A stretch of DNA of 64,000 bases, from IMG/VR virus record IMGVR_UViG_3300025121_000022; one strand, written 5' to 3'. The translations under genes and the position numbers were made by a program. This document shows positions 1 through 64,000 of this stretch, in pieces. Position 1 is the stretch's first letter. Each line of letters starts with the position of its first letter. The notes beneath the pieces were generated by a model that was not told the DNA's origin, made no database searches, and worked only from the letters and a program-made list of their open reading frames with translations. The DNA comes from an uncultured virus (IMG/VR IMGVR_UViG_3300025121_000022). Taxonomy: Duplodnaviria; Heunggongvirae; Uroviricota; Caudoviricetes.

Positions 1-230
1 TCCAATGGGCTTCGGGAAACGGCCATGTTGAGGTCGTGAAGATTCTTCTTTCCGACAAGAGGGTTGATCCAACGGCCTATAACAACCTTGCCATCCGAGG
101 GGCTTCGGAAAGAGGCCATGTTGAGGTCGTGAAGATTCTTCTTTCCGACAAGAGGGTTGATCCAACGGCCGGTAACAACTATGCCATCCAATGGGCTTCG
201 GCAAAAGGCCATGTTGAGGTCGTGAAGCTT
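1..230 (+). repeat. 93-nt tandem ankyrin-coding repeat, locus 1
   Basis: GGCCATGTTGAGGTCGTGAAG recurs at 21, 114, 207. Confidence 0.95.
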
Positions 231-263
231 TTAAAAGATGCCGGATGTAAATTTCCCGCTTGA
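3..263 (+). CDS. Ankyrin-repeat protein, 5'-truncated by window edge
   Basis: 31-aa repeats GHVEVVKILLSDKRVDPTAxNNxAIxxASxx; frame open from window start. Confidence 0.9.
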   Translation, partial: QWASGNGHVEVVKILLSDKRVDPTAYNNLAIRGASERGHVEVVKILLSDKRVDPTAGNNYAIQWASAKGHVEVVKLLKDAGCKFPA

Positions 264-288
264 CTTAAAGAATAAAATCTGTTACTAT
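260..288 (+). promoter_or_regulatory. sigma70-type early promoter
   Basis: TTGACT-17 bp-TACTAT with extended -10 TG. Confidence 0.7.
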
Positions 289-324
289 TGCTCAACTTTA
301 GCGTTCTAAGAAGAGGAAAATAAA

Positions 325-1503
325 ATGATTGAGTATTCTTTCAAGATGCTGCTGAATATCATTCTTCCGATTATCAATTGTGATAATCCTCCTCCCATTC
401 TTCTTCGTGCAAAGCATGGAGTTGGAAAGAGTTCGTGGGCCAAGGAACTTGTGAATTTTCTTTATGCCATTAATGAAATGGAATATGGATTTGTTACACG
501 GCGAGCTTCACAGCAAACAGAGGGGGATCAGCTAGGACTTCCCTTTAGGGATCGCACAAACAACACCACAAAATATTATCCGCCAGATTGGTTTATGGAG
601 GCTTGCACAAAGCCAACGGTTCTGTTGATCGACGAAATTGATCGTGCGACACTTGAGGTGTCTCAGGGCTACTTTGAGCTTGGTGATTCTCGCACTCTTG
701 CGGGATATACTCTTCATCCGAGGACGGTGCTTATTTCTTGTGTTAATGGCGGAGAGAACGAAAATAATTATAATGTTAACTCCATGGACCCTGCTTTCTT
801 GGACCGTTGGGTGACGTTTGATCTTAATCCGACCATTGAGGATTGGGTTGAGTGGGGCCGCGAGCGAGGTGGGATTCATCCAGAAATCCTTGCATTCGTG
901 CAGAATTTCCCCGAGTGTCTTGAAGTTACCAAGAACATGAAGCCGGGGAAGGTTTACCCTTCTCGTCGGTCGTGGGATCGTCTGAATACGGTTGTTGCTA
1001 AGAACTCCAAGATTCTCGAAAGTGCTCTACAAAACAATTCAGAAGACTTGACAAAGATTTTTCTTATTTCGAATGGTTTCGTTGGAGAAGAGGCTGCAAA
1101 TTCTTTCAAGAATTGGGTGGCAGACGCTAAGAACAAGGTGATTAAGCCGGAAGATATTCTGAATGGTGATAAGGTTGCTTTTGGCAAGGTTCAAAGGTTC
1201 AATGTTAGCGAGTGGAACAATCATATTGATCGTTGGAAGGATCCAGCTACCAAAGAGCTTTTGCACAAGAAGTTTGCGAACAACAAGCAGAAGACAGCGG
1301 AAAATGTTTCCAATCTTCTTCTAGAAATGCCTTCGGAAATCTTCCTTAAGTTCTGGGATGAGGTTGTTTTTGGAGGCGAGTGGAATTTTGACCTGACGAA
1401 GGCTATTTCGAACAATGAGGCGACCATTGAGGGTCAAAAGTTGAAGATGCAAAGGATTTATCAGAAGTACGTCCTTGGTCGTGAGCTTTCTGCTATCAAG
1501 TGA
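325..1503 (+). CDS. MoxR-like AAA+ ATPase
   Basis: Walker A (AKHGVGKS), Walker B LLIDEIDR, MDPAFLDRW, PSRRSW. Confidence 0.88.
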   Translation: MIEYSFKMLLNIILPIINCDNPPPILLRAKHGVGKSSWAKELVNFLYAINEMEYGFVTRRASQQTEGDQLGLPFRDRTNNTTKYYPPDWFMEACTKPTVLLIDEIDRATLEVSQGYFELGDSRTLAGYTLHPRTVLISCVNGGENENNYNVNSMDPAFLDRWVTFDLNPTIEDWVEWGRERGGIHPEILAFVQNFPECLEVTKNMKPGKVYPSRRSWDRLNTVVAKNSKILESALQNNSEDLTKIFLISNGFVGEEAANSFKNWVADAKNKVIKPEDILNGDKVAFGKVQRFNVSEWNNHIDRWKDPATKELLHKKFANNKQKTAENVSNLLLEMPSEIFLKFWDEVVFGGEWNFDLTKAISNNEATIEGQKLKMQRIYQKYVLGRELSAIK

Positions 1504-1511
1504 GAATTAAA

Positions 1512-2759
1512 ATGTATTCTCCCGAAGATAAGCCGGTTCCTCTTTTTAACCTCAAGACTGATCTTGGGCATTATTATCAAGCTGAACCTTTTCTTGCTGG
1601 GTTTAGTTTGGGGGTGGATAAATATGTAGGCAATTGGGCCGAAGTTCCAACGGCTGGTGTTTCTCTAAACAAAAAGACGGGCCGCCCTTCGCTTGTGATT
1701 AATAATGTTTACATGAATGAGCTTACAATCAAGCAAAGGATCGGTGTCTTTAAGCATGAATTTTATCATATTCTTCTTGGGCATATTACGCGCAGAAGCG
1801 CAGAAAAAAAGAAGATTGAACCAAGGATTTGGAACATTTGCTTGGACTTGGCTGTGAATTCTTTTCTTCAAGCGGATGAAATGAGGGACGATTGGGTTAT
1901 CCCAGGAAAGAGGGACTTCTTAAATTATCCGTCTGGTCTTACAGCAGAGCAATATTATGCAATGCTGCAAAGAGATCCCAATAAGGAAAGTATTCTAGAG
2001 AAGTTCAAGGGTATTTCACATATTTGTTTTGGAGTTGACGAGAACGGAAACATCACAGAGTTTCCAGACGGCTTCCCGCCCGACCTTCTTTCTGCCGCAG
2101 AGCAAGAAATTAAAAAGGCAATGCGAGAGGGAAAGCGGAACGCAATTAACCATTCGTGGGGCTCCATCCCGGCGCAAATTCAAAAAGAAATCAACGATTA
2201 CCTTGATTCTTCGGTAAGATGGCAAGATGTTGTGAGAATGCTTGTTATGGGAGCGGTTAGAGCAAAGAAGAAGTCGACTATCAGAAAGATTAATAAGAGA
2301 ATGCCGTATATGTTTCCAGGGAAGAAGTTTACACATACGGCAAGAATCGCGGTGTTGATGGACCAATCTGGTTCGATGGGAGACGAACTTCTTTCTATGT
2401 TCTTTGGTGAGTTGGATAGTCTTGCGAAGTTTGTGGAGTTTGATGTGGTTCCTTTTGACGTTGAGGTTGAGACAAAGAGTTTGTTTAGATGGGAAAAGAA
2501 TAAGAAGGTTAAGCCGTTCCGGGCCTTGGCAGGCGGAACCGATTTTAATAACTGCTCAAAGTGGGCAGTTGAATCGGGATATGATGCTTGTTTTATTTTG
2601 ACGGATACAGGGGCTCCCGTTCCCGACTCAATTCGCATTAAGAGGATTTGGGTTGTGGATAGAGCTAATTACGATCATTGGAATAATTCCAAGTCTTATG
2701 GTCCTCCTGCGGGAGAGCCGATTATTATTGTTGAAAACAACCTGGGGAAAAATCAATGA
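1512..2759 (+). CDS. Metallopeptidase-like plus VWA domain protein (DUF2201-type MoxR partner)
   Basis: HEFYH zincin motif, WNICLDLAVN, MIDAS DQSGS, GGTDF, LTD; follows the AAA gene. Confidence 0.85.
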   Translation: MYSPEDKPVPLFNLKTDLGHYYQAEPFLAGFSLGVDKYVGNWAEVPTAGVSLNKKTGRPSLVINNVYMNELTIKQRIGVFKHEFYHILLGHITRRSAEKKKIEPRIWNICLDLAVNSFLQADEMRDDWVIPGKRDFLNYPSGLTAEQYYAMLQRDPNKESILEKFKGISHICFGVDENGNITEFPDGFPPDLLSAAEQEIKKAMREGKRNAINHSWGSIPAQIQKEINDYLDSSVRWQDVVRMLVMGAVRAKKKSTIRKINKRMPYMFPGKKFTHTARIAVLMDQSGSMGDELLSMFFGELDSLAKFVEFDVVPFDVEVETKSLFRWEKNKKVKPFRALAGGTDFNNCSKWAVESGYDACFILTDTGAPVPDSIRIKRIWVVDRANYDHWNNSKSYGPPAGEPIIIVENNLGKNQ

Positions 2760-2938
2760 AAGAGTGTTGTGATAATTGCTGGTTTTATCGTGAACAATGG
2801 TGCAGAAGATATCCAACAGAGGTATTGAAGGATCCGAGTGATTTTTGTGGAGAATTTCGTCCTAAAAAGTCGCTAAAAGAGATTGAGGGAGAGAATTTCT
2901 CGCAAGAGAGAAAAAAGAAAGTTCTGCTCAACGATTGA
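2756..2938 (+). CDS. Small Cys-rich phage protein
   Basis: CxxC...C...CGEF; ATGA overlap with upstream stop. Confidence 0.55.
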   Translation: MKECCDNCWFYREQWCRRYPTEVLKDPSDFCGEFRPKKSLKEIEGENFSQERKKKVLLND

Positions 2939-2956
2939 GCTTGGGAACTTTTTAAA

Positions 2957-3358
2957 ATGAGAAGAGAACAAAACAGAGGAGAGCGGCTTTTTTGGGAGCT
3001 TTGCAAAAAAGGCAAAGACAAGGAAGCGGCTTTAATTCTGTCGATGGAGGTGTTCGATCCAAGGGCCGATAACAACTATGCCATCCGATATGCTTCGGGA
3101 AAAGGTCTTGTCGAGGTCGTGAAATTTCTTCTTTCCGACAAGAGGGTTAATCCGGTGGTTTTTGATAATTATGCCATCCGATGGGCTTCGGAAAACGGCC
3201 ATGTTGATGTCGTGAAGATTCTTCTTTCCGACAAGAGGGTCGACCCAACGGCCTATGAGAATCAGGCTATCCAATTGGCTTCGAAAAACGGCCATGTTGA
3301 GGTCGTGAGGCTTTTAAGAGATGTTGGATGTAAGATTGAGCTTGACAAAATCCCTTAA
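2957..3358 (+). CDS. Ankyrin-repeat protein
   Basis: About three 31-aa ankyrin repeats of the same family as locus 1. Confidence 0.9.
   Translation: MRREQNRGERLFWELCKKGKDKEAALILSMEVFDPRADNNYAIRYASGKGLVEVVKFLLSDKRVNPVVFDNYAIRWASENGHVDVVKILLSDKRVDPTAYENQAIQLASKNGHVEVVRLLRDVGCKIELDKIP
3055..3312 (+). repeat. 93-nt ankyrin-coding repeat, locus 2 (more diverged)
   Basis: Unit starts at 3104, 3197, 3290. Confidence 0.9.
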
Positions 3359-3370
3359 GTTTGTTAACCT
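3342..3370 (+). promoter_or_regulatory. sigma70-type early promoter
   Basis: TTGACA-17 bp-TAACCT with extended -10 TG. Confidence 0.7.
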
Positions 3371-3422
3371 TTCTGTAGTTGGTTACGAAAAACAAACAGT
3401 TGCGGAAACAAGGAGAAGGAAG

Positions 3423-3782
3423 ATGCTGGATGTGATGCTGAGCACTGGTGAGAAGATTCGTATTCTGTGGAAGCACAATCGGGTGTTCGAGAAGTATGAG
3501 TCGCCAGACCCCAAGACGGGGCAGGTGGTGGAGAAGACTCGAAATCATGGCGGTTCTACGGAGTGCCAGGTGTTTCTTGTGGGCTCGGACAACACTGAGA
3601 CTCCCTTTGGCGAGGGGAAGGCGATGTGCGTGGCTTGGGACAACTTCGACAAGAACAAGGGTCGAAAGTATTCCCTTCGTCGAGCCCTCCAGAAGGCTCT
3701 TCCCGAGAGAACCGGGCGCGTGAATTGTGCGAGGGAGATTTGGGCCTCTTATTTCCAGAGGTTCCCAATCCACAATAAGTAG
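3423..3782 (+). CDS. Hypothetical early protein
   Basis: AGGAG SD upstream of ATG 3423, downstream of promoter. Confidence 0.7.
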   Translation: MLDVMLSTGEKIRILWKHNRVFEKYESPDPKTGQVVEKTRNHGGSTECQVFLVGSDNTETPFGEGKAMCVAWDNFDKNKGRKYSLRRALQKALPERTGRVNCAREIWASYFQRFPIHNK

Positions 3783-3792
3783 GAAATGCTTA

Positions 3793-4341
3793 ATGGACTT
3801 CTTTACCTCCGATACCCACTTTTGGCACAGAAACATCTTGCATCTAGGAAAAGGCCGTCCTTTTTCTTCGATAGAAGAAATGAACGAGAAGCTTATAGAA
3901 AACTGGAATTCTGTTGTAGGAACAGAAGATAATATTTTTCATCTTGGGGACTTTGGCTTCTGTGGTGTTCAACAAGCATTGTCAATCATCGGTAGGCTGA
4001 ACGGCAAGAAACATTTAATTATCGGGAATCATGATAGACGTTTGATTAAGGACCACAACTTTTTTTATCAATTTCTTTCTGTTCAGCCATATTTGGCAAG
4101 AGACTTTGCAAGTCAAGGCAAAACTAGGAAAGTTATTCTTTTCCATTATCCGATGGAAGAGTGGGAGAGTTATTATTTTAAGTCTTGGCACCTTTATGGC
4201 CACACACACAAAGAACTTGTTGCAGATGCCAGCCTTTTGAGGTATCATGCTGGGGTCGATTCGAATGGTTTTAAACCTGTGTCTTTTGACGAGGTTTTTA
4301 TAAAACTAACAGAAAGGCAGAACACGATTTATGGTAAATAA
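3793..4341 (+). CDS. Calcineurin-like metallophosphoesterase
   Basis: DTH, GD, GNHD, HYP, GHTH motifs. Confidence 0.9.
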   Translation: MDFFTSDTHFWHRNILHLGKGRPFSSIEEMNEKLIENWNSVVGTEDNIFHLGDFGFCGVQQALSIIGRLNGKKHLIIGNHDRRLIKDHNFFYQFLSVQPYLARDFASQGKTRKVILFHYPMEEWESYYFKSWHLYGHTHKELVADASLLRYHAGVDSNGFKPVSFDEVFIKLTERQNTIYGK

Positions 4342-4684
4342 TCCTTCTTTCGTAAAACTAAATGAACTTGTAGAAACGCACGAAAAACTAAGAACTCTCG
4401 GTGTATTACGTTACGATTTGAAAAAAGTTCAAGATTATGCCGACGCCTTATTCAGCAGGTTCTGTCCGATTAAGCTGGATGCTGTTGTAAAGACGAAAAA
4501 CGTTCAAATAACAAAATTTAATAATCTTTGTTATCTTCCGTTTCGAGAAGAAATTCTAAACGGATATGGCGTAGTTGTTGGGCAGGACTACGGGGACGGA
4601 AAGTTTCTTTTTACGGTAAAGTTTAAATCCGGAGATAAAGAAGTTTTTATCGTCTTGACAGAAGACGAAATTGAAGAGGTATAA
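4331..4684 (+). CDS. Hypothetical protein
   Basis: ORF fills the gap in the operon. Confidence 0.6.
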   Translation: MVNNPSFVKLNELVETHEKLRTLGVLRYDLKKVQDYADALFSRFCPIKLDAVVKTKNVQITKFNNLCYLPFREEILNGYGVVVGQDYGDGKFLFTVKFKSGDKEVFIVLTEDEIEEV

Positions 4685-4685
4685 A

Positions 4686-5195
4686 ATGGACAAGAGAACA
4701 AAAAAACTAGTTCATTCGCATAAAAACGACGAATATGGAACTCCTGATGAGATGTTTGCCAATTTGGATGAGTTTTATGGATTTTCTCTTGATCCTTGTG
4801 CAACATCAGAAAATGCAAAATGTTCTTTGTATTGTACAAAAAACGGAACAAATGGACTAGAATTTCCTTGGGAAGGGCATGAGGTTTTCGTAAATCCTCC
4901 TTATAGCCAATTAAAGAAGTGGGTAGAAAAATCAATTGATGAAGTCGTAAATAAAAGATGTTATCGAGTTCTAATGCTTACTCCAGCAAGAACAGACACA
5001 AAAGCTTTTAAGAAGGTGTTTGAGCACGCAAAGCACATTTGTTTTATTTCAGGAAGGATTAAGTTTGTTGTGGATGGGGTTCAGATGAAGACGGGGGCTC
5101 CGTTCCCCTCTTGCTTGGTGTCTTTTTCTCAGTTAGCAGAAGAGGAATTGCAGAAAGAAAGAGAATTTTTAAAGAGATTTGGGTTTGTTCGTTAA
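4686..5195 (+). CDS. Phage DNA N6-adenine methyltransferase (Dam-type)
   Basis: LDPCA, VFVNPPYS, PARTDT, GRIKF, APFPS. Confidence 0.88.
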   Translation: MDKRTKKLVHSHKNDEYGTPDEMFANLDEFYGFSLDPCATSENAKCSLYCTKNGTNGLEFPWEGHEVFVNPPYSQLKKWVEKSIDEVVNKRCYRVLMLTPARTDTKAFKKVFEHAKHICFISGRIKFVVDGVQMKTGAPFPSCLVSFSQLAEEELQKEREFLKRFGFVR

Positions 5196-5203
5196 TTTCT
5201 TGC

Positions 5204-5231
5204 TTGACAATCAAAATTTTATGTTTATCTT
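5204..5231 (+). promoter_or_regulatory. sigma70-type promoter upstream of hsp20
   Basis: TTGACA-16 bp-TATCTT. Confidence 0.5.
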
Positions 5232-5272
5232 TCCGTTGCCTTGAAAAGGCTAAACCTACGGAGGATAAAACT

Positions 5273-5686
5273 ATGAAAAACAACTCACTAATGAAACTAA
5301 TGGATCCTATGAATTACTTTTGGCCTGTGTTTAAAGATGAACTATTTGACGCTCCAGTACAGTGGTCCTTTCAAAAGGTCCAAGAGTACAAAGATTATTT
5401 CACAAAAGAAGAAGCGGACAAGAAAATTCTTGAATATGCTGTTCCCGGCCTTCGGGAAGAGGATATTTCCGTGGAGGTTCGAGGGAACCAGATGATAATT
5501 AAGGCAGATCCTGGAGAAAAACCGATTTCTAATCTTTCCACAAAGTTGGAAACATCTTACTACGACACAGAAAATATTTATGATTTAGAAAAGGCAGAAA
5601 TTTCATATAATTATGGCATTTTAAAGCTGGTTATCCCGAAGAATGAGGCAAAAAAGACGAAAAAACTGAAGGTGCTCTCTAGTTAG
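5273..5686 (+). CDS. Small heat-shock protein (Hsp20/alpha-crystallin)
   Basis: VPGLREEDISVEV and YNYGILKLVIPK; GGAGG SD. Confidence 0.85.
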   Translation: MKNNSLMKLMDPMNYFWPVFKDELFDAPVQWSFQKVQEYKDYFTKEEADKKILEYAVPGLREEDISVEVRGNQMIIKADPGEKPISNLSTKLETSYYDTENIYDLEKAEISYNYGILKLVIPKNEAKKTKKLKVLSS

Positions 5687-5813
5687 AATGAGGACGTTGT
5701 AAACATCCCACCGGAGAGGAGAGGAAATAATTAAGTAAACAGCCTTTTACAGCGTTCGTTCTGAGCCAGATCGAAAAAAGGCAATCCTCTAAACCCTTTC
5801 CCACCTCTCCCTT

Positions 5814-5847
5814 GAAAGCCGCGATTAATGCGGCTTTCTTCTTTTTT
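5814..5847 (+). terminator. Rho-independent terminator ending the early block
   Basis: GAAAGCCGC/GCGGCTTTC stem followed by T-rich tract. Confidence 0.85.
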
Positions 5848-5880
5848 ATTGTCTTCTTGTCGAAATCCTTTGCGAAACTA

Positions 5881-5888
5881 ACTATTTA
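5881..5888 (+). promoter_or_regulatory. Putative late promoter ACTATTTA
   Basis: Same motif precedes several structural genes (11616, 15119, 46143). Confidence 0.55.
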
Positions 5889-5922
5889 TTATGAACGAAG
5901 TGTCTCTTGGAGGTCTTTGTAA

Positions 5923-7176
5923 ATGACCACAAATTTGTATCCCACAAGCTCCGTAAGTTCTGTTGTTTTACCAGAAACAGCATCTTATACGGACGTTAAT
6001 ACCGTAACACATCCACTGCCCTTTGGGGTTTATTCAAGCGATGAGTTCAAGAGAGGGGCTGCCTCTCAGGTGGCTTTTACCTTTCAAAGGATGGGCGGCA
6101 ACACACTCGATTTGGAAATTGATAAATATTCGGTATTCGCAGCTTATGAAGAGTCTTGTTTAGAATATTCTTATCTTGTTAATCTTTATCAGGCCAGAAG
6201 CACATTGGGTTCTGCTCTGGGCGGGGCGACAGCTTCTTTTGACCATATGGGAGAGGTTACGGGCTCTGGTGGGGCCCCAGCCAGCTCAAGTCTAAAGTAC
6301 ATTAAATACAACTTTGGCTATCTCAACAGTATGTCAAAGATGTTTTCGGAGATGGTTGGCATTGGGGGTTACAAAACTGTTTATTCTGCTTCTATTGACA
6401 TTGTTGCTGGACAACAGGATTATGATCTTCAGGCAATCTTAGAAGCATCGGCGGACTTTAGTGGGACTGTCGGAGACAAAAGAGTATTTATCAAGAAAAT
6501 TCATTATCAAACAGGTATGGCCAACTGGTCGTTATACGGCATTTATGGCGGTTTAAATACCGTTGCTGGGTTCATGTCTTATAACAACTATTCAAGCGAG
6601 ACATCTTTTGAAATTATGCCTTCTTGGGAAATGAAATTAAGAGTGATGTCTTTGGAAGATAGATTGTGGAACAGAACTTCACACTATTCTTACGAGATAA
6701 GAAATAATAAAGTTCGTTTGTTCCCTATTCCTACAACATCTTCTCCTACAAAGATGTGGTTTGAGTTTATAGTTCCAGAAGATAATGCTCCTTGGGCTAG
6801 CGCAGATTCCGCAACACAGAAAGAAATAGATGGTGTGAACAACATCAACACCATGCCGTTTGCCAACATACCATATGAAAATATTAACTCTATGGGCAAG
6901 ATGTGGATTAGAAATTATGCTCTTGCTTTGAGCAAAGAAACTCTTGGATATGTTAGAAGCAAGATGTCGGCAATTCCTATTCCGGGAGATAGTATAACTC
7001 TTAATGGAGAGGCTTTATTGTCGGCAGCTCAGCAAGAGAAAGAAAAACTAAAAGAAGAGTTGTTGAAGGTTCTTGAAGAAACGGATTATGCGGCTCTTAG
7101 CGAGAAGGATTCCAAAGCTCACGATGATCTGCAGAATTCGTTGTCCAAAGTTCCGACTCTTATTTTCATGGGGTAA
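5923..7176 (+). CDS. Neck/head-completion protein (T4 gp13-like)
   Basis: WIRNYALALSKETLGYVRSK...IPG..ITLNG C-terminus; position before gp14/gp15/sheath. Confidence 0.7.
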   Translation: MTTNLYPTSSVSSVVLPETASYTDVNTVTHPLPFGVYSSDEFKRGAASQVAFTFQRMGGNTLDLEIDKYSVFAAYEESCLEYSYLVNLYQARSTLGSALGGATASFDHMGEVTGSGGAPASSSLKYIKYNFGYLNSMSKMFSEMVGIGGYKTVYSASIDIVAGQQDYDLQAILEASADFSGTVGDKRVFIKKIHYQTGMANWSLYGIYGGLNTVAGFMSYNNYSSETSFEIMPSWEMKLRVMSLEDRLWNRTSHYSYEIRNNKVRLFPIPTTSSPTKMWFEFIVPEDNAPWASADSATQKEIDGVNNINTMPFANIPYENINSMGKMWIRNYALALSKETLGYVRSKMSAIPIPGDSITLNGEALLSAAQQEKEKLKEELLKVLEETDYAALSEKDSKAHDDLQNSLSKVPTLIFMG

Positions 7177-7188
7177 AGAAGAACAATA

Positions 7189-7683
7189 ATGTCTCAAAAA
7201 GATAACAAATGGTCCGTCCCTCAAGCTCCGCCTCCGTTGTTTTTTGGCGAGAAGGAAAGAAACTTCCAACGTCAATTAACCAACGAAATAATGGAGAAGA
7301 TGTTGGGCCAGGCGTGTTTGTATTATGCCATAGATGTTGAAAGAACAGACTTTCATCCGCTTTATGGCGAGGCAATAAATAAAACATTCCTTCCTCCTGT
7401 TCGAGTATTTGTTTTGTTGGAATGGGAAGATCCAGGCTATACAGGAGAAGACGAATTTGGCCCAGAAAGACGAACAAAAGTAACTGTACATTTCCACAAG
7501 AGGAGATTGACAGAAGACCAAAATATATTTGTTCGTGTTGGGGACTTTCTTGAGTATGGTGACAATTATTATGAGATCGTATCCCTGTCTGAACCAAAGC
7601 AACTGTTTGGACAGACAGATTATAAACTAGAGATAGCGGCAAAATGTGTCCGTGCTCGAAGTGGTGTGTTCAATGCTAAGTAA
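7189..7683 (+). CDS. Neck/head-closure protein (T4 gp14-like)
   Basis: HPLYGEA, VRVGDFLEY; synteny. Confidence 0.6.
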   Translation: MSQKDNKWSVPQAPPPLFFGEKERNFQRQLTNEIMEKMLGQACLYYAIDVERTDFHPLYGEAINKTFLPPVRVFVLLEWEDPGYTGEDEFGPERRTKVTVHFHKRRLTEDQNIFVRVGDFLEYGDNYYEIVSLSEPKQLFGQTDYKLEIAAKCVRARSGVFNAK

Positions 7684-8647
7684 TTTTTCTTTACATCTTG
7701 GGAAGATTATAAGAGAGGAAACGCAAAGAGTTCTTAAAGAGCGTAGAACTAAAAATAGAGAAGTTGTTTTTCACGGCACTTCCTCAAAGTTTTTAAATTC
7801 TATTTTAACCAACGGTTTGGTCCCAAACCCAAAAGAAAAAACTTGGGAAGACGACCCTCAAGCGGAAACTCATACTCCTTCGAGGCATAGCTATGGTGGA
7901 GCTTATTTCACAAATAACATTTTAACAGCAAGAATAGCTGGCCAGCAAACTGTAGCTAAATATGGAGGAAATAGGATCATTATTTCTGCTTTAGTACAAC
8001 CTAAGTCGGCATTACCAGATGAAGACGATATTAAAAGTATCTTGGGTTCAACAATATCAAAATCCGTGAGAAGTGGCGATTACTTTTATGGGACTGTTCA
8101 CGAACTAGAGAATATAAAAAAATATGAAGATTATCGCAAAGAAATTGTAGAAAATGTATTTAAGCAGCTTTTGGAAAAGTATAAAGAAGTTACGCAAGAC
8201 TATGGGAACAAGAAATTTGAAGAATATTTGAGAAAACACGAGGAACTAATTTTCAGAACAATTATTTCTTATTATGAAAGAATTCTTGCACACGAAAAGA
8301 GTAGATATCTTTATTACGACTACTCTGAAATACAAGAATTTGTAAAGTCTCCCCAAGAAGCAGAAAAAAACTATGCAGACAACATAAATAAATTTTCTAC
8401 CATTCTTAAAAAAATATCTTCTTCTCCAAGAAAATATACAGGAGATACGAACTTTAGAGTTATGGAGCCTGTTGGATATTCTGGAAGAAATAGGATTCTG
8501 TCTATTGTGGAAATTGAAGCTTCGACAGAGGATAAATATAAACCTGTTTACATAATTAGATATGGCGAACCACCAGAAGAGTTTTGGGAGCAAACGAGGG
8601 AAAAGTCGGGAAGTGATTTTGGGATAGTGGACAAGAGGGTAAGATAA
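7673..8647 (+). CDS. Putative ADP-ribosyltransferase-fold protein
   Basis: FHGTS...ILTNGLVP...GAYFT pattern of His-Tyr ART superfamily. Confidence 0.5.
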   Translation: MLSNFSLHLGKIIREETQRVLKERRTKNREVVFHGTSSKFLNSILTNGLVPNPKEKTWEDDPQAETHTPSRHSYGGAYFTNNILTARIAGQQTVAKYGGNRIIISALVQPKSALPDEDDIKSILGSTISKSVRSGDYFYGTVHELENIKKYEDYRKEIVENVFKQLLEKYKEVTQDYGNKKFEEYLRKHEELIFRTIISYYERILAHEKSRYLYYDYSEIQEFVKSPQEAEKNYADNINKFSTILKKISSSPRKYTGDTNFRVMEPVGYSGRNRILSIVEIEASTEDKYKPVYIIRYGEPPEEFWEQTREKSGSDFGIVDKRVR

Positions 8648-9484
8648 ATGGGAAAAGTATCTCAAAAAAAACCAACTTCCGAAGAAGTCTTTGAAGTTCA
8701 GCCTTCAACCTTAGAAAACATTGACTGGGCTTTTTTTGATTGGGTTGATAAAGAATTAGACCTTTTCTGTAATACACAAAACGGATGGGAAAAAACTCCT
8801 GTTATCTGGACGAGCGCGGAAAGATCCTATCACATAAAAAATAACAAAGACCTAAGAGATATGTCGGGAACTCTTGAATTACCTCTTATTTCTGTAAAAA
8901 GAGATTCTTTTACAAAGAGTCTTACCGACAAAGGCCCTTTCTTTGCCAATCTTAATCCCGACGATAAAGGCGGAGTAACAATCTTTAAAAAGAAGATAAA
9001 GCACGAGAAAACAGCAAATCACAGAAACGAGCAATCTTTGGATGAGTACGGAAAAATAAACTTCTGGTATCCGGAGAATAGAGCAAAGAAGGTATTGTAT
9101 GAATATATCAACATGCCGCAGCCGGTATATCTTGTGGTAAACTATAAGATATCAATAAAAGCAAGTCATATTCAACAAATGAACACACTAATAAGACCTT
9201 TCCTAGTTAAGGCGGGAGGTATTAATTACTTCGTCTTCGGCAGGGAGGGGCATAAATATGAAGGGTTCTTGCCGGATAAATATGCTGCGGAGGGAAATTC
9301 AGAAAAGCCCCAAGAAGAAGAGAGATTTTTTAAAACAACGATTCTTGTGAAAACAATTGGATATATCATGGGAGCGGGAAAGAACGACAAGACACCAAAA
9401 ATAAAAAGAGGAGAAAGCATTGTAGAAGTTAAGATTCCTAGAGAATATGTAATGTTGGATTGGAACGAAGATAACGAAGATTAA
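8648..9484 (+). CDS. Tail terminator/sheath-completion protein (gp15-like), copy 1
   Basis: LPLISVKR, MPQPVYLVVNYKISI; position before sheath. Confidence 0.6.
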   Translation: MGKVSQKKPTSEEVFEVQPSTLENIDWAFFDWVDKELDLFCNTQNGWEKTPVIWTSAERSYHIKNNKDLRDMSGTLELPLISVKRDSFTKSLTDKGPFFANLNPDDKGGVTIFKKKIKHEKTANHRNEQSLDEYGKINFWYPENRAKKVLYEYINMPQPVYLVVNYKISIKASHIQQMNTLIRPFLVKAGGINYFVFGREGHKYEGFLPDKYAAEGNSEKPQEEERFFKTTILVKTIGYIMGAGKNDKTPKIKRGESIVEVKIPREYVMLDWNEDNED

Positions 9485-9503
9485 GTTTTGGGAGGATAAA
9501 TGA

Positions 9504-9911
9504 TTGGCACAACAGTATTCGGATACGGTACGAAATGCACTTTTAGATATAATTGAGACGACGGTTGGTGCGTCTCCTGTGCTCAAGATCCGCACCGGTG
9601 CGCAGCCCGCAGACTGCGCGACGGCGGACAGCGGCACCGTGCTTGCGATCATCACTCTGCCGGCCGATTGGATGGCGGCAGCGTCGAGCGGCAGCAAGGT
9701 CAAGGCCGGCACCTGGAGCGATACCAGTGCCGACGCGGCGGGCACGGCTGCGCACTGGCGGCTCTACGCCAGCGACGGTACGACCTGCCACGCACAGGGC
9801 ACCGTGACCGCGACCGGCGACGGCGGCGACTTGACGCTTGACGACGTCACCATCGAGGCCGGGCAGACGGTGACTGTGACCACATGGACCTGGACGGCGC
9901 CGGGGGCGTAA
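9504..9911 (+). CDS. GC-rich Ala/Thr/Gly-rich virion structural protein
   Basis: TTG start with GGAGG SD; beta-rich, GTAAHWR motif; GC far above flanks. Confidence 0.65.
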   Translation: MAQQYSDTVRNALLDIIETTVGASPVLKIRTGAQPADCATADSGTVLAIITLPADWMAAASSGSKVKAGTWSDTSADAAGTAAHWRLYASDGTTCHAQGTVTATGDGGDLTLDDVTIEAGQTVTVTTWTWTAPGA

Positions 9912-9915
9912 GAAG

Positions 9916-11577
9916 ATGGCGTTTTTTCAGGCAGAAGGCAATTTGCTCGGAATTCCAAATGGGAATACAAACCCCTTGTCAATGACCACGATCATAGACG
10001 CAGCGACAAGAATCATTTTTTGTTTTATCAATACGCAAGGCGCGACCGGCCGAGCAGGAGGAGCGCCGTATTTTTCTGATGGGTTAGACACGTTTACACA
10101 AATCGACACGCAAAGAAAGGCCGCGTCTTCCCCGGAGGGAGTGCTTGAACTTTGGTGGACGACGACGACCACAACGGGGTCTAGGACACTTAATATCCCA
10201 AACACTGCGCTTAATACTTTGGGGTTTAGGACGCTGCACTTCTATTCTAACTCCGGTTATCCTGTGGTGTTGTCGTCATACACTGGCAGTTCTGGCACCG
10301 GCACGCCGGCGTCAGCGGTTCTTACTGTCACTGGCGCCGGTATGGGTTATTGCGCGGTGGCGTCTGGGCAAGGTGATATTTCTGGCGTTACGGCTATCGA
10401 CGGTACATTAAGTGGGAACCAAGACAACGGCACTCGGATCACAGCTCAAGAATATAATTTGTCTGTGTCGTCTGATTGGACTGCCGGCATCAACCATGCG
10501 AGCGAGGACTGGGCGCTTATCGCTTGTTTGCTGCGCGAAAGCGTCCCGTCCACCGGCACCTTCTCCAACTCCATCGGCGACATCTTCCTATCAGCCGCCG
10601 GCACCGTCGTCTCGAACGTCTCCACCGGCGCGCTGGCGCAGAGCATCGGCGAGATTGTTTTATCTTCCGCTGGAACGGTTATAACGGCTGGGGAAGCTTC
10701 CCCTTCATACACTCACTCAAGAAGAAAAAAGCCGTCTTTCAATAACAGCCAAAAGAAGAAAGAAAAGAAAGAAGAAGAAATTTTTGAAGTTCAGCCATCA
10801 ACACTAGAAAACATTGACTGGGCCTTTTATGACTGGGTTGATAAAGAACTCGACCTTTTTTGCAACACACAAGATGGATGGGAAAAAACTCCCGTTATCT
10901 GGTCTGATTCTGAGCGAGTTTTCCATATAAAAAATAACAAAGATTTAAGAGAGTCTTCTGGTTCTTTGGAACTTCCGTTAATATCGGTAAGAAGAGGGGA
11001 TATAGGGAGAAGTCTTACGGAAAAAGGCCAATTCTTTGCGAATTTAAATACTGATGAAAAAGGCGGAGTGGCTCGTTTTAAAAGACGCATAAAACACGAG
11101 AAAACCGCAAATCATCGAAATGAACAGTCTTTGGACGAGTATGGAAAAATAAACTTCTGGTATCCGGAGAATAGAGCAAAGAAGGTATTGTATGAATATA
11201 TAAACCTACCCCAATTTTCCTACGTCAACATAGAATATAAAATATCAATAAAAACAAGCCATATACAGCAAATGAACACATTGGTACAACCGTTTTTATC
11301 AAAACCGGGAAGTATTAATTATTTCGTCTTTGGCAGAGAAGGACACAAATATGAAGGATTCTTACCAGAAGAGTTTCCAACGGAAGATAATGCGGAGGGA
11401 ACTAAAGAAGAAGAGCGATTCTTTAAGACAACAATTACTGTAAAAACAATAGGTTACATTACAGAAGCAGGGGAAAACAGCAAGACACCTAAAATTAAAA
11501 GAGGCGAAAGTATCGTAGAAGTCAAGATTCCTAGAGAATATGTAATGTTAGATTGGGATGAGGACGAAGAAAATTAA
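9916..11577 (+). CDS. Fusion: beta-rich virion domain plus second gp15-like copy
   Basis: C-terminal ~265 aa align with 8648..9484 (FEVQPSTLENIDWAF...IPREYVMLDW). Confidence 0.7.
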   Translation: MAFFQAEGNLLGIPNGNTNPLSMTTIIDAATRIIFCFINTQGATGRAGGAPYFSDGLDTFTQIDTQRKAASSPEGVLELWWTTTTTTGSRTLNIPNTALNTLGFRTLHFYSNSGYPVVLSSYTGSSGTGTPASAVLTVTGAGMGYCAVASGQGDISGVTAIDGTLSGNQDNGTRITAQEYNLSVSSDWTAGINHASEDWALIACLLRESVPSTGTFSNSIGDIFLSAAGTVVSNVSTGALAQSIGEIVLSSAGTVITAGEASPSYTHSRRKKPSFNNSQKKKEKKEEEIFEVQPSTLENIDWAFYDWVDKELDLFCNTQDGWEKTPVIWSDSERVFHIKNNKDLRESSGSLELPLISVRRGDIGRSLTEKGQFFANLNTDEKGGVARFKRRIKHEKTANHRNEQSLDEYGKINFWYPENRAKKVLYEYINLPQFSYVNIEYKISIKTSHIQQMNTLVQPFLSKPGSINYFVFGREGHKYEGFLPEEFPTEDNAEGTKEEERFFKTTITVKTIGYITEAGENSKTPKIKRGESIVEVKIPREYVMLDWDEDEEN

Positions 11578-11615
11578 ACTTCTCTTATTTCTTCCGCGTT
11601 TTGGCCAAGAAATCA

Positions 11616-11623
11616 ACTATTTA
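11616..11623 (+). promoter_or_regulatory. Putative late promoter ACTATTTA
   Basis: Intergenic, upstream of tail sheath. Confidence 0.55.
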
Positions 11624-11678
11624 CTATGACCAATCTTAAAAAGGATTGGAGCTTTGAGCGCAGAGGAGAGAAAAACTT

Positions 11679-14513
11679 ATGGCGATTGATAAATTCCGCT
11701 TTATTTCCCCGGCGATTATGATTGAAGAGACCGATAATTCTCAGGTTTCCAAAACCGGGGTTCCTATTGGTCCAGCAATCATCGGTCGTGCAGAACGCGG
11801 TCCTGGTATGCGTCCGGTAAAAGTTAATTCTTTTTCGGAGTTTGTGGAGATTTTTGGAAATCCTATTGCCGGTGGTAAGGGTGGTGACGTATGGAGAGAT
11901 GGTAATTATACAGCTCCTACTTACGGCGCTTATGCTGCTTGGGCGTGGTTGAAAAACGAATCTCCCATTACTTATGTTCGTTTGCTAGGCGAACAGCATA
12001 CCAACGCTACTGCGGACGGAGAGGCGGGTTGGGCAACGGCTCTGGTAGAGCCTACAGTAGACCAAGCGACCAATGGCGGAGCCTATGGTTTATTTGTTGT
12101 TGCTTCTAGTTCTGTGGCAAATCACGGAAGTGCATCATTAGCTGCGATTTTTTATCTTGATGAGGGCTCTATTCGCCTAAGCGGTACGATGCCGAATGAC
12201 ACCGTTGTAGGTGCTTCCGGCTCTGGTGCTGCTGCTCTTGTGAAATCTCAAGGTGGAAATTATGAATTTAAGGCTACAATCGCGAATTCGTCTGGTACAG
12301 ATGTTCTGACCACGGCTTTTAATTTCTCTGATAATTCTGCGAAATATATTCGAAGAGTATTTAATACAAATCCGACTTTGGTGAATAACGACATTATTGC
12401 AACAGCGGGACTTAAAACTTATTGGCTTGGTCAAACCTTCGACAGGCATCTAAAAGATACAGTTGGTGCTGGTTCTGTTGCAGGTGATTGTTATGGATTT
12501 ATTATGGCTCTTGGCAGCGGCTCATATGATGGTGCAGACTATCGCATGGGTTCTAAAAAAGCTGAAACCGGGTGGTTCTTTGCACAAGATTTATCAACTG
12601 ATTATGCCTCTTACGATCCGGATGATATGCAAAAGTTGTTTAAATTTGTTAGCTTGGACGGTGGCGAATGGCTAAGCAAGAACATTAAAGTCTCTGTTGA
12701 AGATGTCAAATATAGCGAGAACTTAGATTATCAATATGGTTCATTTACAGTAACCATTCGTCAAAGCTCGGATAACGATGGGAAGAGAGTTGTTCTAGAG
12801 ACCTTCACGGGTTGTAATCTTGATCCCTCTTCTCCCAACTACGTTGCCAAGAAAATTGGTACAAAATATCAAACTTGGGATGAGACCAACAGACTATATG
12901 TGACCTATGGTGATTATACCAATAGAAGCAAATTTGTTTATGTTGTAATGAATGACGACGTAGACTCTGGTCTAACAGATGCGTCTCTTCTGCCCTTTGG
13001 GTTCTATGGCCCACTGCGCTGCAATACTGTTTCTTTGACTAGCGGTAGTGCACCGGGAGCAACCGCCTTTGTTAAAGGTATGGGTAGCGTGCCTCATTCA
13101 ACTTATGCAACAGTAGGTACACAAGCAATACATTCTGGGATTTCGGCATTTACTTGTTCTTTGGCCTTCCCCTCGGTTGCTCTTAGAACTACGGGGCTAA
13201 CAGGAAATTTTAGTTCTCCTAGAGATGCTTACTGGGGCATTGACACTTGTCAAAGCGGTTCTTCTGCGAAGTTTGAGAAGAGTTTTAAAGATTTGGTTTA
13301 TCCTCTGCCATCAGATCTAGATTCGTTTTCCGATGGTACTCTAACAGAGCATTCTTTTAAGTTCTCTCTGGATAACTTGAAGGTTGATCCGGCATCTTCT
13401 ACCAACGCTCTGTATGCTTCGACTTATAGAACGGCAGGTACTTCTTATACTGCCTCTGGTTCTGCTGGTTGGAAGACGGTTCTTGATTCTGGGTTTGATC
13501 AATTTACAGCTCCTCTGTTTGGTGGATTTGATGGTCTAGATGTTACCGAGAAGGAACCTTTTAGAAATACTTATCTAACTGGTGGCACAGAATTAACAAA
13601 CTACGCTTACAACACAATCCGTAGAGCGGTTGATTCCGTAAGAGATCCCGAAGTTGTTGAGTGCAATATTATGTCGATGCCGGGTCTTTCTAACGAAGGT
13701 CTAACTGGATATATTATTGATGCCTGCGAAGAAAGACGAGATTCTCTAGCTGTAATCGATCTGAATGGGGATTACAAACCTAGTGCAGAAAGCACCGACT
13801 CGGAAAGTTCTAGAGTTGGGACTGTTTCTACGGTTGTTTCTAATCTGCAGGGAAGAGGAATTAATAGTTCTTATGGTTGCACCTATTATTCTTGGGTGCA
13901 AGTCAGAGATACAATTAACGACGCTCTTCTGTGGGTTCCTCCTTCGGTTGTGGCAATTGGGGCTTTCGCCTATGGACAAAAGAATTCCAAGCTGTGGTTT
14001 GCTCCTGCTGGATTTAATCGAGGTGGTCTAACTGATGGTGCGGGTGGGATTCCTGTTGTTAACGTTCGTGCGAAACTGACCAAGAAAGACAGAGATAAAT
14101 TATATGAAGTGAATATCAACCCTATCGCTTCTTTCCCACAAGAGGGGATTGTTATCTTTGGGCAGAAAACACTTCAGACTACTCAATCTGCTTTGGACAG
14201 AATTAATGTCCGTCGTCTGATGATCTATCTGAAGAAAGAGATTTCGACAAGAAGCAAAGGAATCTTATTTGAGAATAACGTCCAGGCGACGTGGCAAAAG
14301 TTTTACTCTAAAGTAGAACCGCTTCTGGCTAGCGTGAAGTCTAACTACGGTCTAGAAGACTTTAGAATCATTCTTGACGAAACCACTACGACTCCTGATT
14401 TACGTGACAGGAACATCATGTATGCAAAGATTCTTTTGAAGCCTGCTAAGGCAATTGAATATCTGGCTGTTGAGTTTAACATTACTTCTAGTGGTGCATC
14501 GTTTGATGATTAA
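11679..14513 (+). CDS. Contractile tail sheath protein (gp18-like)
   Basis: FISPAI, WFAPAGFNRG, INPIASFP, GQKTLQ, DRINVRRL. Confidence 0.95.
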   Translation: MAIDKFRFISPAIMIEETDNSQVSKTGVPIGPAIIGRAERGPGMRPVKVNSFSEFVEIFGNPIAGGKGGDVWRDGNYTAPTYGAYAAWAWLKNESPITYVRLLGEQHTNATADGEAGWATALVEPTVDQATNGGAYGLFVVASSSVANHGSASLAAIFYLDEGSIRLSGTMPNDTVVGASGSGAAALVKSQGGNYEFKATIANSSGTDVLTTAFNFSDNSAKYIRRVFNTNPTLVNNDIIATAGLKTYWLGQTFDRHLKDTVGAGSVAGDCYGFIMALGSGSYDGADYRMGSKKAETGWFFAQDLSTDYASYDPDDMQKLFKFVSLDGGEWLSKNIKVSVEDVKYSENLDYQYGSFTVTIRQSSDNDGKRVVLETFTGCNLDPSSPNYVAKKIGTKYQTWDETNRLYVTYGDYTNRSKFVYVVMNDDVDSGLTDASLLPFGFYGPLRCNTVSLTSGSAPGATAFVKGMGSVPHSTYATVGTQAIHSGISAFTCSLAFPSVALRTTGLTGNFSSPRDAYWGIDTCQSGSSAKFEKSFKDLVYPLPSDLDSFSDGTLTEHSFKFSLDNLKVDPASSTNALYASTYRTAGTSYTASGSAGWKTVLDSGFDQFTAPLFGGFDGLDVTEKEPFRNTYLTGGTELTNYAYNTIRRAVDSVRDPEVVECNIMSMPGLSNEGLTGYIIDACEERRDSLAVIDLNGDYKPSAESTDSESSRVGTVSTVVSNLQGRGINSSYGCTYYSWVQVRDTINDALLWVPPSVVAIGAFAYGQKNSKLWFAPAGFNRGGLTDGAGGIPVVNVRAKLTKKDRDKLYEVNINPIASFPQEGIVIFGQKTLQTTQSALDRINVRRLMIYLKKEISTRSKGILFENNVQATWQKFYSKVEPLLASVKSNYGLEDFRIILDETTTTPDLRDRNIMYAKILLKPAKAIEYLAVEFNITSSGASFDD

Positions 14514-14542
14514 TTGTAATTACTTAGAGGAGAGGAAATAAT

Positions 14543-15079
14543 ATGGCTTTTTGGCGTGATGCAATAGGCGCGGACACTAAGAGAGCTTTTCGGTGGGTTG
14601 TTTATTTGGGCATCAGCGAAGTTCCCAGAATTGCCGCAAAAAAGATCGATAAGCCTAAATTTGAAGTCAATACAGTAGAACACCACTACATGGGGCACAA
14701 ATTTAAATTCCCTGGTATTATGTCTTGGCAGGACATTAGTGCTACTTTTGTAGACTTTGGGTTTGGTGATGATACGGTAATGTCTCTTTTGAAATATATT
14801 TCAAAGGCGGGATATCATCCTCCGATTAACGAATCCGATTTATCCAATTCTATGTCTAAAAGTCGTTCTGTGGCAAGTCTTGGTTTAATAAAGATTGCGC
14901 AGTTAGATGAGGAAGGTGGTGAAACAGAAACTTGGATGCTCCACAATGCTTGGATATCGGCAGTTAGCCCTTCAACATTGGATTATTCCAGCGATGAGCT
15001 TTCAGAAGTGGAAGTTACCATTGTTTACGATTGGGCAGAATTAAACACTCCTCCCACTCGTCAGCGCGTTTTCCCGTAA
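14543..15079 (+). CDS. Tail tube protein (gp19-like)
   Basis: KFPG..SWQDI, WMLHNAW, LDYSSDE, YDW; follows sheath. Confidence 0.9.
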   Translation: MAFWRDAIGADTKRAFRWVVYLGISEVPRIAAKKIDKPKFEVNTVEHHYMGHKFKFPGIMSWQDISATFVDFGFGDDTVMSLLKYISKAGYHPPINESDLSNSMSKSRSVASLGLIKIAQLDEEGGETETWMLHNAWISAVSPSTLDYSSDELSEVEVTIVYDWAELNTPPTRQRVFP

Positions 15080-15141
15080 TGTTTATTTCTTCTCTTCTTG
15101 CTAAAATCCTCACATTAGCCTATTTAATGTGCTAATCTAGG

Positions 15142-15370
15142 TCCCCTTTGAGACTTAAACCATGAACTCCTTAGCTAACACGGCTACTCAATTCCTGCCC
15201 ATGAGAGAGTTTCATTCTGGCCGTAAGGCCAGAACCAGAGCTTTCTTGACAGCAGGCTATCCCCGCCAAGGCGGCGGTTCTTTCATAAGTCGTAGTATAA
15301 ATCTTCGACACATTGTAAATATAGCACACGAAACCGACTTATGTGAGATATATTTTATGTGTTTGAAGGG
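15142..15370 (-). mobile_element. Non-autonomous mini-derivative of the TnpB element (promoter plus omegaRNA scaffold only)
   Basis: 15142-15281 matches 47636-47775 (8 mismatches in 140 nt); 15304-15332 matches 48893-48921 (26/29); tnpB body deleted. Confidence 0.85.
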
Positions 15371-15424
15371 CTGTAGACAGCGCAGCATGAGCATTGGCGA
15401 AAGTTCGCCAGAAGGTAATAAAAC

Positions 15425-16282
15425 ATGGCAACAAGAAACGACGAACGACTTTTGGGAGCGCATCAAAAAACAACAGAAGAAGATGTAGCTTTCAACCCTC
15501 CGCCAACACAAGAAAAAACAAGATGGTTTGATCTTCCTGTTGAGACGGAAACAATAGAAATCCCAAGTAAAGGAAGATTTTATCCAGAGGGGCACCCTCT
15601 GAAAGATGCTGAATTCGTTGAAATTTATCATATGACAGCAAAAGACGAGGATATTCTTTCCAACAAAGATTTATGGAAAAAAGACCTTGCAATAGATAAA
15701 TTTCTTGCTCATATCTTGGTGGATAAACACATAAACCCGAGAGAGCTGTTGGCTGCCGATATTAACGCAATTGTTATTGCTTCTCGGTCAAAATCCATAT
15801 CTCCGAAATATGAGTTTTCTTTGGGCTGTCCATCTTGTGGGCAAAGAGTTAATAGTTCCGTAGATTTGGACAGTTTTGAGCTAGCCCCAGGTATGCCAGA
15901 AGGGGACGAAGTAATTGTAAAAACCGGCCCAAAGACATATGAAATAGAACTTCCCAAAACCAAATGGAAAGCACAATTTCAGCTTTTAACCCGAGACGAA
16001 CAAAAAAAGATTAAGGAATTGACAAATCTTTCTGTGCTAGAAACTGCCGTTGTTTCCATTGAGAACGAAAAGGGGGAGAAGATAGCAAAGAATGACCCCA
16101 GGACTGCCGTATTCCTTCGTACAGCATTAGAAAAGCTTCCGATGGTAGACTCGGCCCATTTAACTTTTTGTTATTCTAAAGTGGCTCCTGATATTAAGAG
16201 AAAGTATCATTTTGCTTGTTCTTGTGGGTTCGAAGCGGACTCGGAGGTTCCGCTTGACCACAGCTTTTTTTGGAATAAATGA
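15425..16282 (+). CDS. Baseplate hub assembly / tail assembly chaperone (gp26-like)
   Basis: IPSKGRFY, MTAKDEDIL, CPSC, CSC, FFW end. Confidence 0.75.
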   Translation: MATRNDERLLGAHQKTTEEDVAFNPPPTQEKTRWFDLPVETETIEIPSKGRFYPEGHPLKDAEFVEIYHMTAKDEDILSNKDLWKKDLAIDKFLAHILVDKHINPRELLAADINAIVIASRSKSISPKYEFSLGCPSCGQRVNSSVDLDSFELAPGMPEGDEVIVKTGPKTYEIELPKTKWKAQFQLLTRDEQKKIKELTNLSVLETAVVSIENEKGEKIAKNDPRTAVFLRTALEKLPMVDSAHLTFCYSKVAPDIKRKYHFACSCGFEADSEVPLDHSFFWNK

Positions 16283-16466
16283 TGAATATGTGGAAAAGGC
16301 TTGGGAGGCGATGTTTTTATTGGCATATTACGGGAATATTTCGATATTAACGTCTTATAATATGTCTGTTGGATTAAGAAGATTTTTGATCGAGAAACTA
16401 TCTGCAAAGCTGGAAGAAGAGAAGCCAAAGAAAAATAGTGGCCCTCCCAGCTTTAATCATCCATAA
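16266..16466 (+). CDS. Chaperone extension likely reached by frameshift at T7 run
   Basis: Overlapping +1 frame FFGINDEYVE...YNMSVGLRRFLI without a well-spaced own start. Confidence 0.5.
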   Translation, partial: FFGINDEYVEKAWEAMFLLAYYGNISILTSYNMSVGLRRFLIEKLSAKLEEEKPKKNSGPPSFNHP

Positions 16467-16525
16467 ACAATAAGAAATCACTAATTATTTGAGAAAGAAA
16501 TCTTTTCTTTTTGGGAGAACTGTCC

Positions 16526-16861
16526 ATGTCAAAAGACCAAGAACTACAAGAAATTCGCATTAATTTAAATGAAAAAGATAAAATAAACGAGGATAGATTT
16601 ACAAGGTCTCTTGGTGTGGCAATACAGAATATTCTTAAAAGACTATTTGGGTCGGATTTTGCCATTCCTGTTAAAATTGTAGGGACCAAAGAGCAAGTAG
16701 ACTTATTTTCTAAGGCTATTGCTGGAGAAAAGGGCTATGTCGACTCCATAACAAAATATGGGCTAGACAATCCCAAGACATATGCAAGCAAATCTTGGCT
16801 TTCAAAGGCTGTTGATTCTTTTCAGAAGACAACAGGTATTAAGTGGCCTTTTGGGAAATAA
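16526..16861 (+). CDS. Hypothetical virion-module protein
   Basis: GGAG SD; ends TGIKWPF; precedes tape measure. Confidence 0.65.
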   Translation: MSKDQELQEIRINLNEKDKINEDRFTRSLGVAIQNILKRLFGSDFAIPVKIVGTKEQVDLFSKAIAGEKGYVDSITKYGLDNPKTYASKSWLSKAVDSFQKTTGIKWPFGK

Positions 16862-16864
16862 AAA

Positions 16865-19111
16865 ATGGCAACTAAATCTACCATATCTCAAAATGCTGTT
16901 AAACTTCAAGAAGAATTAAATTCGGAATATCTAAACTCTATCAAACACGAAAAAGATTTACTAGAACTAGCTCGGAACAGGGGAAAAGCGCTTGTTGAAA
17001 TTCTTACCTCGAAAGAGGAGCTTAATAAGCTTACAGAGCAGGAAATAGAGAAGAACAAGAAAGATTTAAAAACCCTGCAGGAATCTATCCCTCTCTTAGA
17101 GAAGAAAATAAAGCTAATAGAGCAATCGAAAGAGTCTTATGGACAATTATTTGATCTCTTCTTGGATACAAACCGAGAGATGACCCTTTTAGATAAAGTT
17201 ATTGTTAAAACGTTTTCTTTGTTTACTCAGCCAGGAAAAAGAAAAGCTATAATTTCGGGAATCAACGAAATCTCCAAGGGCATAAGCAATAAATTTGTAA
17301 GAGGGTTTCAAGAAGCAGTTATGGCGTCCGATGATGCTGCCGCTTCTATTGCGAAACTGACAGGCACAGGAAGAAAATTTATGCCTGTTATGAATGACGT
17401 TGTTCTAAAAGGTCAAGCTTGGGGTGTTGGCTTTGATCAAGCGGAATCTTCTATTAACGCTCTTTATTCTTCTATGGTGGACTTTAGAAAAGAAGGGGCT
17501 CAAATTCAGCAACAACTTATTATGTCCACGGGGAAGTTGGAATATTTGGGTATTTCTGCCGAAGAAAGTGCAGAATTTCTTAATCTTGCGACAAAGGCAT
17601 TAAATCAAACTTCCGAAGGCGCTCTCGAAATGCAAGAGAGCATGGTAAAAGCCGCTGTTTCCATGGGCCTTCCTCCGAAAGAAATGATTTCTTCTTTCTC
17701 TCGCGCAGCTCCAATGGTTGCCAGTTACGGGAACAGAATGACGTCTGTGTTTAAAAACATGGCAATTCAGGCGAGGAATGCGGGAACTTCTGTTGAAGAT
17801 CTGATGAGTGCTGCAAAGAAATTTGATACGTTTGAAGGGGCAGCAACGGCAGCGGGTAGATTAAATGCGATGTTGGGGCAAAACCTTGTTAATAGTGTTG
17901 ATTTGCTAACATTAGATTTAGATGAAAAACTTCCATATCTAATGTCGCAATTTGAAGCAACAGGGTTGGAGTTTTCGCAATTAACTCGTCAAGAACAAGA
18001 AGCCATTGCTGGTATTTTGGAACTAGATACGGCGACAACAGCAAAGCTATTTAATGCCGGTTCTGCTGGTCTTGAAGAATATAATGAACAACAGGCAGAC
18101 ATGAATAAATTGATTCAAGATGCTAGAACACTATCGGATAGACTTAAAAGCACTTTGGTTTCTTTGGGGAACACTATTCTTCCCCTAGTAGAAAAAATTT
18201 ATCCCACTTTAGAGAAGATAGTTACAACGATACAAACACTTGTTTCTGAACATCCAGGAGGGTTGTTGGCCATTTTTGGTGTTGCAACTGCCATAAAGGG
18301 AGTCGGCTTTTTTGGAAGTTTATTTATTAATTTAAAAAGTATTGCTTCTGTTCTTGGGGGGGGCGGCGCTGCTACTGGCGGCAGTACGGTTGCTGGAGGG
18401 ATGGCTAGCACCGGGGCTGCAGCTAAAGCGGCTGGTCCTAGTCTGTGGAGTATGGCGGGGGTTATTTTGGCAATTGGTGCGTCTGTGTGGATTGCTTCAA
18501 AAGGCATTTCGAATATTGCAGCTTCGTTTAAAGAATTAGACCCTGCTCAAATTTGGGGAGTTGTAGGAGCATTGGGAGCGTTTACGGTAGGTACAGGAAT
18601 TTTATTGTTTACTCTTGGCGCAATGGGGCCTGTTGGACTAGCGGCTATTGGCACATTGTTGGCTCTTTCTGTAACATTTGTTTCTTTTGGTGTTGCAGCA
18701 AAAGGTATTGGAGAAGCGGCGGAAGGGATCGGCATGATGGTTAATTCTTTAACCGGCTTTGCCGATATGGCCGGTGACAAGATGTTAAAGTTTTTTGATT
18801 CTTTTTCAAATATGAATTGGTTTAATATTGGAGCGGGACTTCTTTCAACGGCTTCTGGTGTGTCTGCTTTGGCCTTGTCGTTGGCCGGGTTTGCCATGAT
18901 AGGTGCTCCGGGTGCAGCTTTGTTGGGGGTTTTTGGCAAATCTATTTCTGGCCTTCGTTCTACTTCAAATAATTTTGATGGTGCGAAGAGAGGCGGAAGT
19001 GGGAAAGAGGTACATATTTCTCTCAATTTAGACGGCAAGGTATTTAAGAAGATTATTGTCGACACAATAAATGAAGAAATTAGAATAGACTCTAGGTCGG
19101 TTGCTTACTAA
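16865..19111 (+). CDS. Tape measure protein
   Basis: Long helical Ala/Gly-rich ORF with hydrophobic C-half; position in tail module. Confidence 0.8.
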   Translation: MATKSTISQNAVKLQEELNSEYLNSIKHEKDLLELARNRGKALVEILTSKEELNKLTEQEIEKNKKDLKTLQESIPLLEKKIKLIEQSKESYGQLFDLFLDTNREMTLLDKVIVKTFSLFTQPGKRKAIISGINEISKGISNKFVRGFQEAVMASDDAAASIAKLTGTGRKFMPVMNDVVLKGQAWGVGFDQAESSINALYSSMVDFRKEGAQIQQQLIMSTGKLEYLGISAEESAEFLNLATKALNQTSEGALEMQESMVKAAVSMGLPPKEMISSFSRAAPMVASYGNRMTSVFKNMAIQARNAGTSVEDLMSAAKKFDTFEGAATAAGRLNAMLGQNLVNSVDLLTLDLDEKLPYLMSQFEATGLEFSQLTRQEQEAIAGILELDTATTAKLFNAGSAGLEEYNEQQADMNKLIQDARTLSDRLKSTLVSLGNTILPLVEKIYPTLEKIVTTIQTLVSEHPGGLLAIFGVATAIKGVGFFGSLFINLKSIASVLGGGGAATGGSTVAGGMASTGAAAKAAGPSLWSMAGVILAIGASVWIASKGISNIAASFKELDPAQIWGVVGALGAFTVGTGILLFTLGAMGPVGLAAIGTLLALSVTFVSFGVAAKGIGEAAEGIGMMVNSLTGFADMAGDKMLKFFDSFSNMNWFNIGAGLLSTASGVSALALSLAGFAMIGAPGAALLGVFGKSISGLRSTSNNFDGAKRGGSGKEVHISLNLDGKVFKKIIVDTINEEIRIDSRSVAY

Positions 19112-19124
19112 CGAGGGCTAATCG

Positions 19125-19952
19125 TTGACAGAGATAAAAAAAGACGAACAATACGGCGTATCTTCTGATGGAAGAAGTCTTAAGCTTACGGGGAATGACC
19201 AGATATCACTTCCCGAAGTAAAAGGAACGGATTTCCTTGAAAAGAGGAAAGGGTTAATTATCCAATTTCAGCATATTCCTTCGGGAGAAAGAGTAGATTT
19301 TAAAGCGTTTCTGACTGATTATCGCGATACACATACTGCTGAATGGGAAAAAAATAAGGTATATGGTCGTATGGATGCGATGAGCATATATAAAGGAACA
19401 GAACGAGCAGTTACAATTTCTTGGAATGTTCCTGCAGAAAGCGAAGAAGAAGCAAAATTAAATTTGTATAAAATTGGTGTTTTGAAAAGAATGGTTTATC
19501 CCGTTTATGAAGACGGACAGATTTCGGCACCTCCTCTGATGAAGGCGAAGTTTATTAACTTTTTGACAAACAACGAAGGGGACACCGGGGAAGAAAAAAA
19601 TACAACTCTTATCCCAAGTGGTGTTGTATGTTATATTGACGGAGCAATAGATTATGCTCCCGTTGTAGACGATGGGTTTTTCTTTGGCACTCTTGACTCA
19701 GAGGCGTTCCCAAAGACGATTTCTGTTTCTGTAATGCTTTATATTCTTCATACACATCTTCCAGGATGGACAAAGAAATCTTCGAAAGATGGGGCTCTTG
19801 TGTTTTCGGATGATAAGGTTGGGAATCGGTATCCGTTTGGATACATTGTTCTTCCAGAGGAAAGAACAGATAATGAAAAGTTTTCAACAGATTCTTCTGT
19901 TGGGGATAGTGTGAAAGAATCTCAAGAAGATGTTGTGTTGGGGAAGAAATAA
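19125..19952 (+). CDS. Baseplate tail-tube initiator/cap-like protein
   Basis: FKAFLTDY, VYGRMD, YP.Y...PPLM; follows tape measure. Confidence 0.55.
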   Translation: MTEIKKDEQYGVSSDGRSLKLTGNDQISLPEVKGTDFLEKRKGLIIQFQHIPSGERVDFKAFLTDYRDTHTAEWEKNKVYGRMDAMSIYKGTERAVTISWNVPAESEEEAKLNLYKIGVLKRMVYPVYEDGQISAPPLMKAKFINFLTNNEGDTGEEKNTTLIPSGVVCYIDGAIDYAPVVDDGFFFGTLDSEAFPKTISVSVMLYILHTHLPGWTKKSSKDGALVFSDDKVGNRYPFGYIVLPEERTDNEKFSTDSSVGDSVKESQEDVVLGKK

Positions 19953-21520
19953 TGAGATATGTAATTTTGGAAGAAGTTAAAGATGTTCTTTTGCTTGAAG
20001 ATAAAATTTCCTCTCTGAAAGAAAAGCTTCCCGAGCAAACAGAGCTAATCGACTTCTTTGCCTCGAAAGATCCGACGGGCAAACAGAAGTATTTGGAATG
20101 GGCTTTAAAAAGAACTCTTCAAGGCAACGAGAGCAAAGAGCTTGTTGCGGACGCATTTCTTAAGTTCGATCAGATTGGTCCTCGGCTGGAAAAGAAAGAC
20201 ATTAATCAATACGAAACGGCTGAAAGAGTCTTCGACGCAATCAACTATTACGAAACCGTGCAACGGAGCGAGAGATCGAAGGGGAAAGAGAAGAAGAAAA
20301 CCGCCTATAAAGCAGCCGAAAGTGGCGAAGGGGAACATTTCCAAACTCTTTATGAGGACGATGAATACATCATGATTCGTCTGCTGTCGAGGGAGGGCTC
20401 TTGTTATTGGGGTCGAGGAACCCCATGGTGTATTGCAGCCCAAGGACAGAACTATTTCTATCAATATACGATTAACGATGGGGTCGTCTTTTTTAACGTC
20501 ATAAACAAGACAGTTCCTTTGGAAGACGTCATAAGTAACAGGTTTTCAAGAATTAACTTTGCTGTTGTCGACCAAGGGGACGGTATCGAAACAACCGTAA
20601 CGACAGTAGAGAACGAATATCCTGGCGGCATATTTACGGGAAATCTTCTTCAAACCCCGAGAGAAGTAATAGAAGAGATCGGAGGTCAAGACCGATTTAA
20701 CAAATATGTTTCCTTGATGCAGAAGAACATGAAGGAAGTAACATATGACGATTGGCTAAAGTTTGTTGCTGCGGCTTTCAATAGAGATGAAGCGGAAGCG
20801 TATAATGTCGACGAACTCCGAAAGCTAATGAAGATTGTTCGAGCCGGGTATAATCCTTCCATCGAAATGATGGCGGAGATGTCGGAGGGTGGTATCCCCG
20901 AAGAGTTTTTAAAATATGAAAAACAGATTCAACGGCAAGGTTTGCTAAACAACAAGCTAAAAGATGCGGTAAAACAAGAAGAAACTCCCAACCTCGAATA
21001 TGTAAAAGATTTAATTCGGAAGGGTGCGAACGTAAGAACAAGTAACAACCTTGCCATCCGATGGGCTTCGGCAAAAGGCCATGTTGAGGTCGTGAAGATT
21101 CTTCTTTCCGACAAAAGGGTTGATCCAACGGCCGATGACAACTATGCCTTCCAATGGGCTTCGGAATACGGCCAGGTTGAGGTCGTGAAGATTCTTCTTT
21201 CCGACAAGAGGGTTGATCCAACGGCCGGTAACAACCTTGCCATCCGAGTGGCTTCGGCAAACGGCCATGTTGAGGTCGTGAAGATTCTTCTTTCCGACAA
21301 GAGGGTTGTTCCCTCGGCCGATGACAACGCTGCCATCCGATGGGCTTCGGCAAACGGCCATGTTGAGGTCGTGAAGATTCTTTATCAACATAACCCCGAC
21401 CACTATAATAAAGAAACACCAGGAATCGTCAGGAAATGGGATTTGGACAAGAAAGAAGAAATAAAAGAATCCTTTCTAAGAAGATTAATCAAAGAATCGT
21501 ATAAAGAGGTTGTTAAATAA
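19952..21520 (+). CDS. Two-part protein: N-terminal GTPWC-motif domain plus C-terminal ankyrin repeats
   Basis: DPTGKQKYLEW, KKDINQY, SCYWGRGTPWCI; about four ankyrin repeats from ~21030. Confidence 0.8.
   Translation: MRYVILEEVKDVLLLEDKISSLKEKLPEQTELIDFFASKDPTGKQKYLEWALKRTLQGNESKELVADAFLKFDQIGPRLEKKDINQYETAERVFDAINYYETVQRSERSKGKEKKKTAYKAAESGEGEHFQTLYEDDEYIMIRLLSREGSCYWGRGTPWCIAAQGQNYFYQYTINDGVVFFNVINKTVPLEDVISNRFSRINFAVVDQGDGIETTVTTVENEYPGGIFTGNLLQTPREVIEEIGGQDRFNKYVSLMQKNMKEVTYDDWLKFVAAAFNRDEAEAYNVDELRKLMKIVRAGYNPSIEMMAEMSEGGIPEEFLKYEKQIQRQGLLNNKLKDAVKQEETPNLEYVKDLIRKGANVRTSNNLAIRWASAKGHVEVVKILLSDKRVDPTADDNYAFQWASEYGQVEVVKILLSDKRVDPTAGNNLAIRVASANGHVEVVKILLSDKRVVPSADDNAAIRWASANGHVEVVKILYQHNPDHYNKETPGIVRKWDLDKKEEIKESFLRRLIKESYKEVVK
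21041..21382 (+). repeat. 93-nt ankyrin-coding repeat, locus 3
   Basis: Unit starts at 21077, 21170, 21263, 21356; framework near-identical to locus 1. Confidence 0.95.
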
Positions 21521-21861
21521 TGCCCATCTCTCGTTATCGCAGGTTAAATCCTGTTATCAACAAAAATGAAATGTATGCTTCGGAGCTTAAGAAAAAGGGG
21601 CTTAAGCATATTTTACAATACAAAACTCTTCAACTGAAATATCCGACAAAAGAACAAATAAAAGAACTTGATGTTGTTAATCATACATGGAGAGCCGGGG
21701 ACAAGTATTATAAACTTGCATATAAACACTATGGAGATGTTACTTTATGGTGGTTGATTGCTTGGTTTAACCAAGTTCCAGTAGACTGCCAATTAACAAT
21801 TGGACAAATAGTTTATATTCCTTTGCCGTTGGAAAAAGTTATGATGATGTTTGAGGGATAA
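21520..21861 (+). CDS. LysM-like baseplate/tail protein
   Basis: GDKYYKLAYKHYGDVTLWWLIAWFN...GQIVYIP. Confidence 0.75.
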   Translation: MPISRYRRLNPVINKNEMYASELKKKGLKHILQYKTLQLKYPTKEQIKELDVVNHTWRAGDKYYKLAYKHYGDVTLWWLIAWFNQVPVDCQLTIGQIVYIPLPLEKVMMMFEG

Positions 21862-21863
21862 AG

Positions 21864-24161
21864 ATGGAAAGAAGAGTAGGTGATCTTTATGACCCCAATG
21901 TCATAAAGCATTCGGACATTAGAGCGGCAGAAGCGACAATAGAACAAAGAAAAAAGCAGGAAGAGTCTTTTGATTCTGCTGTTAAAAAGATTCAAGAAGC
22001 TTTTTATCGTGGATTTAGAGAGCAGGAATATATTGCAGCCAACTTCGACAAGATAATTCAACAGCAAGAGACAAGGAATAAATCAAAATCTCATTTATAT
22101 CTCACCACAAATGAAAGCTCAGAAAGCTTTATATCCAAGCTTTTAAGAAGAGAAGGAGCAGAAGAAATATTAAACATGACTCCTGCTCAACAAAGCTGTT
22201 TGGTTCCAAAAATACGACTATATAAAGTATTTCTTTTGGAAGGTGGGAAAAAGAAAGAAGTTGAGTATACTTTCAAGAACTTTATTGATACAAAGGACAT
22301 AGAGAAGATATTTAAAGACAAGAAAGCAAGAGGAGGAGGAGCGGGTGTAGAATCTTTTAAATGGAGTTATGAGGGAACCGACCTTGCGACGTCGGATAGA
22401 AACATCTTGGCGTCATTAACAATATTATTTTCTTCTCTTGACGAGTTTTTCGAAGAGAGGACAATAGACGGAGAATATAAAATTGGTTTTTCTGATTTTA
22501 CTTGGTTTAAGCAAAGATCCTCAATGGGTTGGTTGGGGAATTATGGAATAAGTGCTAAGAACAATCCTCCATTTATAGTTAAGGCTCATGTTGGCTGGTC
22601 TTTTGACCAAAACAATCCCCTTTTGTCAAAGAAATTAAAAGATGCTTTGAATTCTCACAATATCGTCTTGCAGCTTTTTCCTGTGAATTATCAAACGGAG
22701 ATTGCTCAAGCTGGTTATGTGAGAATGACTTTTGATTTTATTTCTTCTTTGGAAGGCTTGATGAATTCTGCCGATGCAGATATTTTCTATTCCATCAAGG
22801 AGGCAGATAAGAAGTTTCAAAATTCGTTATTGAAGTTTGAAGCATATGAGTTGGACGACGAAGCAGAAAAAAAGGGCGTTGATATTAGAACTATAGAAAG
22901 GGATCTTGAGAAAAAGCGACAAGAAGAAATAAAAGAGCTAAGGCAACAGGAGATATATGCTGCATACAAGATTTTGTTGGAAATGTTAAAATGCAACGAT
23001 CAAATATATTCTCTTGAAGCGGAGCCTTTGGATGTATTGTATCATCTTGAGGTTGATTTAACACCGGAAGAAAAACAAGCATATTTGGAGAAAATACCAA
23101 AAAATCAAAATTCCGATGCAAACGACCATGATGAACAGGCAAAAAAGATATTGCAAGGAAGCTCCCAATCTCCAGAGTTGTCTTACATTAATGGAAGATT
23201 TGATATTAAGTATTTCTTTTTTGGAGATCTTGTTGATGCTGCGATGAGGATCGTAGAGGGCAACAATCCCAAGATTCTTCAAGATTTGAAGATTTTATTT
23301 GGGAATATAACGATAAAAGGCGACGGAGGAGAGTTAAAAAGTATTTCTATTGCCGATTTGCCGATATCTCTTAACAACTATTTGACTTGGTTTAAAGCAA
23401 ACGTTATTAAGACCGGAGTTCCCTCTGTGTTCCTGAAGAACTTTATCTTTGGTCTTTTGCAGAGCCTGATTAGACCCAGCCTACATCATCCAAAAGGGCT
23501 TTTGGGAAGATATCCTCAAAGCAAAAGAGTTTTGTTTTCTTCGACTGTTTTAACTTTTCCCAAGAAGAGAGATAAAAAAGTCATATCTGAATCTAATCAA
23601 CAAATATCTCCGGAGCAGGAATCGTGGTTTATTGTGTTTGCTATTGATTACGAGGGAGCACACTTTAAAAAGATTGATGTTGAAAAAGATCAGAAAAATG
23701 GAGTATATCATCTTTATGAGGGGAGAAATCGGGGCATAACAGAAGAAATAAAATATGCGCAAAGAAGCGACGAGGCGTTAAGAAGCGTTCGTATGGCAAA
23801 GATTAAAAAAGGCATTGAAAGCTCTGATGGTTTGATGTTGTTGGACGTTTTTGATGCTAACGTGGCGTTGATGGGGAATAACATTTTTACCAACGGAAGT
23901 AAGATATTTCTTCATCCGTCTCCAATGCTTGCAAATGAAACAAACGCGAGAAGATTTGGATTGTTGGGGTATTATACTGTAATTAAAACGGAGTGTGAGA
24001 TTACTCCTAGTAGCTTTAAAACAAATTTGACATGTATGACGGAAATGGTAATTGGGTTCAATGTCGGGGAAGAAGAGGGAGCTGTAACTCCTAGAAGCCT
24101 AGACGACGGTAATGTTTCTTCTACTCAAAGTTATAGCTCTGTAGACGGAGTTGAAAAATAA
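21864..24161 (+). CDS. Baseplate hub-like structural protein
   Basis: Large ORF in baseplate module; C-terminal MGNNIF..G..IF, GYYTVIK. Confidence 0.5.
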   Translation: MERRVGDLYDPNVIKHSDIRAAEATIEQRKKQEESFDSAVKKIQEAFYRGFREQEYIAANFDKIIQQQETRNKSKSHLYLTTNESSESFISKLLRREGAEEILNMTPAQQSCLVPKIRLYKVFLLEGGKKKEVEYTFKNFIDTKDIEKIFKDKKARGGGAGVESFKWSYEGTDLATSDRNILASLTILFSSLDEFFEERTIDGEYKIGFSDFTWFKQRSSMGWLGNYGISAKNNPPFIVKAHVGWSFDQNNPLLSKKLKDALNSHNIVLQLFPVNYQTEIAQAGYVRMTFDFISSLEGLMNSADADIFYSIKEADKKFQNSLLKFEAYELDDEAEKKGVDIRTIERDLEKKRQEEIKELRQQEIYAAYKILLEMLKCNDQIYSLEAEPLDVLYHLEVDLTPEEKQAYLEKIPKNQNSDANDHDEQAKKILQGSSQSPELSYINGRFDIKYFFFGDLVDAAMRIVEGNNPKILQDLKILFGNITIKGDGGELKSISIADLPISLNNYLTWFKANVIKTGVPSVFLKNFIFGLLQSLIRPSLHHPKGLLGRYPQSKRVLFSSTVLTFPKKRDKKVISESNQQISPEQESWFIVFAIDYEGAHFKKIDVEKDQKNGVYHLYEGRNRGITEEIKYAQRSDEALRSVRMAKIKKGIESSDGLMLLDVFDANVALMGNNIFTNGSKIFLHPSPMLANETNARRFGLLGYYTVIKTECEITPSSFKTNLTCMTEMVIGFNVGEEEGAVTPRSLDDGNVSSTQSYSSVDGVEK

Positions 24162-24162
24162 T

Positions 24163-25158
24163 ATGGTTGCAGATGGAAAAAACTCCATGTCCACGAGAAT
24201 TCTTTTTAACAAGAGAATAGAATATCTTTCTCTTTTTGACGAGAGACTTGAATTAAACGGATATTATATCGACTTCCTTTATCGGCATCAAGTTTATGGA
24301 AAGAGTTTTAATGGAGTTTCTATAATCCCTAAGAAAGATAAGTTTGATGTTTATTTAGACTCTGGGAAGAAGAAAGAAAGAGGAGTAAGTTTTGTTGTAT
24401 CGGCTTACGAATCCTTTAAGAAAGAGTTTGTTAAAATGGCCGGATGCTTGGATAAAAGCGAATTCAAAGATATAAAAGTTGTCTCTGGTTATAAAAACCC
24501 CGAGCAAGAATACAAAAATTATTTTGCAAACTTGGTAGACAACTCTTTTAAGAATGGGTTCTTTAAAAAGAAGGATTTTCTTAACTTCTCAAGACAGATA
24601 ATAGCACTCTCAGAAAATACAAAACTACCATTTACGTTTACAGACTTTATTAATTCCAAGTATTGTGATCCTCTTTGCAGTGGACTTGGAATAGAGGTAA
24701 TGAAAAAGTCTCATTCAGACGATTACCCAAAAACTGTTTTAATGTCGGACGACAATTATCCCCTTTATCAGAGCTGTGCTGTCCGATTTGGGTTTGCTGT
24801 AGATAAAAACGCTCCATGGAGATTGATGTTTAATCTTTATTCTGATGCGGCAAAGCCTTTTATAGAAAAAACAGAGCAAAACTCGGTACTTGAAGAATAT
24901 TTCGAAGACGCGAAATATAAAGACTTGGATTTGCTAAAAGAAGTTATTATTGCTTCTTATCGCAAATACGTTAATAAAAAGGATGTTGACAAAGACGTTG
25001 GTTTTTGGTTTAATCTTTATCTTGGGTTAAAGCTGGAGTATTCGGATAAGGGGCTGTCTTTGGCCAAGAAAAAGAAGATTATTGAGAAATCTTGTGCTCT
25101 TTTAAAAGAACTTGACTTTGACCGTGCGATGCGATATCTTGAGGCCGAAACAAGATAA
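24163..25158 (+). CDS. Hypothetical protein
   Basis: Long ORF with FGFAVDKNAPWRL. Confidence 0.65.
   Translation: MVADGKNSMSTRILFNKRIEYLSLFDERLELNGYYIDFLYRHQVYGKSFNGVSIIPKKDKFDVYLDSGKKKERGVSFVVSAYESFKKEFVKMAGCLDKSEFKDIKVVSGYKNPEQEYKNYFANLVDNSFKNGFFKKKDFLNFSRQIIALSENTKLPFTFTDFINSKYCDPLCSGLGIEVMKKSHSDDYPKTVLMSDDNYPLYQSCAVRFGFAVDKNAPWRLMFNLYSDAAKPFIEKTEQNSVLEEYFEDAKYKDLDLLKEVIIASYRKYVNKKDVDKDVGFWFNLYLGLKLEYSDKGLSLAKKKKIIEKSCALLKELDFDRAMRYLEAETR
25112..25140 (+). promoter_or_regulatory. sigma70-type promoter opening the replication block
   Basis: TTGACT-17 bp-TATCTT. Confidence 0.55.
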
Positions 25159-25164
25159 GGCAGC

Positions 25165-26358
25165 ATGAATTTCATAGACGTTCTTTTTTCTTCTAAAAAC
25201 GGTGAATCTGACGTTATTTACTGTGATGGTAGTATTAATGTATTATCTCTTTCAGAGTCCGGAAATCTTCCAGTCCCGAGTTTTTCTTGGTATCTATCGA
25301 GAGCCTTCCCTTGTGTTGACTCCGCCGCTTTGTACTGTTCCAATAAAAAGGTTGTCGACGTATGTTCGCAAAAGGAAAGGAGAGACTGGGAAAAGCTTTA
25401 TGAAACATGGGCCGCATATCAGTGTGCAATTAAAACAGCTAAAGTAAAAGTAACTTCTAGGAATTTTGTTGATTTATTTTCTTTTGACTTCTTGCTTGAG
25501 TTTGCCGCCAAAAGAACTGAAATAACAAAAAAGATTATTGATTCGACCGAAAGGCCAAAGAATTATAATTTGCTTAAACAGGCGTCGTTTCTATTAGAGG
25601 ACATAGCCTTTAAAAAACTTAACGTCTGTGCAGAAGCGGACGAAGACATAAAGAACGCTTTAAATAAAAGCCTACAGAGAATAGACTATAATCTTTTTGG
25701 TACTGTTACAGGGCGTCTGAGCGAGCGGCCGGGTTCTTTTCCGATACTTAGATTGCCCAAAAAAGAAAGACACATTCTTTGTCCCAACAATGATGTTTAT
25801 GTCGAATTGGACATAAATGGAGCTGAAATAAGAACTATTTTACATTTGTTTGGGAAAGAACAACCTCAACACGATATCCACCAATGGAATGCAGAAAACC
25901 TCTTTTGCGGTAAACTTTCCAGAGAAGAAGCAAAAAAGAAAGTTTTCTCTTGGCTGTATAACCCAGAAGATGCTTCCTTAAAGATATTTGACAGAGAAGA
26001 ACTAATAAAGAAGTATTGGGACGGGAAAAAGATTGAAACACCTTTGGGGCGAACTATAGAAATAGAGGATTTTCATTTTGTTTTTAATTATCTTATCCAA
26101 AGCACAACGAGTGATTTGTTTCTTGCGCAGGCACTAAAAGTTTGGGAATGTCTGAAAAAGAATAAGATGAGAAGCTATATCGCTTTCCTTATTCACGACT
26201 GTCTTGTATTAGATTTTGACAAGAATGAAAAACATAAAATAAGAGAGATAGAAGAAATTTTCTCTTCTACAGATTTTGGAAAGTATGTTATAAACCTCTC
26301 TATAGGGAAGAATTTTGGAGAGATGAGTAGGATTTTAGAACATGGTAAAAAAGTCTAG
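25165..26358 (+). CDS. Short family A DNA polymerase-like protein (no exonuclease domain evident)
   Basis: TVTGRLS, ELDINGAEIR, REEAKK, NYLIQST, IHD. Confidence 0.75.
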   Translation: MNFIDVLFSSKNGESDVIYCDGSINVLSLSESGNLPVPSFSWYLSRAFPCVDSAALYCSNKKVVDVCSQKERRDWEKLYETWAAYQCAIKTAKVKVTSRNFVDLFSFDFLLEFAAKRTEITKKIIDSTERPKNYNLLKQASFLLEDIAFKKLNVCAEADEDIKNALNKSLQRIDYNLFGTVTGRLSERPGSFPILRLPKKERHILCPNNDVYVELDINGAEIRTILHLFGKEQPQHDIHQWNAENLFCGKLSREEAKKKVFSWLYNPEDASLKIFDREELIKKYWDGKKIETPLGRTIEIEDFHFVFNYLIQSTTSDLFLAQALKVWECLKKNKMRSYIAFLIHDCLVLDFDKNEKHKIREIEEIFSSTDFGKYVINLSIGKNFGEMSRILEHGKKV

Positions 26359-27199
26359 TTGTGCTGTAGTAATAGGAAATCAGCCCGTATTAGTAGAACA
26401 ATTAAAGTCTTGGCCAGAACTCAAGAAAGTTTTTCTTGTGTCTTCTCGTGATGACTCTGATGTAGTAATTAAAGAGACAAGTCCCGAGAAGATAGAAGAA
26501 TCTTTTGATAAGCTTTATTCCTCTTCAAAGTGTAATCTTCATAAATTTAATAAACTTGGCAATTCTTGTATAGCATTTGTTGATGGCTCAGACATCGTTT
26601 CTGCATGTAGTCTTCGTCTGCTTCAAAAAGTCAAGGACGCAGACATCAGAATAATTTTTTTGCTAAGACCTACGCCAACTTATAAAAATGACGTCAAACT
26701 AAATCGAAAGGTGGTGTATGGTGTGCTCCAAGAATACGCCAGATCGGGAGTTTTTAAGGAAATCTGCATAGTTGATGATTATTGTCTGGAGAAAATGATT
26801 CCTGCAACAACATTGTCCGAGATAGAAACTAAAAAAACAGAGCTTCTTCTTGGGACGTATAAAATGTTGTTGGCCTATAGAGAACAAGAGGGCGTTTTGA
26901 AACAAGACTTAACTCCTCCTAATTGCGCAAGAATTTATACTCTTGGAAGTGTCGATTTGGAAACGGGGAAAGAGAATCTTTTTTATGAAATATTTTCGCC
27001 TATTCTCAAAGCTTACTACTATTTAGTAAGCAAAGGAGACTACGAAAAACAATCAGGGTTATTGCAGGAAGCAAGAGAAAAACTTAATCGGAAACAAGCA
27101 GTAGACTACGTATACGACATATTTATTTCCCCATACGATAGTAAATATTTGTTTGTTATTCCGTATTCTGATCAAATACAGGAGATTATAACATCATGA
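26342..27199 (+). CDS. Possible degenerate tubulin/FtsZ-like protein
   Basis: Size, N-terminal VVIG strand, VLQEYARSG, IVDD; Gly-rich signature eroded. Confidence 0.35.
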   Translation: MVKKSSCAVVIGNQPVLVEQLKSWPELKKVFLVSSRDDSDVVIKETSPEKIEESFDKLYSSSKCNLHKFNKLGNSCIAFVDGSDIVSACSLRLLQKVKDADIRIIFLLRPTPTYKNDVKLNRKVVYGVLQEYARSGVFKEICIVDDYCLEKMIPATTLSEIETKKTELLLGTYKMLLAYREQEGVLKQDLTPPNCARIYTLGSVDLETGKENLFYEIFSPILKAYYYLVSKGDYEKQSGLLQEAREKLNRKQAVDYVYDIFISPYDSKYLFVIPYSDQIQEIITS

Positions 27200-27429
27200 C
27201 AACACCAACTTGGAAAATTCTGTTTATGAAGAAAAATGGCGAAGCGAGAACAATGACTTTTCAATATTTGAGAGACCTTCCCAAATCCCTTTTAAACGAA
27301 AGAATAAAGGGCACGGGAAGACAACCAGCAAAACAAAATCAGGAGGTGGTCTGGGATGTAGACAAACAGGACTTTAGAATTATCAATTGGGATCAAGTAG
27401 TTGAGGGACCAGAAAAAGTTACAGCATAG
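27196..27429 (+). CDS. SH3/WYL-like small protein (DUF2693-type)
   Basis: FMKKNGEARTM...VWDVDKQDFR. Confidence 0.6.
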   Translation: MTTPTWKILFMKKNGEARTMTFQYLRDLPKSLLNERIKGTGRQPAKQNQEVVWDVDKQDFRIINWDQVVEGPEKVTA

Positions 27430-27451
27430 TAACATAACAAGGAGAAACAAA

Positions 27452-28240
27452 ATGTCACTAAACCTAGAAGAAATCAGAAAGAAATTAGACAGCATTAACA
27501 ACCCCAAGAAGGCAAAAACCGGAGAAGGGAAATCGTATCGTTGGTCGCCCAAGGAAACAAAAACTTTTGCATTACGTATTGTGAACGTATCAGAACCCTT
27601 TGTTGAGGCTTCTATCCACTTTATTGGCGGAAAGAGTTTCCTTTGTCCTCGAAAGAATTTCAATGAGAAGTGTGCTATTTGTGAAATGGCTTTTGAGCTT
27701 TACAATACAAAAGATGCTGAGAAGATCCAACTAGCGAAAGATAATTACTTTCCTCGTGAGAGATATTTCTCGCCCATTCTTGTTCGCGGCGAAGAGGACC
27801 AAGGCGTGCGTTGGTGGAGCTATGGCAAAGGCGTGTACAAGTCAATGCTAGAGGAAGTTCTTAATCCCGACGTTGGCAACATCGCCGACGAAGAAAAAGG
27901 ATTTGATGTGCTACTTTCATATGAGTACAACGAAGCTAATCCTCGCTTCTCCAAGAGCAGCGTAAAGATTGCTCGTCGCCCCACTCCGATTATGGAAGAC
28001 TACGAAGTAGCCCGTAAGCTTGTTGCAGATATGCCGACCTTTAATCTTCTTTATCCTCGCAAGACTCCACAAGATGTGGAAATGATTCTTAGCGAGCATA
28101 TGAACCAAGATGTTGGCAATTCCGAGGGAGGCACAGAAAAATATGGTGCTGCCAAGGAATCGGAAACTATTCTAACACAAGCAGCAGAGCCCCCGGTTTC
28201 TGGTGACGACGCTATTGACGCTGCGTTTGAAGAAAAATAG
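27452..28240 (+). CDS. Single-stranded DNA-binding protein (gp32-like)
   Basis: H...CP...CAIC zinc site, WSYGKGVY, acidic tail; precedes recombinase. Confidence 0.8.
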   Translation: MSLNLEEIRKKLDSINNPKKAKTGEGKSYRWSPKETKTFALRIVNVSEPFVEASIHFIGGKSFLCPRKNFNEKCAICEMAFELYNTKDAEKIQLAKDNYFPRERYFSPILVRGEEDQGVRWWSYGKGVYKSMLEEVLNPDVGNIADEEKGFDVLLSYEYNEANPRFSKSSVKIARRPTPIMEDYEVARKLVADMPTFNLLYPRKTPQDVEMILSEHMNQDVGNSEGGTEKYGAAKESETILTQAAEPPVSGDDAIDAAFEEK

Positions 28241-28252
28241 ATTGAGATGAAA

Positions 28253-28308
28253 ATGTAGAACAATACTCCGGCTGGGTTTATCTCGGCCGGAGTTGTTCTA
28301 CATCTTTT
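28253..28308 (+). terminator. Long hairpin / terminator between SSB and recombinase
   Basis: ATGTAGAACA..ACTCCGGCTGGG pairs with CTCGGCCGGAGT-TGTTCTACAT, then TTTT. Confidence 0.65.
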
Positions 28309-28323
28309 AACTGAGGAACAATA

Positions 28324-29538
28324 ATGACAAAGACAAGCTTAGAAAAAATTAAATCTATCATAAACAAAAAAGTCGGACATGACGTTGCTTACAATCTTAC
28401 AAAAGATGAGTCTCCTGCAACAGTTAAAGACTGGATTTCTACAGGTTCTTTTCTTCTGGATTGTACAATCGCAAGGGGAATTAAAGCGGGAATTCCCGTA
28501 GGAAGAATTACAGAAATAGCCTCTTTGTCTGGAGTTGGGAAAAGTTATTTGGCAGCGCAAATTGCGGTAAATGCCCAAAAGAAGGGCTATCACGTTGTAT
28601 ATTTTGATAGCGAGAGAGCAATAGACTCAGAGTTTCTTATCAACGCCGGATGCGACTTAGATCATCTTACCTATATTCTTCCAGACGATATACGACAAAT
28701 GTTTGAAATCATGGAAGCTGTTCTTTCAGAAGAAGAGATGGGTAGAGTTGTCTTTATTCTCGACAGCCTTGCCATGCTCCCCGACTTAACTGATGTTGAA
28801 GGAGATTTTAATCCAAGTTCTTCGGTTTCTGTTAAGGCAAGAACTATTTCAAAGGGTATTTCGAAGCTGCTTGGACCTCTTAACAGGGCTGGGGCCACTT
28901 GGGTAATCTTAAATCATCTTAAGACAAACATTTCTCCAGAGGCTTCTAGCAAATACGCAACAGATGAAGTTAAGTATTTTACTCCTGGTGGGCTTTCTGT
29001 TGCTTATGCTTGCCATCTTCGTATTTGGCTTGTTAAGCCTCATGCAAAAGCCTCTTTCGTTGAGGACGAGAAGGGGTTTATTATTGGCTCAACAGTAAAA
29101 GCGAAGCTTATTAAATCACGATATGGGACCGAGAAAAGAAAGTGTGAGTTTAAGATTTTGTGGGGAGACCCCAACAGAGTCGGAGTTTGTGATGATGAAA
29201 GTTTGTTTGAGGTAGTTAAAATCTCTCCTAGATATCGTACAGGCGGACCTTGGAAGTTTCTTATGGGAGATGACAAGCAAGAAGTAAAGTTCCAAGAGAA
29301 AGATTGGAGCGATCTTCTCAAGAACGATGCAAACTTTTTTGCTCTTGTGATGAAGGTTGTTGAAGAAGAGATGGTTGTGAACTTTAACGAAAAAAAGAAT
29401 GCAGCGGATTTCTATTTCGATAAAGAAACAGACGAGGGACACAAAGAAATTCCTAACTTTCCCGACCAACCAACGGAAAAACTCAATGAAAAGAAGGGCT
29501 CTTCTGTAGTGTCGTTTGGAGAGAAGGACGAAGAATAG
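28324..29538 (+). CDS. uvsX: RecA/UvsX recombinase
   Basis: ISTGS, GIPVGRITEI, SGVGKS, DSE, LDSLA, TPGG. Confidence 0.9.
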   Translation: MTKTSLEKIKSIINKKVGHDVAYNLTKDESPATVKDWISTGSFLLDCTIARGIKAGIPVGRITEIASLSGVGKSYLAAQIAVNAQKKGYHVVYFDSERAIDSEFLINAGCDLDHLTYILPDDIRQMFEIMEAVLSEEEMGRVVFILDSLAMLPDLTDVEGDFNPSSSVSVKARTISKGISKLLGPLNRAGATWVILNHLKTNISPEASSKYATDEVKYFTPGGLSVAYACHLRIWLVKPHAKASFVEDEKGFIIGSTVKAKLIKSRYGTEKRKCEFKILWGDPNRVGVCDDESLFEVVKISPRYRTGGPWKFLMGDDKQEVKFQEKDWSDLLKNDANFFALVMKVVEEEMVVNFNEKKNAADFYFDKETDEGHKEIPNFPDQPTEKLNEKKGSSVVSFGEKDEE

Positions 29539-29539
29539 T

Positions 29540-29568
29540 TTGACTTTTCCCTCTCGCTGTGCTAATCT
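29540..29568 (+). promoter_or_regulatory. sigma70-type early promoter
   Basis: TTGACT-17 bp-TAATCT with extended -10 TG. Confidence 0.65.
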
Positions 29569-29595
29569 GTCGCTCTTGCAAACGGAGAGGGAGAA

Positions 29596-30591
29596 ATGTC
29601 AGTAATACATTCCGTACCAATTCAACAATCTTTTTTCTCTGACAAGCCAGACCTTCCTAATTTCTTGGAACAGTTCAAAAATGTTTTTGACTGCGGAGGG
29701 TTTGTCGCTGGCGGCCTTCCTCTGATGTATTATTATTCAAATATGGACTTGTGGGAGATTTTAACAACAAATAGGAGGATAGAAATTACCCCAGAGAATA
29801 ATAAAGTTTTTGAGGAACATCGTGGGTTATACTCAAGTCTTATTGGTCTTGCAGGGGATTTGGACGTTTGGTTTTCTTCAAAAGAAGAAAGTGATTTGTT
29901 TCATAAAAAGTTTATAAAGCAAGGCAAATACAACAAACACCTAATCGCTTTTTCAGATAATCTTACAGTTGAATATTGGAAAAATGTACCAAACACAAAC
30001 TATGGAAAAAAGACATTTGCAGAAACATATAAAATGGTTGATACAAGAAGTTATCTTACTAGAAAGCTAGAAAAAACTCCTTTGATAAGGAAACTTGTAA
30101 AGAGTTTCATAAAGCCTTCTCCCAAACCCCACACGGTGCAGCTTGTTTCTAGCTTTATGGACACCCCAGAAAATATTGTTTCTAATTTTGATTTCTTTAA
30201 TTCCATGGTAGGATTTAATGATAAGCGGGTATTTTATCATGAAGACTTTTCTTCTTGTGTATCAAATAAGGTTTTAAAAATTAACAAGATGCAGCATTTG
30301 AATCTTTATCGACTTACAAAGTATATTGCCAAATATGATATTCGGAGTATAGAAAATCAAGAAAATCTTGTTGAATCAATATACAATAATCTACACGCCG
30401 AAGAGGATAAGAGCACTGTTCGAGAAAGACTTACTACGCTTTTGACGACAGAAAGCATATTGCTTTCTTTGCTAAATAATGATACAGTATCTATGTTGGC
30501 GAGCATATTATCGTGTACACAATTGTTTAAATTAAGAGAGAAAGTCGACGGAGTTTTTAAGGCACCTTATTATTATTCTTATGTTCCATGA
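29596..30591 (+). CDS. Nucleotidyltransferase-like protein (polyA polymerase/CCA-head-like)
   Basis: FVAGG, GDLDVWF, VQLV, NFDF. Confidence 0.6.
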   Translation: MSVIHSVPIQQSFFSDKPDLPNFLEQFKNVFDCGGFVAGGLPLMYYYSNMDLWEILTTNRRIEITPENNKVFEEHRGLYSSLIGLAGDLDVWFSSKEESDLFHKKFIKQGKYNKHLIAFSDNLTVEYWKNVPNTNYGKKTFAETYKMVDTRSYLTRKLEKTPLIRKLVKSFIKPSPKPHTVQLVSSFMDTPENIVSNFDFFNSMVGFNDKRVFYHEDFSSCVSNKVLKINKMQHLNLYRLTKYIAKYDIRSIENQENLVESIYNNLHAEEDKSTVRERLTTLLTTESILLSLLNNDTVSMLASILSCTQLFKLREKVDGVFKAPYYYSYVP

Positions 30592-31022
30592 GGAAAATCA
30601 TGCGAGAAATCCACAACATCGACATTACGAATCGTATTGCGAAGGCTGTGGAACTGGCTCGTAAAGTCGCAGATGCTTCTGCTTGCGGGTTTCGTCATGG
30701 AGCTGTACTGATCAATAACGGTGGGGCTTATATCAACGCGGCCTCGAACAAGAGGAATTATTCTTCTTTCTGTAACAGGTTCGACTTTCGTGTAACTAAC
30801 GGAAATCTTAAGGCATCTCGTCATGCTGAAAGCCGGGCCTGTCTGAATATTCCAGCAGCTCTTACTGTTGGTGGAACCATTGTTGTGGTTCGTATTGGCA
30901 AGAACGGAGAGCTTCGAAATTCTCGCCCTTGCGAGATGTGTCAAGCAGTGATGGACTTCTGCGGCATCAAGAAGATTTATTATTCTAATGATGACGGCAG
31001 CTTGTCTATGATCAGGGCATAA
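30588..31022 (+). CDS. Zn-dependent cytidine/dCMP deaminase-like protein
   Basis: HGAVL, HAE, SRPCEMC. Confidence 0.85.
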   Translation: MRKIMREIHNIDITNRIAKAVELARKVADASACGFRHGAVLINNGGAYINAASNKRNYSSFCNRFDFRVTNGNLKASRHAESRACLNIPAALTVGGTIVVVRIGKNGELRNSRPCEMCQAVMDFCGIKKIYYSNDDGSLSMIRA

Positions 31023-31028
31023 ACAAAA

Positions 31029-31988
31029 ATGAGAGTAGTATTTATTGACAGTTTAAATTCTTTATTTATCCGGAATTATGTTGTAAACCCAACTCTTTCT
31101 TTAAACGGCGCTCCGATTGGAGGGGTTGTTGGAGGACTTAAGTCTCTACAGTCAATGATAAATTATATAAAGCCCGACGAGGTGGTTGTCGTCTGGGATG
31201 GTCTAGGAGGCTCAAGGCGTCGTCGAGCAATTGATAAAAACTATAAGGCTGGAAGAAAGCCAATTAATCTCAATCGTTCTTTGCAAATAGATCCGCAAGA
31301 CGAAGAAAGAAATAAGTTTTGGCAGCACGCCAAGCTTATCGAATATCTTTCTTTTTTGCCGGTAAAGCAATTGATTTATGAATCGGTAGAGGCTGATGAT
31401 GTTATTGCGTTTCTAGTTCATCGCGAGAAATATAAAGAAGCACAGAAAATTATTGTGTCTTCTGACAAGGATTTCTTTCAACTGATCGACAAAAATACGA
31501 TAGTATACAGACCGATTCAGGACGAGGTGTTGTCGATAAAAAAGATCCTTGAAAAGTATGGGATTCATCCGAGAAACTTTGCTTTAGCCCGTGCAATATC
31601 AGGAGACGACAAGAGTGATAATGTTCAAGGAGTTGGCGGAGTTAAGTTGAAGTCTGTTGCAAAAAGATTTGATTTTCTTAAGGAAGAAAAAGAATATAGT
31701 ATAGACGACGTTGTAAAGTTCTGTCAAAACGTCGAGAAACCACTAGTTATACATAAAAACATTCTTTCTGGCCGAGATCAAGTAATACAGAATATGCGAA
31801 TGATACAGTTAGATAGCCCTCTCATTTCTCTTCAGGCTCAGGGAGAAATTCGAGAAGAAATAGAGAAGAGGGATTTAGTTTTTCGTAAGTCAATGTTTAC
31901 ACAATCTGCAATTAAAGATGGGTTTGCTGAATTGAATTGGACTCCACTTTTCCAGTGGAGCAATCGAGTTATGTCGGAGATAAAATAA
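31029..31988 (+). CDS. 5'-3' exonuclease / RNase H (T4 rnh-like)
   Basis: YKAGR, EADD, SSDKDF, GDDKSDN. Confidence 0.9.
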   Translation: MRVVFIDSLNSLFIRNYVVNPTLSLNGAPIGGVVGGLKSLQSMINYIKPDEVVVVWDGLGGSRRRRAIDKNYKAGRKPINLNRSLQIDPQDEERNKFWQHAKLIEYLSFLPVKQLIYESVEADDVIAFLVHREKYKEAQKIIVSSDKDFFQLIDKNTIVYRPIQDEVLSIKKILEKYGIHPRNFALARAISGDDKSDNVQGVGGVKLKSVAKRFDFLKEEKEYSIDDVVKFCQNVEKPLVIHKNILSGRDQVIQNMRMIQLDSPLISLQAQGEIREEIEKRDLVFRKSMFTQSAIKDGFAELNWTPLFQWSNRVMSEIK

Positions 31989-31991
31989 TCT

Positions 31992-33386
31992 ATGACAAAA
32001 AAGGAAGTACGAGAGGTAGAAGACTTTTCTTCTTTTGGTCTGTCGTTTCAAGAAGAAGTCGTAAAGGCGATGACTTTTGATCATCTTTATTGCGATCAAA
32101 TCACGGAAGTTCTTGAAACGGTATTCTTTGAATTTGAATATCTTAGATTTTATGTACAAAAACTATTGGCCTATAAGAAACAATATAAAGTTCATCCTTC
32201 GCTAAATATTATTTCTGCTATCTTGGGAACTTCTGAAAATGAAACGGATGAAACTTCGTATGGGCAAGCAAAAGAACTATTGTCGAAATTTAAAACAGAG
32301 CCTGGCCTTAGTGTAGACATAGAATATATCAAAGATTCTTCAATAAAGTTTTGTAAGAAGCAGAACCTAAAGAAGGCAATGCTTCAGTCGATTAAGCTTA
32401 TGGCTTCCTCTTCTTTCGAAGAGATAGAAAAAATAATTGTAGAGTCTCTTCGACTTGGGTTGGACAACGATATTGGACACGATCTTGTAAGAGACTTTTA
32501 TGCGAGATATAAAACTCAAGAAACCAGAACTCCGATTTCTACAGGTTGGAACTACATTGACAACTTAATGCAGGGAGGCTTGGGAATAGGGGAAATCGGT
32601 TTGGGGATGGCTCCTACGGGGGGCGGGAAAACCATGATGCTTGTGCATCTAGGAGCGCATGCACTAAAGCTTGGTAAAAACGTATTGTACATCACGCTAG
32701 AGCTTTCGGAAAGCGTAATAGGAAGAAGATTTGATGTGTGTTTAACCAAGGTCCCCCCAGAGCTTTTGTTTGGCTCACAAGAAGCAGTGTTTGGGGACTT
32801 GCAGTCTTTGGTAAAAGGAAGACTTGTTGTAAAGAAATTTAGAGCGAAAGCAGCATCAGTACAAACACTTAGAAACTATGTTGAGAAGACAATAAAAAGA
32901 GATTTTAAACCTGACTTGGTTCTTATAGATTACCTTAGCAAAATTAAGCCCGTTGTTGTGAAGAAAGACGGATGGTCGGAAACGGAAGATATTGCAGACG
33001 ACCTTCGTTCTATGGGAGAAGATTTTGGTTTCCCAGTTTGGACAATGGACCAGCTAAACAGGACGGGTGCTCAGGCGGAAGTTGCAACGATGGAGCATAG
33101 TTCTGGTGGTTATGGAAAGAATTTTCCATGTGATTTTGTTATGGTTGTGTCAAGAAGTCCGGAAGAGAGACAAAATAAAGCTGGACGTATGTTTATCTCC
33201 AAGAACAGATTTGGAGACGATCAAATGGTATGCCCTGTCTATATGGACACAAGGGTAATTGATATTAATGTTTCGGCGCCCGAGGAAGCCATAGAAGCGA
33301 CAGGGCCAAAGAAAGCCTCGGAGCTACAAGCAAGTGCCTTGCAGGCAGCATATAATAAGGTAAAGACAAAGAAGGACATAAATTGA
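31992..33386 (+). CDS. Replicative helicase (DnaB/gp41-like)
   Basis: APTGGGKT, YITLE, LIDY, QLNR, KNRFG. Confidence 0.9.
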   Translation: MTKKEVREVEDFSSFGLSFQEEVVKAMTFDHLYCDQITEVLETVFFEFEYLRFYVQKLLAYKKQYKVHPSLNIISAILGTSENETDETSYGQAKELLSKFKTEPGLSVDIEYIKDSSIKFCKKQNLKKAMLQSIKLMASSSFEEIEKIIVESLRLGLDNDIGHDLVRDFYARYKTQETRTPISTGWNYIDNLMQGGLGIGEIGLGMAPTGGGKTMMLVHLGAHALKLGKNVLYITLELSESVIGRRFDVCLTKVPPELLFGSQEAVFGDLQSLVKGRLVVKKFRAKAASVQTLRNYVEKTIKRDFKPDLVLIDYLSKIKPVVVKKDGWSETEDIADDLRSMGEDFGFPVWTMDQLNRTGAQAEVATMEHSSGGYGKNFPCDFVMVVSRSPEERQNKAGRMFISKNRFGDDQMVCPVYMDTRVIDINVSAPEEAIEATGPKKASELQASALQAAYNKVKTKKDIN

Positions 33387-35797
33387 TGTTTACAGAAGAA
33401 GAAGTACGTAAAGCAACGCTTGAATATTTTGAGGGGGACGAGCTAGCAACAGACGTCTGGATGAAGAAGTATGCCCTCAGAGATAAGGAAGATTTGTTTT
33501 TAGAGAGCTATCCGGACGAAACAATCCGGAGGGTGACAAAAGAGTTTGCAAGAATAGAAAAAAAATATCCCAACCCTCTTAGCGAAAAGGAAATATACGA
33601 AGCCTTACGCGGGTTTAAATACATCGTTCCTCAAGGAAGCCCGCTTTATGGAATAGGAAACAATTATAGTTTATCTTCTTTGGCAAACTGCGTTGTAGCA
33701 AGACCGCCAGAGGACAACATTTCTTCTATTTTTGAAAGCGGAAGAGACTTAGCCAATCTTACCAAAAGAAGGTGCGGAGTTGGTACGGACTTATCTCTTT
33801 TACGCCCGGAGGGTACTGGAGTAAATAACAGTGCTAAAACCACTTCGGGTGCTTGGAGTTTTGCTGATTATTATTCAAATGTTGCAAGAATGATAGGACA
33901 AGGTAATCGAAGGGCGGCTCTTTTAATCTCTTTGGATGGTAGACATCCTGATGTAGAGAAGTTTGCATCTATGAAGAAAGACCTTAAAAAGGTTGTTGGA
34001 GCAAATGTTTCAATAAAGATTTATGACGATTTTATGAAGGCAGCTTTAAATGATGAAGAATACGAACTTCGGTGGCCAGTAGAGGGACCGGCAAAAGTAA
34101 CAAGAAAAATAAAAGCAAAAGAACTTTGGAAGCATATCACTAAGTTAGCTAGAGATACAGCAGAACCTGGCATTCTTTTTTGGTCTAGAATAATCTCTTA
34201 TTGTCCCGCTTCGTCTTATCCAAGGTTTAAAGCTGTTTCTACAAATGCTTGTTCTGAACTTCCTTTGTGTGTTAACGATGGATGTCGCCTTCTTCTGCTT
34301 AATTTAAAATCTTTTGTTGACAGCGCCTTTGAGGCTCCACAAGTCAATTTTAAAAAATTGCGTTCTATGACACACGTTGCGCAAAGACTTTTGGACGATT
34401 TGGTTGATTTGGAAATGGAGAAAATAGAAAAAATCATTAAAGTCTGCGATACTCAAGATGAAAAACAAATTTGGCAAGAAATGTTTGAATCTGCAAGAGA
34501 CGGAAGAAGAACAGGTCTTAGTATTACTGGCCTTGCAGATATGTTTGCGGAATTAAAGTTGTGTTATGATTCTTCTGAAGCTATAGCAGTAGCGGATGAG
34601 GTCTTTAATACAATAAAAACTTCTGCCTATGAAAGCAGTGTGACTCTTGCAAAAGAGAGAGGTGTCTTTCCTGCTTTTAAATGGGAACTGGAAAAAGATA
34701 ACGAGTTTATTCTTTCTCTTTCGAAAGAGCTGCAAAAGGAAATAAGGAGTTTTGGCAGAAGAAACATTTCTATTTTAACTTGTTCTCCCGCTGGTTCTAT
34801 TTCTCTTCTAACACAAACCAGCAGCGGGATAGAACCAGTATTCCAGAACTCTTATACCAGAAAGAGAAAAACTAATTCAGAAGAAAAGACGATTGGTAAA
34901 GAAGACCTTGTAGGCGATAAGTGGGTAGAATATGAAGTAAAGCACTCTAACCTTACAGAATACCAAAAAAAGTTCAACACTACAGATATCCCAGAATACT
35001 TTGTTTCGGCGAATGAAATTGATTGGAAGCGCCGAGTGGAAATGCAAAGTGTGATACAAAAACATATAGACCACTCCATATCTTCTACGATTAATTTACC
35101 AGAAAGCACAACCGCAGAACAAGTAGAAGAAATTTATACTTATGCTTGGGAAAAGGGGCTTAAGGGAATAACTGTTTATAGAGAAGGCTCCAGAGATGCT
35201 GTTTTGTTTACCTCTAAGGAAAAAGCAAAGCAAGAGAACGGGAAGACATCTAACCCCTTTAATATTACAAAGGCTCCCAAGCGTCCTCTATCATTAAAAT
35301 GTGACATCCACAGAGCGAAGATAAAAGGAGAAGAGTGGACTATTTTTGTTGGTTTGTTAGACTCTAAGCCATATGAGATTTTTGCTGGTCTATCGGATTT
35401 GGTGGAAATACCTACAAAACATACAACAGGAATTATCGAGAAGACAAAATTTAAATCTAGAAGTAGATATGATCTCGTTTACGGAGAAGACGCAACAAAG
35501 ATAAAAGATATTGCAAAAGTCTTTAATAATCCTACAGAAGGGGTTATGACGAGATTAATTTCTTTATCCTTGAGACATGGAAGTTCTCCTTCTTTTATCG
35601 TGGAGCAGCTTAATAGAAGCGAAGATGGAGATTTTTCTTCTTTTGCCAAGGTTATTGCAAGAATTTTGAAAAGATACATAAATGACGGTGTTTGTGTTTG
35701 TGGAGGCGACAGTATTTGTCAAGAATGTGGGCAAAAGCTGGTATATGAAGGTGGTTGTGCCGTTTGCAAAACTTGCGGGTATTCAAAATGCGGATAG
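33386..35797 (+). CDS. nrdJ: Class II (B12-dependent) ribonucleotide reductase
   Basis: ANC, TNACSE, RRTGL, SPAGSIS, SSGIEP, SSTIN, C-terminal Zn ribbon; no beta subunit nearby. Confidence 0.85.
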   Translation: MFTEEEVRKATLEYFEGDELATDVWMKKYALRDKEDLFLESYPDETIRRVTKEFARIEKKYPNPLSEKEIYEALRGFKYIVPQGSPLYGIGNNYSLSSLANCVVARPPEDNISSIFESGRDLANLTKRRCGVGTDLSLLRPEGTGVNNSAKTTSGAWSFADYYSNVARMIGQGNRRAALLISLDGRHPDVEKFASMKKDLKKVVGANVSIKIYDDFMKAALNDEEYELRWPVEGPAKVTRKIKAKELWKHITKLARDTAEPGILFWSRIISYCPASSYPRFKAVSTNACSELPLCVNDGCRLLLLNLKSFVDSAFEAPQVNFKKLRSMTHVAQRLLDDLVDLEMEKIEKIIKVCDTQDEKQIWQEMFESARDGRRTGLSITGLADMFAELKLCYDSSEAIAVADEVFNTIKTSAYESSVTLAKERGVFPAFKWELEKDNEFILSLSKELQKEIRSFGRRNISILTCSPAGSISLLTQTSSGIEPVFQNSYTRKRKTNSEEKTIGKEDLVGDKWVEYEVKHSNLTEYQKKFNTTDIPEYFVSANEIDWKRRVEMQSVIQKHIDHSISSTINLPESTTAEQVEEIYTYAWEKGLKGITVYREGSRDAVLFTSKEKAKQENGKTSNPFNITKAPKRPLSLKCDIHRAKIKGEEWTIFVGLLDSKPYEIFAGLSDLVEIPTKHTTGIIEKTKFKSRSRYDLVYGEDATKIKDIAKVFNNPTEGVMTRLISLSLRHGSSPSFIVEQLNRSEDGDFSSFAKVIARILKRYINDGVCVCGGDSICQECGQKLVYEGGCAVCKTCGYSKCG

Positions 35798-36081
35798 CAA
35801 AAAAGATCTTGACTGTTGCCAAGGAGTGTGTTTTAATACTCTCCGATAAAGAGGACGTCGTGCCCAAGGTAAAAGAACTTACACCAGAAGAAAAAGAATT
35901 CAAAGAACTGCAATCTGCCGTAAAAGATGCTCTCTTTGTGGCTTCTCAGTTGGTAGCAGATTTTATTCTTCTTTCGGAATCTATTTCAACACTTAATAAA
36001 AGCGTCAAGCAGCTTGACCAGCGGGTTGCTTCTATTGAAGAATTCCTTGCAAAAGAGGAAAAAAAGCTGGAGATTAATTAA
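35788..36081 (+). CDS. Hypothetical coiled-coil protein
   Basis: ORF in operon. Confidence 0.5.
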   Translation: MRIAKKILTVAKECVLILSDKEDVVPKVKELTPEEKEFKELQSAVKDALFVASQLVADFILLSESISTLNKSVKQLDQRVASIEEFLAKEEKKLEIN

Positions 36082-36308
36082 TGAAAAAACAATGGCTAAT
36101 CGCATATTGCATAGGCTGTAAGAGGATAAAGAGCGTTCAGCCATTTGATGCTCTTGAGCCCGAGAAGGCAAAGTTGTTTATAAAAACTATACGGAGAGGC
36201 AATAGAACTAGGACAAAAGATAATGTCCAACATTGGAAGGTGGGGATTCGAAGTTCAGAAATTGCGCCTGTAGAACAAGACTGCCCATGCGTGAGGAGAT
36301 ATTGGTAA
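36081..36308 (+). CDS. Small Cys-containing hypothetical protein
   Basis: TAATG coupling on both sides; CxxC and CxC. Confidence 0.55.
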   Translation: MKKQWLIAYCIGCKRIKSVQPFDALEPEKAKLFIKTIRRGNRTRTKDNVQHWKVGIRSSEIAPVEQDCPCVRRYW

Positions 36309-36880
36309 TGTCGACTCCTGTTAAATATGTCTACAACTATACGAATCCGGATGGATTAGAAAAAGAAATAGAGATTAATTTTTCTGTCTTGGTGAGAAAA
36401 CTAACAGATTTCGACCTAATGATTGAAGCGTTTAAAATGACATCACATAAGGAAATTAAAAAGATATCTCTAAGTGCTGCGTATAAATCTGAACACTCAC
36501 CCATTAGAACACAGATGTTTTGGATTGAAATGTATGGCATTCCGCATTTTGTTTCTACTCATTTCCCAAGGCACTCTGTTGGCAATTCTTTTTATGTGAG
36601 AACAGGAAGAGAAGACAGAGGCCAAAAGGGAGAACAAGACAGATGGACTCCCTCTGATATGGCGATGCTGGTAAATGCTCAATCGCTAATAAACATGTCG
36701 AGGAAGAGGCTTTGTGCGAAGTCGCACGCCGTGACTCAACGAGTGTTCCGAGAGATAAAGAAAAATGTAGCCAAAGTTGACCCGGACCTAGCTAAGTATA
36801 TGGTTAGAGAATGCATCTATAGAAACGGCTTTTGCCCAGAGTTTAAGTCGTGTGGTTTTATAGAAAACAGAGGGAAATAA
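36308..36880 (+). CDS. thyX: Flavin-dependent thymidylate synthase
   Basis: EHSP, THFPRH, NAQSL..MSRKRLC, CPEFKSCG. Confidence 0.75.
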   Translation: MSTPVKYVYNYTNPDGLEKEIEINFSVLVRKLTDFDLMIEAFKMTSHKEIKKISLSAAYKSEHSPIRTQMFWIEMYGIPHFVSTHFPRHSVGNSFYVRTGREDRGQKGEQDRWTPSDMAMLVNAQSLINMSRKRLCAKSHAVTQRVFREIKKNVAKVDPDLAKYMVRECIYRNGFCPEFKSCGFIENRGK

Positions 36881-37191
36881 TGAAAAAACAAATGTTGATT
36901 TTTGAAGACGAGCAGATGGTGCATTGGAGAATTCCGTGTCAGTGTGGTATAAGAGAACACGACATAGAGCTTACTATAATAAAGGACGAAGAGGGGGAGA
37001 TTTATAATTGGGTTGATCTCAGAACGCAAATGTTTGCTGATAGCTTTTGGGAAAGGATTAAAGAAGCTTTTTCAATTCTTTTTAGGGGTAGGACAACGGA
37101 CAAAAGCGAAGTCTTTTTGTTCGACGAAGAAAATATTGAGTCTTTTATTGATGCCCTAAAGAAATCCGCAGAGAGAATAAAAGAAATATAA
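36880..37191 (+). CDS. Hypothetical protein
   Basis: CQC..H, FWERIKEAF. Confidence 0.6.
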   Translation: MKKQMLIFEDEQMVHWRIPCQCGIREHDIELTIIKDEEGEIYNWVDLRTQMFADSFWERIKEAFSILFRGRTTDKSEVFLFDEENIESFIDALKKSAERIKEI

Positions 37192-37197
37192 GCTTGT

Positions 37198-37283
37198 GGA
37201 AGGTTGACGGAGCGGCTATCGTGCCCGCTTGGAAAGCGGCGGCCAACCGAAAGGTTGCAGAGGTTCGAGTCCTCTACCTTCCG
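37198..37283 (+). tRNA. tRNA-Ser(GGA)
   Basis: Acceptor GGAAGGT/ACCTTCC, loop TTGGAAA, long variable arm, GGTTCGAGTCC; CCA not encoded. Confidence 0.92.
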
Positions 37284-37307
37284 TAGAAAGCAGAAAGGTA
37301 AAAAGAA

Positions 37308-37751
37308 ATGACACACACTTTTTCGAAGTTTATTATCCAGCTTGACGACCCGGAGTGTATGCCGACGAAAGCAAATCCTACAGATTCGGGTTATGACCTT
37401 AAGGCTTTTCTTAAAGAGCCTTTGGTGCTTGAGCCGGGACAGTGGGCGTTGGTTCCTTGTGGATTTAAAATGCAAATGCCTATAGGCGTTGATGCGCAAA
37501 TTCGTCCAAGGTCGGGGTTGGCTCTTAAAAATGGAGTTACTGTTGCAAACTCTCCCGGCAGTATTGATAACGAGTACCGTGGCCCAATTGCCGTAATCCT
37601 TTATAATTATAGTAAAGAGCCTTACACTGTGTTTCCCTACTCAAGAATTGCGCAAATGGTGTTTGGTTCTGTGGTATATTGTGATCTTACTGTTGGAGAG
37701 GTTAATACAAACACCAGCAGAGGCACGGGCGGATTCGGGTCGTCAGACTAG
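37308..37751 (+). CDS. dut: Trimeric dUTPase
   Basis: SGYDL, RPRSGLA, GSIDNEYRG, RIAQ, RGTGGFGSS. Confidence 0.95.
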   Translation: MTHTFSKFIIQLDDPECMPTKANPTDSGYDLKAFLKEPLVLEPGQWALVPCGFKMQMPIGVDAQIRPRSGLALKNGVTVANSPGSIDNEYRGPIAVILYNYSKEPYTVFPYSRIAQMVFGSVVYCDLTVGEVNTNTSRGTGGFGSSD

Positions 37752-37763
37752 ATAAAACCAAAA

Positions 37764-37790
37764 TTTCCTCCTATTTATATAGGAGGGAAA
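37764..37790 (+). promoter_or_regulatory. SD-sequestering hairpin containing late promoter motif
   Basis: CCTCCTAT/ATAGGAGG stem; CTATTTA at 37771-37777. Confidence 0.65.
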
Positions 37791-37794
37791 CAAG

Positions 37795-38508
37795 ATGTAT
37801 GGAGAGTATGAAATTTTAGAAGAAAAGACCAAAGAAGAATTCGGCTATTCTACTGGTGACTTAAAAAAAGGCTCTCACAAACCTGTTTGGTTAAAGTGTC
37901 GAAGATGTGGGATTGAAGCGATAAAGGAATATAAATTTTCGCAAAGAAGGCACCTTTGCCCTTCTATACAAAATGGGGAAAAATGGTGTTATAAGTGTAA
38001 GAAATTTCTACCATTATTAGATTTCTCGAAAAACAGACATACCTTAACAGGGTACCAGAAGGTTTGTAAAGAGTGCTTTGCAAATTACAGTTGTGTTCAA
38101 GCAGGGTATAAAAAGAAGTCTTTTAAGATGAAAAGCGATTTAAAAGCTTACTTTAGACAAAGGATATCTTCAATATCTTTCTCGTGCAGGAGGAAAAACA
38201 TTATTTGTACTTTAGAAAAAGATGATATTTACGATTTATTCCTAAAACAAAAAGGAAAATGCTTTTACACAGGTAAAAGCATTAGTCGTAATTCTGGTAT
38301 ATTTCAACACGATAGTGTAAGCATAGACAGAATAGACCCAACAAAAGGATATACAAAAGAAAACATTGTTTTGTGTTGTTTCGCAATTAATTCTTTAAAA
38401 GGAAGTTTAAGCATAGAAGAATTTGTTTCTTTTGTAAAAGAAATAATACCTGGGCTAAGCTCTTTTATAAAAGAGTTAGACAGAAAGTACGAGAAAGATG
38501 AAGTATAA
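37795..38508 (+). CDS. HNH-like (His-Me finger) free-standing endonuclease
   Basis: KQKGKCFYTG...SIDRIDPTKGYTKENIVLC...N..K plus N-terminal CxxC fingers. Confidence 0.75.
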   Translation: MYGEYEILEEKTKEEFGYSTGDLKKGSHKPVWLKCRRCGIEAIKEYKFSQRRHLCPSIQNGEKWCYKCKKFLPLLDFSKNRHTLTGYQKVCKECFANYSCVQAGYKKKSFKMKSDLKAYFRQRISSISFSCRRKNIICTLEKDDIYDLFLKQKGKCFYTGKSISRNSGIFQHDSVSIDRIDPTKGYTKENIVLCCFAINSLKGSLSIEEFVSFVKEIIPGLSSFIKELDRKYEKDEV

Positions 38509-38688
38509 ACTTTTGTGGTACTCTGTGAAAAATGATATTTGATATCATAGTTTCTAAAAATGGAGTTGTTTTAGACCTAGGTTTAATTGTCCGGAAGGTT
38601 AAAGACTAGGAAATAGATATTTTGTTGTAGTTGCATTGTCTTAACAAACGGTGATCTAGAATAGAAGATATCACCTAAGGAGAAAGAA

Positions 38689-38952
38689 ATGACAGAAAAC
38701 GTTGACGAGAAACCCAAGAGCACAGAGGAAAGAATTGCAGATTATCTAAAGTCTATTGCTACGATTGATGCTACTATTGAGCCGTACAAGGAGCAACGAA
38801 AGGAACTTCGGAAAGGCTACGTAGATAACAACTGGCTTACAAAGGAACAAATTAAAGACATTATGATTGTCTATCGTCTCCGTAAGAACGGGACTAATTT
38901 TCAAGATCTAAGCGAGATGCAGAAGAAGATTGTCAAGATGTTGGGAGACTGA
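38689..38952 (+). CDS. Small helical DNA-binding protein (DsbA/GapR-like)
   Basis: Size and pattern of T4 DsbA/DUF2312-like proteins; AGGAG SD. Confidence 0.45.
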   Translation: MTENVDEKPKSTEERIADYLKSIATIDATIEPYKEQRKELRKGYVDNNWLTKEQIKDIMIVYRLRKNGTNFQDLSEMQKKIVKMLGD

Positions 38953-38953
38953 G

Positions 38954-39226
38954 ATGCACCTGAAGCCAACAAATAAGTGGATGGTCGTAGAAAAGGTCGA
39001 CCTTGAAGAACTATCAGAGGGTTTGTCCAAAGACAAAGAAATTAATCTTCTCTTGCCTGTGGATAAAGCTAAAGACAAGGCTCAAGACTTCGTTGTGGTT
39101 AGAGCAGACACGGGACCAAAAGCCACCTATCTTGTGGTTGAGAACCTCCTTCAGTCTGTAAAGATCCTAGATAGAGAGTTCTTTCTTATTCGAGAACACA
39201 ACGTCGTTGCTTACATCGAGCTTTGA
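38954..39226 (+). CDS. GroES-like co-chaperonin (divergent)
   Basis: LKPTNKWMVVE start, FLIREHNVVAYI end. Confidence 0.55.
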   Translation: MHLKPTNKWMVVEKVDLEELSEGLSKDKEINLLLPVDKAKDKAQDFVVVRADTGPKATYLVVENLLQSVKILDREFFLIREHNVVAYIEL

Positions 39227-39234
39227 AATGATCG

Positions 39235-40356
39235 ATGAAGTTCTTTTTCTACTCAAGGCCCAGAAGACTTCCTCGCGCTAAAGCCTACAGAACGTTTGCA
39301 ACTATTGTAATAGGCTGCAATTTTCCTTCTATGCTGTGTGCTTCCCTTGCGTTGAAAAGACCTGGGATTGCGTATACAAGAAAAATAGATCCTCTTCCGT
39401 GGGAAGTCAGTAGACTTAAGTGGTTTAGAGAGAATGTTTTTTATACTTCTCTGTTTAACGGAGCTATGCTGAACGATAGCGCAGCAGATAAAATCGTTGT
39501 GGATGGAGAGAAACGGCTTGTCCATATAATATATGGCGGGCGAGAATATTCTTATCAATACAAGAAGTTGCTTGTTTATGACACACATAACGTGGAAGGA
39601 TTATCGAAATACAAAACAGGAGAAAGAAATCCAGAAGACGTTAATGTTTATTATTTTGACTGGGCTAATATGATAGACATACAGGGAGACTGGAAGTGCC
39701 ATTTTGGACAGCAGAGATTTTTTAAAAGAGAAGAGAAACTTTGTTCAATTATACATTTTCCTTTAGTTGGTCTTGGCAAGACTCCTGTTCTTAAGAAGCT
39801 TTCTCAGGCGTTTAGCAAGCCTTACACAAATATTATTTCTGTGTCTCGTCTTAAGCTTAAAGACATACAGGGAGAAGAATTGCGAAGATATTCCCAAGGA
39901 GAAGTGTTGGAATATCTTAGCTTTTTTATTAAAAACACTCTTGGGTTAGTTGGGAGAAAGCGGATGTGGAGATCAAAAGAGAAACAGCCCGAAGTCTCTT
40001 ATTATCCGATTTATTTGGATATGGTTAGAAGAGAAGAATACATAGAAGACCCCAACGTTTATTACGATCCAGAGAAGAGAATACAATTCTTTTTGAAAGA
40101 GGAAGATTATTATCCTCCTTGGCTTAAATATTTACAAAATACTCCAATTACAAATGCAGCTTCTTCTTATTTGTGGGATGCGATGAAGATGTGGAAAGGA
40201 AAGGCAGAAAGTGGAAACGACCTTTACTTCGAAGAATACGAAAGAGATGATGTCTGGAAAGATAAAAAAGATTCTGACCATTCGGGATCTGAGGGAGAAG
40301 GATCGGGATGTGACGAGGCCGGTGGGCTTTACGTCGACCGCGATAATTCCGATTAG
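39235..40356 (+). CDS. Hypothetical protein
   Basis: Long ORF; N-terminal IVIG strand. Confidence 0.6.
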   Translation: MKFFFYSRPRRLPRAKAYRTFATIVIGCNFPSMLCASLALKRPGIAYTRKIDPLPWEVSRLKWFRENVFYTSLFNGAMLNDSAADKIVVDGEKRLVHIIYGGREYSYQYKKLLVYDTHNVEGLSKYKTGERNPEDVNVYYFDWANMIDIQGDWKCHFGQQRFFKREEKLCSIIHFPLVGLGKTPVLKKLSQAFSKPYTNIISVSRLKLKDIQGEELRRYSQGEVLEYLSFFIKNTLGLVGRKRMWRSKEKQPEVSYYPIYLDMVRREEYIEDPNVYYDPEKRIQFFLKEEDYYPPWLKYLQNTPITNAASSYLWDAMKMWKGKAESGNDLYFEEYERDDVWKDKKDSDHSGSEGEGSGCDEAGGLYVDRDNSD

Positions 40357-41236
40357 CGGTGACTTTCGAAATACTTCTTTTTATTGGAATGATTTGTATA
40401 TCCCCGTCGGTAAAGGTCTTTTAGCTTTTGAGAGGACAGCATATGAGGCGGCTCTTTTGGGTGCAACTTCAATTTATGTTGTAGTAAACAATAAACAATA
40501 TATTCCCATACGAAATAGACTTGGGAATTGGATGTACTCTCCTGCTTTTGCTCGCAAGTATCTTTATCACAAGAACCTTTTAGAAGAAGGCAAAGGACAT
40601 GCGTTCCCAAACTTAAATTCTTTAAGGAAGAGAATCCCTATTTTTTATATTATCTCCGACTTCGAAGAGGAAGGAGTTAATACTCTGTTGTGGTCTACTT
40701 TAAAAGCGATGATATTGACAACAAAGATGTTTGAAACAATATCAGCATATGCTTTGCCGGATAAATATCTTGTAATGTTTCCTTATTCTGCAACCGATTT
40801 AGACTTTTTGAACGAAGTAAGAAAAACAGCTATGAGCTGGGAAGGTGGTAATATCTTCTTTGAGAGAGATGGGAAAACAATTTTAGACGGAGAGTTGTGC
40901 CCTTTTATAATAAGATACAACAGGTTTGTTGAGTTTGTTAAGGCATATTACTCTTCTGTCAATAAGAAAAAAAAAGAGTACGAGTCTCTTGAAAAAGCCC
41001 TTAAAGAAAACTTCTATAAGAAGATACAGTTTAAAGAGGTATTTGAGAATATTGCGCGACAGGAAGATGATATTTTCTTGACTCCCACTTGGTCCTATGA
41101 TATTACTCTGTGGGAAGGATATAGAAGCTTCTTGCTAGAAACAAAAGAGTTCCCCGAGCGAGAAGAGTTCCTTTCTAAAAAAGAATTCATTCCTCGTCAA
41201 ACCCTTCAGGCGATGGAGTTTTTAGGTAAAAAATAA
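40247..41236 (+). CDS. Sugar-nucleotidyltransferase-like protein (divergent); start uncertain
   Basis: AIIPISG...IPVG...EAALLGATSIYVV. Confidence 0.4.
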   Translation: MMSGKIKKILTIRDLREKDRDVTRPVGFTSTAIIPISGDFRNTSFYWNDLYIPVGKGLLAFERTAYEAALLGATSIYVVVNNKQYIPIRNRLGNWMYSPAFARKYLYHKNLLEEGKGHAFPNLNSLRKRIPIFYIISDFEEEGVNTLLWSTLKAMILTTKMFETISAYALPDKYLVMFPYSATDLDFLNEVRKTAMSWEGGNIFFERDGKTILDGELCPFIIRYNRFVEFVKAYYSSVNKKKKEYESLEKALKENFYKKIQFKEVFENIARQEDDIFLTPTWSYDITLWEGYRSFLLETKEFPEREEFLSKKEFIPRQTLQAMEFLGKK

Positions 41237-41238
41237 AC

Positions 41239-43119
41239 ATGGTAAAATTTGTAAATCTTCATTGCCACGATACGTTCTCGGTGTTTGACGGATTCGGTTA
41301 TCCCAAACAATTTATGGAAAGAGTCCACGAGACGGGGGGTGAAGCCCTCGCCATCACGAACCATGGTAACATGAACTCCATGGCCTACCAACTATTTGCC
41401 GCAGAAGAAATGAAAAAAGAGGGGAAGATAGTAAAACCAATATATGGAATTGAGGCGTATATTATTCCTTCTTTTAAGAAGTGGAGAACGGCATACGAAA
41501 CGGCCAAAGAGAACAAAGAATTAAAAAAGAAGAAAGAAGAAGAGATAAACGCAACGGTTATTGAAGACGATCTAAAGAGGTTTTCAAGGACAAAGAAGAC
41601 AGAAATTAATAAAAGAAGCCATATACTTCTTTTGGCTCAAAATCAAGACGGGCTTAAAAATCTATTTCAACTCGTCTACAACTCCTACAAGAGAGAAAAC
41701 TTCTATAGATACCCCAGAATAGATTACGATATGCTTCGTTCATATAACAAAGGCATTATTGCAACAAGTGCTTGTGTGGGCGGAGTTTATTCTTCTAACT
41801 TTTTTGATAATTACGAAAAGGGAACAGACTATATTCTTTTAGAGATGCGCAAGACAACGCAAGCTATGTTGGATATCTTTGAAGATAGATGGTACGGAGA
41901 ATTACAGTGGAATGACTTTGTTGAACAGCATGATTTAAACCAACTAATAATACAGCTTTCAGTTGAGATGGGGTTTAAGCTGGTTTCTACTGCTGACGCA
42001 CACTACCCAAGGCCCGAGTTGTGGAAAGATAGATTTCTTTACAAGAAGTTGGGTTGGTTAAACTCTAAAGACAGCGAGCAGGCAAAGCTACCAGAAACCG
42101 TAGAAGAAATCGGTTATGAGTTGTATCCAAAATCTGCAGAAGAAATGTGGAGAGATTATAAAAAATATTCTCTTAAACATAATTCTTTTTATGAAGATGA
42201 CACGATAGAAAAGAGTCTCGATAACACATATGACATTGCTATGAACAGGATAGAGAATGTCGATATGGACAGAAGCTATAAACTACCTTCCTCTGTTGTC
42301 CCCACTGGCCAAACTGAAGAAGGGGCTTTAGCAAGGAGGGCAGTGGCTGGTCTAAAGGCCAAGGGGCTGTATGAAAAGAAAGAATATGTAGACAGACTGA
42401 AACATGAGCTTAGGGTTGTAAAAGACCGAGGATATTGTAAATATTTTCTGGCAATGAAAAAGATAATAGACAAAAGCAGGAATTTTTGTCTGACTGGACC
42501 AGGGCGGGGCTCTGCTGGAGGTTCTTTAATTGCGTATGTGTTGAACATAACACATGTCGACCCTATTAAATATGGTCTTTTGTTTGAAAGATTTTTATCC
42601 GAAGGTTCGAGTCCCGACATAGATTGTCTTTGGAGCGGGCACGAAGTACGAGTTTCTGGGGGATATAAAAAACTTCGAGATGTTCTAATAGGAGATGTTG
42701 TTATAAACGAGTTTGGAGAGAACTCCGTGGTTTCTGCTGTTTTTAGTAGAAATGTGCGGCCGAAAGAAAAAGTATTTTCAATAGTAGTACAACAAGTAGA
42801 AGAAGATATTTTGGGTATTATTATTGCGGGCGAAACGCACAAGTTTATTCTTTCAAGTGACAGGGTTACTAAGACAAAAGAATTAAAAATTGGTGATTCT
42901 TTGAAATCTATTGGCGGGGAAGTAGTGGTGCTGGAAATAGAAAAGATGTCAAAACAAAAAAAAGAAAGAATAGCTTTAACCGACATTTCTTTATTGGGAG
43001 AAACAAAAAGTTTTCAAATAGTTCCATTGGATGTAATAGAAGTTTTTAATACTATTACCGAAGAAAGAAAGAGATTTGTACTTGAGATAGACAACAAGAG
43101 GAAACATGGAAATCATTAA
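41239..43119 (+). CDS. dnaE: DNA polymerase III alpha, N-terminal part, fused to N-intein
   Basis: PHP domain (NLHCH, TNHG, GIEAY, DAHY), GRGSAGGS, FERFL, PDID then CLWSG. Confidence 0.92.
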   Translation: MVKFVNLHCHDTFSVFDGFGYPKQFMERVHETGGEALAITNHGNMNSMAYQLFAAEEMKKEGKIVKPIYGIEAYIIPSFKKWRTAYETAKENKELKKKKEEEINATVIEDDLKRFSRTKKTEINKRSHILLLAQNQDGLKNLFQLVYNSYKRENFYRYPRIDYDMLRSYNKGIIATSACVGGVYSSNFFDNYEKGTDYILLEMRKTTQAMLDIFEDRWYGELQWNDFVEQHDLNQLIIQLSVEMGFKLVSTADAHYPRPELWKDRFLYKKLGWLNSKDSEQAKLPETVEEIGYELYPKSAEEMWRDYKKYSLKHNSFYEDDTIEKSLDNTYDIAMNRIENVDMDRSYKLPSSVVPTGQTEEGALARRAVAGLKAKGLYEKKEYVDRLKHELRVVKDRGYCKYFLAMKKIIDKSRNFCLTGPGRGSAGGSLIAYVLNITHVDPIKYGLLFERFLSEGSSPDIDCLWSGHEVRVSGGYKKLRDVLIGDVVINEFGENSVVSAVFSRNVRPKEKVFSIVVQQVEEDILGIIIAGETHKFILSSDRVTKTKELKIGDSLKSIGGEVVVLEIEKMSKQKKERIALTDISLLGETKSFQIVPLDVIEVFNTITEERKRFVLEIDNKRKHGNH

Positions 43120-43165
43120 ACATCACTCTTTTAAAGAGAGTTATAAGACTGTTATTGTTCACAAC
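42625..43165 (+). other. Split intein: IntN 42625-43116 (164 aa), IntC 43106-43165 (20 aa)
   Basis: Cys1 block A, GETH block B, block F-like LTDISLLGETKSF in ORF1; VIVHN then Cys+1 in ORF2. Confidence 0.85.
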
Positions 43166-45187
43166 TGCGATTTTTCTCGTGCAGCAGAGTTTAAGACTTT
43201 TCTTATTGAAGAGTGGGGAGAAAAGAGCGCAACTCTTATTTCAAACTATGGCACATTTCACTTGAAGTCTCTTGTTAAGGACATATCAAAATTTTATAAT
43301 GTATCTTTTCAAGAAGTTAATGAAGTAACAACAAAAATGGTCGACGAGGCTTTACCAAAAGCCAAACAGGATCATGAGCAAGTTGCCGGAGTTTACGAAC
43401 CTACTTATGAAGAAGTTAAGGCATATAGTCCTTCTTTCCAAGCCTTTTTAAGAAAATATCCCTCTGTAGCATCTCACATAGAAAATTTACAAGGCATGGT
43501 GAAGTCTATTGGACAACATGCGGCGGGACTTGTTTGGTCTGATAACTTACATGAAAAAATGCCTCTTATTAGCGCCAAGGGTTCTTTCCAAAGTCCTTGG
43601 TCTGAAGGGCAAGCGGTACGGCATCTAGAACCTTTGGGGTTTATTAAATTTGATATTTTAGGATTGCAAACTTTAACAATTATAGAAGATACTATCAAAC
43701 ATATTCTTCACAAAAGAAAACTCTCTTGTGGGATAAAAGAAATTATAGAGTTTTATAATAGAAACTTGCACCCCGACGTAATCAACTTCGACGATCAGAA
43801 AGTATGGGAAACTGTTTTCCACAAGAAGAAGAATTTAAATTTAGGTATTTTCCAATTTTCTAACGACGGCGCGCAATCCTTTTGCGTGAAAGTTAAACCC
43901 ACATCTATTGAGGATTTGTCTGCTGTAACTTCGATATATCGGCCGGGACCTCTGGGTTCGAACATAGACAAGAAGTATTTAAAAGCGAAAAGGCATCCAG
44001 AAACCGTTACCTACCTTCATCCTTGTGTGGAGCCTGTTTTAAAAAGTACCTATGGCTTTGTTATTTATCAAGAGCAAATTGCTAAGTTGGCTGTTGCAAT
44101 AGGGAAAGACGTTTCTCTAATGGAAGGAAACTCTCTTAGAAAACTCTTGACAAAAAAGGGTCTCATAGGGAACAACGCAGAAAAGAAAGAGAAGATTTAT
44201 AAGAAGTTTGTCGAGGGTGGTCTTGAAAAGGGGATTGAAGGTAATGCTTTAGAAGAATTATGGAAGTCCTTGGAATTATTCAACAATTATGGATTTAATT
44301 TGTCCCACAGTTGCGGATATTCCATCCTTTCTTATCAGTGTGCTTGGCTTTTTACTTATTATCAAAGCGAATGGGTTGCCGCCTTCCTCAACAGCGAGCC
44401 AGAAAAAACAAAAGCAAAAGCGATATCTGATGCTAAATCTATTGGGTTCACTATGGCTTCTGTGGACATAAATAAGTCCTCTTTATATGATTGGGATGTG
44501 TCTCCAGACAACAAAAAAGAACTTATTCAACCTCTGTTCTCTTTGCTGGGGATGGGCAAGACCGCTGTAGAACAAATCTCCTATTGTCGTCCCTACAATA
44601 AGATTGAAGATGTGCTTTTTAAAGAAGACATTTGGGGCAAGAAGCTAAATAAAAAGTATCTAGATGTCTTGACAAGAAGCGGCGCATTAGATAGTCTTAT
44701 GGACGAAAGGTTTACTGGCGACAAGCATTTCTGGTCATGTGTGGCGGTTATTCGTCCTAAAGACCAAGAAGACTTTGAAGAAAATATTAAATTGTATTCT
44801 CCAGAAGGCTCCTTCGCGGAAAAAGAAAGACTTATTTATCGCTCTCAGTTAACAGGAGTTTATCCTGTTGACCAAATTGTTTCACCTAAAGACGTAAAAG
44901 CTTTAAAGTCTCTTGGCGCCGTTCCGGTGAGCGAATGGGAAGTGGGCAAATATGTTTGGTTTGTATTAAAGAGCGTAGAGTTTAAGCAAACCTTAGCAAA
45001 CAAGAAAGATTATGCTGTTCTTACGGTGGTTGATAATACGGGTGAAGAGAACAAAATTAAGTGCTGGAATGTGAAAGACTATTATCCTCTTGTTGAAAAC
45101 TCAGCTTATGTTGGCGTCGTTACCAAAGATGAGAAGTGGGGTTTTTCTACGAACAAGAAGATAAATGAAGCATTTAGAAAGCTATAA
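43106..45187 (+). CDS. dnaE: C-intein plus DNA polymerase III alpha, C-terminal part
   Basis: HN/CDF, GQHAAG, KFDILGL, GIFQF, RPGP, IYQEQ, YGFNLSHS. Confidence 0.92.
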   Translation: MEIIKHHSFKESYKTVIVHNCDFSRAAEFKTFLIEEWGEKSATLISNYGTFHLKSLVKDISKFYNVSFQEVNEVTTKMVDEALPKAKQDHEQVAGVYEPTYEEVKAYSPSFQAFLRKYPSVASHIENLQGMVKSIGQHAAGLVWSDNLHEKMPLISAKGSFQSPWSEGQAVRHLEPLGFIKFDILGLQTLTIIEDTIKHILHKRKLSCGIKEIIEFYNRNLHPDVINFDDQKVWETVFHKKKNLNLGIFQFSNDGAQSFCVKVKPTSIEDLSAVTSIYRPGPLGSNIDKKYLKAKRHPETVTYLHPCVEPVLKSTYGFVIYQEQIAKLAVAIGKDVSLMEGNSLRKLLTKKGLIGNNAEKKEKIYKKFVEGGLEKGIEGNALEELWKSLELFNNYGFNLSHSCGYSILSYQCAWLFTYYQSEWVAAFLNSEPEKTKAKAISDAKSIGFTMASVDINKSSLYDWDVSPDNKKELIQPLFSLLGMGKTAVEQISYCRPYNKIEDVLFKEDIWGKKLNKKYLDVLTRSGALDSLMDERFTGDKHFWSCVAVIRPKDQEDFEENIKLYSPEGSFAEKERLIYRSQLTGVYPVDQIVSPKDVKALKSLGAVPVSEWEVGKYVWFVLKSVEFKQTLANKKDYAVLTVVDNTGEENKIKCWNVKDYYPLVENSAYVGVVTKDEKWGFSTNKKINEAFRKL

Positions 45188-45189
45188 CT

Positions 45190-45882
45190 ATGCCCAAAAG
45201 ATATCAATTATTTGTCGATGAGGTAATAAGACGCAGAAAAGAAAGTTCCAACGCTTATTATTCTCGAAGAGAAAAAGAAAGAGACCCTAACAACTTTATA
45301 CATGACGATTTCATGTATATGGATACAAGAGTTCCGGGAATAGCCGTTTCCTTTCAGAAGTTTGTAAGGTTTTTTCTTTCTCTTGACAGATTAGACTTGT
45401 CTCATAATTGGGTTTGGCTTACGGTGATGGACTTAATTATAGAAGAAGACATTGAGTTTATTAAGTTTCTAAGAGATTACGCTACAAAGAAATATAGTCA
45501 GAGCTATACGAGAAGAGGGAACTTCTTTGATTTGCCTTCTATTAGAAAGGGTGTTCTTACTAAAAATAAAAACCCTTTTCGTAAGATTTATAATTACAGA
45601 CACCCAGACGTGTTTTATCCAAACGAAAGAAAATTAAAGGAAATAGAAGAACAACTGGAAAAAAGAAAAGAGGTAGTCAATTATTTGGTTGGAAACATAC
45701 AGCAAGAAGACGAAGTGGACGATTCTTTTCCTACTGTTTATGAAGATAAAGTAGAAGATTATTTAAATTTTGATGAATTACTAAAAGACTTCGAAGAGGA
45801 CGAAGAGGTTGCTTCTTTGACTTTAGAAGACTTAGAAAAGGCGGATGAAAATGATGATGCAGACGAGGAAAAAGATCAATAA
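45190..45882 (+). CDS. Hypothetical protein with acidic tail
   Basis: ORF follows dnaE. Confidence 0.6.
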   Translation: MPKRYQLFVDEVIRRRKESSNAYYSRREKERDPNNFIHDDFMYMDTRVPGIAVSFQKFVRFFLSLDRLDLSHNWVWLTVMDLIIEEDIEFIKFLRDYATKKYSQSYTRRGNFFDLPSIRKGVLTKNKNPFRKIYNYRHPDVFYPNERKLKEIEEQLEKRKEVVNYLVGNIQQEDEVDDSFPTVYEDKVEDYLNFDELLKDFEEDEEVASLTLEDLEKADENDDADEEKDQ

Positions 45883-46141
45883 TTTAAGGGATTTACCAGA
45901 ATGTGTACAAAAGTGTCATTCCGAAGAGTGTCCGTGTTCTTCTGAAAGTTGTAGGATGTGGATAGAATTTCCAGAAGAATATAACTGTACTTATTTTTCG
46001 ATAAATGAAAACGGGCCTATGACTTTGCAACAGATATCAAAAAGATTAGGAATTCATTATACTGCAATATCTAGGATTTTGGATAGGTCGTACTTAAAAT
46101 TAAGAAAAAAACGAGATTTCAAAGAGTTTCGTCAATTTTGA
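45845..46141 (+). CDS. Small Cys-rich protein with sigma region 4-like HTH
   Basis: MTLQQISKRLGIHYTAISRI after a Cys cluster. Confidence 0.6.
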   Translation: MKMMMQTRKKINNLRDLPECVQKCHSEECPCSSESCRMWIEFPEEYNCTYFSINENGPMTLQQISKRLGIHYTAISRILDRSYLKLRKKRDFKEFRQF

Positions 46142-46142
46142 T

Positions 46143-46150
46143 ACTATTTA
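46143..46150 (+). promoter_or_regulatory. Putative late promoter ACTATTTA
   Basis: Intergenic, before acidic head-type protein. Confidence 0.5.
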
Positions 46151-46200
46151 ATAATGAAACCGCCGAGTGGCGTAAGAATTGTTATCAAGGAGATTGAAAA

Positions 46201-46899
46201 ATGGCTAAAAAGCTACTTTTGGAAAGAGATGAAACTATTAGATTCATGCGTCTGGCTGGTCAAGAGAAACTGACTGAAGGCTTTCTGGCTCGTCTGAAAG
46301 AAGAGGACGAAGAGGACGAGGAAGGCGCGCCCGAAGGTGGCGATATGCCCCCAGTTGATGCCGGTGCCGAGCCTCCTCCGCCCGCTCCCGCAGGTGACAT
46401 GCCCTCCGATATGCCGCCCGAGGAAGGCGCTCCTGTAGAAGACAGCGCTCTTGCTGGTCTGCCCGAAGAGGCCGTAGCAGAACTAATCCAAGACATCGCA
46501 GACGTTATTTCTGCTAAGTCTGGAGCGAATGTTAATGTCCAAGTAGACGGTGGCGCAGGTGGCGAAATGGAAGGTGGCGAAGGCGGCGAGATGCCTCCCC
46601 CGGCTCCCGAAGGTGGCGAAGGTGGCCTGCCCCCGGCTCCCGAAGCGGAAGAAGAGGAAGAGCCTCCTGTGATGCAAGAAAAGCTTGGCAAAGGCAAAAT
46701 GGTTCAAAAGGGCAAGATTAAAGAAGCCGAAGCACCTCCTGCTGCTGCTGGCGCCGAAGTTGTGACCGAAGAAGACGCTCCTGTTACTGAAGGAGAGGTT
46801 TCCGAAGAGGTTATTAACGAGGTTTATCGCAGAGTGGTTTCAAAGCTTCGTTCTGCCGTCAAAGAAGCGAAGTCTCGCAAATCTTCCAAGACTAAGTGA
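46201..46899 (+). CDS. Acidic Pro/Gly-rich protein (scaffold/internal head protein-like)
   Basis: AGGAG SD; LLLE, RFMRLAG, LTE motifs; low complexity. Confidence 0.65.
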   Translation: MAKKLLLERDETIRFMRLAGQEKLTEGFLARLKEEDEEDEEGAPEGGDMPPVDAGAEPPPPAPAGDMPSDMPPEEGAPVEDSALAGLPEEAVAELIQDIADVISAKSGANVNVQVDGGAGGEMEGGEGGEMPPPAPEGGEGGLPPAPEAEEEEEPPVMQEKLGKGKMVQKGKIKEAEAPPAAAGAEVVTEEDAPVTEGEVSEEVINEVYRRVVSKLRSAVKEAKSRKSSKTK

Positions 46900-46946
46900 A
46901 ATAAAAAATAACCCCTTCGGTCTGTATGACCGAACCCGGAGAATTC

Positions 46947-47624
46947 ATGAAAAATTCAAATAAACTTCGTAGTGTATGCGAAGTAAATAAAAAGGTTTAT
47001 ACTAAGCTATGCGACCATTGTGAGCAGGGCGAGGATGATGAGGATAAGGGACTTTTTGTTTCTCCGGAAGACTCTAATCCTTTAAGAGTTGTTGGTGTAT
47101 ACGGACAGATAACAGAAGACGTTTGTGCTAGCGCAACGTTTCAAATGCTTTCCCTCGCAGCAAAAGGTCTATATCTTTACAAAAACGAAGAAACCGGAGA
47201 AGAAGAAGTAGTAAAAGAGCCTTTTGAGATTTTAGTTTCTTCTACGGGTGGGATAGTGGAGGGAACTTTGGGTGTTTATGACATGATGCAGATCATAAAG
47301 AGACAGGGATTTGAAATAATCACTACTGCTATTGGCACATGTCAATCTGCTGCTACAATACTTTTAATTGGCGGTACAAAGAGAAGAGCTACTGAAAACT
47401 GTAGATTTATGATTCATAATGTAATCGCCTCTTTTGAAGGTTCATACCCGGCAATGAAAGAACATTCTGCAGAAATTACTGTTTTGCAAGATACCTATTG
47501 CAGAATTCTTCTGGAAAATTCAAAGCTTACCGAGAGAGACTTAAAAAAGTTTCTTAAGGTGAGAAACCACTACTTCTCTGCACAAAAAGCTCTTGAGTAT
47601 GGGATAATCGACGAGATTATTTAA
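46947..47624 (+). CDS. clpP: ClpP-like protease subunit
   Basis: SSTGG, CQSAA, FMIH, YFSAQKALEYGIIDEII. Confidence 0.85.
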   Translation: MKNSNKLRSVCEVNKKVYTKLCDHCEQGEDDEDKGLFVSPEDSNPLRVVGVYGQITEDVCASATFQMLSLAAKGLYLYKNEETGEEEVVKEPFEILVSSTGGIVEGTLGVYDMMQIIKRQGFEIITTAIGTCQSAATILLIGGTKRRATENCRFMIHNVIASFEGSYPAMKEHSAEITVLQDTYCRILLENSKLTERDLKKFLKVRNHYFSAQKALEYGIIDEII

Positions 47625-47635
47625 GGGGCTAGACA

Positions 47636-47775
47636 TCCCCTTCGAGACTTAAACTATGAACTTCTTAGTTAACACGGCTGCTCGATTCCTGCCCATGAGA
47701 GAGTTTCGTTCTGGCCGTAAGGCCAGAACCAGAGCTTTCTTGACAGCAGGCTATCCCCGCCAGGGCGGCGGTTCT
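47636..47775 (-). ncRNA. Putative TnpB omegaRNA (reRNA) scaffold
   Basis: Overlaps tnpB 3' end; hairpin TTCTGGCC-GTAA-GGCCAGAA; this is the segment retained in the mini-copy. Confidence 0.6.
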
Positions 47776-48900
47776 AAGATTAATGGCTGCGTTGATGTCT
47801 CGGTCGTGGACAACCCCGCAGGCTTCGCAAACCCATTCTCGGACAGACAAAGGCAACGGCTCTTCTCGTCTTGTTCTGCAGTCGGAACACAGCTTGGAAG
47901 AGGGGAACCAGCGGTCTGCAACAACGATTTCGCTGCCGGCAAGCGGAGCCTTATACGTGAGCTGACGCCTAATTTCCGACAGGGAAGCATCCGCAATCGA
48001 CTTGGTAAGATGGTGATTTGCCATCATTCCCTTGACGTTCAAGTCCTCGATTCCAATCCGACGGAAGTCTCGGACCAGCCGAGCGGTAAGCTTATGCGTT
48101 ACGTCTTTGCGGATGTTGGAAATCCGTTCATGCAGCCGACTAAGCTTCGTTTTAGTCTTCTGCCAATTTCTTCCTCCTATGACGCGACGAGACATTTCCT
48201 TGTTGAGTCGTCGCAGTCGGGTTTCATGAGCACGCAGAATGCGTGGAGCCTCGACCCGTTCTCCAGTGGAAAACACGGCAAGGTCTCGAAGTCCGAGGTC
48301 CACTCCAACCGTTTCTTGGGTTTCGCAGCGGTGAGGATAAGACCAGGAGTCGGAGACTTGAACTTGAATCGAGACGTACCAATGACCGGCATGTTTCGTA
48401 AAGTGAGCGGACAAGATTTTGCCGGGGAATCTTATCTCTTGTCGGGTGCGGACCCAGCCGAGTTTGGGAATTTTAACTCTTCGGCCGTCAAAACGAAGGG
48501 CTCGGCCCTCGATGGCAAAGGCTGCTTTGTTCCGTTTCTTCGACTTGAAACGGGGATAACCGGGCTTTTGGCCAGATTTAACACGACGAAAGAAGTTGGA
48601 GAAAGCATTGCCGAGGTTGGACAGCGCCGTAGAGGGAACAGCCCACGGCAGCTTGATCATCCAGGGAAATTCGGTAGTTTTACAGGCATTCAGTTCAGAG
48701 CTAAGACTAACCCACGACGGTTTTCCACCAGCCTCGTACTGAGCTTTCCAGCGGTCCAATCCCCAATTATAAACGAAACGAGAAGTTCCAGCGCAACGTT
48801 CGAAAAAGGTTGTCTGGACGTTATTAAGATCCAGCCGAATGCGTTGGCCGAGGATAGTTATGAGGCTTTTGTCGGAAGCTGTAGAATGACGTTTCGGCAC
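47665..48900 (-). CDS. tnpB: TnpB RNA-guided endonuclease
   Basis: YNWGL, PRFKSK, RuvC GVDLG / IEDL / DRDINAA, Zn finger CSDC-CEAC. Confidence 0.95.
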   Translation of the reverse strand: MPKRHSTASDKSLITILGQRIRLDLNNVQTTFFERCAGTSRFVYNWGLDRWKAQYEAGGKPSWVSLSSELNACKTTEFPWMIKLPWAVPSTALSNLGNAFSNFFRRVKSGQKPGYPRFKSKKRNKAAFAIEGRALRFDGRRVKIPKLGWVRTRQEIRFPGKILSAHFTKHAGHWYVSIQVQVSDSWSYPHRCETQETVGVDLGLRDLAVFSTGERVEAPRILRAHETRLRRLNKEMSRRVIGGRNWQKTKTKLSRLHERISNIRKDVTHKLTARLVRDFRRIGIEDLNVKGMMANHHLTKSIADASLSEIRRQLTYKAPLAGSEIVVADRWFPSSKLCSDCRTRREEPLPLSVREWVCEACGVVHDRDINAAINLRTAALAGIACCQESSGSGLTARTKLSHGQESSSRVN

Positions 48901-49002
48901 ACTATAAATATAGCACACGAAGTGAAATATGTTGATTTTTTTGTAAATTCGTTGTTTCGTCTATCAGCAGTCGTGTTAACTAAGGAGTTCGTGGTTTAAG
49001 TC

Positions 49003-49380
49003 TTAAATGGAATGACATTCTAGGCAAAGTTCGCTTCTATATAAAGCTATTCGCATTTCTGTCCAATGTTGCGATTCCAACCCTACACCGTGGCAAGTTT
49101 TACATTGAATTGTATTATTTTCGTATAAAGGAAGTCTTATAAAGACATTATATTCGTTTGTTTTTCTCAGAGGAGGGTACGTCATTCCTACCGGATGCGA
49201 ATTTTCTAAAGCTATGTCCTTGGCAATCACTCCATCATGACAAGATAAACAATCCAAAGTATCTTTGTTTAATCCTTGTGAATAGGAAACTTTTGAAAGA
49301 AATACAATAAAAACAATGATTATAATAGTTAATAAGAATAGAAAGAAATTCTTTATCTCTCTTTCCCCCAATTCAAACAT
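49003..49380 (-). CDS. Membrane-anchored tri-haem c-type cytochrome
   Basis: N-terminal hydrophobic helix; CLSCH, CKTCH, CLECH; SHPV distal His. Confidence 0.85.
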   Translation of the reverse strand: MFELGEREIKNFFLFLLTIIIIVFIVFLSKVSYSQGLNKDTLDCLSCHDGVIAKDIALENSHPVGMTYPPLRKTNEYNVFIRLPLYENNTIQCKTCHGVGLESQHWTEMRIALYRSELCLECHSI

Positions 49381-49610
49381 CTTTTTTCTTTTCTTCCCTA
49401 TATGTTTCAAATAGCCCCACCATCGCTGTTGCAACGGCTGTTACAACAAGTGCAGGAACCTTTAATTTTGAAACTATTTCCATTGCTCTATTGTTGTGAT
49501 CTTGTGTATTTGTCATTTATTTTTTGTTGTCTTGTTGGAAACTTTCTTTTCCAAGAGTAAATTATATTTGTTTGTCTCGCGAATATGCTGTTATGTCCAT
49601 TATTGCCGTT

Positions 49611-51773
49611 CTATGGGGCGATCTGGCGGTTCCAGATCCTAACTCCGTTTTGGATGCAAAAGGCGGGCTGATATTGCATGGCTCCTAAAGAAATACCTAG
49701 TTTTGTCGTGCTTGGAATAGAAATTGACGTTCCCGAAGATGCTTCTAAGACATCATCAATATAAACCGCATTATTTGACGTTCCCCACAACCCCGTGAGC
49801 GAATGAACAGAATTGTCCATAATATCTGTAGTTCCTATTAAATTGGAAACACTAGAATTCCCAACTAATATTTGCTGTCTTCCAACGCTGGTATTTGTAT
49901 TTATAAACCAGCCAACCCTATTTTCATTTGTTCCATCTGACAAAGAAAATAAAGCCTGGATCGTATGCGGCGCGTCAATACTCTTGCACATAAAACTAAA
50001 TTCCATTGTCCCTGTGTTTGGTCCCGTAAAAGTATATTCTAAAGAGTCTGTATTTCTTGTCACTTGCGCCGTTGTCGTTGCAATAAAAGATGTTGCTGCG
50101 CCATATGCTTCTACCTGAGCACCAAGTAAATAACCTGATACCGTTGCATCATCCCCTGCAAATTCGTTGTCGGTGTCAGCTTCCGCAAATGCAATTTTAT
50201 GTGTGTGTGATGCTGCTGTTCCAAGATACGCAATAGAAACTCTGCAATAGTCACCAACATCTTGCACAAGAGCCTCGCTTGCTCCTGCCCCTTTTGTGCC
50301 AAGAGCACAAGACGAAATATTAAAATAGCTATATGCGTTGGCTACTGTGTCATCTGACAAATATAGCCAGTCTCTGTTTCCTGGTTTGGCATATACGGAA
50401 AAAGTATGTGTTGCAGCAGTTAATGTCACAGCTTGGGTAACGCCATGCACAGAGGTTCCTGTTCCGGCTGTAAACCCATCTGCCAAAGCCGTTCCAAATA
50501 TGTCGGTTGTGCCGTCCGCTATGTCGTCAAGGGCATCAATATTTGTCCATGTTGTGCCAAATGCTGAGCTTTGAAGTATTTTATTTGTTATTGCAGGTTC
50601 TGCCAAGACACCATTTAAACATTCGTCGCTGTCGCAGTCTCGAACAACTCTAGGCCAACCGGAGCCAACATTAAAAAAGTTGGTTGCGTTGTTTGTGTGT
50701 GTGTCCTGAATTTCAAGCGTTGCTGTGGTCGCTCTTGTATATGTTGCAAGTTTTGTTGGTGCGGTTTGCGGGTATATGCCGGCCAATTGGTAAAAGCGCT
50801 GCTTCGCGATCACGGCCCATTCTGCGGGACCGTCGGCGCCGGCTTTGTGCCAGGAGGGGTATTTCCACATGGCGACGTGAACTAGGTTACTACCAAAGGG
50901 CAACGCACCCGTTGCAGACGCCAAAACTTTTAGGGTTGTCGCTTCTGACATGTTGCCGACAGAACTAGCGTCTACACCGGTCCCTGCTGTTGCATTACCG
51001 TAACAAACCATCCCATTTGTGCTAGCCTCGTCTCTATTCACAAAGCAGATCGTATGCGTCCACGACAAAGCACTGGCAACAGAGTCCGCATATTTATTGT
51101 CTGGACCATCATCAATTGAAAGCCGGTTAGAAGTGGTATAGCTTGTTATTGACCAGAAAGCCGTGCCACCTTTTTGTGCTAAAAAGCTAGTTGCTGCTGG
51201 CGCTTTCGTCATAAATTCTAGGGCAAAGTCCTCTGTACCTATATCCCCAACCGTGTTTGCGCTTGCCTGAAAATAATCGGCACCACCACTAAGCGCAGTT
51301 GTGCCGTCTGTGAATGGAGCCGCTACACCGGGTGTAACGTCCGCCCCACCGTTGACAACGGCCAGCGTCCCGCCATAGTCGCAAGCCCACGTCGACGCGC
51401 CTGCGTCCTGCCCCTCACACCACACGCTAGGCGCAACTTCAATGCCGTTTATGGTGAGGTTTTTGGAAAGCTGGGAAAGGCCAGAAACCAAATTCCCCCC
51501 AATCTCATCATATCCCAACTTAAAAATAACTTCGTCTGCACAATTAGAATCGCATCCGTCCTCACTTACCAAATTTCCATCATCGCACGTCTCTGTACCG
51601 TTTGTTACTCCATCACCACATGTTGCCTGGACCATCAAATCCCCAGAAACACCAGACTTTATAACAAAATCTCCCGAAATGCCAGACTTTATAACAAGCT
51701 GAGAGCAGGAGCTTTCATCACAAGACAAAAGAAAGAATATCACTCCTGCTATAATAGATTTCATCATCTTCAT
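49611..51773 (-). CDS. Large beta-rich fibre/adhesin-like protein with signal peptide and Myxococcus-type Cys-rich repeat
   Basis: FFLLSC lipobox-like; CGDG..NGTETCDDGN....DGCDSNC; LamG-like and TRATTA/EPAITN segments. Confidence 0.7.
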   Translation of the reverse strand: MKMMKSIIAGVIFFLLSCDESSCSQLVIKSGISGDFVIKSGVSGDLMVQATCGDGVTNGTETCDDGNLVSEDGCDSNCADEVIFKLGYDEIGGNLVSGLSQLSKNLTINGIEVAPSVWCEGQDAGASTWACDYGGTLAVVNGGADVTPGVAAPFTDGTTALSGGADYFQASANTVGDIGTEDFALEFMTKAPAATSFLAQKGGTAFWSITSYTTSNRLSIDDGPDNKYADSVASALSWTHTICFVNRDEASTNGMVCYGNATAGTGVDASSVGNMSEATTLKVLASATGALPFGSNLVHVAMWKYPSWHKAGADGPAEWAVIAKQRFYQLAGIYPQTAPTKLATYTRATTATLEIQDTHTNNATNFFNVGSGWPRVVRDCDSDECLNGVLAEPAITNKILQSSAFGTTWTNIDALDDIADGTTDIFGTALADGFTAGTGTSVHGVTQAVTLTAATHTFSVYAKPGNRDWLYLSDDTVANAYSYFNISSCALGTKGAGASEALVQDVGDYCRVSIAYLGTAASHTHKIAFAEADTDNEFAGDDATVSGYLLGAQVEAYGAATSFIATTTAQVTRNTDSLEYTFTGPNTGTMEFSFMCKSIDAPHTIQALFSLSDGTNENRVGWFINTNTSVGRQQILVGNSSVSNLIGTTDIMDNSVHSLTGLWGTSNNAVYIDDVLEASSGTSISIPSTTKLGISLGAMQYQPAFCIQNGVRIWNRQIAP

Positions 51774-51807
51774 TTATTTTTTCTCTCTTATTGGAAACTT
51801 CTCTCTG

Positions 51808-52461
51808 CTATTCCCCTTCGTTTTCAACAGTTTTTTGTTTTGCTATCTTGCCAGGATTTTCCCCTGACATCACATTCATCGGCCAGACAACACAATTTAA
51901 AGAAGGATCATTAACAACACAAGAAGTCTCTTGTCCTCCTGTCACATACCCATTTGTGCATTGCAAAGCTCTGTCTGTCGAAGAGAATATTTCTTTTTCT
52001 TGTGTCTCGCCAGTATCAGCATCAACGACAGTTTCTATTGTTCCACAAAAACAATCGTCAACTACTACCAAAGGAGGTACACAACAACATGAAGATAATT
52101 GTTCTGCTGGCCATTCCGGACACTTTTCTAATTTCTCAGATACAGTGCCGCAATACTTTAATATAATCATGTTATTTAACAAACCTGTCTTTACTTCTTC
52201 TAATTTTGCGTTTGTGCAAGAATAGAAAGTCTCTTCTGTTAGAGGATTTTTTATATGTCCGCAATATTGCTTTTCAACTTGTTTATCTTTGATTTTATTT
52301 ACGTCTCGGCCTTTTGTTGCTTCAACTGCAACATGTGTATCCCATAAATTTAAATATGCTGTCGTTCCACCGGCAGCTACAATGGCTGCCAGTCCAAGGC
52401 CAACTAGTAGTTCCTTTGCTCTAGATTCTTTTTCTTGCTTTGTTTTCTCTGTTGTGGACAT
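51808..52461 (-). CDS. Membrane-anchored Cys-rich protein
   Basis: N-terminal hydrophobic helix; many Cys. Confidence 0.65.
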   Translation of the reverse strand: MSTTEKTKQEKESRAKELLVGLGLAAIVAAGGTTAYLNLWDTHVAVEATKGRDVNKIKDKQVEKQYCGHIKNPLTEETFYSCTNAKLEEVKTGLLNNMIILKYCGTVSEKLEKCPEWPAEQLSSCCCVPPLVVVDDCFCGTIETVVDADTGETQEKEIFSSTDRALQCTNGYVTGGQETSCVVNDPSLNCVVWPMNVMSGENPGKIAKQKTVENEGE

Positions 52462-52487
52462 TACAAAACCTCTAATTAATATCTTAT

Positions 52488-53042
52488 TTATTTCGTATAT
52501 TGATTATAGCTTCCTCTATCGTCTTTTTGATAATGGAAGTCGAAAGAAATAGCTGCCGCATCTTCTGCATATGTATCTCCACCATCTGCCGCAGCTCGAT
52601 ATAATCTTCCGAAGATAATACAAGAAATAGTTTTTCCAGACATACTCATCGAAGGTAAAATTGCCATTTGATGATAATTTATTGTTCCTGTTGCTGCGAA
52701 AGAAGCAGACATAAGAACAGTTTGTCCAAAGGTTCCACTCACGGAAGCTAAAGTATATTCCAAACCCCAAACCACGTTTCCTGAACCTGTTGAGGTAGGA
52801 CACCAATGGATATGAGGATAAATGGAAGAGCCCTGATACCAATCGTGAGGCATCTGAGTCTCAAAATAAACTTCTTCTTCTGTCGCAGGATCGAAGAAAT
52901 ATGTATAAACCCCATCTGTCGCTCCGCTTCCTGTTAGTTTTGCGAAGTTTGGATCGTGAACTCCAGCAACTTTAACAGAAGACATTGCGATTCTCAAATC
53001 GTCCCATCTATAATCATTTGAAGACTTAGCTCTCAAATCCAT
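52488..53042 (-). CDS. Virion-associated beta-sandwich protein
   Basis: WDDLR, QMPHDW...PHIHW, FDFHY; AGGAG SD. Confidence 0.6.
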   Translation of the reverse strand: MDLRAKSSNDYRWDDLRIAMSSVKVAGVHDPNFAKLTGSGATDGVYTYFFDPATEEEVYFETQMPHDWYQGSSIYPHIHWCPTSTGSGNVVWGLEYTLASVSGTFGQTVLMSASFAATGTINYHQMAILPSMSMSGKTISCIIFGRLYRAAADGGDTYAEDAAAISFDFHYQKDDRGSYNQYTK

Positions 53043-53071
53043 TTATTTTTTCTCCTCTTGCGAGTCCTTTA

Positions 53072-53782
53072 TTACCACATGAACCAATTGGTGCCGTTGG
53101 AATATAACCTAACAACACCGTAATTTTCCGCTATTAATATGCTTGCTTGACCGTCAATTAATTCTGTGCTTTCGGTATCAACAGTAATATTTCTTGTTCC
53201 AGCCCCGCCACCTTCATCTTTAATTATTATTACTCTTCCCGCATCCACAGCATCCGTATCCAAAGTCACCGTAACTGCTGCTGTTGTGGTATATGTAACG
53301 CCAATTAAAACATATGTTCCTGTTGCAGAATATGTTGCAGCAGCAACCGCAATTCTAGATGCAATAAGACCAGAATTTAAATCCAAATCGTGAGTTAGTT
53401 CCGTCTTGCAATTTTGTGCAGCACCAGAACCATCTGTCTCACAATAAAATTTAGTATGTCCTGTGCCGTCTATTCTTACTTCAATACTTTCTTCTGTTCC
53501 TGCGACAGGAGTTGCAGAAATAGATAAATCTCCAATAACGCATTCGGCACCATAATCTTCCAAACAAGTTACTGCACCTATTTCCGTATCTACACCAAAC
53601 TCTCCCCTGTCGCTCGTATTAACTTTTAAAACATCAACAGTAGCAGAGCCTGCCGCATTAAAAGCAGAAAAGAATTCGTTGTTTGGCAACGTAATACCAT
53701 CCCGAAAGATAGTATTTGCCGCAACAAGAAACCCAATAAATAAAGTTATAAACCCTATTCCAAAAAACGCTTCTTTTTTCAC
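53072..53782 (-). CDS. Fibre-like protein
   Basis: C-terminal GRVIIIKDEGG...IDG...LYSNGTNW. Confidence 0.65.
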   Translation of the reverse strand: MKKEAFFGIGFITLFIGFLVAANTIFRDGITLPNNEFFSAFNAAGSATVDVLKVNTSDRGEFGVDTEIGAVTCLEDYGAECVIGDLSISATPVAGTEESIEVRIDGTGHTKFYCETDGSGAAQNCKTELTHDLDLNSGLIASRIAVAAATYSATGTYVLIGVTYTTTAAVTVTLDTDAVDAGRVIIIKDEGGGAGTRNITVDTESTELIDGQASILIAENYGVVRLYSNGTNWFMW

Positions 53783-53795
53783 AACTTATTCCTCG

Positions 53796-54167
53796 CTAAA
53801 ACGTTATTCTATTTACAGTTGCAGACATTGCCGCAACAGAAGACGAAACAATAAAGTTAAGATATGAACTTGATGCTTCAACATACACAGAGGCTGTTGG
53901 AAAACTTCCAATATCAGCAGGGCCAGAATCTTGATAGGAAGCAGAAGCTCCACCGGCCGAACTAGACATATATAAAGCATGAACAAGCCCAGCCCTAGCT
54001 GTTGAACCAGAGGTGAGATAATATTCATACAAAGCCAGATAGGAACCAGACATATCTGTCGCTTCTATTGTATTTAATCCAAGAGCACAAGAAGACGTTA
54101 CCTCTGTATACCCCGTGCCCGTTCCTGTACTTGTGCTTGAATTATATGAAAAAAACCTAGAAGACAT
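53796..54167 (-). CDS. Ser-rich virion protein
   Basis: AGGAG SD; composition. Confidence 0.6.
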   Translation of the reverse strand: MSSRFFSYNSSTSTGTGTGYTEVTSSCALGLNTIEATDMSGSYLALYEYYLTSGSTARAGLVHALYMSSSAGGASASYQDSGPADIGSFPTASVYVEASSSYLNFIVSSSVAAMSATVNRITF

Positions 54168-54192
54168 TAATTTTTCTCTCCTCTACAAAACT

Positions 54193-54618
54193 TTAGCTAC
54201 TAACGCCCTCTGTGCTGTGAACAAAGTTAACATCGGTCACGCCAGTTACTTCTGCATATAGATCAAAAAAAGCATCTGCAGCAGAAGCATCATCAACACT
54301 CACATAAACAAAGCCTGCCTTTAGATCAAAAGAAAATGATTCTCCGGGCTTAATCTGAAAATTATGTCCCGTTAGATCAGCAGCAACAACATCCAAATCC
54401 CCGGTCCTTGCGCTGCTGTGAATTCTCATGATAGCGGCAGCATTATTGGAGGTTTCATTAAAAATTGTAATACTTCTTGTCAAAGAAGGAAAATCTATTT
54501 TTATCTCTTGCACGCCTGCCCCAGTAGCAAATTTATGTCTTAGCCAATAAGCTTCTCCAGGGACCATCCATCGACCGGCCATCCCGATTCCTGCTTTTGG
54601 TTGATATCTAGAACTCAT
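54193..54618 (-). CDS. Hypothetical virion protein
   Basis: AGGAG SD; FPSLTRSITI. Confidence 0.6.
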   Translation of the reverse strand: MSSRYQPKAGIGMAGRWMVPGEAYWLRHKFATGAGVQEIKIDFPSLTRSITIFNETSNNAAAIMRIHSSARTGDLDVVAADLTGHNFQIKPGESFSFDLKAGFVYVSVDDASAADAFFDLYAEVTGVTDVNFVHSTEGVSS

Positions 54619-54642
54619 TTTTATTCTCTCTCCTTGATATAA

Positions 54643-54882
54643 CTATCTCTCGCACTTCTTATCGTTTTCTTTTTCTTCTTCCATACGCTTTTTATGTCGC
54701 CATATTTGAAAGTTTTTCTCTCTTCTATCTCGAACGCTTTTCTTTTCGTATCTCTTGCACCAACAACACTTCTCCATGAAGATTTGATGAAGATTTTCTT
54801 TCTTACATTTCTTCAAAAACCTCTTCACGAGTCTTTCGTTTCCCTCATCTGCATACGAATCAACCTGAACGTGAATTGCCAT
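54643..54882 (-). CDS. rpsU: Ribosomal protein bS21 homolog
   Basis: ERLVKRFLKKCKKE...RYEKKSVRDRREK; 79 aa, basic. Confidence 0.75.
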   Translation of the reverse strand: MAIHVQVDSYADEGNERLVKRFLKKCKKENLHQIFMEKCCWCKRYEKKSVRDRREKNFQIWRHKKRMEEEKENDKKCER

Positions 54883-54894
54883 TTTAATACCTAT

Positions 54895-55407
54895 CTATTG
54901 CTTTCCGGCTTTCGCCTTTAAAAAACTAAACAAACCCTCAACATCAACACCCGCTCCCTGAATTGCACCATTTGCTTGAGCCATGGCCAAAGGATTATAT
55001 CCTCCGCCAGCTTCTGGAGTTGGATTCTTCATCTCAACGCTCATCTGTCGTCCAAGGCTTTCGACAATACTTTCTTTTTGTCTTGGCTGTTCTTTTGGTC
55101 TTCGGACACTCTTTGCCTCTTGTAGGAAACCATCTGCCATCTGTCCATAGCCAAGAGGCTCTGTTGTTTCTGCCAGCTTTCTTTTTCTTTCTTCTCCGCC
55201 GAAATGTACCGGAGAAGGAACATTTTTATTTGCTGCAGAAGAACGGACGGTTTCTAACAACATCTCTTGAGCGTCAACTATTGGCCGAATTGCCTCCGCA
55301 ATAATCTTGGACAGAATGCCGTCTTCTTCAAAAATAACCTCTTTGATACACTCTTGAATCAAAGGTTTAATAATTCTTTTTAAATCTTCTTTGTTGTATG
55401 CAGCCAT
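54895..55407 (-). CDS. Head-module hypothetical protein
   Basis: LKRIIKPLIQECIKEV. Confidence 0.65.
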   Translation of the reverse strand: MAAYNKEDLKRIIKPLIQECIKEVIFEEDGILSKIIAEAIRPIVDAQEMLLETVRSSAANKNVPSPVHFGGEERKRKLAETTEPLGYGQMADGFLQEAKSVRRPKEQPRQKESIVESLGRQMSVEMKNPTPEAGGGYNPLAMAQANGAIQGAGVDVEGLFSFLKAKAGKQ

Positions 55408-55409
55408 GC

Positions 55410-56033
55410 TTATGCACCCCTTACAAAGTCATTGATCAATCTATTAATTCTATCAGCTTTTGTTTCAACGTTTGTATAATATTTTCTTTGTAATCCTTCG
55501 GCAATATGCATAAAAGCTCCAGTAGTAGAAGGCTCAGAAACAAAATCCCAACAAATAAGTTGGAGGTCGTCCCCCACAATCTTTGTTCCATCTCCACCTT
55601 CGCTCAAAGACCCAAGAGCACGAGAAGAAATACCCAACTGCACCCCATCGTTAACCAAAGAGCGCAATATTTGTCCAGCAGGGGTGGACAGAACCTTCGC
55701 CTTACACCACAAATCGTTCCCCTTCCACCACAAATTCGTTATCAGATGGGAAGCGTTTTTTAAATTAACAACTTCGTTCTCCGAATGGTCACATTCTCCT
55801 AACGCCCTGTTTTCTTTCACTAATTTCAAATAGTTGTTAACTTCGCGCTCCAACACATCGGAGGGATACCGACGAGAGTTTTGATTACGTGTGTCCTTTT
55901 TTTGACAAACCCCTTGCAGATACATCGCCCCGTTTTTTACTTCATGCCGTTCTTCTTCGGTGAGAAGATCCAACCCACACCGACCATCCGGACATAAATT
56001 AAAGAACTCTTTTAGTAATATCTTAGCCATCAT
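55410..56033 (-). CDS. Prohead core protease (gp21-like)
   Basis: NQNSRRYP, ALGECDH, SH, GISSRALGS, DFVSEPS. Confidence 0.92.
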   Translation of the reverse strand: MMAKILLKEFFNLCPDGRCGLDLLTEEERHEVKNGAMYLQGVCQKKDTRNQNSRRYPSDVLEREVNNYLKLVKENRALGECDHSENEVVNLKNASHLITNLWWKGNDLWCKAKVLSTPAGQILRSLVNDGVQLGISSRALGSLSEGGDGTKIVGDDLQLICWDFVSEPSTTGAFMHIAEGLQRKYYTNVETKADRINRLINDFVRGA

Positions 56034-56077
56034 TTTTACCTCGTCAGCACCCTTTCGCGCACCTCGCAACCGCTCTT

Positions 56078-56434
56078 CTATTCATCCACTTTTTTATTGG
56101 AGGATTTTGGTAATTTAACATTTCTTGTTTCTCCCTTAAGAGTTAATTTTTTATGCGATCTAATTCCATCGTCGTCTACAACCATTGTCATAAAATAACT
56201 AACAGCAGACGCAATAAAAGGGCCTGTTGCCAATCCAACCCACAGATTCGCCACAAAAGATGCTCCAAAAAACCACATGAAAAGAAACACAGCTACCCCG
56301 ACATAAAACCCAACACACTGCGGGCAATGAAAGAACTTATTTTTTGGTCTTATTGCGTTGAAAATGCGGCCGTACACAAGAATGCTCGTCATTCCCCACG
56401 TCGCCAAGACAAAAATAAATAAATTCGTTAGCAT
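56078..56434 (-). CDS. Small membrane protein (DUF1360-like)
   Basis: Hydrophobic helices with CPQCVGFY. Confidence 0.6.
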   Translation of the reverse strand: MLTNLFIFVLATWGMTSILVYGRIFNAIRPKNKFFHCPQCVGFYVGVAVFLFMWFFGASFVANLWVGLATGPFIASAVSYFMTMVVDDDGIRSHKKLTLKGETRNVKLPKSSNKKVDE

Positions 56435-56730
56435 TATTTCTTCTTGCCGTGTTTCTTCGCCCACTTTTGAATAGCTTCAGAAATCATCTTTTTCAGAGAC
56501 TCGTTCTTATAGGGCTGATTGTATTGTGCCGCACCCCGAACAACCGAAGAATCTGCTGCATCTTGCGTATCAATATTGGGTCTTGCTTTCGGACCAGCAG
56601 CTAGTTTCTCTGCAAGGTCTTTCGTAAGACTTAAAATTGCCATAGCATGCTTGCCAGCTCTCTCGTTCGAAGTCTCAGATGCAATCTCTTTTGCTAGATT
56701 GTAAATCTGTTTGAGAATTTCTTTTTCCAC
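56434..56730 (-). CDS. Hypothetical head-module protein
   Basis: GTG start with GGAG SD; ESLKKMISE. Confidence 0.55.
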   Translation of the reverse strand: MEKEILKQIYNLAKEIASETSNERAGKHAMAILSLTKDLAEKLAAGPKARPNIDTQDAADSSVVRGAAQYNQPYKNESLKKMISEAIQKWAKKHGKKK

Positions 56731-57318
56731 TTATTTATCTCCCTGAGTTTTATCTAAACTCTCCCAAAAATAGCCATTTCCAGAACCATTCATCCCCATC
56801 ATAGGATTGGGCATGTTCCCCTTGTTTGGATCGTGGGGAACCTCCCCCTCTTCTGTTGAAGGATCCGGGTCTGTAAGTCTTAATTCTTCTTCTCTTTGGA
56901 GCTTCTCTCTCATCTCCTCATACGGTTCCTCTGACATAAGAAACTTCTTTATTGCAAAAAGAGTTATTTGTTCTGCATCATCATCGGAGGACATTATTTT
57001 CCCCTCGATTGACCCAAAGATGTTTGCTGCCTGTACTGTGCTAGCGTCAATAACACCCTTTTTTGAAAGGAATTTAAAAAATCTATCTTGGCAATCATAT
57101 ACCTCATCCGTAAGTTGATCTTTGGGAAGAGTAAGAATCTTTTTCTTTGCTCTCATCAGAATAATGTCGATATCTTCACTATCCATAATCAGCAAATCGC
57201 CATTTAACATCTTACGAATACGAAGGCGAATGGGAAACTTAGGAGGCGGACCCTTCGGTTTTTCTTGTTGTCCCGGCTGTGTTCCGCCGTCCTTGGAAAC
57301 GGTTACTTTGATAGCCAT
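56731..57318 (-). CDS. Hypothetical head-module protein
   Basis: ORF in portal-protease operon. Confidence 0.65.
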   Translation of the reverse strand: MAIKVTVSKDGGTQPGQQEKPKGPPPKFPIRLRIRKMLNGDLLIMDSEDIDIILMRAKKKILTLPKDQLTDEVYDCQDRFFKFLSKKGVIDASTVQAANIFGSIEGKIMSSDDDAEQITLFAIKKFLMSEEPYEEMREKLQREEELRLTDPDPSTEEGEVPHDPNKGNMPNPMMGMNGSGNGYFWESLDKTQGDK

Positions 57319-58379
57319 TAATTTTGTTCCTTCTTGCCTTCAACTTTCTTAAGAAGAGTATAATAATCTGGTTTTTCTTTCAAATGAGCTAAAGCGATTT
57401 TCCCAGTTTCTTCTAGATTGTCGCTTGTGATGTTGGTTTGAGGATCTTTTTTGCCATGTTCCAGCTCGGTATTCATACCTTTATAAAACTCGTCTAAATT
57501 ATATTCAGACCAACTCATTCCAAGACCTTCACCAACATCTTTTGCAACAGAACGACTTACTTTTTCTGAATTGCTTGTCTCAGCCTCTCTCACAATCTCC
57601 TGCACCTCAAATAGTTTCTCCAAGTCTTCTTCGGAATAATCCTTCTTTGTTTTGAAAGAACCCAAAAACTCCAATATCTTGGTTGAAGATTCCTTCATCG
57701 CTGCATCTTCATTAATTTCTTTATTACTCGAAATTACTTCACGAAGACGAGAAATTTCTTCGTTCAGAAAAGCCCGCAACTCTATTCCACCATCTATTCC
57801 AGAGTAAATATAATAACTCAAAGCCTGACGTTGTTCTTTTAAGATAGAGGTATCATAAGTTTTGTTGAATTTTTCAACAAGAATCTTGAAGGTTAGAGCA
57901 TCAACATCAACTCCAGCCTCTTCTTTTTTCTTGTCTTCGCATAAAGCAGAAATTAAACGATTTTCCAAAAGAATCTGTTCTGTAATAGGAACTTTTCTAT
58001 TGAAGATTTGATATGCTGTCGCAAGTTCTTTATATTTTGGAACATATACAGAAAAAACATCAGAGCCAAGCTTTGTATTGACCGCTCGAATCAAGCGACT
58101 TTGCTCTACAAACAGATCTTTGGTTGAAATTTTATCATATTCTCTCTTGGCCTCTTCCAACATTCGCGAGACGACAGACTCTTTTAAAACCTTCGCTTCA
58201 AACACCATTCGATAACAAGACAATTCTTTCCAAAGAAGTGTACTTTTGGAAAAATGCTCTCGAAGAAGAGAAACAATTACTTTCTTCTTGCTATCGTCAC
58301 CCTTGAGAGAGGCAGCAGTTAGACAACGCACCAGCACTTCATATAGAAACGCCGAATTCCTCTTTTTATTATGCTTCAT
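57318..58379 (-). CDS. Head-module protein with C-terminal ELEH...IALAHL...DYY domain
   Basis: KHNKKRN start; appended small domain (DUF5661-like). Confidence 0.65.
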   Translation of the reverse strand: MKHNKKRNSAFLYEVLVRCLTAASLKGDDSKKKVIVSLLREHFSKSTLLWKELSCYRMVFEAKVLKESVVSRMLEEAKREYDKISTKDLFVEQSRLIRAVNTKLGSDVFSVYVPKYKELATAYQIFNRKVPITEQILLENRLISALCEDKKKEEAGVDVDALTFKILVEKFNKTYDTSILKEQRQALSYYIYSGIDGGIELRAFLNEEISRLREVISSNKEINEDAAMKESSTKILEFLGSFKTKKDYSEEDLEKLFEVQEIVREAETSNSEKVSRSVAKDVGEGLGMSWSEYNLDEFYKGMNTELEHGKKDPQTNITSDNLEETGKIALAHLKEKPDYYTLLKKVEGKKEQN

Positions 58380-58380
58380 A

Positions 58381-60378
58381 CTAGTTTTCGTCGTCATCAT
58401 TGCTGTCATTTTTGTTCACTTCCTCTTTCAAGAATTTCTTATCTTCTTTAATTTTTTCAAGAGTTCTTAGAACATCCTGAATCTCTCCGCTATTGCGAAG
58501 AAACTCTTCTTCCACTTCTTCTTTGTTCTCTAAAATCCCTCTTGATAACGAAGTCAGTCCTGAAAGTCCTTTAAATACGTTTCTTGGCGTATTAGATGCC
58601 GTTTCTCTACTTGTGAGAGCCATAATATTTCTTTGTCTTGCGCCCATTTCTCTCGCGTCGTGTCTCTTTGTATAAGCCTTTCCTTTCGCCCCAGGAGTCG
58701 TATATTTTGTTCCAGGTAAGAGTTTTTCTGTTCTCTTGGCAGCGGGATCGCCTATGCCGCCAACATCTTTCCCCGGAGAGGCAAGAAGAATATCTTCTTC
58801 TTTGCCGGGAACCGCAGTGTCGCTGTCTTTTTCATCTGCCGTGTCGTCAAAAATATCATCTATGCCGCCAGCGTCTTCCCCGCCGCCAAGCCCCATGCCT
58901 CCGCCCTCTTCCTGCGGCTCGTGCTCGGCAAGAAGAGCATCCAGCTTCATATCAAAAAATCTCTCTCTGTTGTTGCGGACAATCTCTTCATCGGAAAGAT
59001 TAAAGACCGTCTTCGCAATCCACCTGCGAGAGAAGAAGTTTTCGGTGGCTGCACTTGCAACATCAAACTTTGTGCGCCACTCTTCGAGGCTTTGCATTTC
59101 GGCGATCTTCGATGGATTGTTCAACTTGATATCAAAATTCAATAAATCCCTACCTGTAAATCCTAGTAGAAACAAGTGAACAGTTGCCATTTTGCGAAGT
59201 TCAGACACTACAGAATTTTGTAATCTTTGTACAGTCCTCGCGAAATGCAAATCTTTTTGTGCAAGAGTTGTTTTATCCTCTGCCGAACCGTCTTTCCCCT
59301 TCGAGAGATAAGATTGAGGGATCTTCAAAGCAGAAAACAATTTATCTCTTAGATACTCAATATCTTCAATATCACCTGTAAATTGGCCGCCAGGAACAGA
59401 CTCAATCTTTGTCCCCGATTTGTCTCCTCGAACAGCAATAAAGTAATCCTCTTCTATACTATGAGGGTTAAATCTTAAGTTAGCCTCTCCTGTGTTCTCA
59501 TCCACAAGAAATCTTCTCTTCATCTCTGTTTGAACCTTCTTCATATAAGGCTCAATTTCATCAGGATGAATGTTTCCTACATCAATATAAAATACTCTTC
59601 TTTCTGGTGTTCGAACAATGCGATAGGAAATAACAAAGTCTTCTAATAGTTGAAGCTGTTTCCAAATACGACGCGATGCGTCAAGGAAAGAACTTCCATA
59701 TGGAAGATATCTATCGTTCCCAAGAATTCTAAAGTGGCACATTTGCCAGCTTTCAAAGGTAGCTCCTTGAGTGTTCCACTGAAACTGAACGTAACTCGGA
59801 TTATCTTCGTCTAGACCTTCTAGTCTTTCCATTTCTCTTGCAGGAAGCCCCAAGACGTTCTTAATGCCCAACCCTTCGACCGCATCAAGATACAAAAAGA
59901 AATCACCCTTGGACAAAAGTGATCTGCACCAACCGTGAAGATTCTGTTCTACCGCAAGAATATTGTAAAACAAGTCCTTTAAAATAAACTTTATCTCTTG
60001 GTTGGGACTATCTAATCTTAGAATCGGCTCCATGTGATTAAACGTAGTCATGGTATCTGCAGTAAGGTCCAAAGCAGAACTTATTTCAGGCATGTACTCC
60101 ATTTGTTCATAATCGGCATAGCGCATCAATCTGTCTTGATTGACCATATATTCCGTTTGCAAAGCAGAAAACGGATTGTGCATGCTTTTTGCGAAATCAC
60201 CACCAGCAGAATTAGTAAACTTATATTTTTTTAGTTGTCTTCGCTTTAGTTCTCTTGGAACTTGAGAACGATAATCTGCTATAGGACCGGAAAAGAACCT
60301 TGTCAGCCTTTTGAAAAGGTCCGACTCCGGATTCTTGGGATTGCCCTTAAAAGACATAGACTTTTTATATTTCGCCAT
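58381..60378 (-). CDS. Portal protein (gp20-like)
   Basis: YRIVRTPERRVFYIDVGN, EEDYF, IEDIEY, ALKIP. Confidence 0.95.
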   Translation of the reverse strand: MAKYKKSMSFKGNPKNPESDLFKRLTRFFSGPIADYRSQVPRELKRRQLKKYKFTNSAGGDFAKSMHNPFSALQTEYMVNQDRLMRYADYEQMEYMPEISSALDLTADTMTTFNHMEPILRLDSPNQEIKFILKDLFYNILAVEQNLHGWCRSLLSKGDFFLYLDAVEGLGIKNVLGLPAREMERLEGLDEDNPSYVQFQWNTQGATFESWQMCHFRILGNDRYLPYGSSFLDASRRIWKQLQLLEDFVISYRIVRTPERRVFYIDVGNIHPDEIEPYMKKVQTEMKRRFLVDENTGEANLRFNPHSIEEDYFIAVRGDKSGTKIESVPGGQFTGDIEDIEYLRDKLFSALKIPQSYLSKGKDGSAEDKTTLAQKDLHFARTVQRLQNSVVSELRKMATVHLFLLGFTGRDLLNFDIKLNNPSKIAEMQSLEEWRTKFDVASAATENFFSRRWIAKTVFNLSDEEIVRNNRERFFDMKLDALLAEHEPQEEGGGMGLGGGEDAGGIDDIFDDTADEKDSDTAVPGKEEDILLASPGKDVGGIGDPAAKRTEKLLPGTKYTTPGAKGKAYTKRHDAREMGARQRNIMALTSRETASNTPRNVFKGLSGLTSLSRGILENKEEVEEEFLRNSGEIQDVLRTLEKIKEDKKFLKEEVNKNDSNDDDEN

Positions 60379-60449
60379 GGAAAAACCTCGCCCTTAAGCG
60401 TCTATCATAATTAGAGGAAAACTTTGCCTTTTTTTATAGTTTATGGAAC

Positions 60450-62042
60450 CTAACCCATAAAAATCCTCAAAGGTAGACCGCCAATTGTTTCACTTTTTTG
60501 AGAGGTTTTAAACGGGTCTTTATTCCTGTCGTAACCTCGCATTCCTGGAATTCTAGTGTCTAGCGCATCCGTAGATAACAAAATGCCTCCCAAAAGGGCC
60601 TTTTTGTCACTTATTCCCTTCTGATCGGCTACCAAAGCCACATCGCGAACATAGCAGGCAATTGCTGCTGCTAAAATTAAATCATCATTACTTTTAGATG
60701 TCGCTTCTGGCTTACCATTTTTCCAAATAAAAGTCTCCAACTCGCCACAAAAACGCTTAGAGTTAATTGAAGCAAATCCGTTTCTAAGATACTGCTCCAA
60801 CTTGGCAAGAATTAAGGGTCTTGAACGAACAGTAGTAACAAATCCCGGTATTGTGTCTTCTCGCCCCATCGCAGCGTAGTGTTCCACATACTCCATTGTG
60901 GTTTTTCTGGTAAAGTAAAGATTGGGGTACTCTCTCTCAATCATTCTCGTCAGAACATCGCTTCCATAAACGTTATTTTCCACCACAACCATGCAAAATC
61001 CATATTCCATCCCAACATTAAACAAAAGCTCTGCAAACATTTCTGTCGGCAGCTTCCCCTGATATTCTGCAGCTTGATACATCGTTTCTGTATCAAATAC
61101 GTGGAAAACTGAGTAATCAGAGCCGTCTCCTCTTGCAACATCTGCGGAAATAAAATACTTTCTATTGGGCATCGGTCTTTGCCAAACGTAATAATTTCTA
61201 TCAAAACCAGCCTTATCTATTGGCTCTCTGGTCCCATCAAACATTTCTTTTATTCTCTCGGGCGTTATAAACGTATTGATGGAAGAATTAAAGCTCAAAG
61301 AATACTCTTGCGCAATCTGTTGTGGAGAAAGTTCTCTTGTTTCCTTCTCGAACCATTTCTGGTCCCTATCGGGATGGACTTGCCACGGCAAATCGGTATA
61401 ATGCCAGTCGTTTTTCCCAACTCGTGAGTTGGAATAAACATCATAAAACCAGTTTCCAACCCCATTAGGAGAACTCAAAGCAATACAACGCCCTCCACCA
61501 ACCGTTGTCGCAGGCTCAATAGCTGTCCAAACATCTTCCATTTGCTCAATGTGCGCAGCTTCGTCTACTACAAGCAAAGAAAGAGCATCAGAACGACCAG
61601 ACTTCTTGGTCGTGGTGGAGGCAACCACACGAGAACCATTTACCAGTTCAATCGAGGTTTGATTGTCAGCCTTTGTAACCGCCAAAGCCTGCATCCACTT
61701 CGGCAAGCGTTCCATAAGAATCTTAATCTTACGTAAAATCGTTGTTGCCTTTTTTTGATCTGTACAAAGAATTAAAACATCCTTCCCACGGTGAAACAAA
61801 AGCAGCCAACCAACATAAGCCGCAACTAATGTTGAAATGCCCAACTGTCGAGCTTTTAAAATAATGTTCTTATCGAACTTTAAGAAGTCTGATAATAGCT
61901 CTTCTTGGAAGTCGTATAAAATAAAGGGAATATATCCCTTTCCAGGATGCGAGATTGTTACGTAATTTCGAATGAAGTGAGCAGGATCTTGCTTACAATG
62001 CTCTAGTTCTTGCTTTGCTTCTTGCTTAGACTTAGGGATCAA
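60450..62042 (-). CDS. Terminase large subunit (gp17-like)
   Basis: LKARQLGIST, VVDEAAH, SSPNG, ADVARG, DDL. Confidence 0.95.
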   Translation of the reverse strand: MIPKSKQEAKQELEHCKQDPAHFIRNYVTISHPGKGYIPFILYDFQEELLSDFLKFDKNIILKARQLGISTLVAAYVGWLLLFHRGKDVLILCTDQKKATTILRKIKILMERLPKWMQALAVTKADNQTSIELVNGSRVVASTTTKKSGRSDALSLLVVDEAAHIEQMEDVWTAIEPATTVGGGRCIALSSPNGVGNWFYDVYSNSRVGKNDWHYTDLPWQVHPDRDQKWFEKETRELSPQQIAQEYSLSFNSSINTFITPERIKEMFDGTREPIDKAGFDRNYYVWQRPMPNRKYFISADVARGDGSDYSVFHVFDTETMYQAAEYQGKLPTEMFAELLFNVGMEYGFCMVVVENNVYGSDVLTRMIEREYPNLYFTRKTTMEYVEHYAAMGREDTIPGFVTTVRSRPLILAKLEQYLRNGFASINSKRFCGELETFIWKNGKPEATSKSNDDLILAAAIACYVRDVALVADQKGISDKKALLGGILLSTDALDTRIPGMRGYDRNKDPFKTSQKSETIGGLPLRIFMG

Positions 62043-62524
62043 TCAGAAAAGGGTTTCCTTTTGTTCTCGTGAATAAATTTCGCAAGAGACTCATCAATCT
62101 TTCTACCATATTCTGGAACTTCTTCTGTCTCTGTACCAGAAATCTCATAAACTCTCTGGGCTTGCACCCAAGAGCGTAGACGAGAAAGACTTTGAACTAA
62201 GGGGTTTTCTTTTGTCACAAGCTTTAGAGCAATGCTCTTGCCTGTAATGTCTTTATATTCTTTTTTGAGAAATTTTAGAATGTCATCAAATTTATCTGAG
62301 ACTTCTTTAAGAAATTTCTCTCTCTCGGAAACTTCATCAAGAGTCACTTCCGATTGAAGCTTTACCAGCATCTTGTTACCGGAAAAAGAAACCCGGAACC
62401 CATCATTTTTTCCACCGATGGGAAGGTCTTCTCTCACTTCACCTTTTTTATTCAAGGCTCCCGGAACAGCATGCGATGCTGCTTGATTTAGTCCCTTCAC
62501 AATCTCATAAATATCTTTAGCCAT
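62039..62524 (-). CDS. Hypothetical protein
   Basis: Coupled to terminase start. Confidence 0.65.
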   Translation of the reverse strand: MAKDIYEIVKGLNQAASHAVPGALNKKGEVREDLPIGGKNDGFRVSFSGNKMLVKLQSEVTLDEVSEREKFLKEVSDKFDDILKFLKKEYKDITGKSIALKLVTKENPLVQSLSRLRSWVQAQRVYEISGTETEEVPEYGRKIDESLAKFIHENKRKPFSD

Positions 62525-62898
62525 TAGATTTTTCCCTCTCGCAAGATTTTCGAAGCCTTCTTATCAAAACACTCTGCACAAACCTTATACCGAAACAACG
62601 TAGGGTCATCTTCGGTAGAAAACGAATGCCTGCCGCACAAACGACAAGTTCTCGCTTCTTTATTAAATAGTTTTCCTTTGACTAAATATCCGTTATTTTC
62701 GAGCACTTCGCCCGCTTCTTGTCTTTCTTTCCACTTGTCATACATCTCTTTAATCTGTTGATGATATTCTTCGTCTTTTCCCTCATCCCACTCTCGGAGG
62801 CTTTTAATCGCATCTTGGCCGTATTTCTTGGCAATTTCCTGCTCAAGTTTAAAAAGATAATGAGGGTCTTTTTTAAGCTTTTCGTGGATAATCGACAT
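62524..62898 (-). CDS. Hypothetical protein with C-terminal Zn finger
   Basis: CRLC...CAEC. Confidence 0.6.
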   Translation of the reverse strand: MSIIHEKLKKDPHYLFKLEQEIAKKYGQDAIKSLREWDEGKDEEYHQQIKEMYDKWKERQEAGEVLENNGYLVKGKLFNKEARTCRLCGRHSFSTEDDPTLFRYKVCAECFDKKASKILREGKI

Positions 62899-63335
62899 TA
62901 ATTTTGCGCAGTTTGTACAGCCGCCCAGAATATTGCCACAGACGTGATCACCCCGACCATGGTCCCACCCGCAAACCAAGCGTAGGAATAATCTGTTGGC
63001 GCTTTCGATATAATATCATTTAACTTTACAATTTCTTTTTCTTTAACATCCGAAACGAGATCTCTTTCTTTTTTAAGAGATTCAACCTCTATTTTCAAAG
63101 TATCTATCTCGAACTGCTTCTGCTTAAGTTCTTTATCCATTTCAAGCTTTATTTCTAGTTCCCTTTTCGAGATTTCATAGTTTTTATCAACAGACATCTT
63201 AATTACTGCCTCTTTAGACATCAAATAGCCTTCAAACGGAGCTGCTTCCCCTTTTTTCAAAATAGTAAAAACAGGGTCGGTCTGACCCATAGCCAAAGAC
63301 GAAACAAATAAGCTCAAAAAAACAATCTTACTCAT
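62898..63335 (-). CDS. Signal-peptide, coiled-coil membrane protein (spanin-like candidate)
   Basis: N-terminal signal, coiled coil, C-terminal hydrophobic helix. Confidence 0.5.
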   Translation of the reverse strand: MSKIVFLSLFVSSLAMGQTDPVFTILKKGEAAPFEGYLMSKEAVIKMSVDKNYEISKRELEIKLEMDKELKQKQFEIDTLKIEVESLKKERDLVSDVKEKEIVKLNDIISKAPTDYSYAWFAGGTMVGVITSVAIFWAAVQTAQN

Positions 63336-63724
63336 TTGTCCACCCTTTTCACGTAAACCAAGCCGAATTCCTTTTGAAGGTACTTTGCCAGCTCTTCTTC
63401 CGACTTCTCAGACATCTCCTTAATTTCTTTTTGTTTGCCTTCGTCCAACTTCTTTACATCAACTTTAGCCTTTTCCTCTAGCGTCTTAACAACAGCAGAA
63501 TATTGCTGTTCTACTTTTTCTTTCTTCTCTCGTTTTTGTTTATCAAGATCGTTAAGCTGCGCTCGCTCCCTCTTGTAGGAATCGTGAGCTTCCTTCACAG
63601 CAACCCACAAATCTTTTGCTGTTTCCCTCGAAACAACGCCGACAACAACAATAAGAACAGCAATCAGTGGAACATACCAATAGCTTTTCAAAAAAACCCA
63701 AACTTTTTGTAAAACTGCTTCCAC
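63332..63724 (-). CDS. N-anchored coiled-coil membrane protein (i-spanin-like candidate)
   Basis: N-terminal TM helix then charged coiled coil. Confidence 0.5.
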   Translation of the reverse strand: MEAVLQKVWVFLKSYWYVPLIAVLIVVVGVVSRETAKDLWVAVKEAHDSYKRERAQLNDLDKQKREKKEKVEQQYSAVVKTLEEKAKVDVKKLDEGKQKEIKEMSEKSEEELAKYLQKEFGLVYVKRVDK

Positions 63725-63725
63725 T

Positions 63726-64000
63726 TTATACCTCTATGTGAGCATAACCATCAATTTTATCAATTGAGATTTGATGATCAACAACATCCTTAAGCTCTTG
63801 AATGTGTGTAATCAAAAGAACAATGTCAAACTGTTCCTTCAACAACTCAAATACCTTTGAAAACTCATTCAAGTTTTCTGAGTCCAAAGACACCAACGGT
63901 TCATCCATAATAAAGAAGTTTGGCTGCGGCAAAGAAGAAGACTTTATCAAAGCCAATCTAATTGCCAAGCTTGCCAACGTCTTTTCCATTCCAGAAGCCA
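63726..64000 (-). CDS. SbcC/Rad50 (gp46-like) ATPase, C-terminal end, truncated by window
   Basis: SGMEK signature, IMDEP..SLD, LITH. Confidence 0.85.
   Translation of the reverse strand, partial: ASGMEKTLASLAIRLALIKSSSLPQPNFFIMDEPLVSLDSENLNEFSKVFELLKEQFDIVLLITHIQELKDVVDHQISIDKIDGYAHIEV

Follow-up and report, generated by a model that had tools for sequence, protein, structure and literature searches.

A phage dnaE gene probably interrupted at its catalytic motif by a naturally split intein with a 20-residue C-terminal fragment

The window analysed here, 64,000 nucleotides of DNA from an uncultured Caudoviricetes virus (IMG/VR IMGVR_UViG_3300025121_000022), encodes a T4-like portal, sheath, tube and terminase, and the phage is T4-like. 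Its dnaE gene lies in two ORFs (Table 1). ORF1 breaks right after the second catalytic Asp, where it reads PDID|CLWSG with the Cys1 codon at position 42625, and ORF2 opens in the +1 frame, overlapping ORF1 by 14 nt, with MEIIKHHSFKESYKTVIVHN|CDF. This layout, including the upstream TAG at 43088, had been given in a preliminary description and was confirmed on the letters. As the TAG closes the ORF2 frame, the C-intein can have no more than 25 residues, whatever the start codon. The AGAGGA reported in front of ORF2 is present, but it is weak evidence for a ribosome-binding site, since its 4-nt spacing is short for this phage: 12 of the 13 other Shine-Dalgarno-like matches, from 29 starts checked, lie 6-12 nt from their start codons. 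Initiation of ORF2 may be helped by translational coupling across the overlap.

Table 1. Features of the divided dnaE locus, in positions of the whole window.
Feature	Position	Strand	Description	Basis
ORF1	41239-43119	+	626 aa, DnaE N-extein plus N-intein	
DnaE N-extein	41239-42624	+	462 aa, PHP domain and first palm half, ends PDID	Pfam PHP 1.9e-29, DNA_pol3_alpha 5.7e-29
N-intein core	42625-43026	+	134 aa, Cys1, block B His72, block F Asp120, Phe130, Pro134	AF2 pLDDT 78
Variable N-intein tail	43027-43119	+	30 aa and TAA stop	Family tail comparison
TAG closing ORF2 frame upstream	43088-43090	+		Frame inspection
SD-like AGAGGA	43097-43102	+	GAGG 4 nt before ORF2 ATG	
ORF2	43106-45187	+	693 aa, C-intein plus DnaE C-extein	
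C-intein	43106-43165	+	20 aa, conserved H-S-F head, last beta-strand, His-Asn	14 family C-inteins; leave-one-out profile
DnaE C-extein	43166-45187	+	673 aa, Cys+1, Asp (= D405), rest of palm, fingers, YGFN, HhH	Pfam finger 3.8e-35, HHH_6 2.4e-08; NCBIfam polc 1.2e-93

The proposal that removal of the intein restores the host protein is borne out by two observations. Positions of the TIGR00594 profile run on over the break (1-403 in ORF1, then 409-919 in ORF2), and the insertion site reads PDID[YF]D in all 79 non-self viral loci. Both exteins are full length (NCBIfam). In the C-extein, the YGFN motif at 44288 is intact, as had been described, and we take KFDILG at 43646-43663 to be the D555 motif. 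Asp460 and Asp462 of the N-extein correspond to E. coli D401 and D403, query residue 74 being aligned to residue 402 of the solved Pol III alpha chains 2hnh and 5fku. D401, D403 and D555 are the catalytic residues of E. coli Pol III alpha (PMC3919608).

The whole N-intein has 164 residues, with a HINT fold complete through block F except for the last strand. Block B (GETH) has its His72 codon at 42838, and the block F segment, LTDISLLGETKSF, places Asp120 at 42982 and Phe130 at 43012; Pro134 and the tail follow, and ORF1 ends. Across the family, this tail ranges from 2 to 58 aa past the block F P-F motif, the TAA of one locus, L197, coming two residues behind PF; the tail can therefore probably be dispensed with. 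With the AF2 model as query, Foldseek gave E values of 2e-7 to 6bs8 and 4e-7 to 6qaz, and structure alignment (VIA) reached a best Z of 13.4 (rmsd 2.0, 118 aligned), the top rows ranging from 11.8 to 13.4. Model residues 1-134 matched 6qaz 1-121 of 128, residues 1-135 matched 1dq3 1-448 of 454, and residues 1-134/135 also matched 2cw7 1-531 of 537; only the last 6-8 residues of the solved inteins are absent from the N-intein. The best PDB sequence match of the family profile was gp41-1 (E 1.1e-12), and the alignment to the family N-intein takes in 29 of the 37 residues that make up the gp41-1 C-intein. The Pfam PT-HINT match to the N-intein fell below the cut-off, and NCBIfam profiles gave no match to it.

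C1, H72 and D120 are invariant in all nine sequences. The blocks B and F first noted in ORF1 hold His72 and Asp120, but Gly takes the place of the usual Thr in block B, and Lys that of the His in block F. This Thr and this His are common in class-1 inteins without being universal, and each occurs in 12 of 47 family members. The HINT fold, Cys1, block B His, block F Asp, His-Asn and Cys+1 found here are those of a class-1 intein. Class-3 inteins use a block F Cys as nucleophile and lack Cys/Ser1; although class-3 DnaB inteins gave top fold scores, this class was rejected on sequence, position F4 being Asp and residue 1 Cys. The GC3 of the N-intein is 0.26, compared with 0.39 and 0.36 in the exteins.

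The C-intein consists of little more than the last strand behind an H-S-F head, whose Ser lies 13 residues from the end. In 14 cases, C-intein lengths were 15-21 aa, with starts picked among candidate codons and upstream stops giving upper bounds of 17-39 aa; the window Met, at 20 aa, falls within this range. The common pattern is H-S-F...S-H-N, with Ser at -13 in 13 of the 14 and His-Asn in all; block F is absent. In a leave-one-out profile built from 13 relatives' C-inteins, the window's being excluded, the window 15-mer ranked first of 69,415 six-frame 15-mers (17.4 bits, the next reaching 6.6). The break lies between beta11 and beta12 in the structure alignment, leaving the last strand alone on the C-fragment, which is the S11 geometry. 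Together with relatives whose halves are up to 2.1 kb apart and in other frames, the alignment upholds the claim that the intein is naturally split between blocks F and G and has a C-intein of 20 aa. In an AF2 model of a contiguous family member (P0124), residues 132-159 had pLDDT below 50, leaving the last strand and the H-S-F head without a placement. A target-site duplication of the H-S-F head in the N-intein tail was unsupported: the profile comparison was negative, and 32 of 500 shuffles reached the observed score over 37 tails, although P0006 and P0008 have a VHSY match.

The same split recurs in relatives, as the preliminary description had asked to be checked. In a protein census, 52 of the 150 best profile matches had a D[IV]D|C start; 43 of these, including the window's own, end 2-58 aa past block F, although some of these ends may be contig ends, four are contiguous and five were unclassified by the pattern. 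At the DNA level, a stop closes the N-intein in 24 of 38 pattern loci, all after block F, and none is contiguous. A short C-intein was visible within the fetched DNA in 16 of the 24 (13 distinct), no partner half being present in the DNA fetched for the other eight, and one more locus with a short C-intein (L206) was found among nine further loci. The 13 distinct loci are 22-48% identical, their N-inteins span 130-187 aa in the family, and the separate C-intein lies 30 nt to 2.1 kb from the N-half. TAA stops precede the C-intein in the N-intein frame in all 13; TGA or TAG recoding therefore cannot join the halves, and we rejected stop-codon recoding as the cause of the split. Alignment-based locus searches gave no conserved stretch, extein-led searches gave intein-free genes, and a homologue search with the first 75 residues of ORF2 returned 26 proteins that, except for the window's own, cover 72-75% of the query, with no separate C-half evident. 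Among 50,697 annotated phage records there was one weak partial match, and all four pattern matches in species genomes were due to chance.

It had also been stated that no endonuclease lies between the halves. This holds for the window, where the halves overlap instead, but not for the family, since, of the 13 distinct relatives in which both halves are visible, 11 have a homing-endonuclease-like gene there. Nine of these ORFs are on the same strand, with 305-376 aa, an E/Q-x-x-G-D-[YF]-[WF]-H motif and DUF7487; L186 has one more with six in-frame TGA codons, and L167 has an antisense one (phrog_3339, 7e-66). These endonuclease genes are free-standing and Vsr-like. The L193 endonuclease had no match in three partial records of the window phage, which are 28-38% complete. 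On these counts, the family is a fractured gene of the type described by Dassa and colleagues with a non-canonical break site, and the window is an endonuclease-less derivative.

Fractured genes were reported in 2009 for gp41-1, NrdJ-1, IMPDH-1 and DnaE-1/2/3, with gp41-7 lacking the endonuclease (PMC2677866). Like the family, they divide a phage replication enzyme between two same-strand ORFs, fused to the N-intein and then the C-intein, with an endonuclease in between; the window retains the two fused ORFs without the free-standing gene and resembles gp41-7, whose endonuclease was lost. However, their N-parts have 88-105 aa and their C-parts 33-54 aa with block F, the canonical S0 split before block F, whereas in the family block F is on an N-part of 130-187 aa and the C-part has 15-21 aa; none of the inteins printed in Figure S1 of that paper (PMC2677866) has the family layout. 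The nearest geometry is that of the S11 inteins engineered from Ssp GyrB, Ssp DnaX, Ter DnaE-3 as well as Ter ThyX (Lin et al. 2013, PMC3620165), which break between beta11 and beta12 to give a nearly complete N-intein of 127-165 aa and a C-intein of 6-7 aa, at rates of about 2e-4 per s (PMC3620165). These are laboratory-made, whereas the family is natural and has 9-15 extra C-intein residues with the conserved H-S-F head. Natural atypical split inteins (AceL-TerL, GOS-TerL, VidaL and PolB16 OarG) are likewise phage or metagenomic and have one fragment short enough for peptide synthesis, but theirs is the N-intein, of 15-37 aa at S1/S2 sites (PMC13014065, PMC10189870, PMC11923092); with its 164-aa N-intein, the window is their mirror image. 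The published descriptions that we found of a break before the last strand concern laboratory-made inteins only; here it appears to be natural and to occur in many related phages.

Cyanobacterial split DnaE inteins sit at the YxFN site. Those of Ssp and Npu share with the window the DnaE host, class 1 and the fold (4kl5, Z 9.9), but differ in insertion site and in having the canonical break. The PDID|C site and Cys1 are also used by canonical split inteins (L164, L175 and L182; N-part 95-96 aa, 43-aa C-part with block F) and by contiguous mini-inteins of about 140 aa with a short F-G loop (L208 and L209).

Taken together, the locus is very probably a fractured phage dnaE in the form that lacks the endonuclease, and its class-1 intein is split naturally at an S11-type break. 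Two precursors would be translated separately, and the N-intein would fold almost completely, leaving a slot to be filled by the last strand of the C-intein, with the H-S-F head adding a docking contact. An acyl shift at Cys1, transfer to Cys+1 and Asn cyclisation would then yield a 1135-aa polymerase with P-D-I-D-C-D restored. From the sequences, we infer that the DnaE halves are spliced and that this DnaE should need the splicing in order to be active. Phage replication may in turn depend on trans-splicing, although host Pol III could be used, and a weak PolA-like ORF is present elsewhere in the window.

We consider it unlikely that the halves associate without ligation, through cleavage only as in BIL domains, as a clamped two-chain polymerase or with the window's copy decaying. 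The missing block B Thr and block F His, the placing of BIL domains and of class-3 inteins with the top fold matches, and splicing in only 4 of 14 engineered S11 splits (PMC3620165) would fit such a reading. Nevertheless, in all 14 C-inteins Cys1 goes together with His-Asn and with a +1 residue that is Cys, Ser or Thr, whereas 150 of 154 intein-free phage alleles have Tyr or Phe at this position, which indicates that the +1 nucleophile goes with the intein. Moreover, a chain end inside the catalytic strand (D403|404|D405), which is where the break falls, would probably not be tolerated, and neither extein is truncated.

A single cis-splicing precursor with a long F-G loop, produced by a programmed +1 frameshift within 43091-43119, seems very unlikely to us. 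The +1 frame of ORF2, the overlap with its AAG AGG AAA, the short SD spacing and the existence of contiguous members, which makes a cis form structurally allowed, are compatible with it, but in relatives the C-intein begins at a Met of its own, at a distance of 0.8-2.1 kb, in any of the three frames and with many stops in between. In L170, the halves are adjacent and in frame, yet separated by TGA, TGA and TAA, and the window Met is at the family start position. We give hardly any credence to a one-base assembly or sequencing error in a contiguous mini-intein. Logan contigs from two runs that may both be the source of this DNA (X2, depth 45; X5, depth 35) span the whole stretch, including the junction, with no other letters and no gaps; two further runs had no junction coverage. 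These two contigs and three identical viral records possibly come from one source, hence they may not be independent, but the same break is found in 24 other loci, and the kilobase-sized inserts between halves cannot be explained by an indel. Both events named beforehand as fatal to the split, a 1-nt error and a frameshift, therefore fail for the family.

Short intein fragments are useful to chemists, as they allow synthetic peptides to be spliced onto proteins. The natural atypical split inteins in the literature consulted, with their short N-half, label the N-terminus, and C-terminal labelling rests on engineered S11 splits, which are slow and of which 4 of 14 work (PMC3620165). The natural pairs supplied by this family number at least 14; those compared are 22-48% identical, and the C-halves have 15-21 aa, with Cys, Ser or Thr at +1. 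The insertion site of the intein endonuclease has been called extremely conserved (PMC6801210), and here a free-standing endonuclease gene occupies a second insertion site. As one family contains three states (with endonuclease, without it and re-fused), the fractured-gene model of split-intein origin becomes testable in both directions.

As to how these states arose, an endonuclease gene would have inserted at the F-G turn rather than at the usual site, and the cassette would then have spread among phage dnaE genes. Loss of the endonuclease would have left adjacent halves, as in the window and L170, or re-fused inteins, as in the four contiguous members (P0124, P0154, P0159 and P0178). A bolder version, for and against which we see the case as evenly balanced, is of a mobile phage intein lineage born when a homing endonuclease gene inserted into the hairpin that precedes the last strand, where such insertions were thought to be barred: the H-S-F docking head would have evolved on the 15-21-residue C-intein, giving short-C-intein ligases that are fast, mutually orthogonal and optimised by nature, with a split reversed by several independent re-fusions and a cassette still homing between phage polymerases. 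The four contiguous members are polyphyletic (one-clade tree, p-AU 0.000215), which suggests repeated re-fusion, a direction that, as opposed to repeated splitting, is read from long-branched, unrooted trees. Exteins that carry the intein are interleaved with exteins that lack it, with at least four changes.

In the window, dnaE is divided between ORF1, with the N-extein and N-intein, and ORF2, with the C-intein and C-extein. The window sequence contains both ORFs with their overlap of 14 nt, the +1 frame of ORF2, the TAG at 43088 and every motif quoted in the preliminary description. According to family profiles, ORF1 comprises the PHP domain and half of the palm and ORF2 the remainder of the Pol III alpha subunit, with profile positions carrying on over the break. 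The break comes after the second Asp of the catalytic motif PDID, whose I aligns with position 402 of Pol III alpha chains of known structure; cyanobacterial split DnaE inteins sit at the YxFN site. In the available text of PMC3919608, D401, D403 and D555 of DnaE are catalytic and D405 is invariant. A read error at the junction had been named as a way to refute the split, and single contigs from two of four runs, both of which may be the DNA's source, cover the region with zero differences.

Modelled with AF2 (pLDDT 78), the N-part of 164 aa matches HINT domains. In structural alignments, its residues 1-134/135 map onto 1-121 of 128 in 6qaz, 1-448 of 454 in 1dq3 and 1-531 of 537 in 2cw7, and the N-part lacks only the final 6-8 residues of solved inteins. 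In terms of the intein blocks (B, F, G), a conserved I-V-P behind the block F Phe occupies the point at which the chain of a canonical intein turns to enter its last strand. The family profile aligns with positions 6-120 of 128 of fused gp41-1 (E 1.1e-12); that stretch contains 29 of the 37 residues that make up the C-intein of gp41-1 itself, as listed in the supplement of Dassa et al, 2009. The window intein is broken at the S11 position, before the last strand, as defined for engineered inteins in the accessible part of PMC3620165.

From Cys1, His72, Asp120, His-Asn and Cys+1 we infer that the intein would follow class-1 chemistry. Against this counts the absence of the block B Thr and block F His from the window intein, each being present in 12 of 47 family members. 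The short SD spacing ahead of ORF2 was counted against class-1 trans-splicing, and the AF2 model of the contiguous member P0124 was also counted against, its last 28 residues not being resolved, probably because few alignment rows reached them. The window DnaE intein very probably trans-splices in the manner set out here.

The same split recurs in relatives. With ORF1 residues 400-626 as query, nine were found (P0002-P0010; 66-91% of the query covered), and a profile of nine N-inteins was searched against 1.84 billion representatives. Among the best 150 matches, 52 start at D[IV]D|C and the remaining 98 lack the site pattern; 43 of the 52 stop 2-58 residues past block F, four continue to His-Asn, and five were left unclassified by pattern. 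A DNA pattern of the site yielded 38 loci: 24 stop-closed family N-inteins, three canonical splits, two cut by contig ends and nine chance hits. The C-half lay within the fetched DNA for 16 of these 24 (13 distinct) and was absent from it for eight. Two more patterns gave nine loci, namely a split member, L206 (17-aa C-intein, 2 kb from the N-half), two contiguous inteins of another allele and six chance hits. The C-inteins of the window and 13 relatives measure 15-21 aa from starts chosen by the analyst, upstream stops setting a maximum of 17-39 aa in the relatives. They share His-Asn (14/14), Ser at -13 (13/14) and -3 (10/14), and His at -14 and Phe at -12 (9/14 each); family N-inteins are pairwise 22-48% identical (median 30%). 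A frameshift or assembly error as the cause of the family was rejected, because the break recurs across loci and TAA stops part the halves in all 13 distinct relatives.

At nine loci, a same-strand ORF of 305-376 aa lies between the halves, overlapping the N-half end in eight and the C-half start in all nine. Their features are DUF7487, a zinc-ribbon-like segment and an E/Q-x-x-G-D-[YF]-[WF]-H motif; because of this motif and weak, below-cut-off matches to Vsr, DUF559 or MTES_1575, we call them Vsr-like. Eight of the nine match phrog_3339 ('homing endonuclease'). At L186, a similar gene has six in-frame TGA codons and no other internal stop, one falling on the Trp of GDFWH; this phage probably translates TGA as Trp. 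Antisense endonuclease genes of another family immediately follow the N-intein at L167, L172 and L179; the one at L167 lies between the two halves. The halves are 30 nt apart at L170 and 2.1 kb apart at L165, where five small unrelated ORFs intervene (by eye, one kinase-like and one methyltransferase-like), an intermediate on the way to wholly unlinked halves. Relatives with an endonuclease gene between the halves have the fractured-gene layout described by Dassa et al (2009); the window is the counterpart of their endonuclease-less gp41-7.

Other alleles occupy PDID|C: L164, L175 and L182 have a canonical split, with an N-part of 95-96 aa and a C-part of 43 aa, and L208 and L209 are contiguous (about 140 aa). 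The C-extein start of the latter two is the same as that of L170, which suggests allele exchange. At L206, from about 3.2 kb upstream of Cys1 to 4 kb downstream of it, DnaE is divided among some five ORFs and several inteins are present, an arrangement that also involves P0143, P0145, P0156, P0161, P0165, P0169 and P0128. The middle piece of such scattered DnaE, a 6-7-residue extein with both catalytic Asp, preceded by a canonical C-intein and followed by a family N-intein, is predicted to be a natural tandem trans-splicing cassette.

The mixture of contiguous and split members could reflect repeated splitting at one site, or endonuclease loss followed by repeated re-fusion. In a 55-row intein tree, rooted at the midpoint only, the four contiguous members (P0124, P0154, P0159, P0178) sit at four places, two on long branches, and holding them together was rejected (p-AU 0.000215). 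P0124 is nested with six split members in a 100/96 clade, and the end of its loop resembles a C-intein, with Ser at -13. Endonuclease loss and repeated re-fusion is the simpler reading; repeated splitting at one site is a less simple but possible one. The extein tree (24 intein-bearing and 23 intein-free rows, 18 of the latter left from 154 after 68%-identity thinning) forces at least four changes of intein presence or absence, with intein-bearing P0002 sister to intein-free L084. The exteins closest to the window's are intein-free with Tyr/Phe at +1, which, together with the lower GC3 of the window N-intein, fits acquisition of the cassette together with the +1 Cys, albeit with uneven sampling.

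By analogy, the window intein would function like an engineered S11 split intein in a fractured-gene layout. By their defining tests, it falls outside canonical split inteins, known natural atypical split inteins and class 3 inteins. In the accessible parts of the literature, natural atypical splits have short N-halves only (PMC13014065, 2026; PMC11923092, 2025; PMC10189870, 2023), the S11 split is classed as synthetic (PMC11766414), conservation of the intein endonuclease site is stressed (PMC6801210), and odd endonucleases are reported without a split of this kind (bioRxiv 10.1101/2025.01.02.630785). We found no natural short C-intein in the portion of the open split-intein literature covered, from which subscription journals, patents and InBase could differ, nor in the portions of Dassa et al (2009) and its first supplement covered, from which the second supplement file could differ. 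The window's S11-type split intein, which interrupts the DnaE active site, is real, natural and conserved among relatives.

Features of the window and, where a locus is named, of DNA beyond it
Feature	Coordinates	Strand	Remarks
Ankyrin-repeat proteins, two	2957-3358 and 19952-21520	+	
PARP-like match	7646-8647	+	weak
397-aa ORF	25165-26358	+	weak family A polymerase (PolA-like) match: Pfam 1.4e-10 over 59 residues; phrog_17 2.7e-13
Endonuclease VII/HNH-like gene	37795-38508	+	free-standing; after dUTPase
dnaE-flanking ORFs (373, 341, 230 aa)	39235-41236 and 45190-45882	+	no Pfam or PHROG match
ORF1	41239-43119	+	
ORF2	43106-45187	+	
IS605-type TnpB/Cas12f-like gene	47665-48918	-	at strand switch; 447-aa open antisense frame
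Endonuclease-like gene	L186:2293-3301		between halves
Antisense endonuclease genes	L167:943-2562, L172:1121-2431, L179:1136-2278		
720-aa ORF	L211:1117-3279		same phage

Genes for portal, terminase, sheath, tube, gp32, UvsX, helicase and RNR mark the window as part of a T4-like myophage. Three identical viral records of 56-79 kb are 28-38% complete, from which we infer a genome near 200 kb. Judged by its matches, the 397-aa ORF is possibly a second polymerase or a primer-removal enzyme. A close copy of the TnpB/Cas12f-like gene stands at the start of L211, where the 720-aa ORF, by eye GDP-mannose dehydratase-like, carries a second, contiguous intein.
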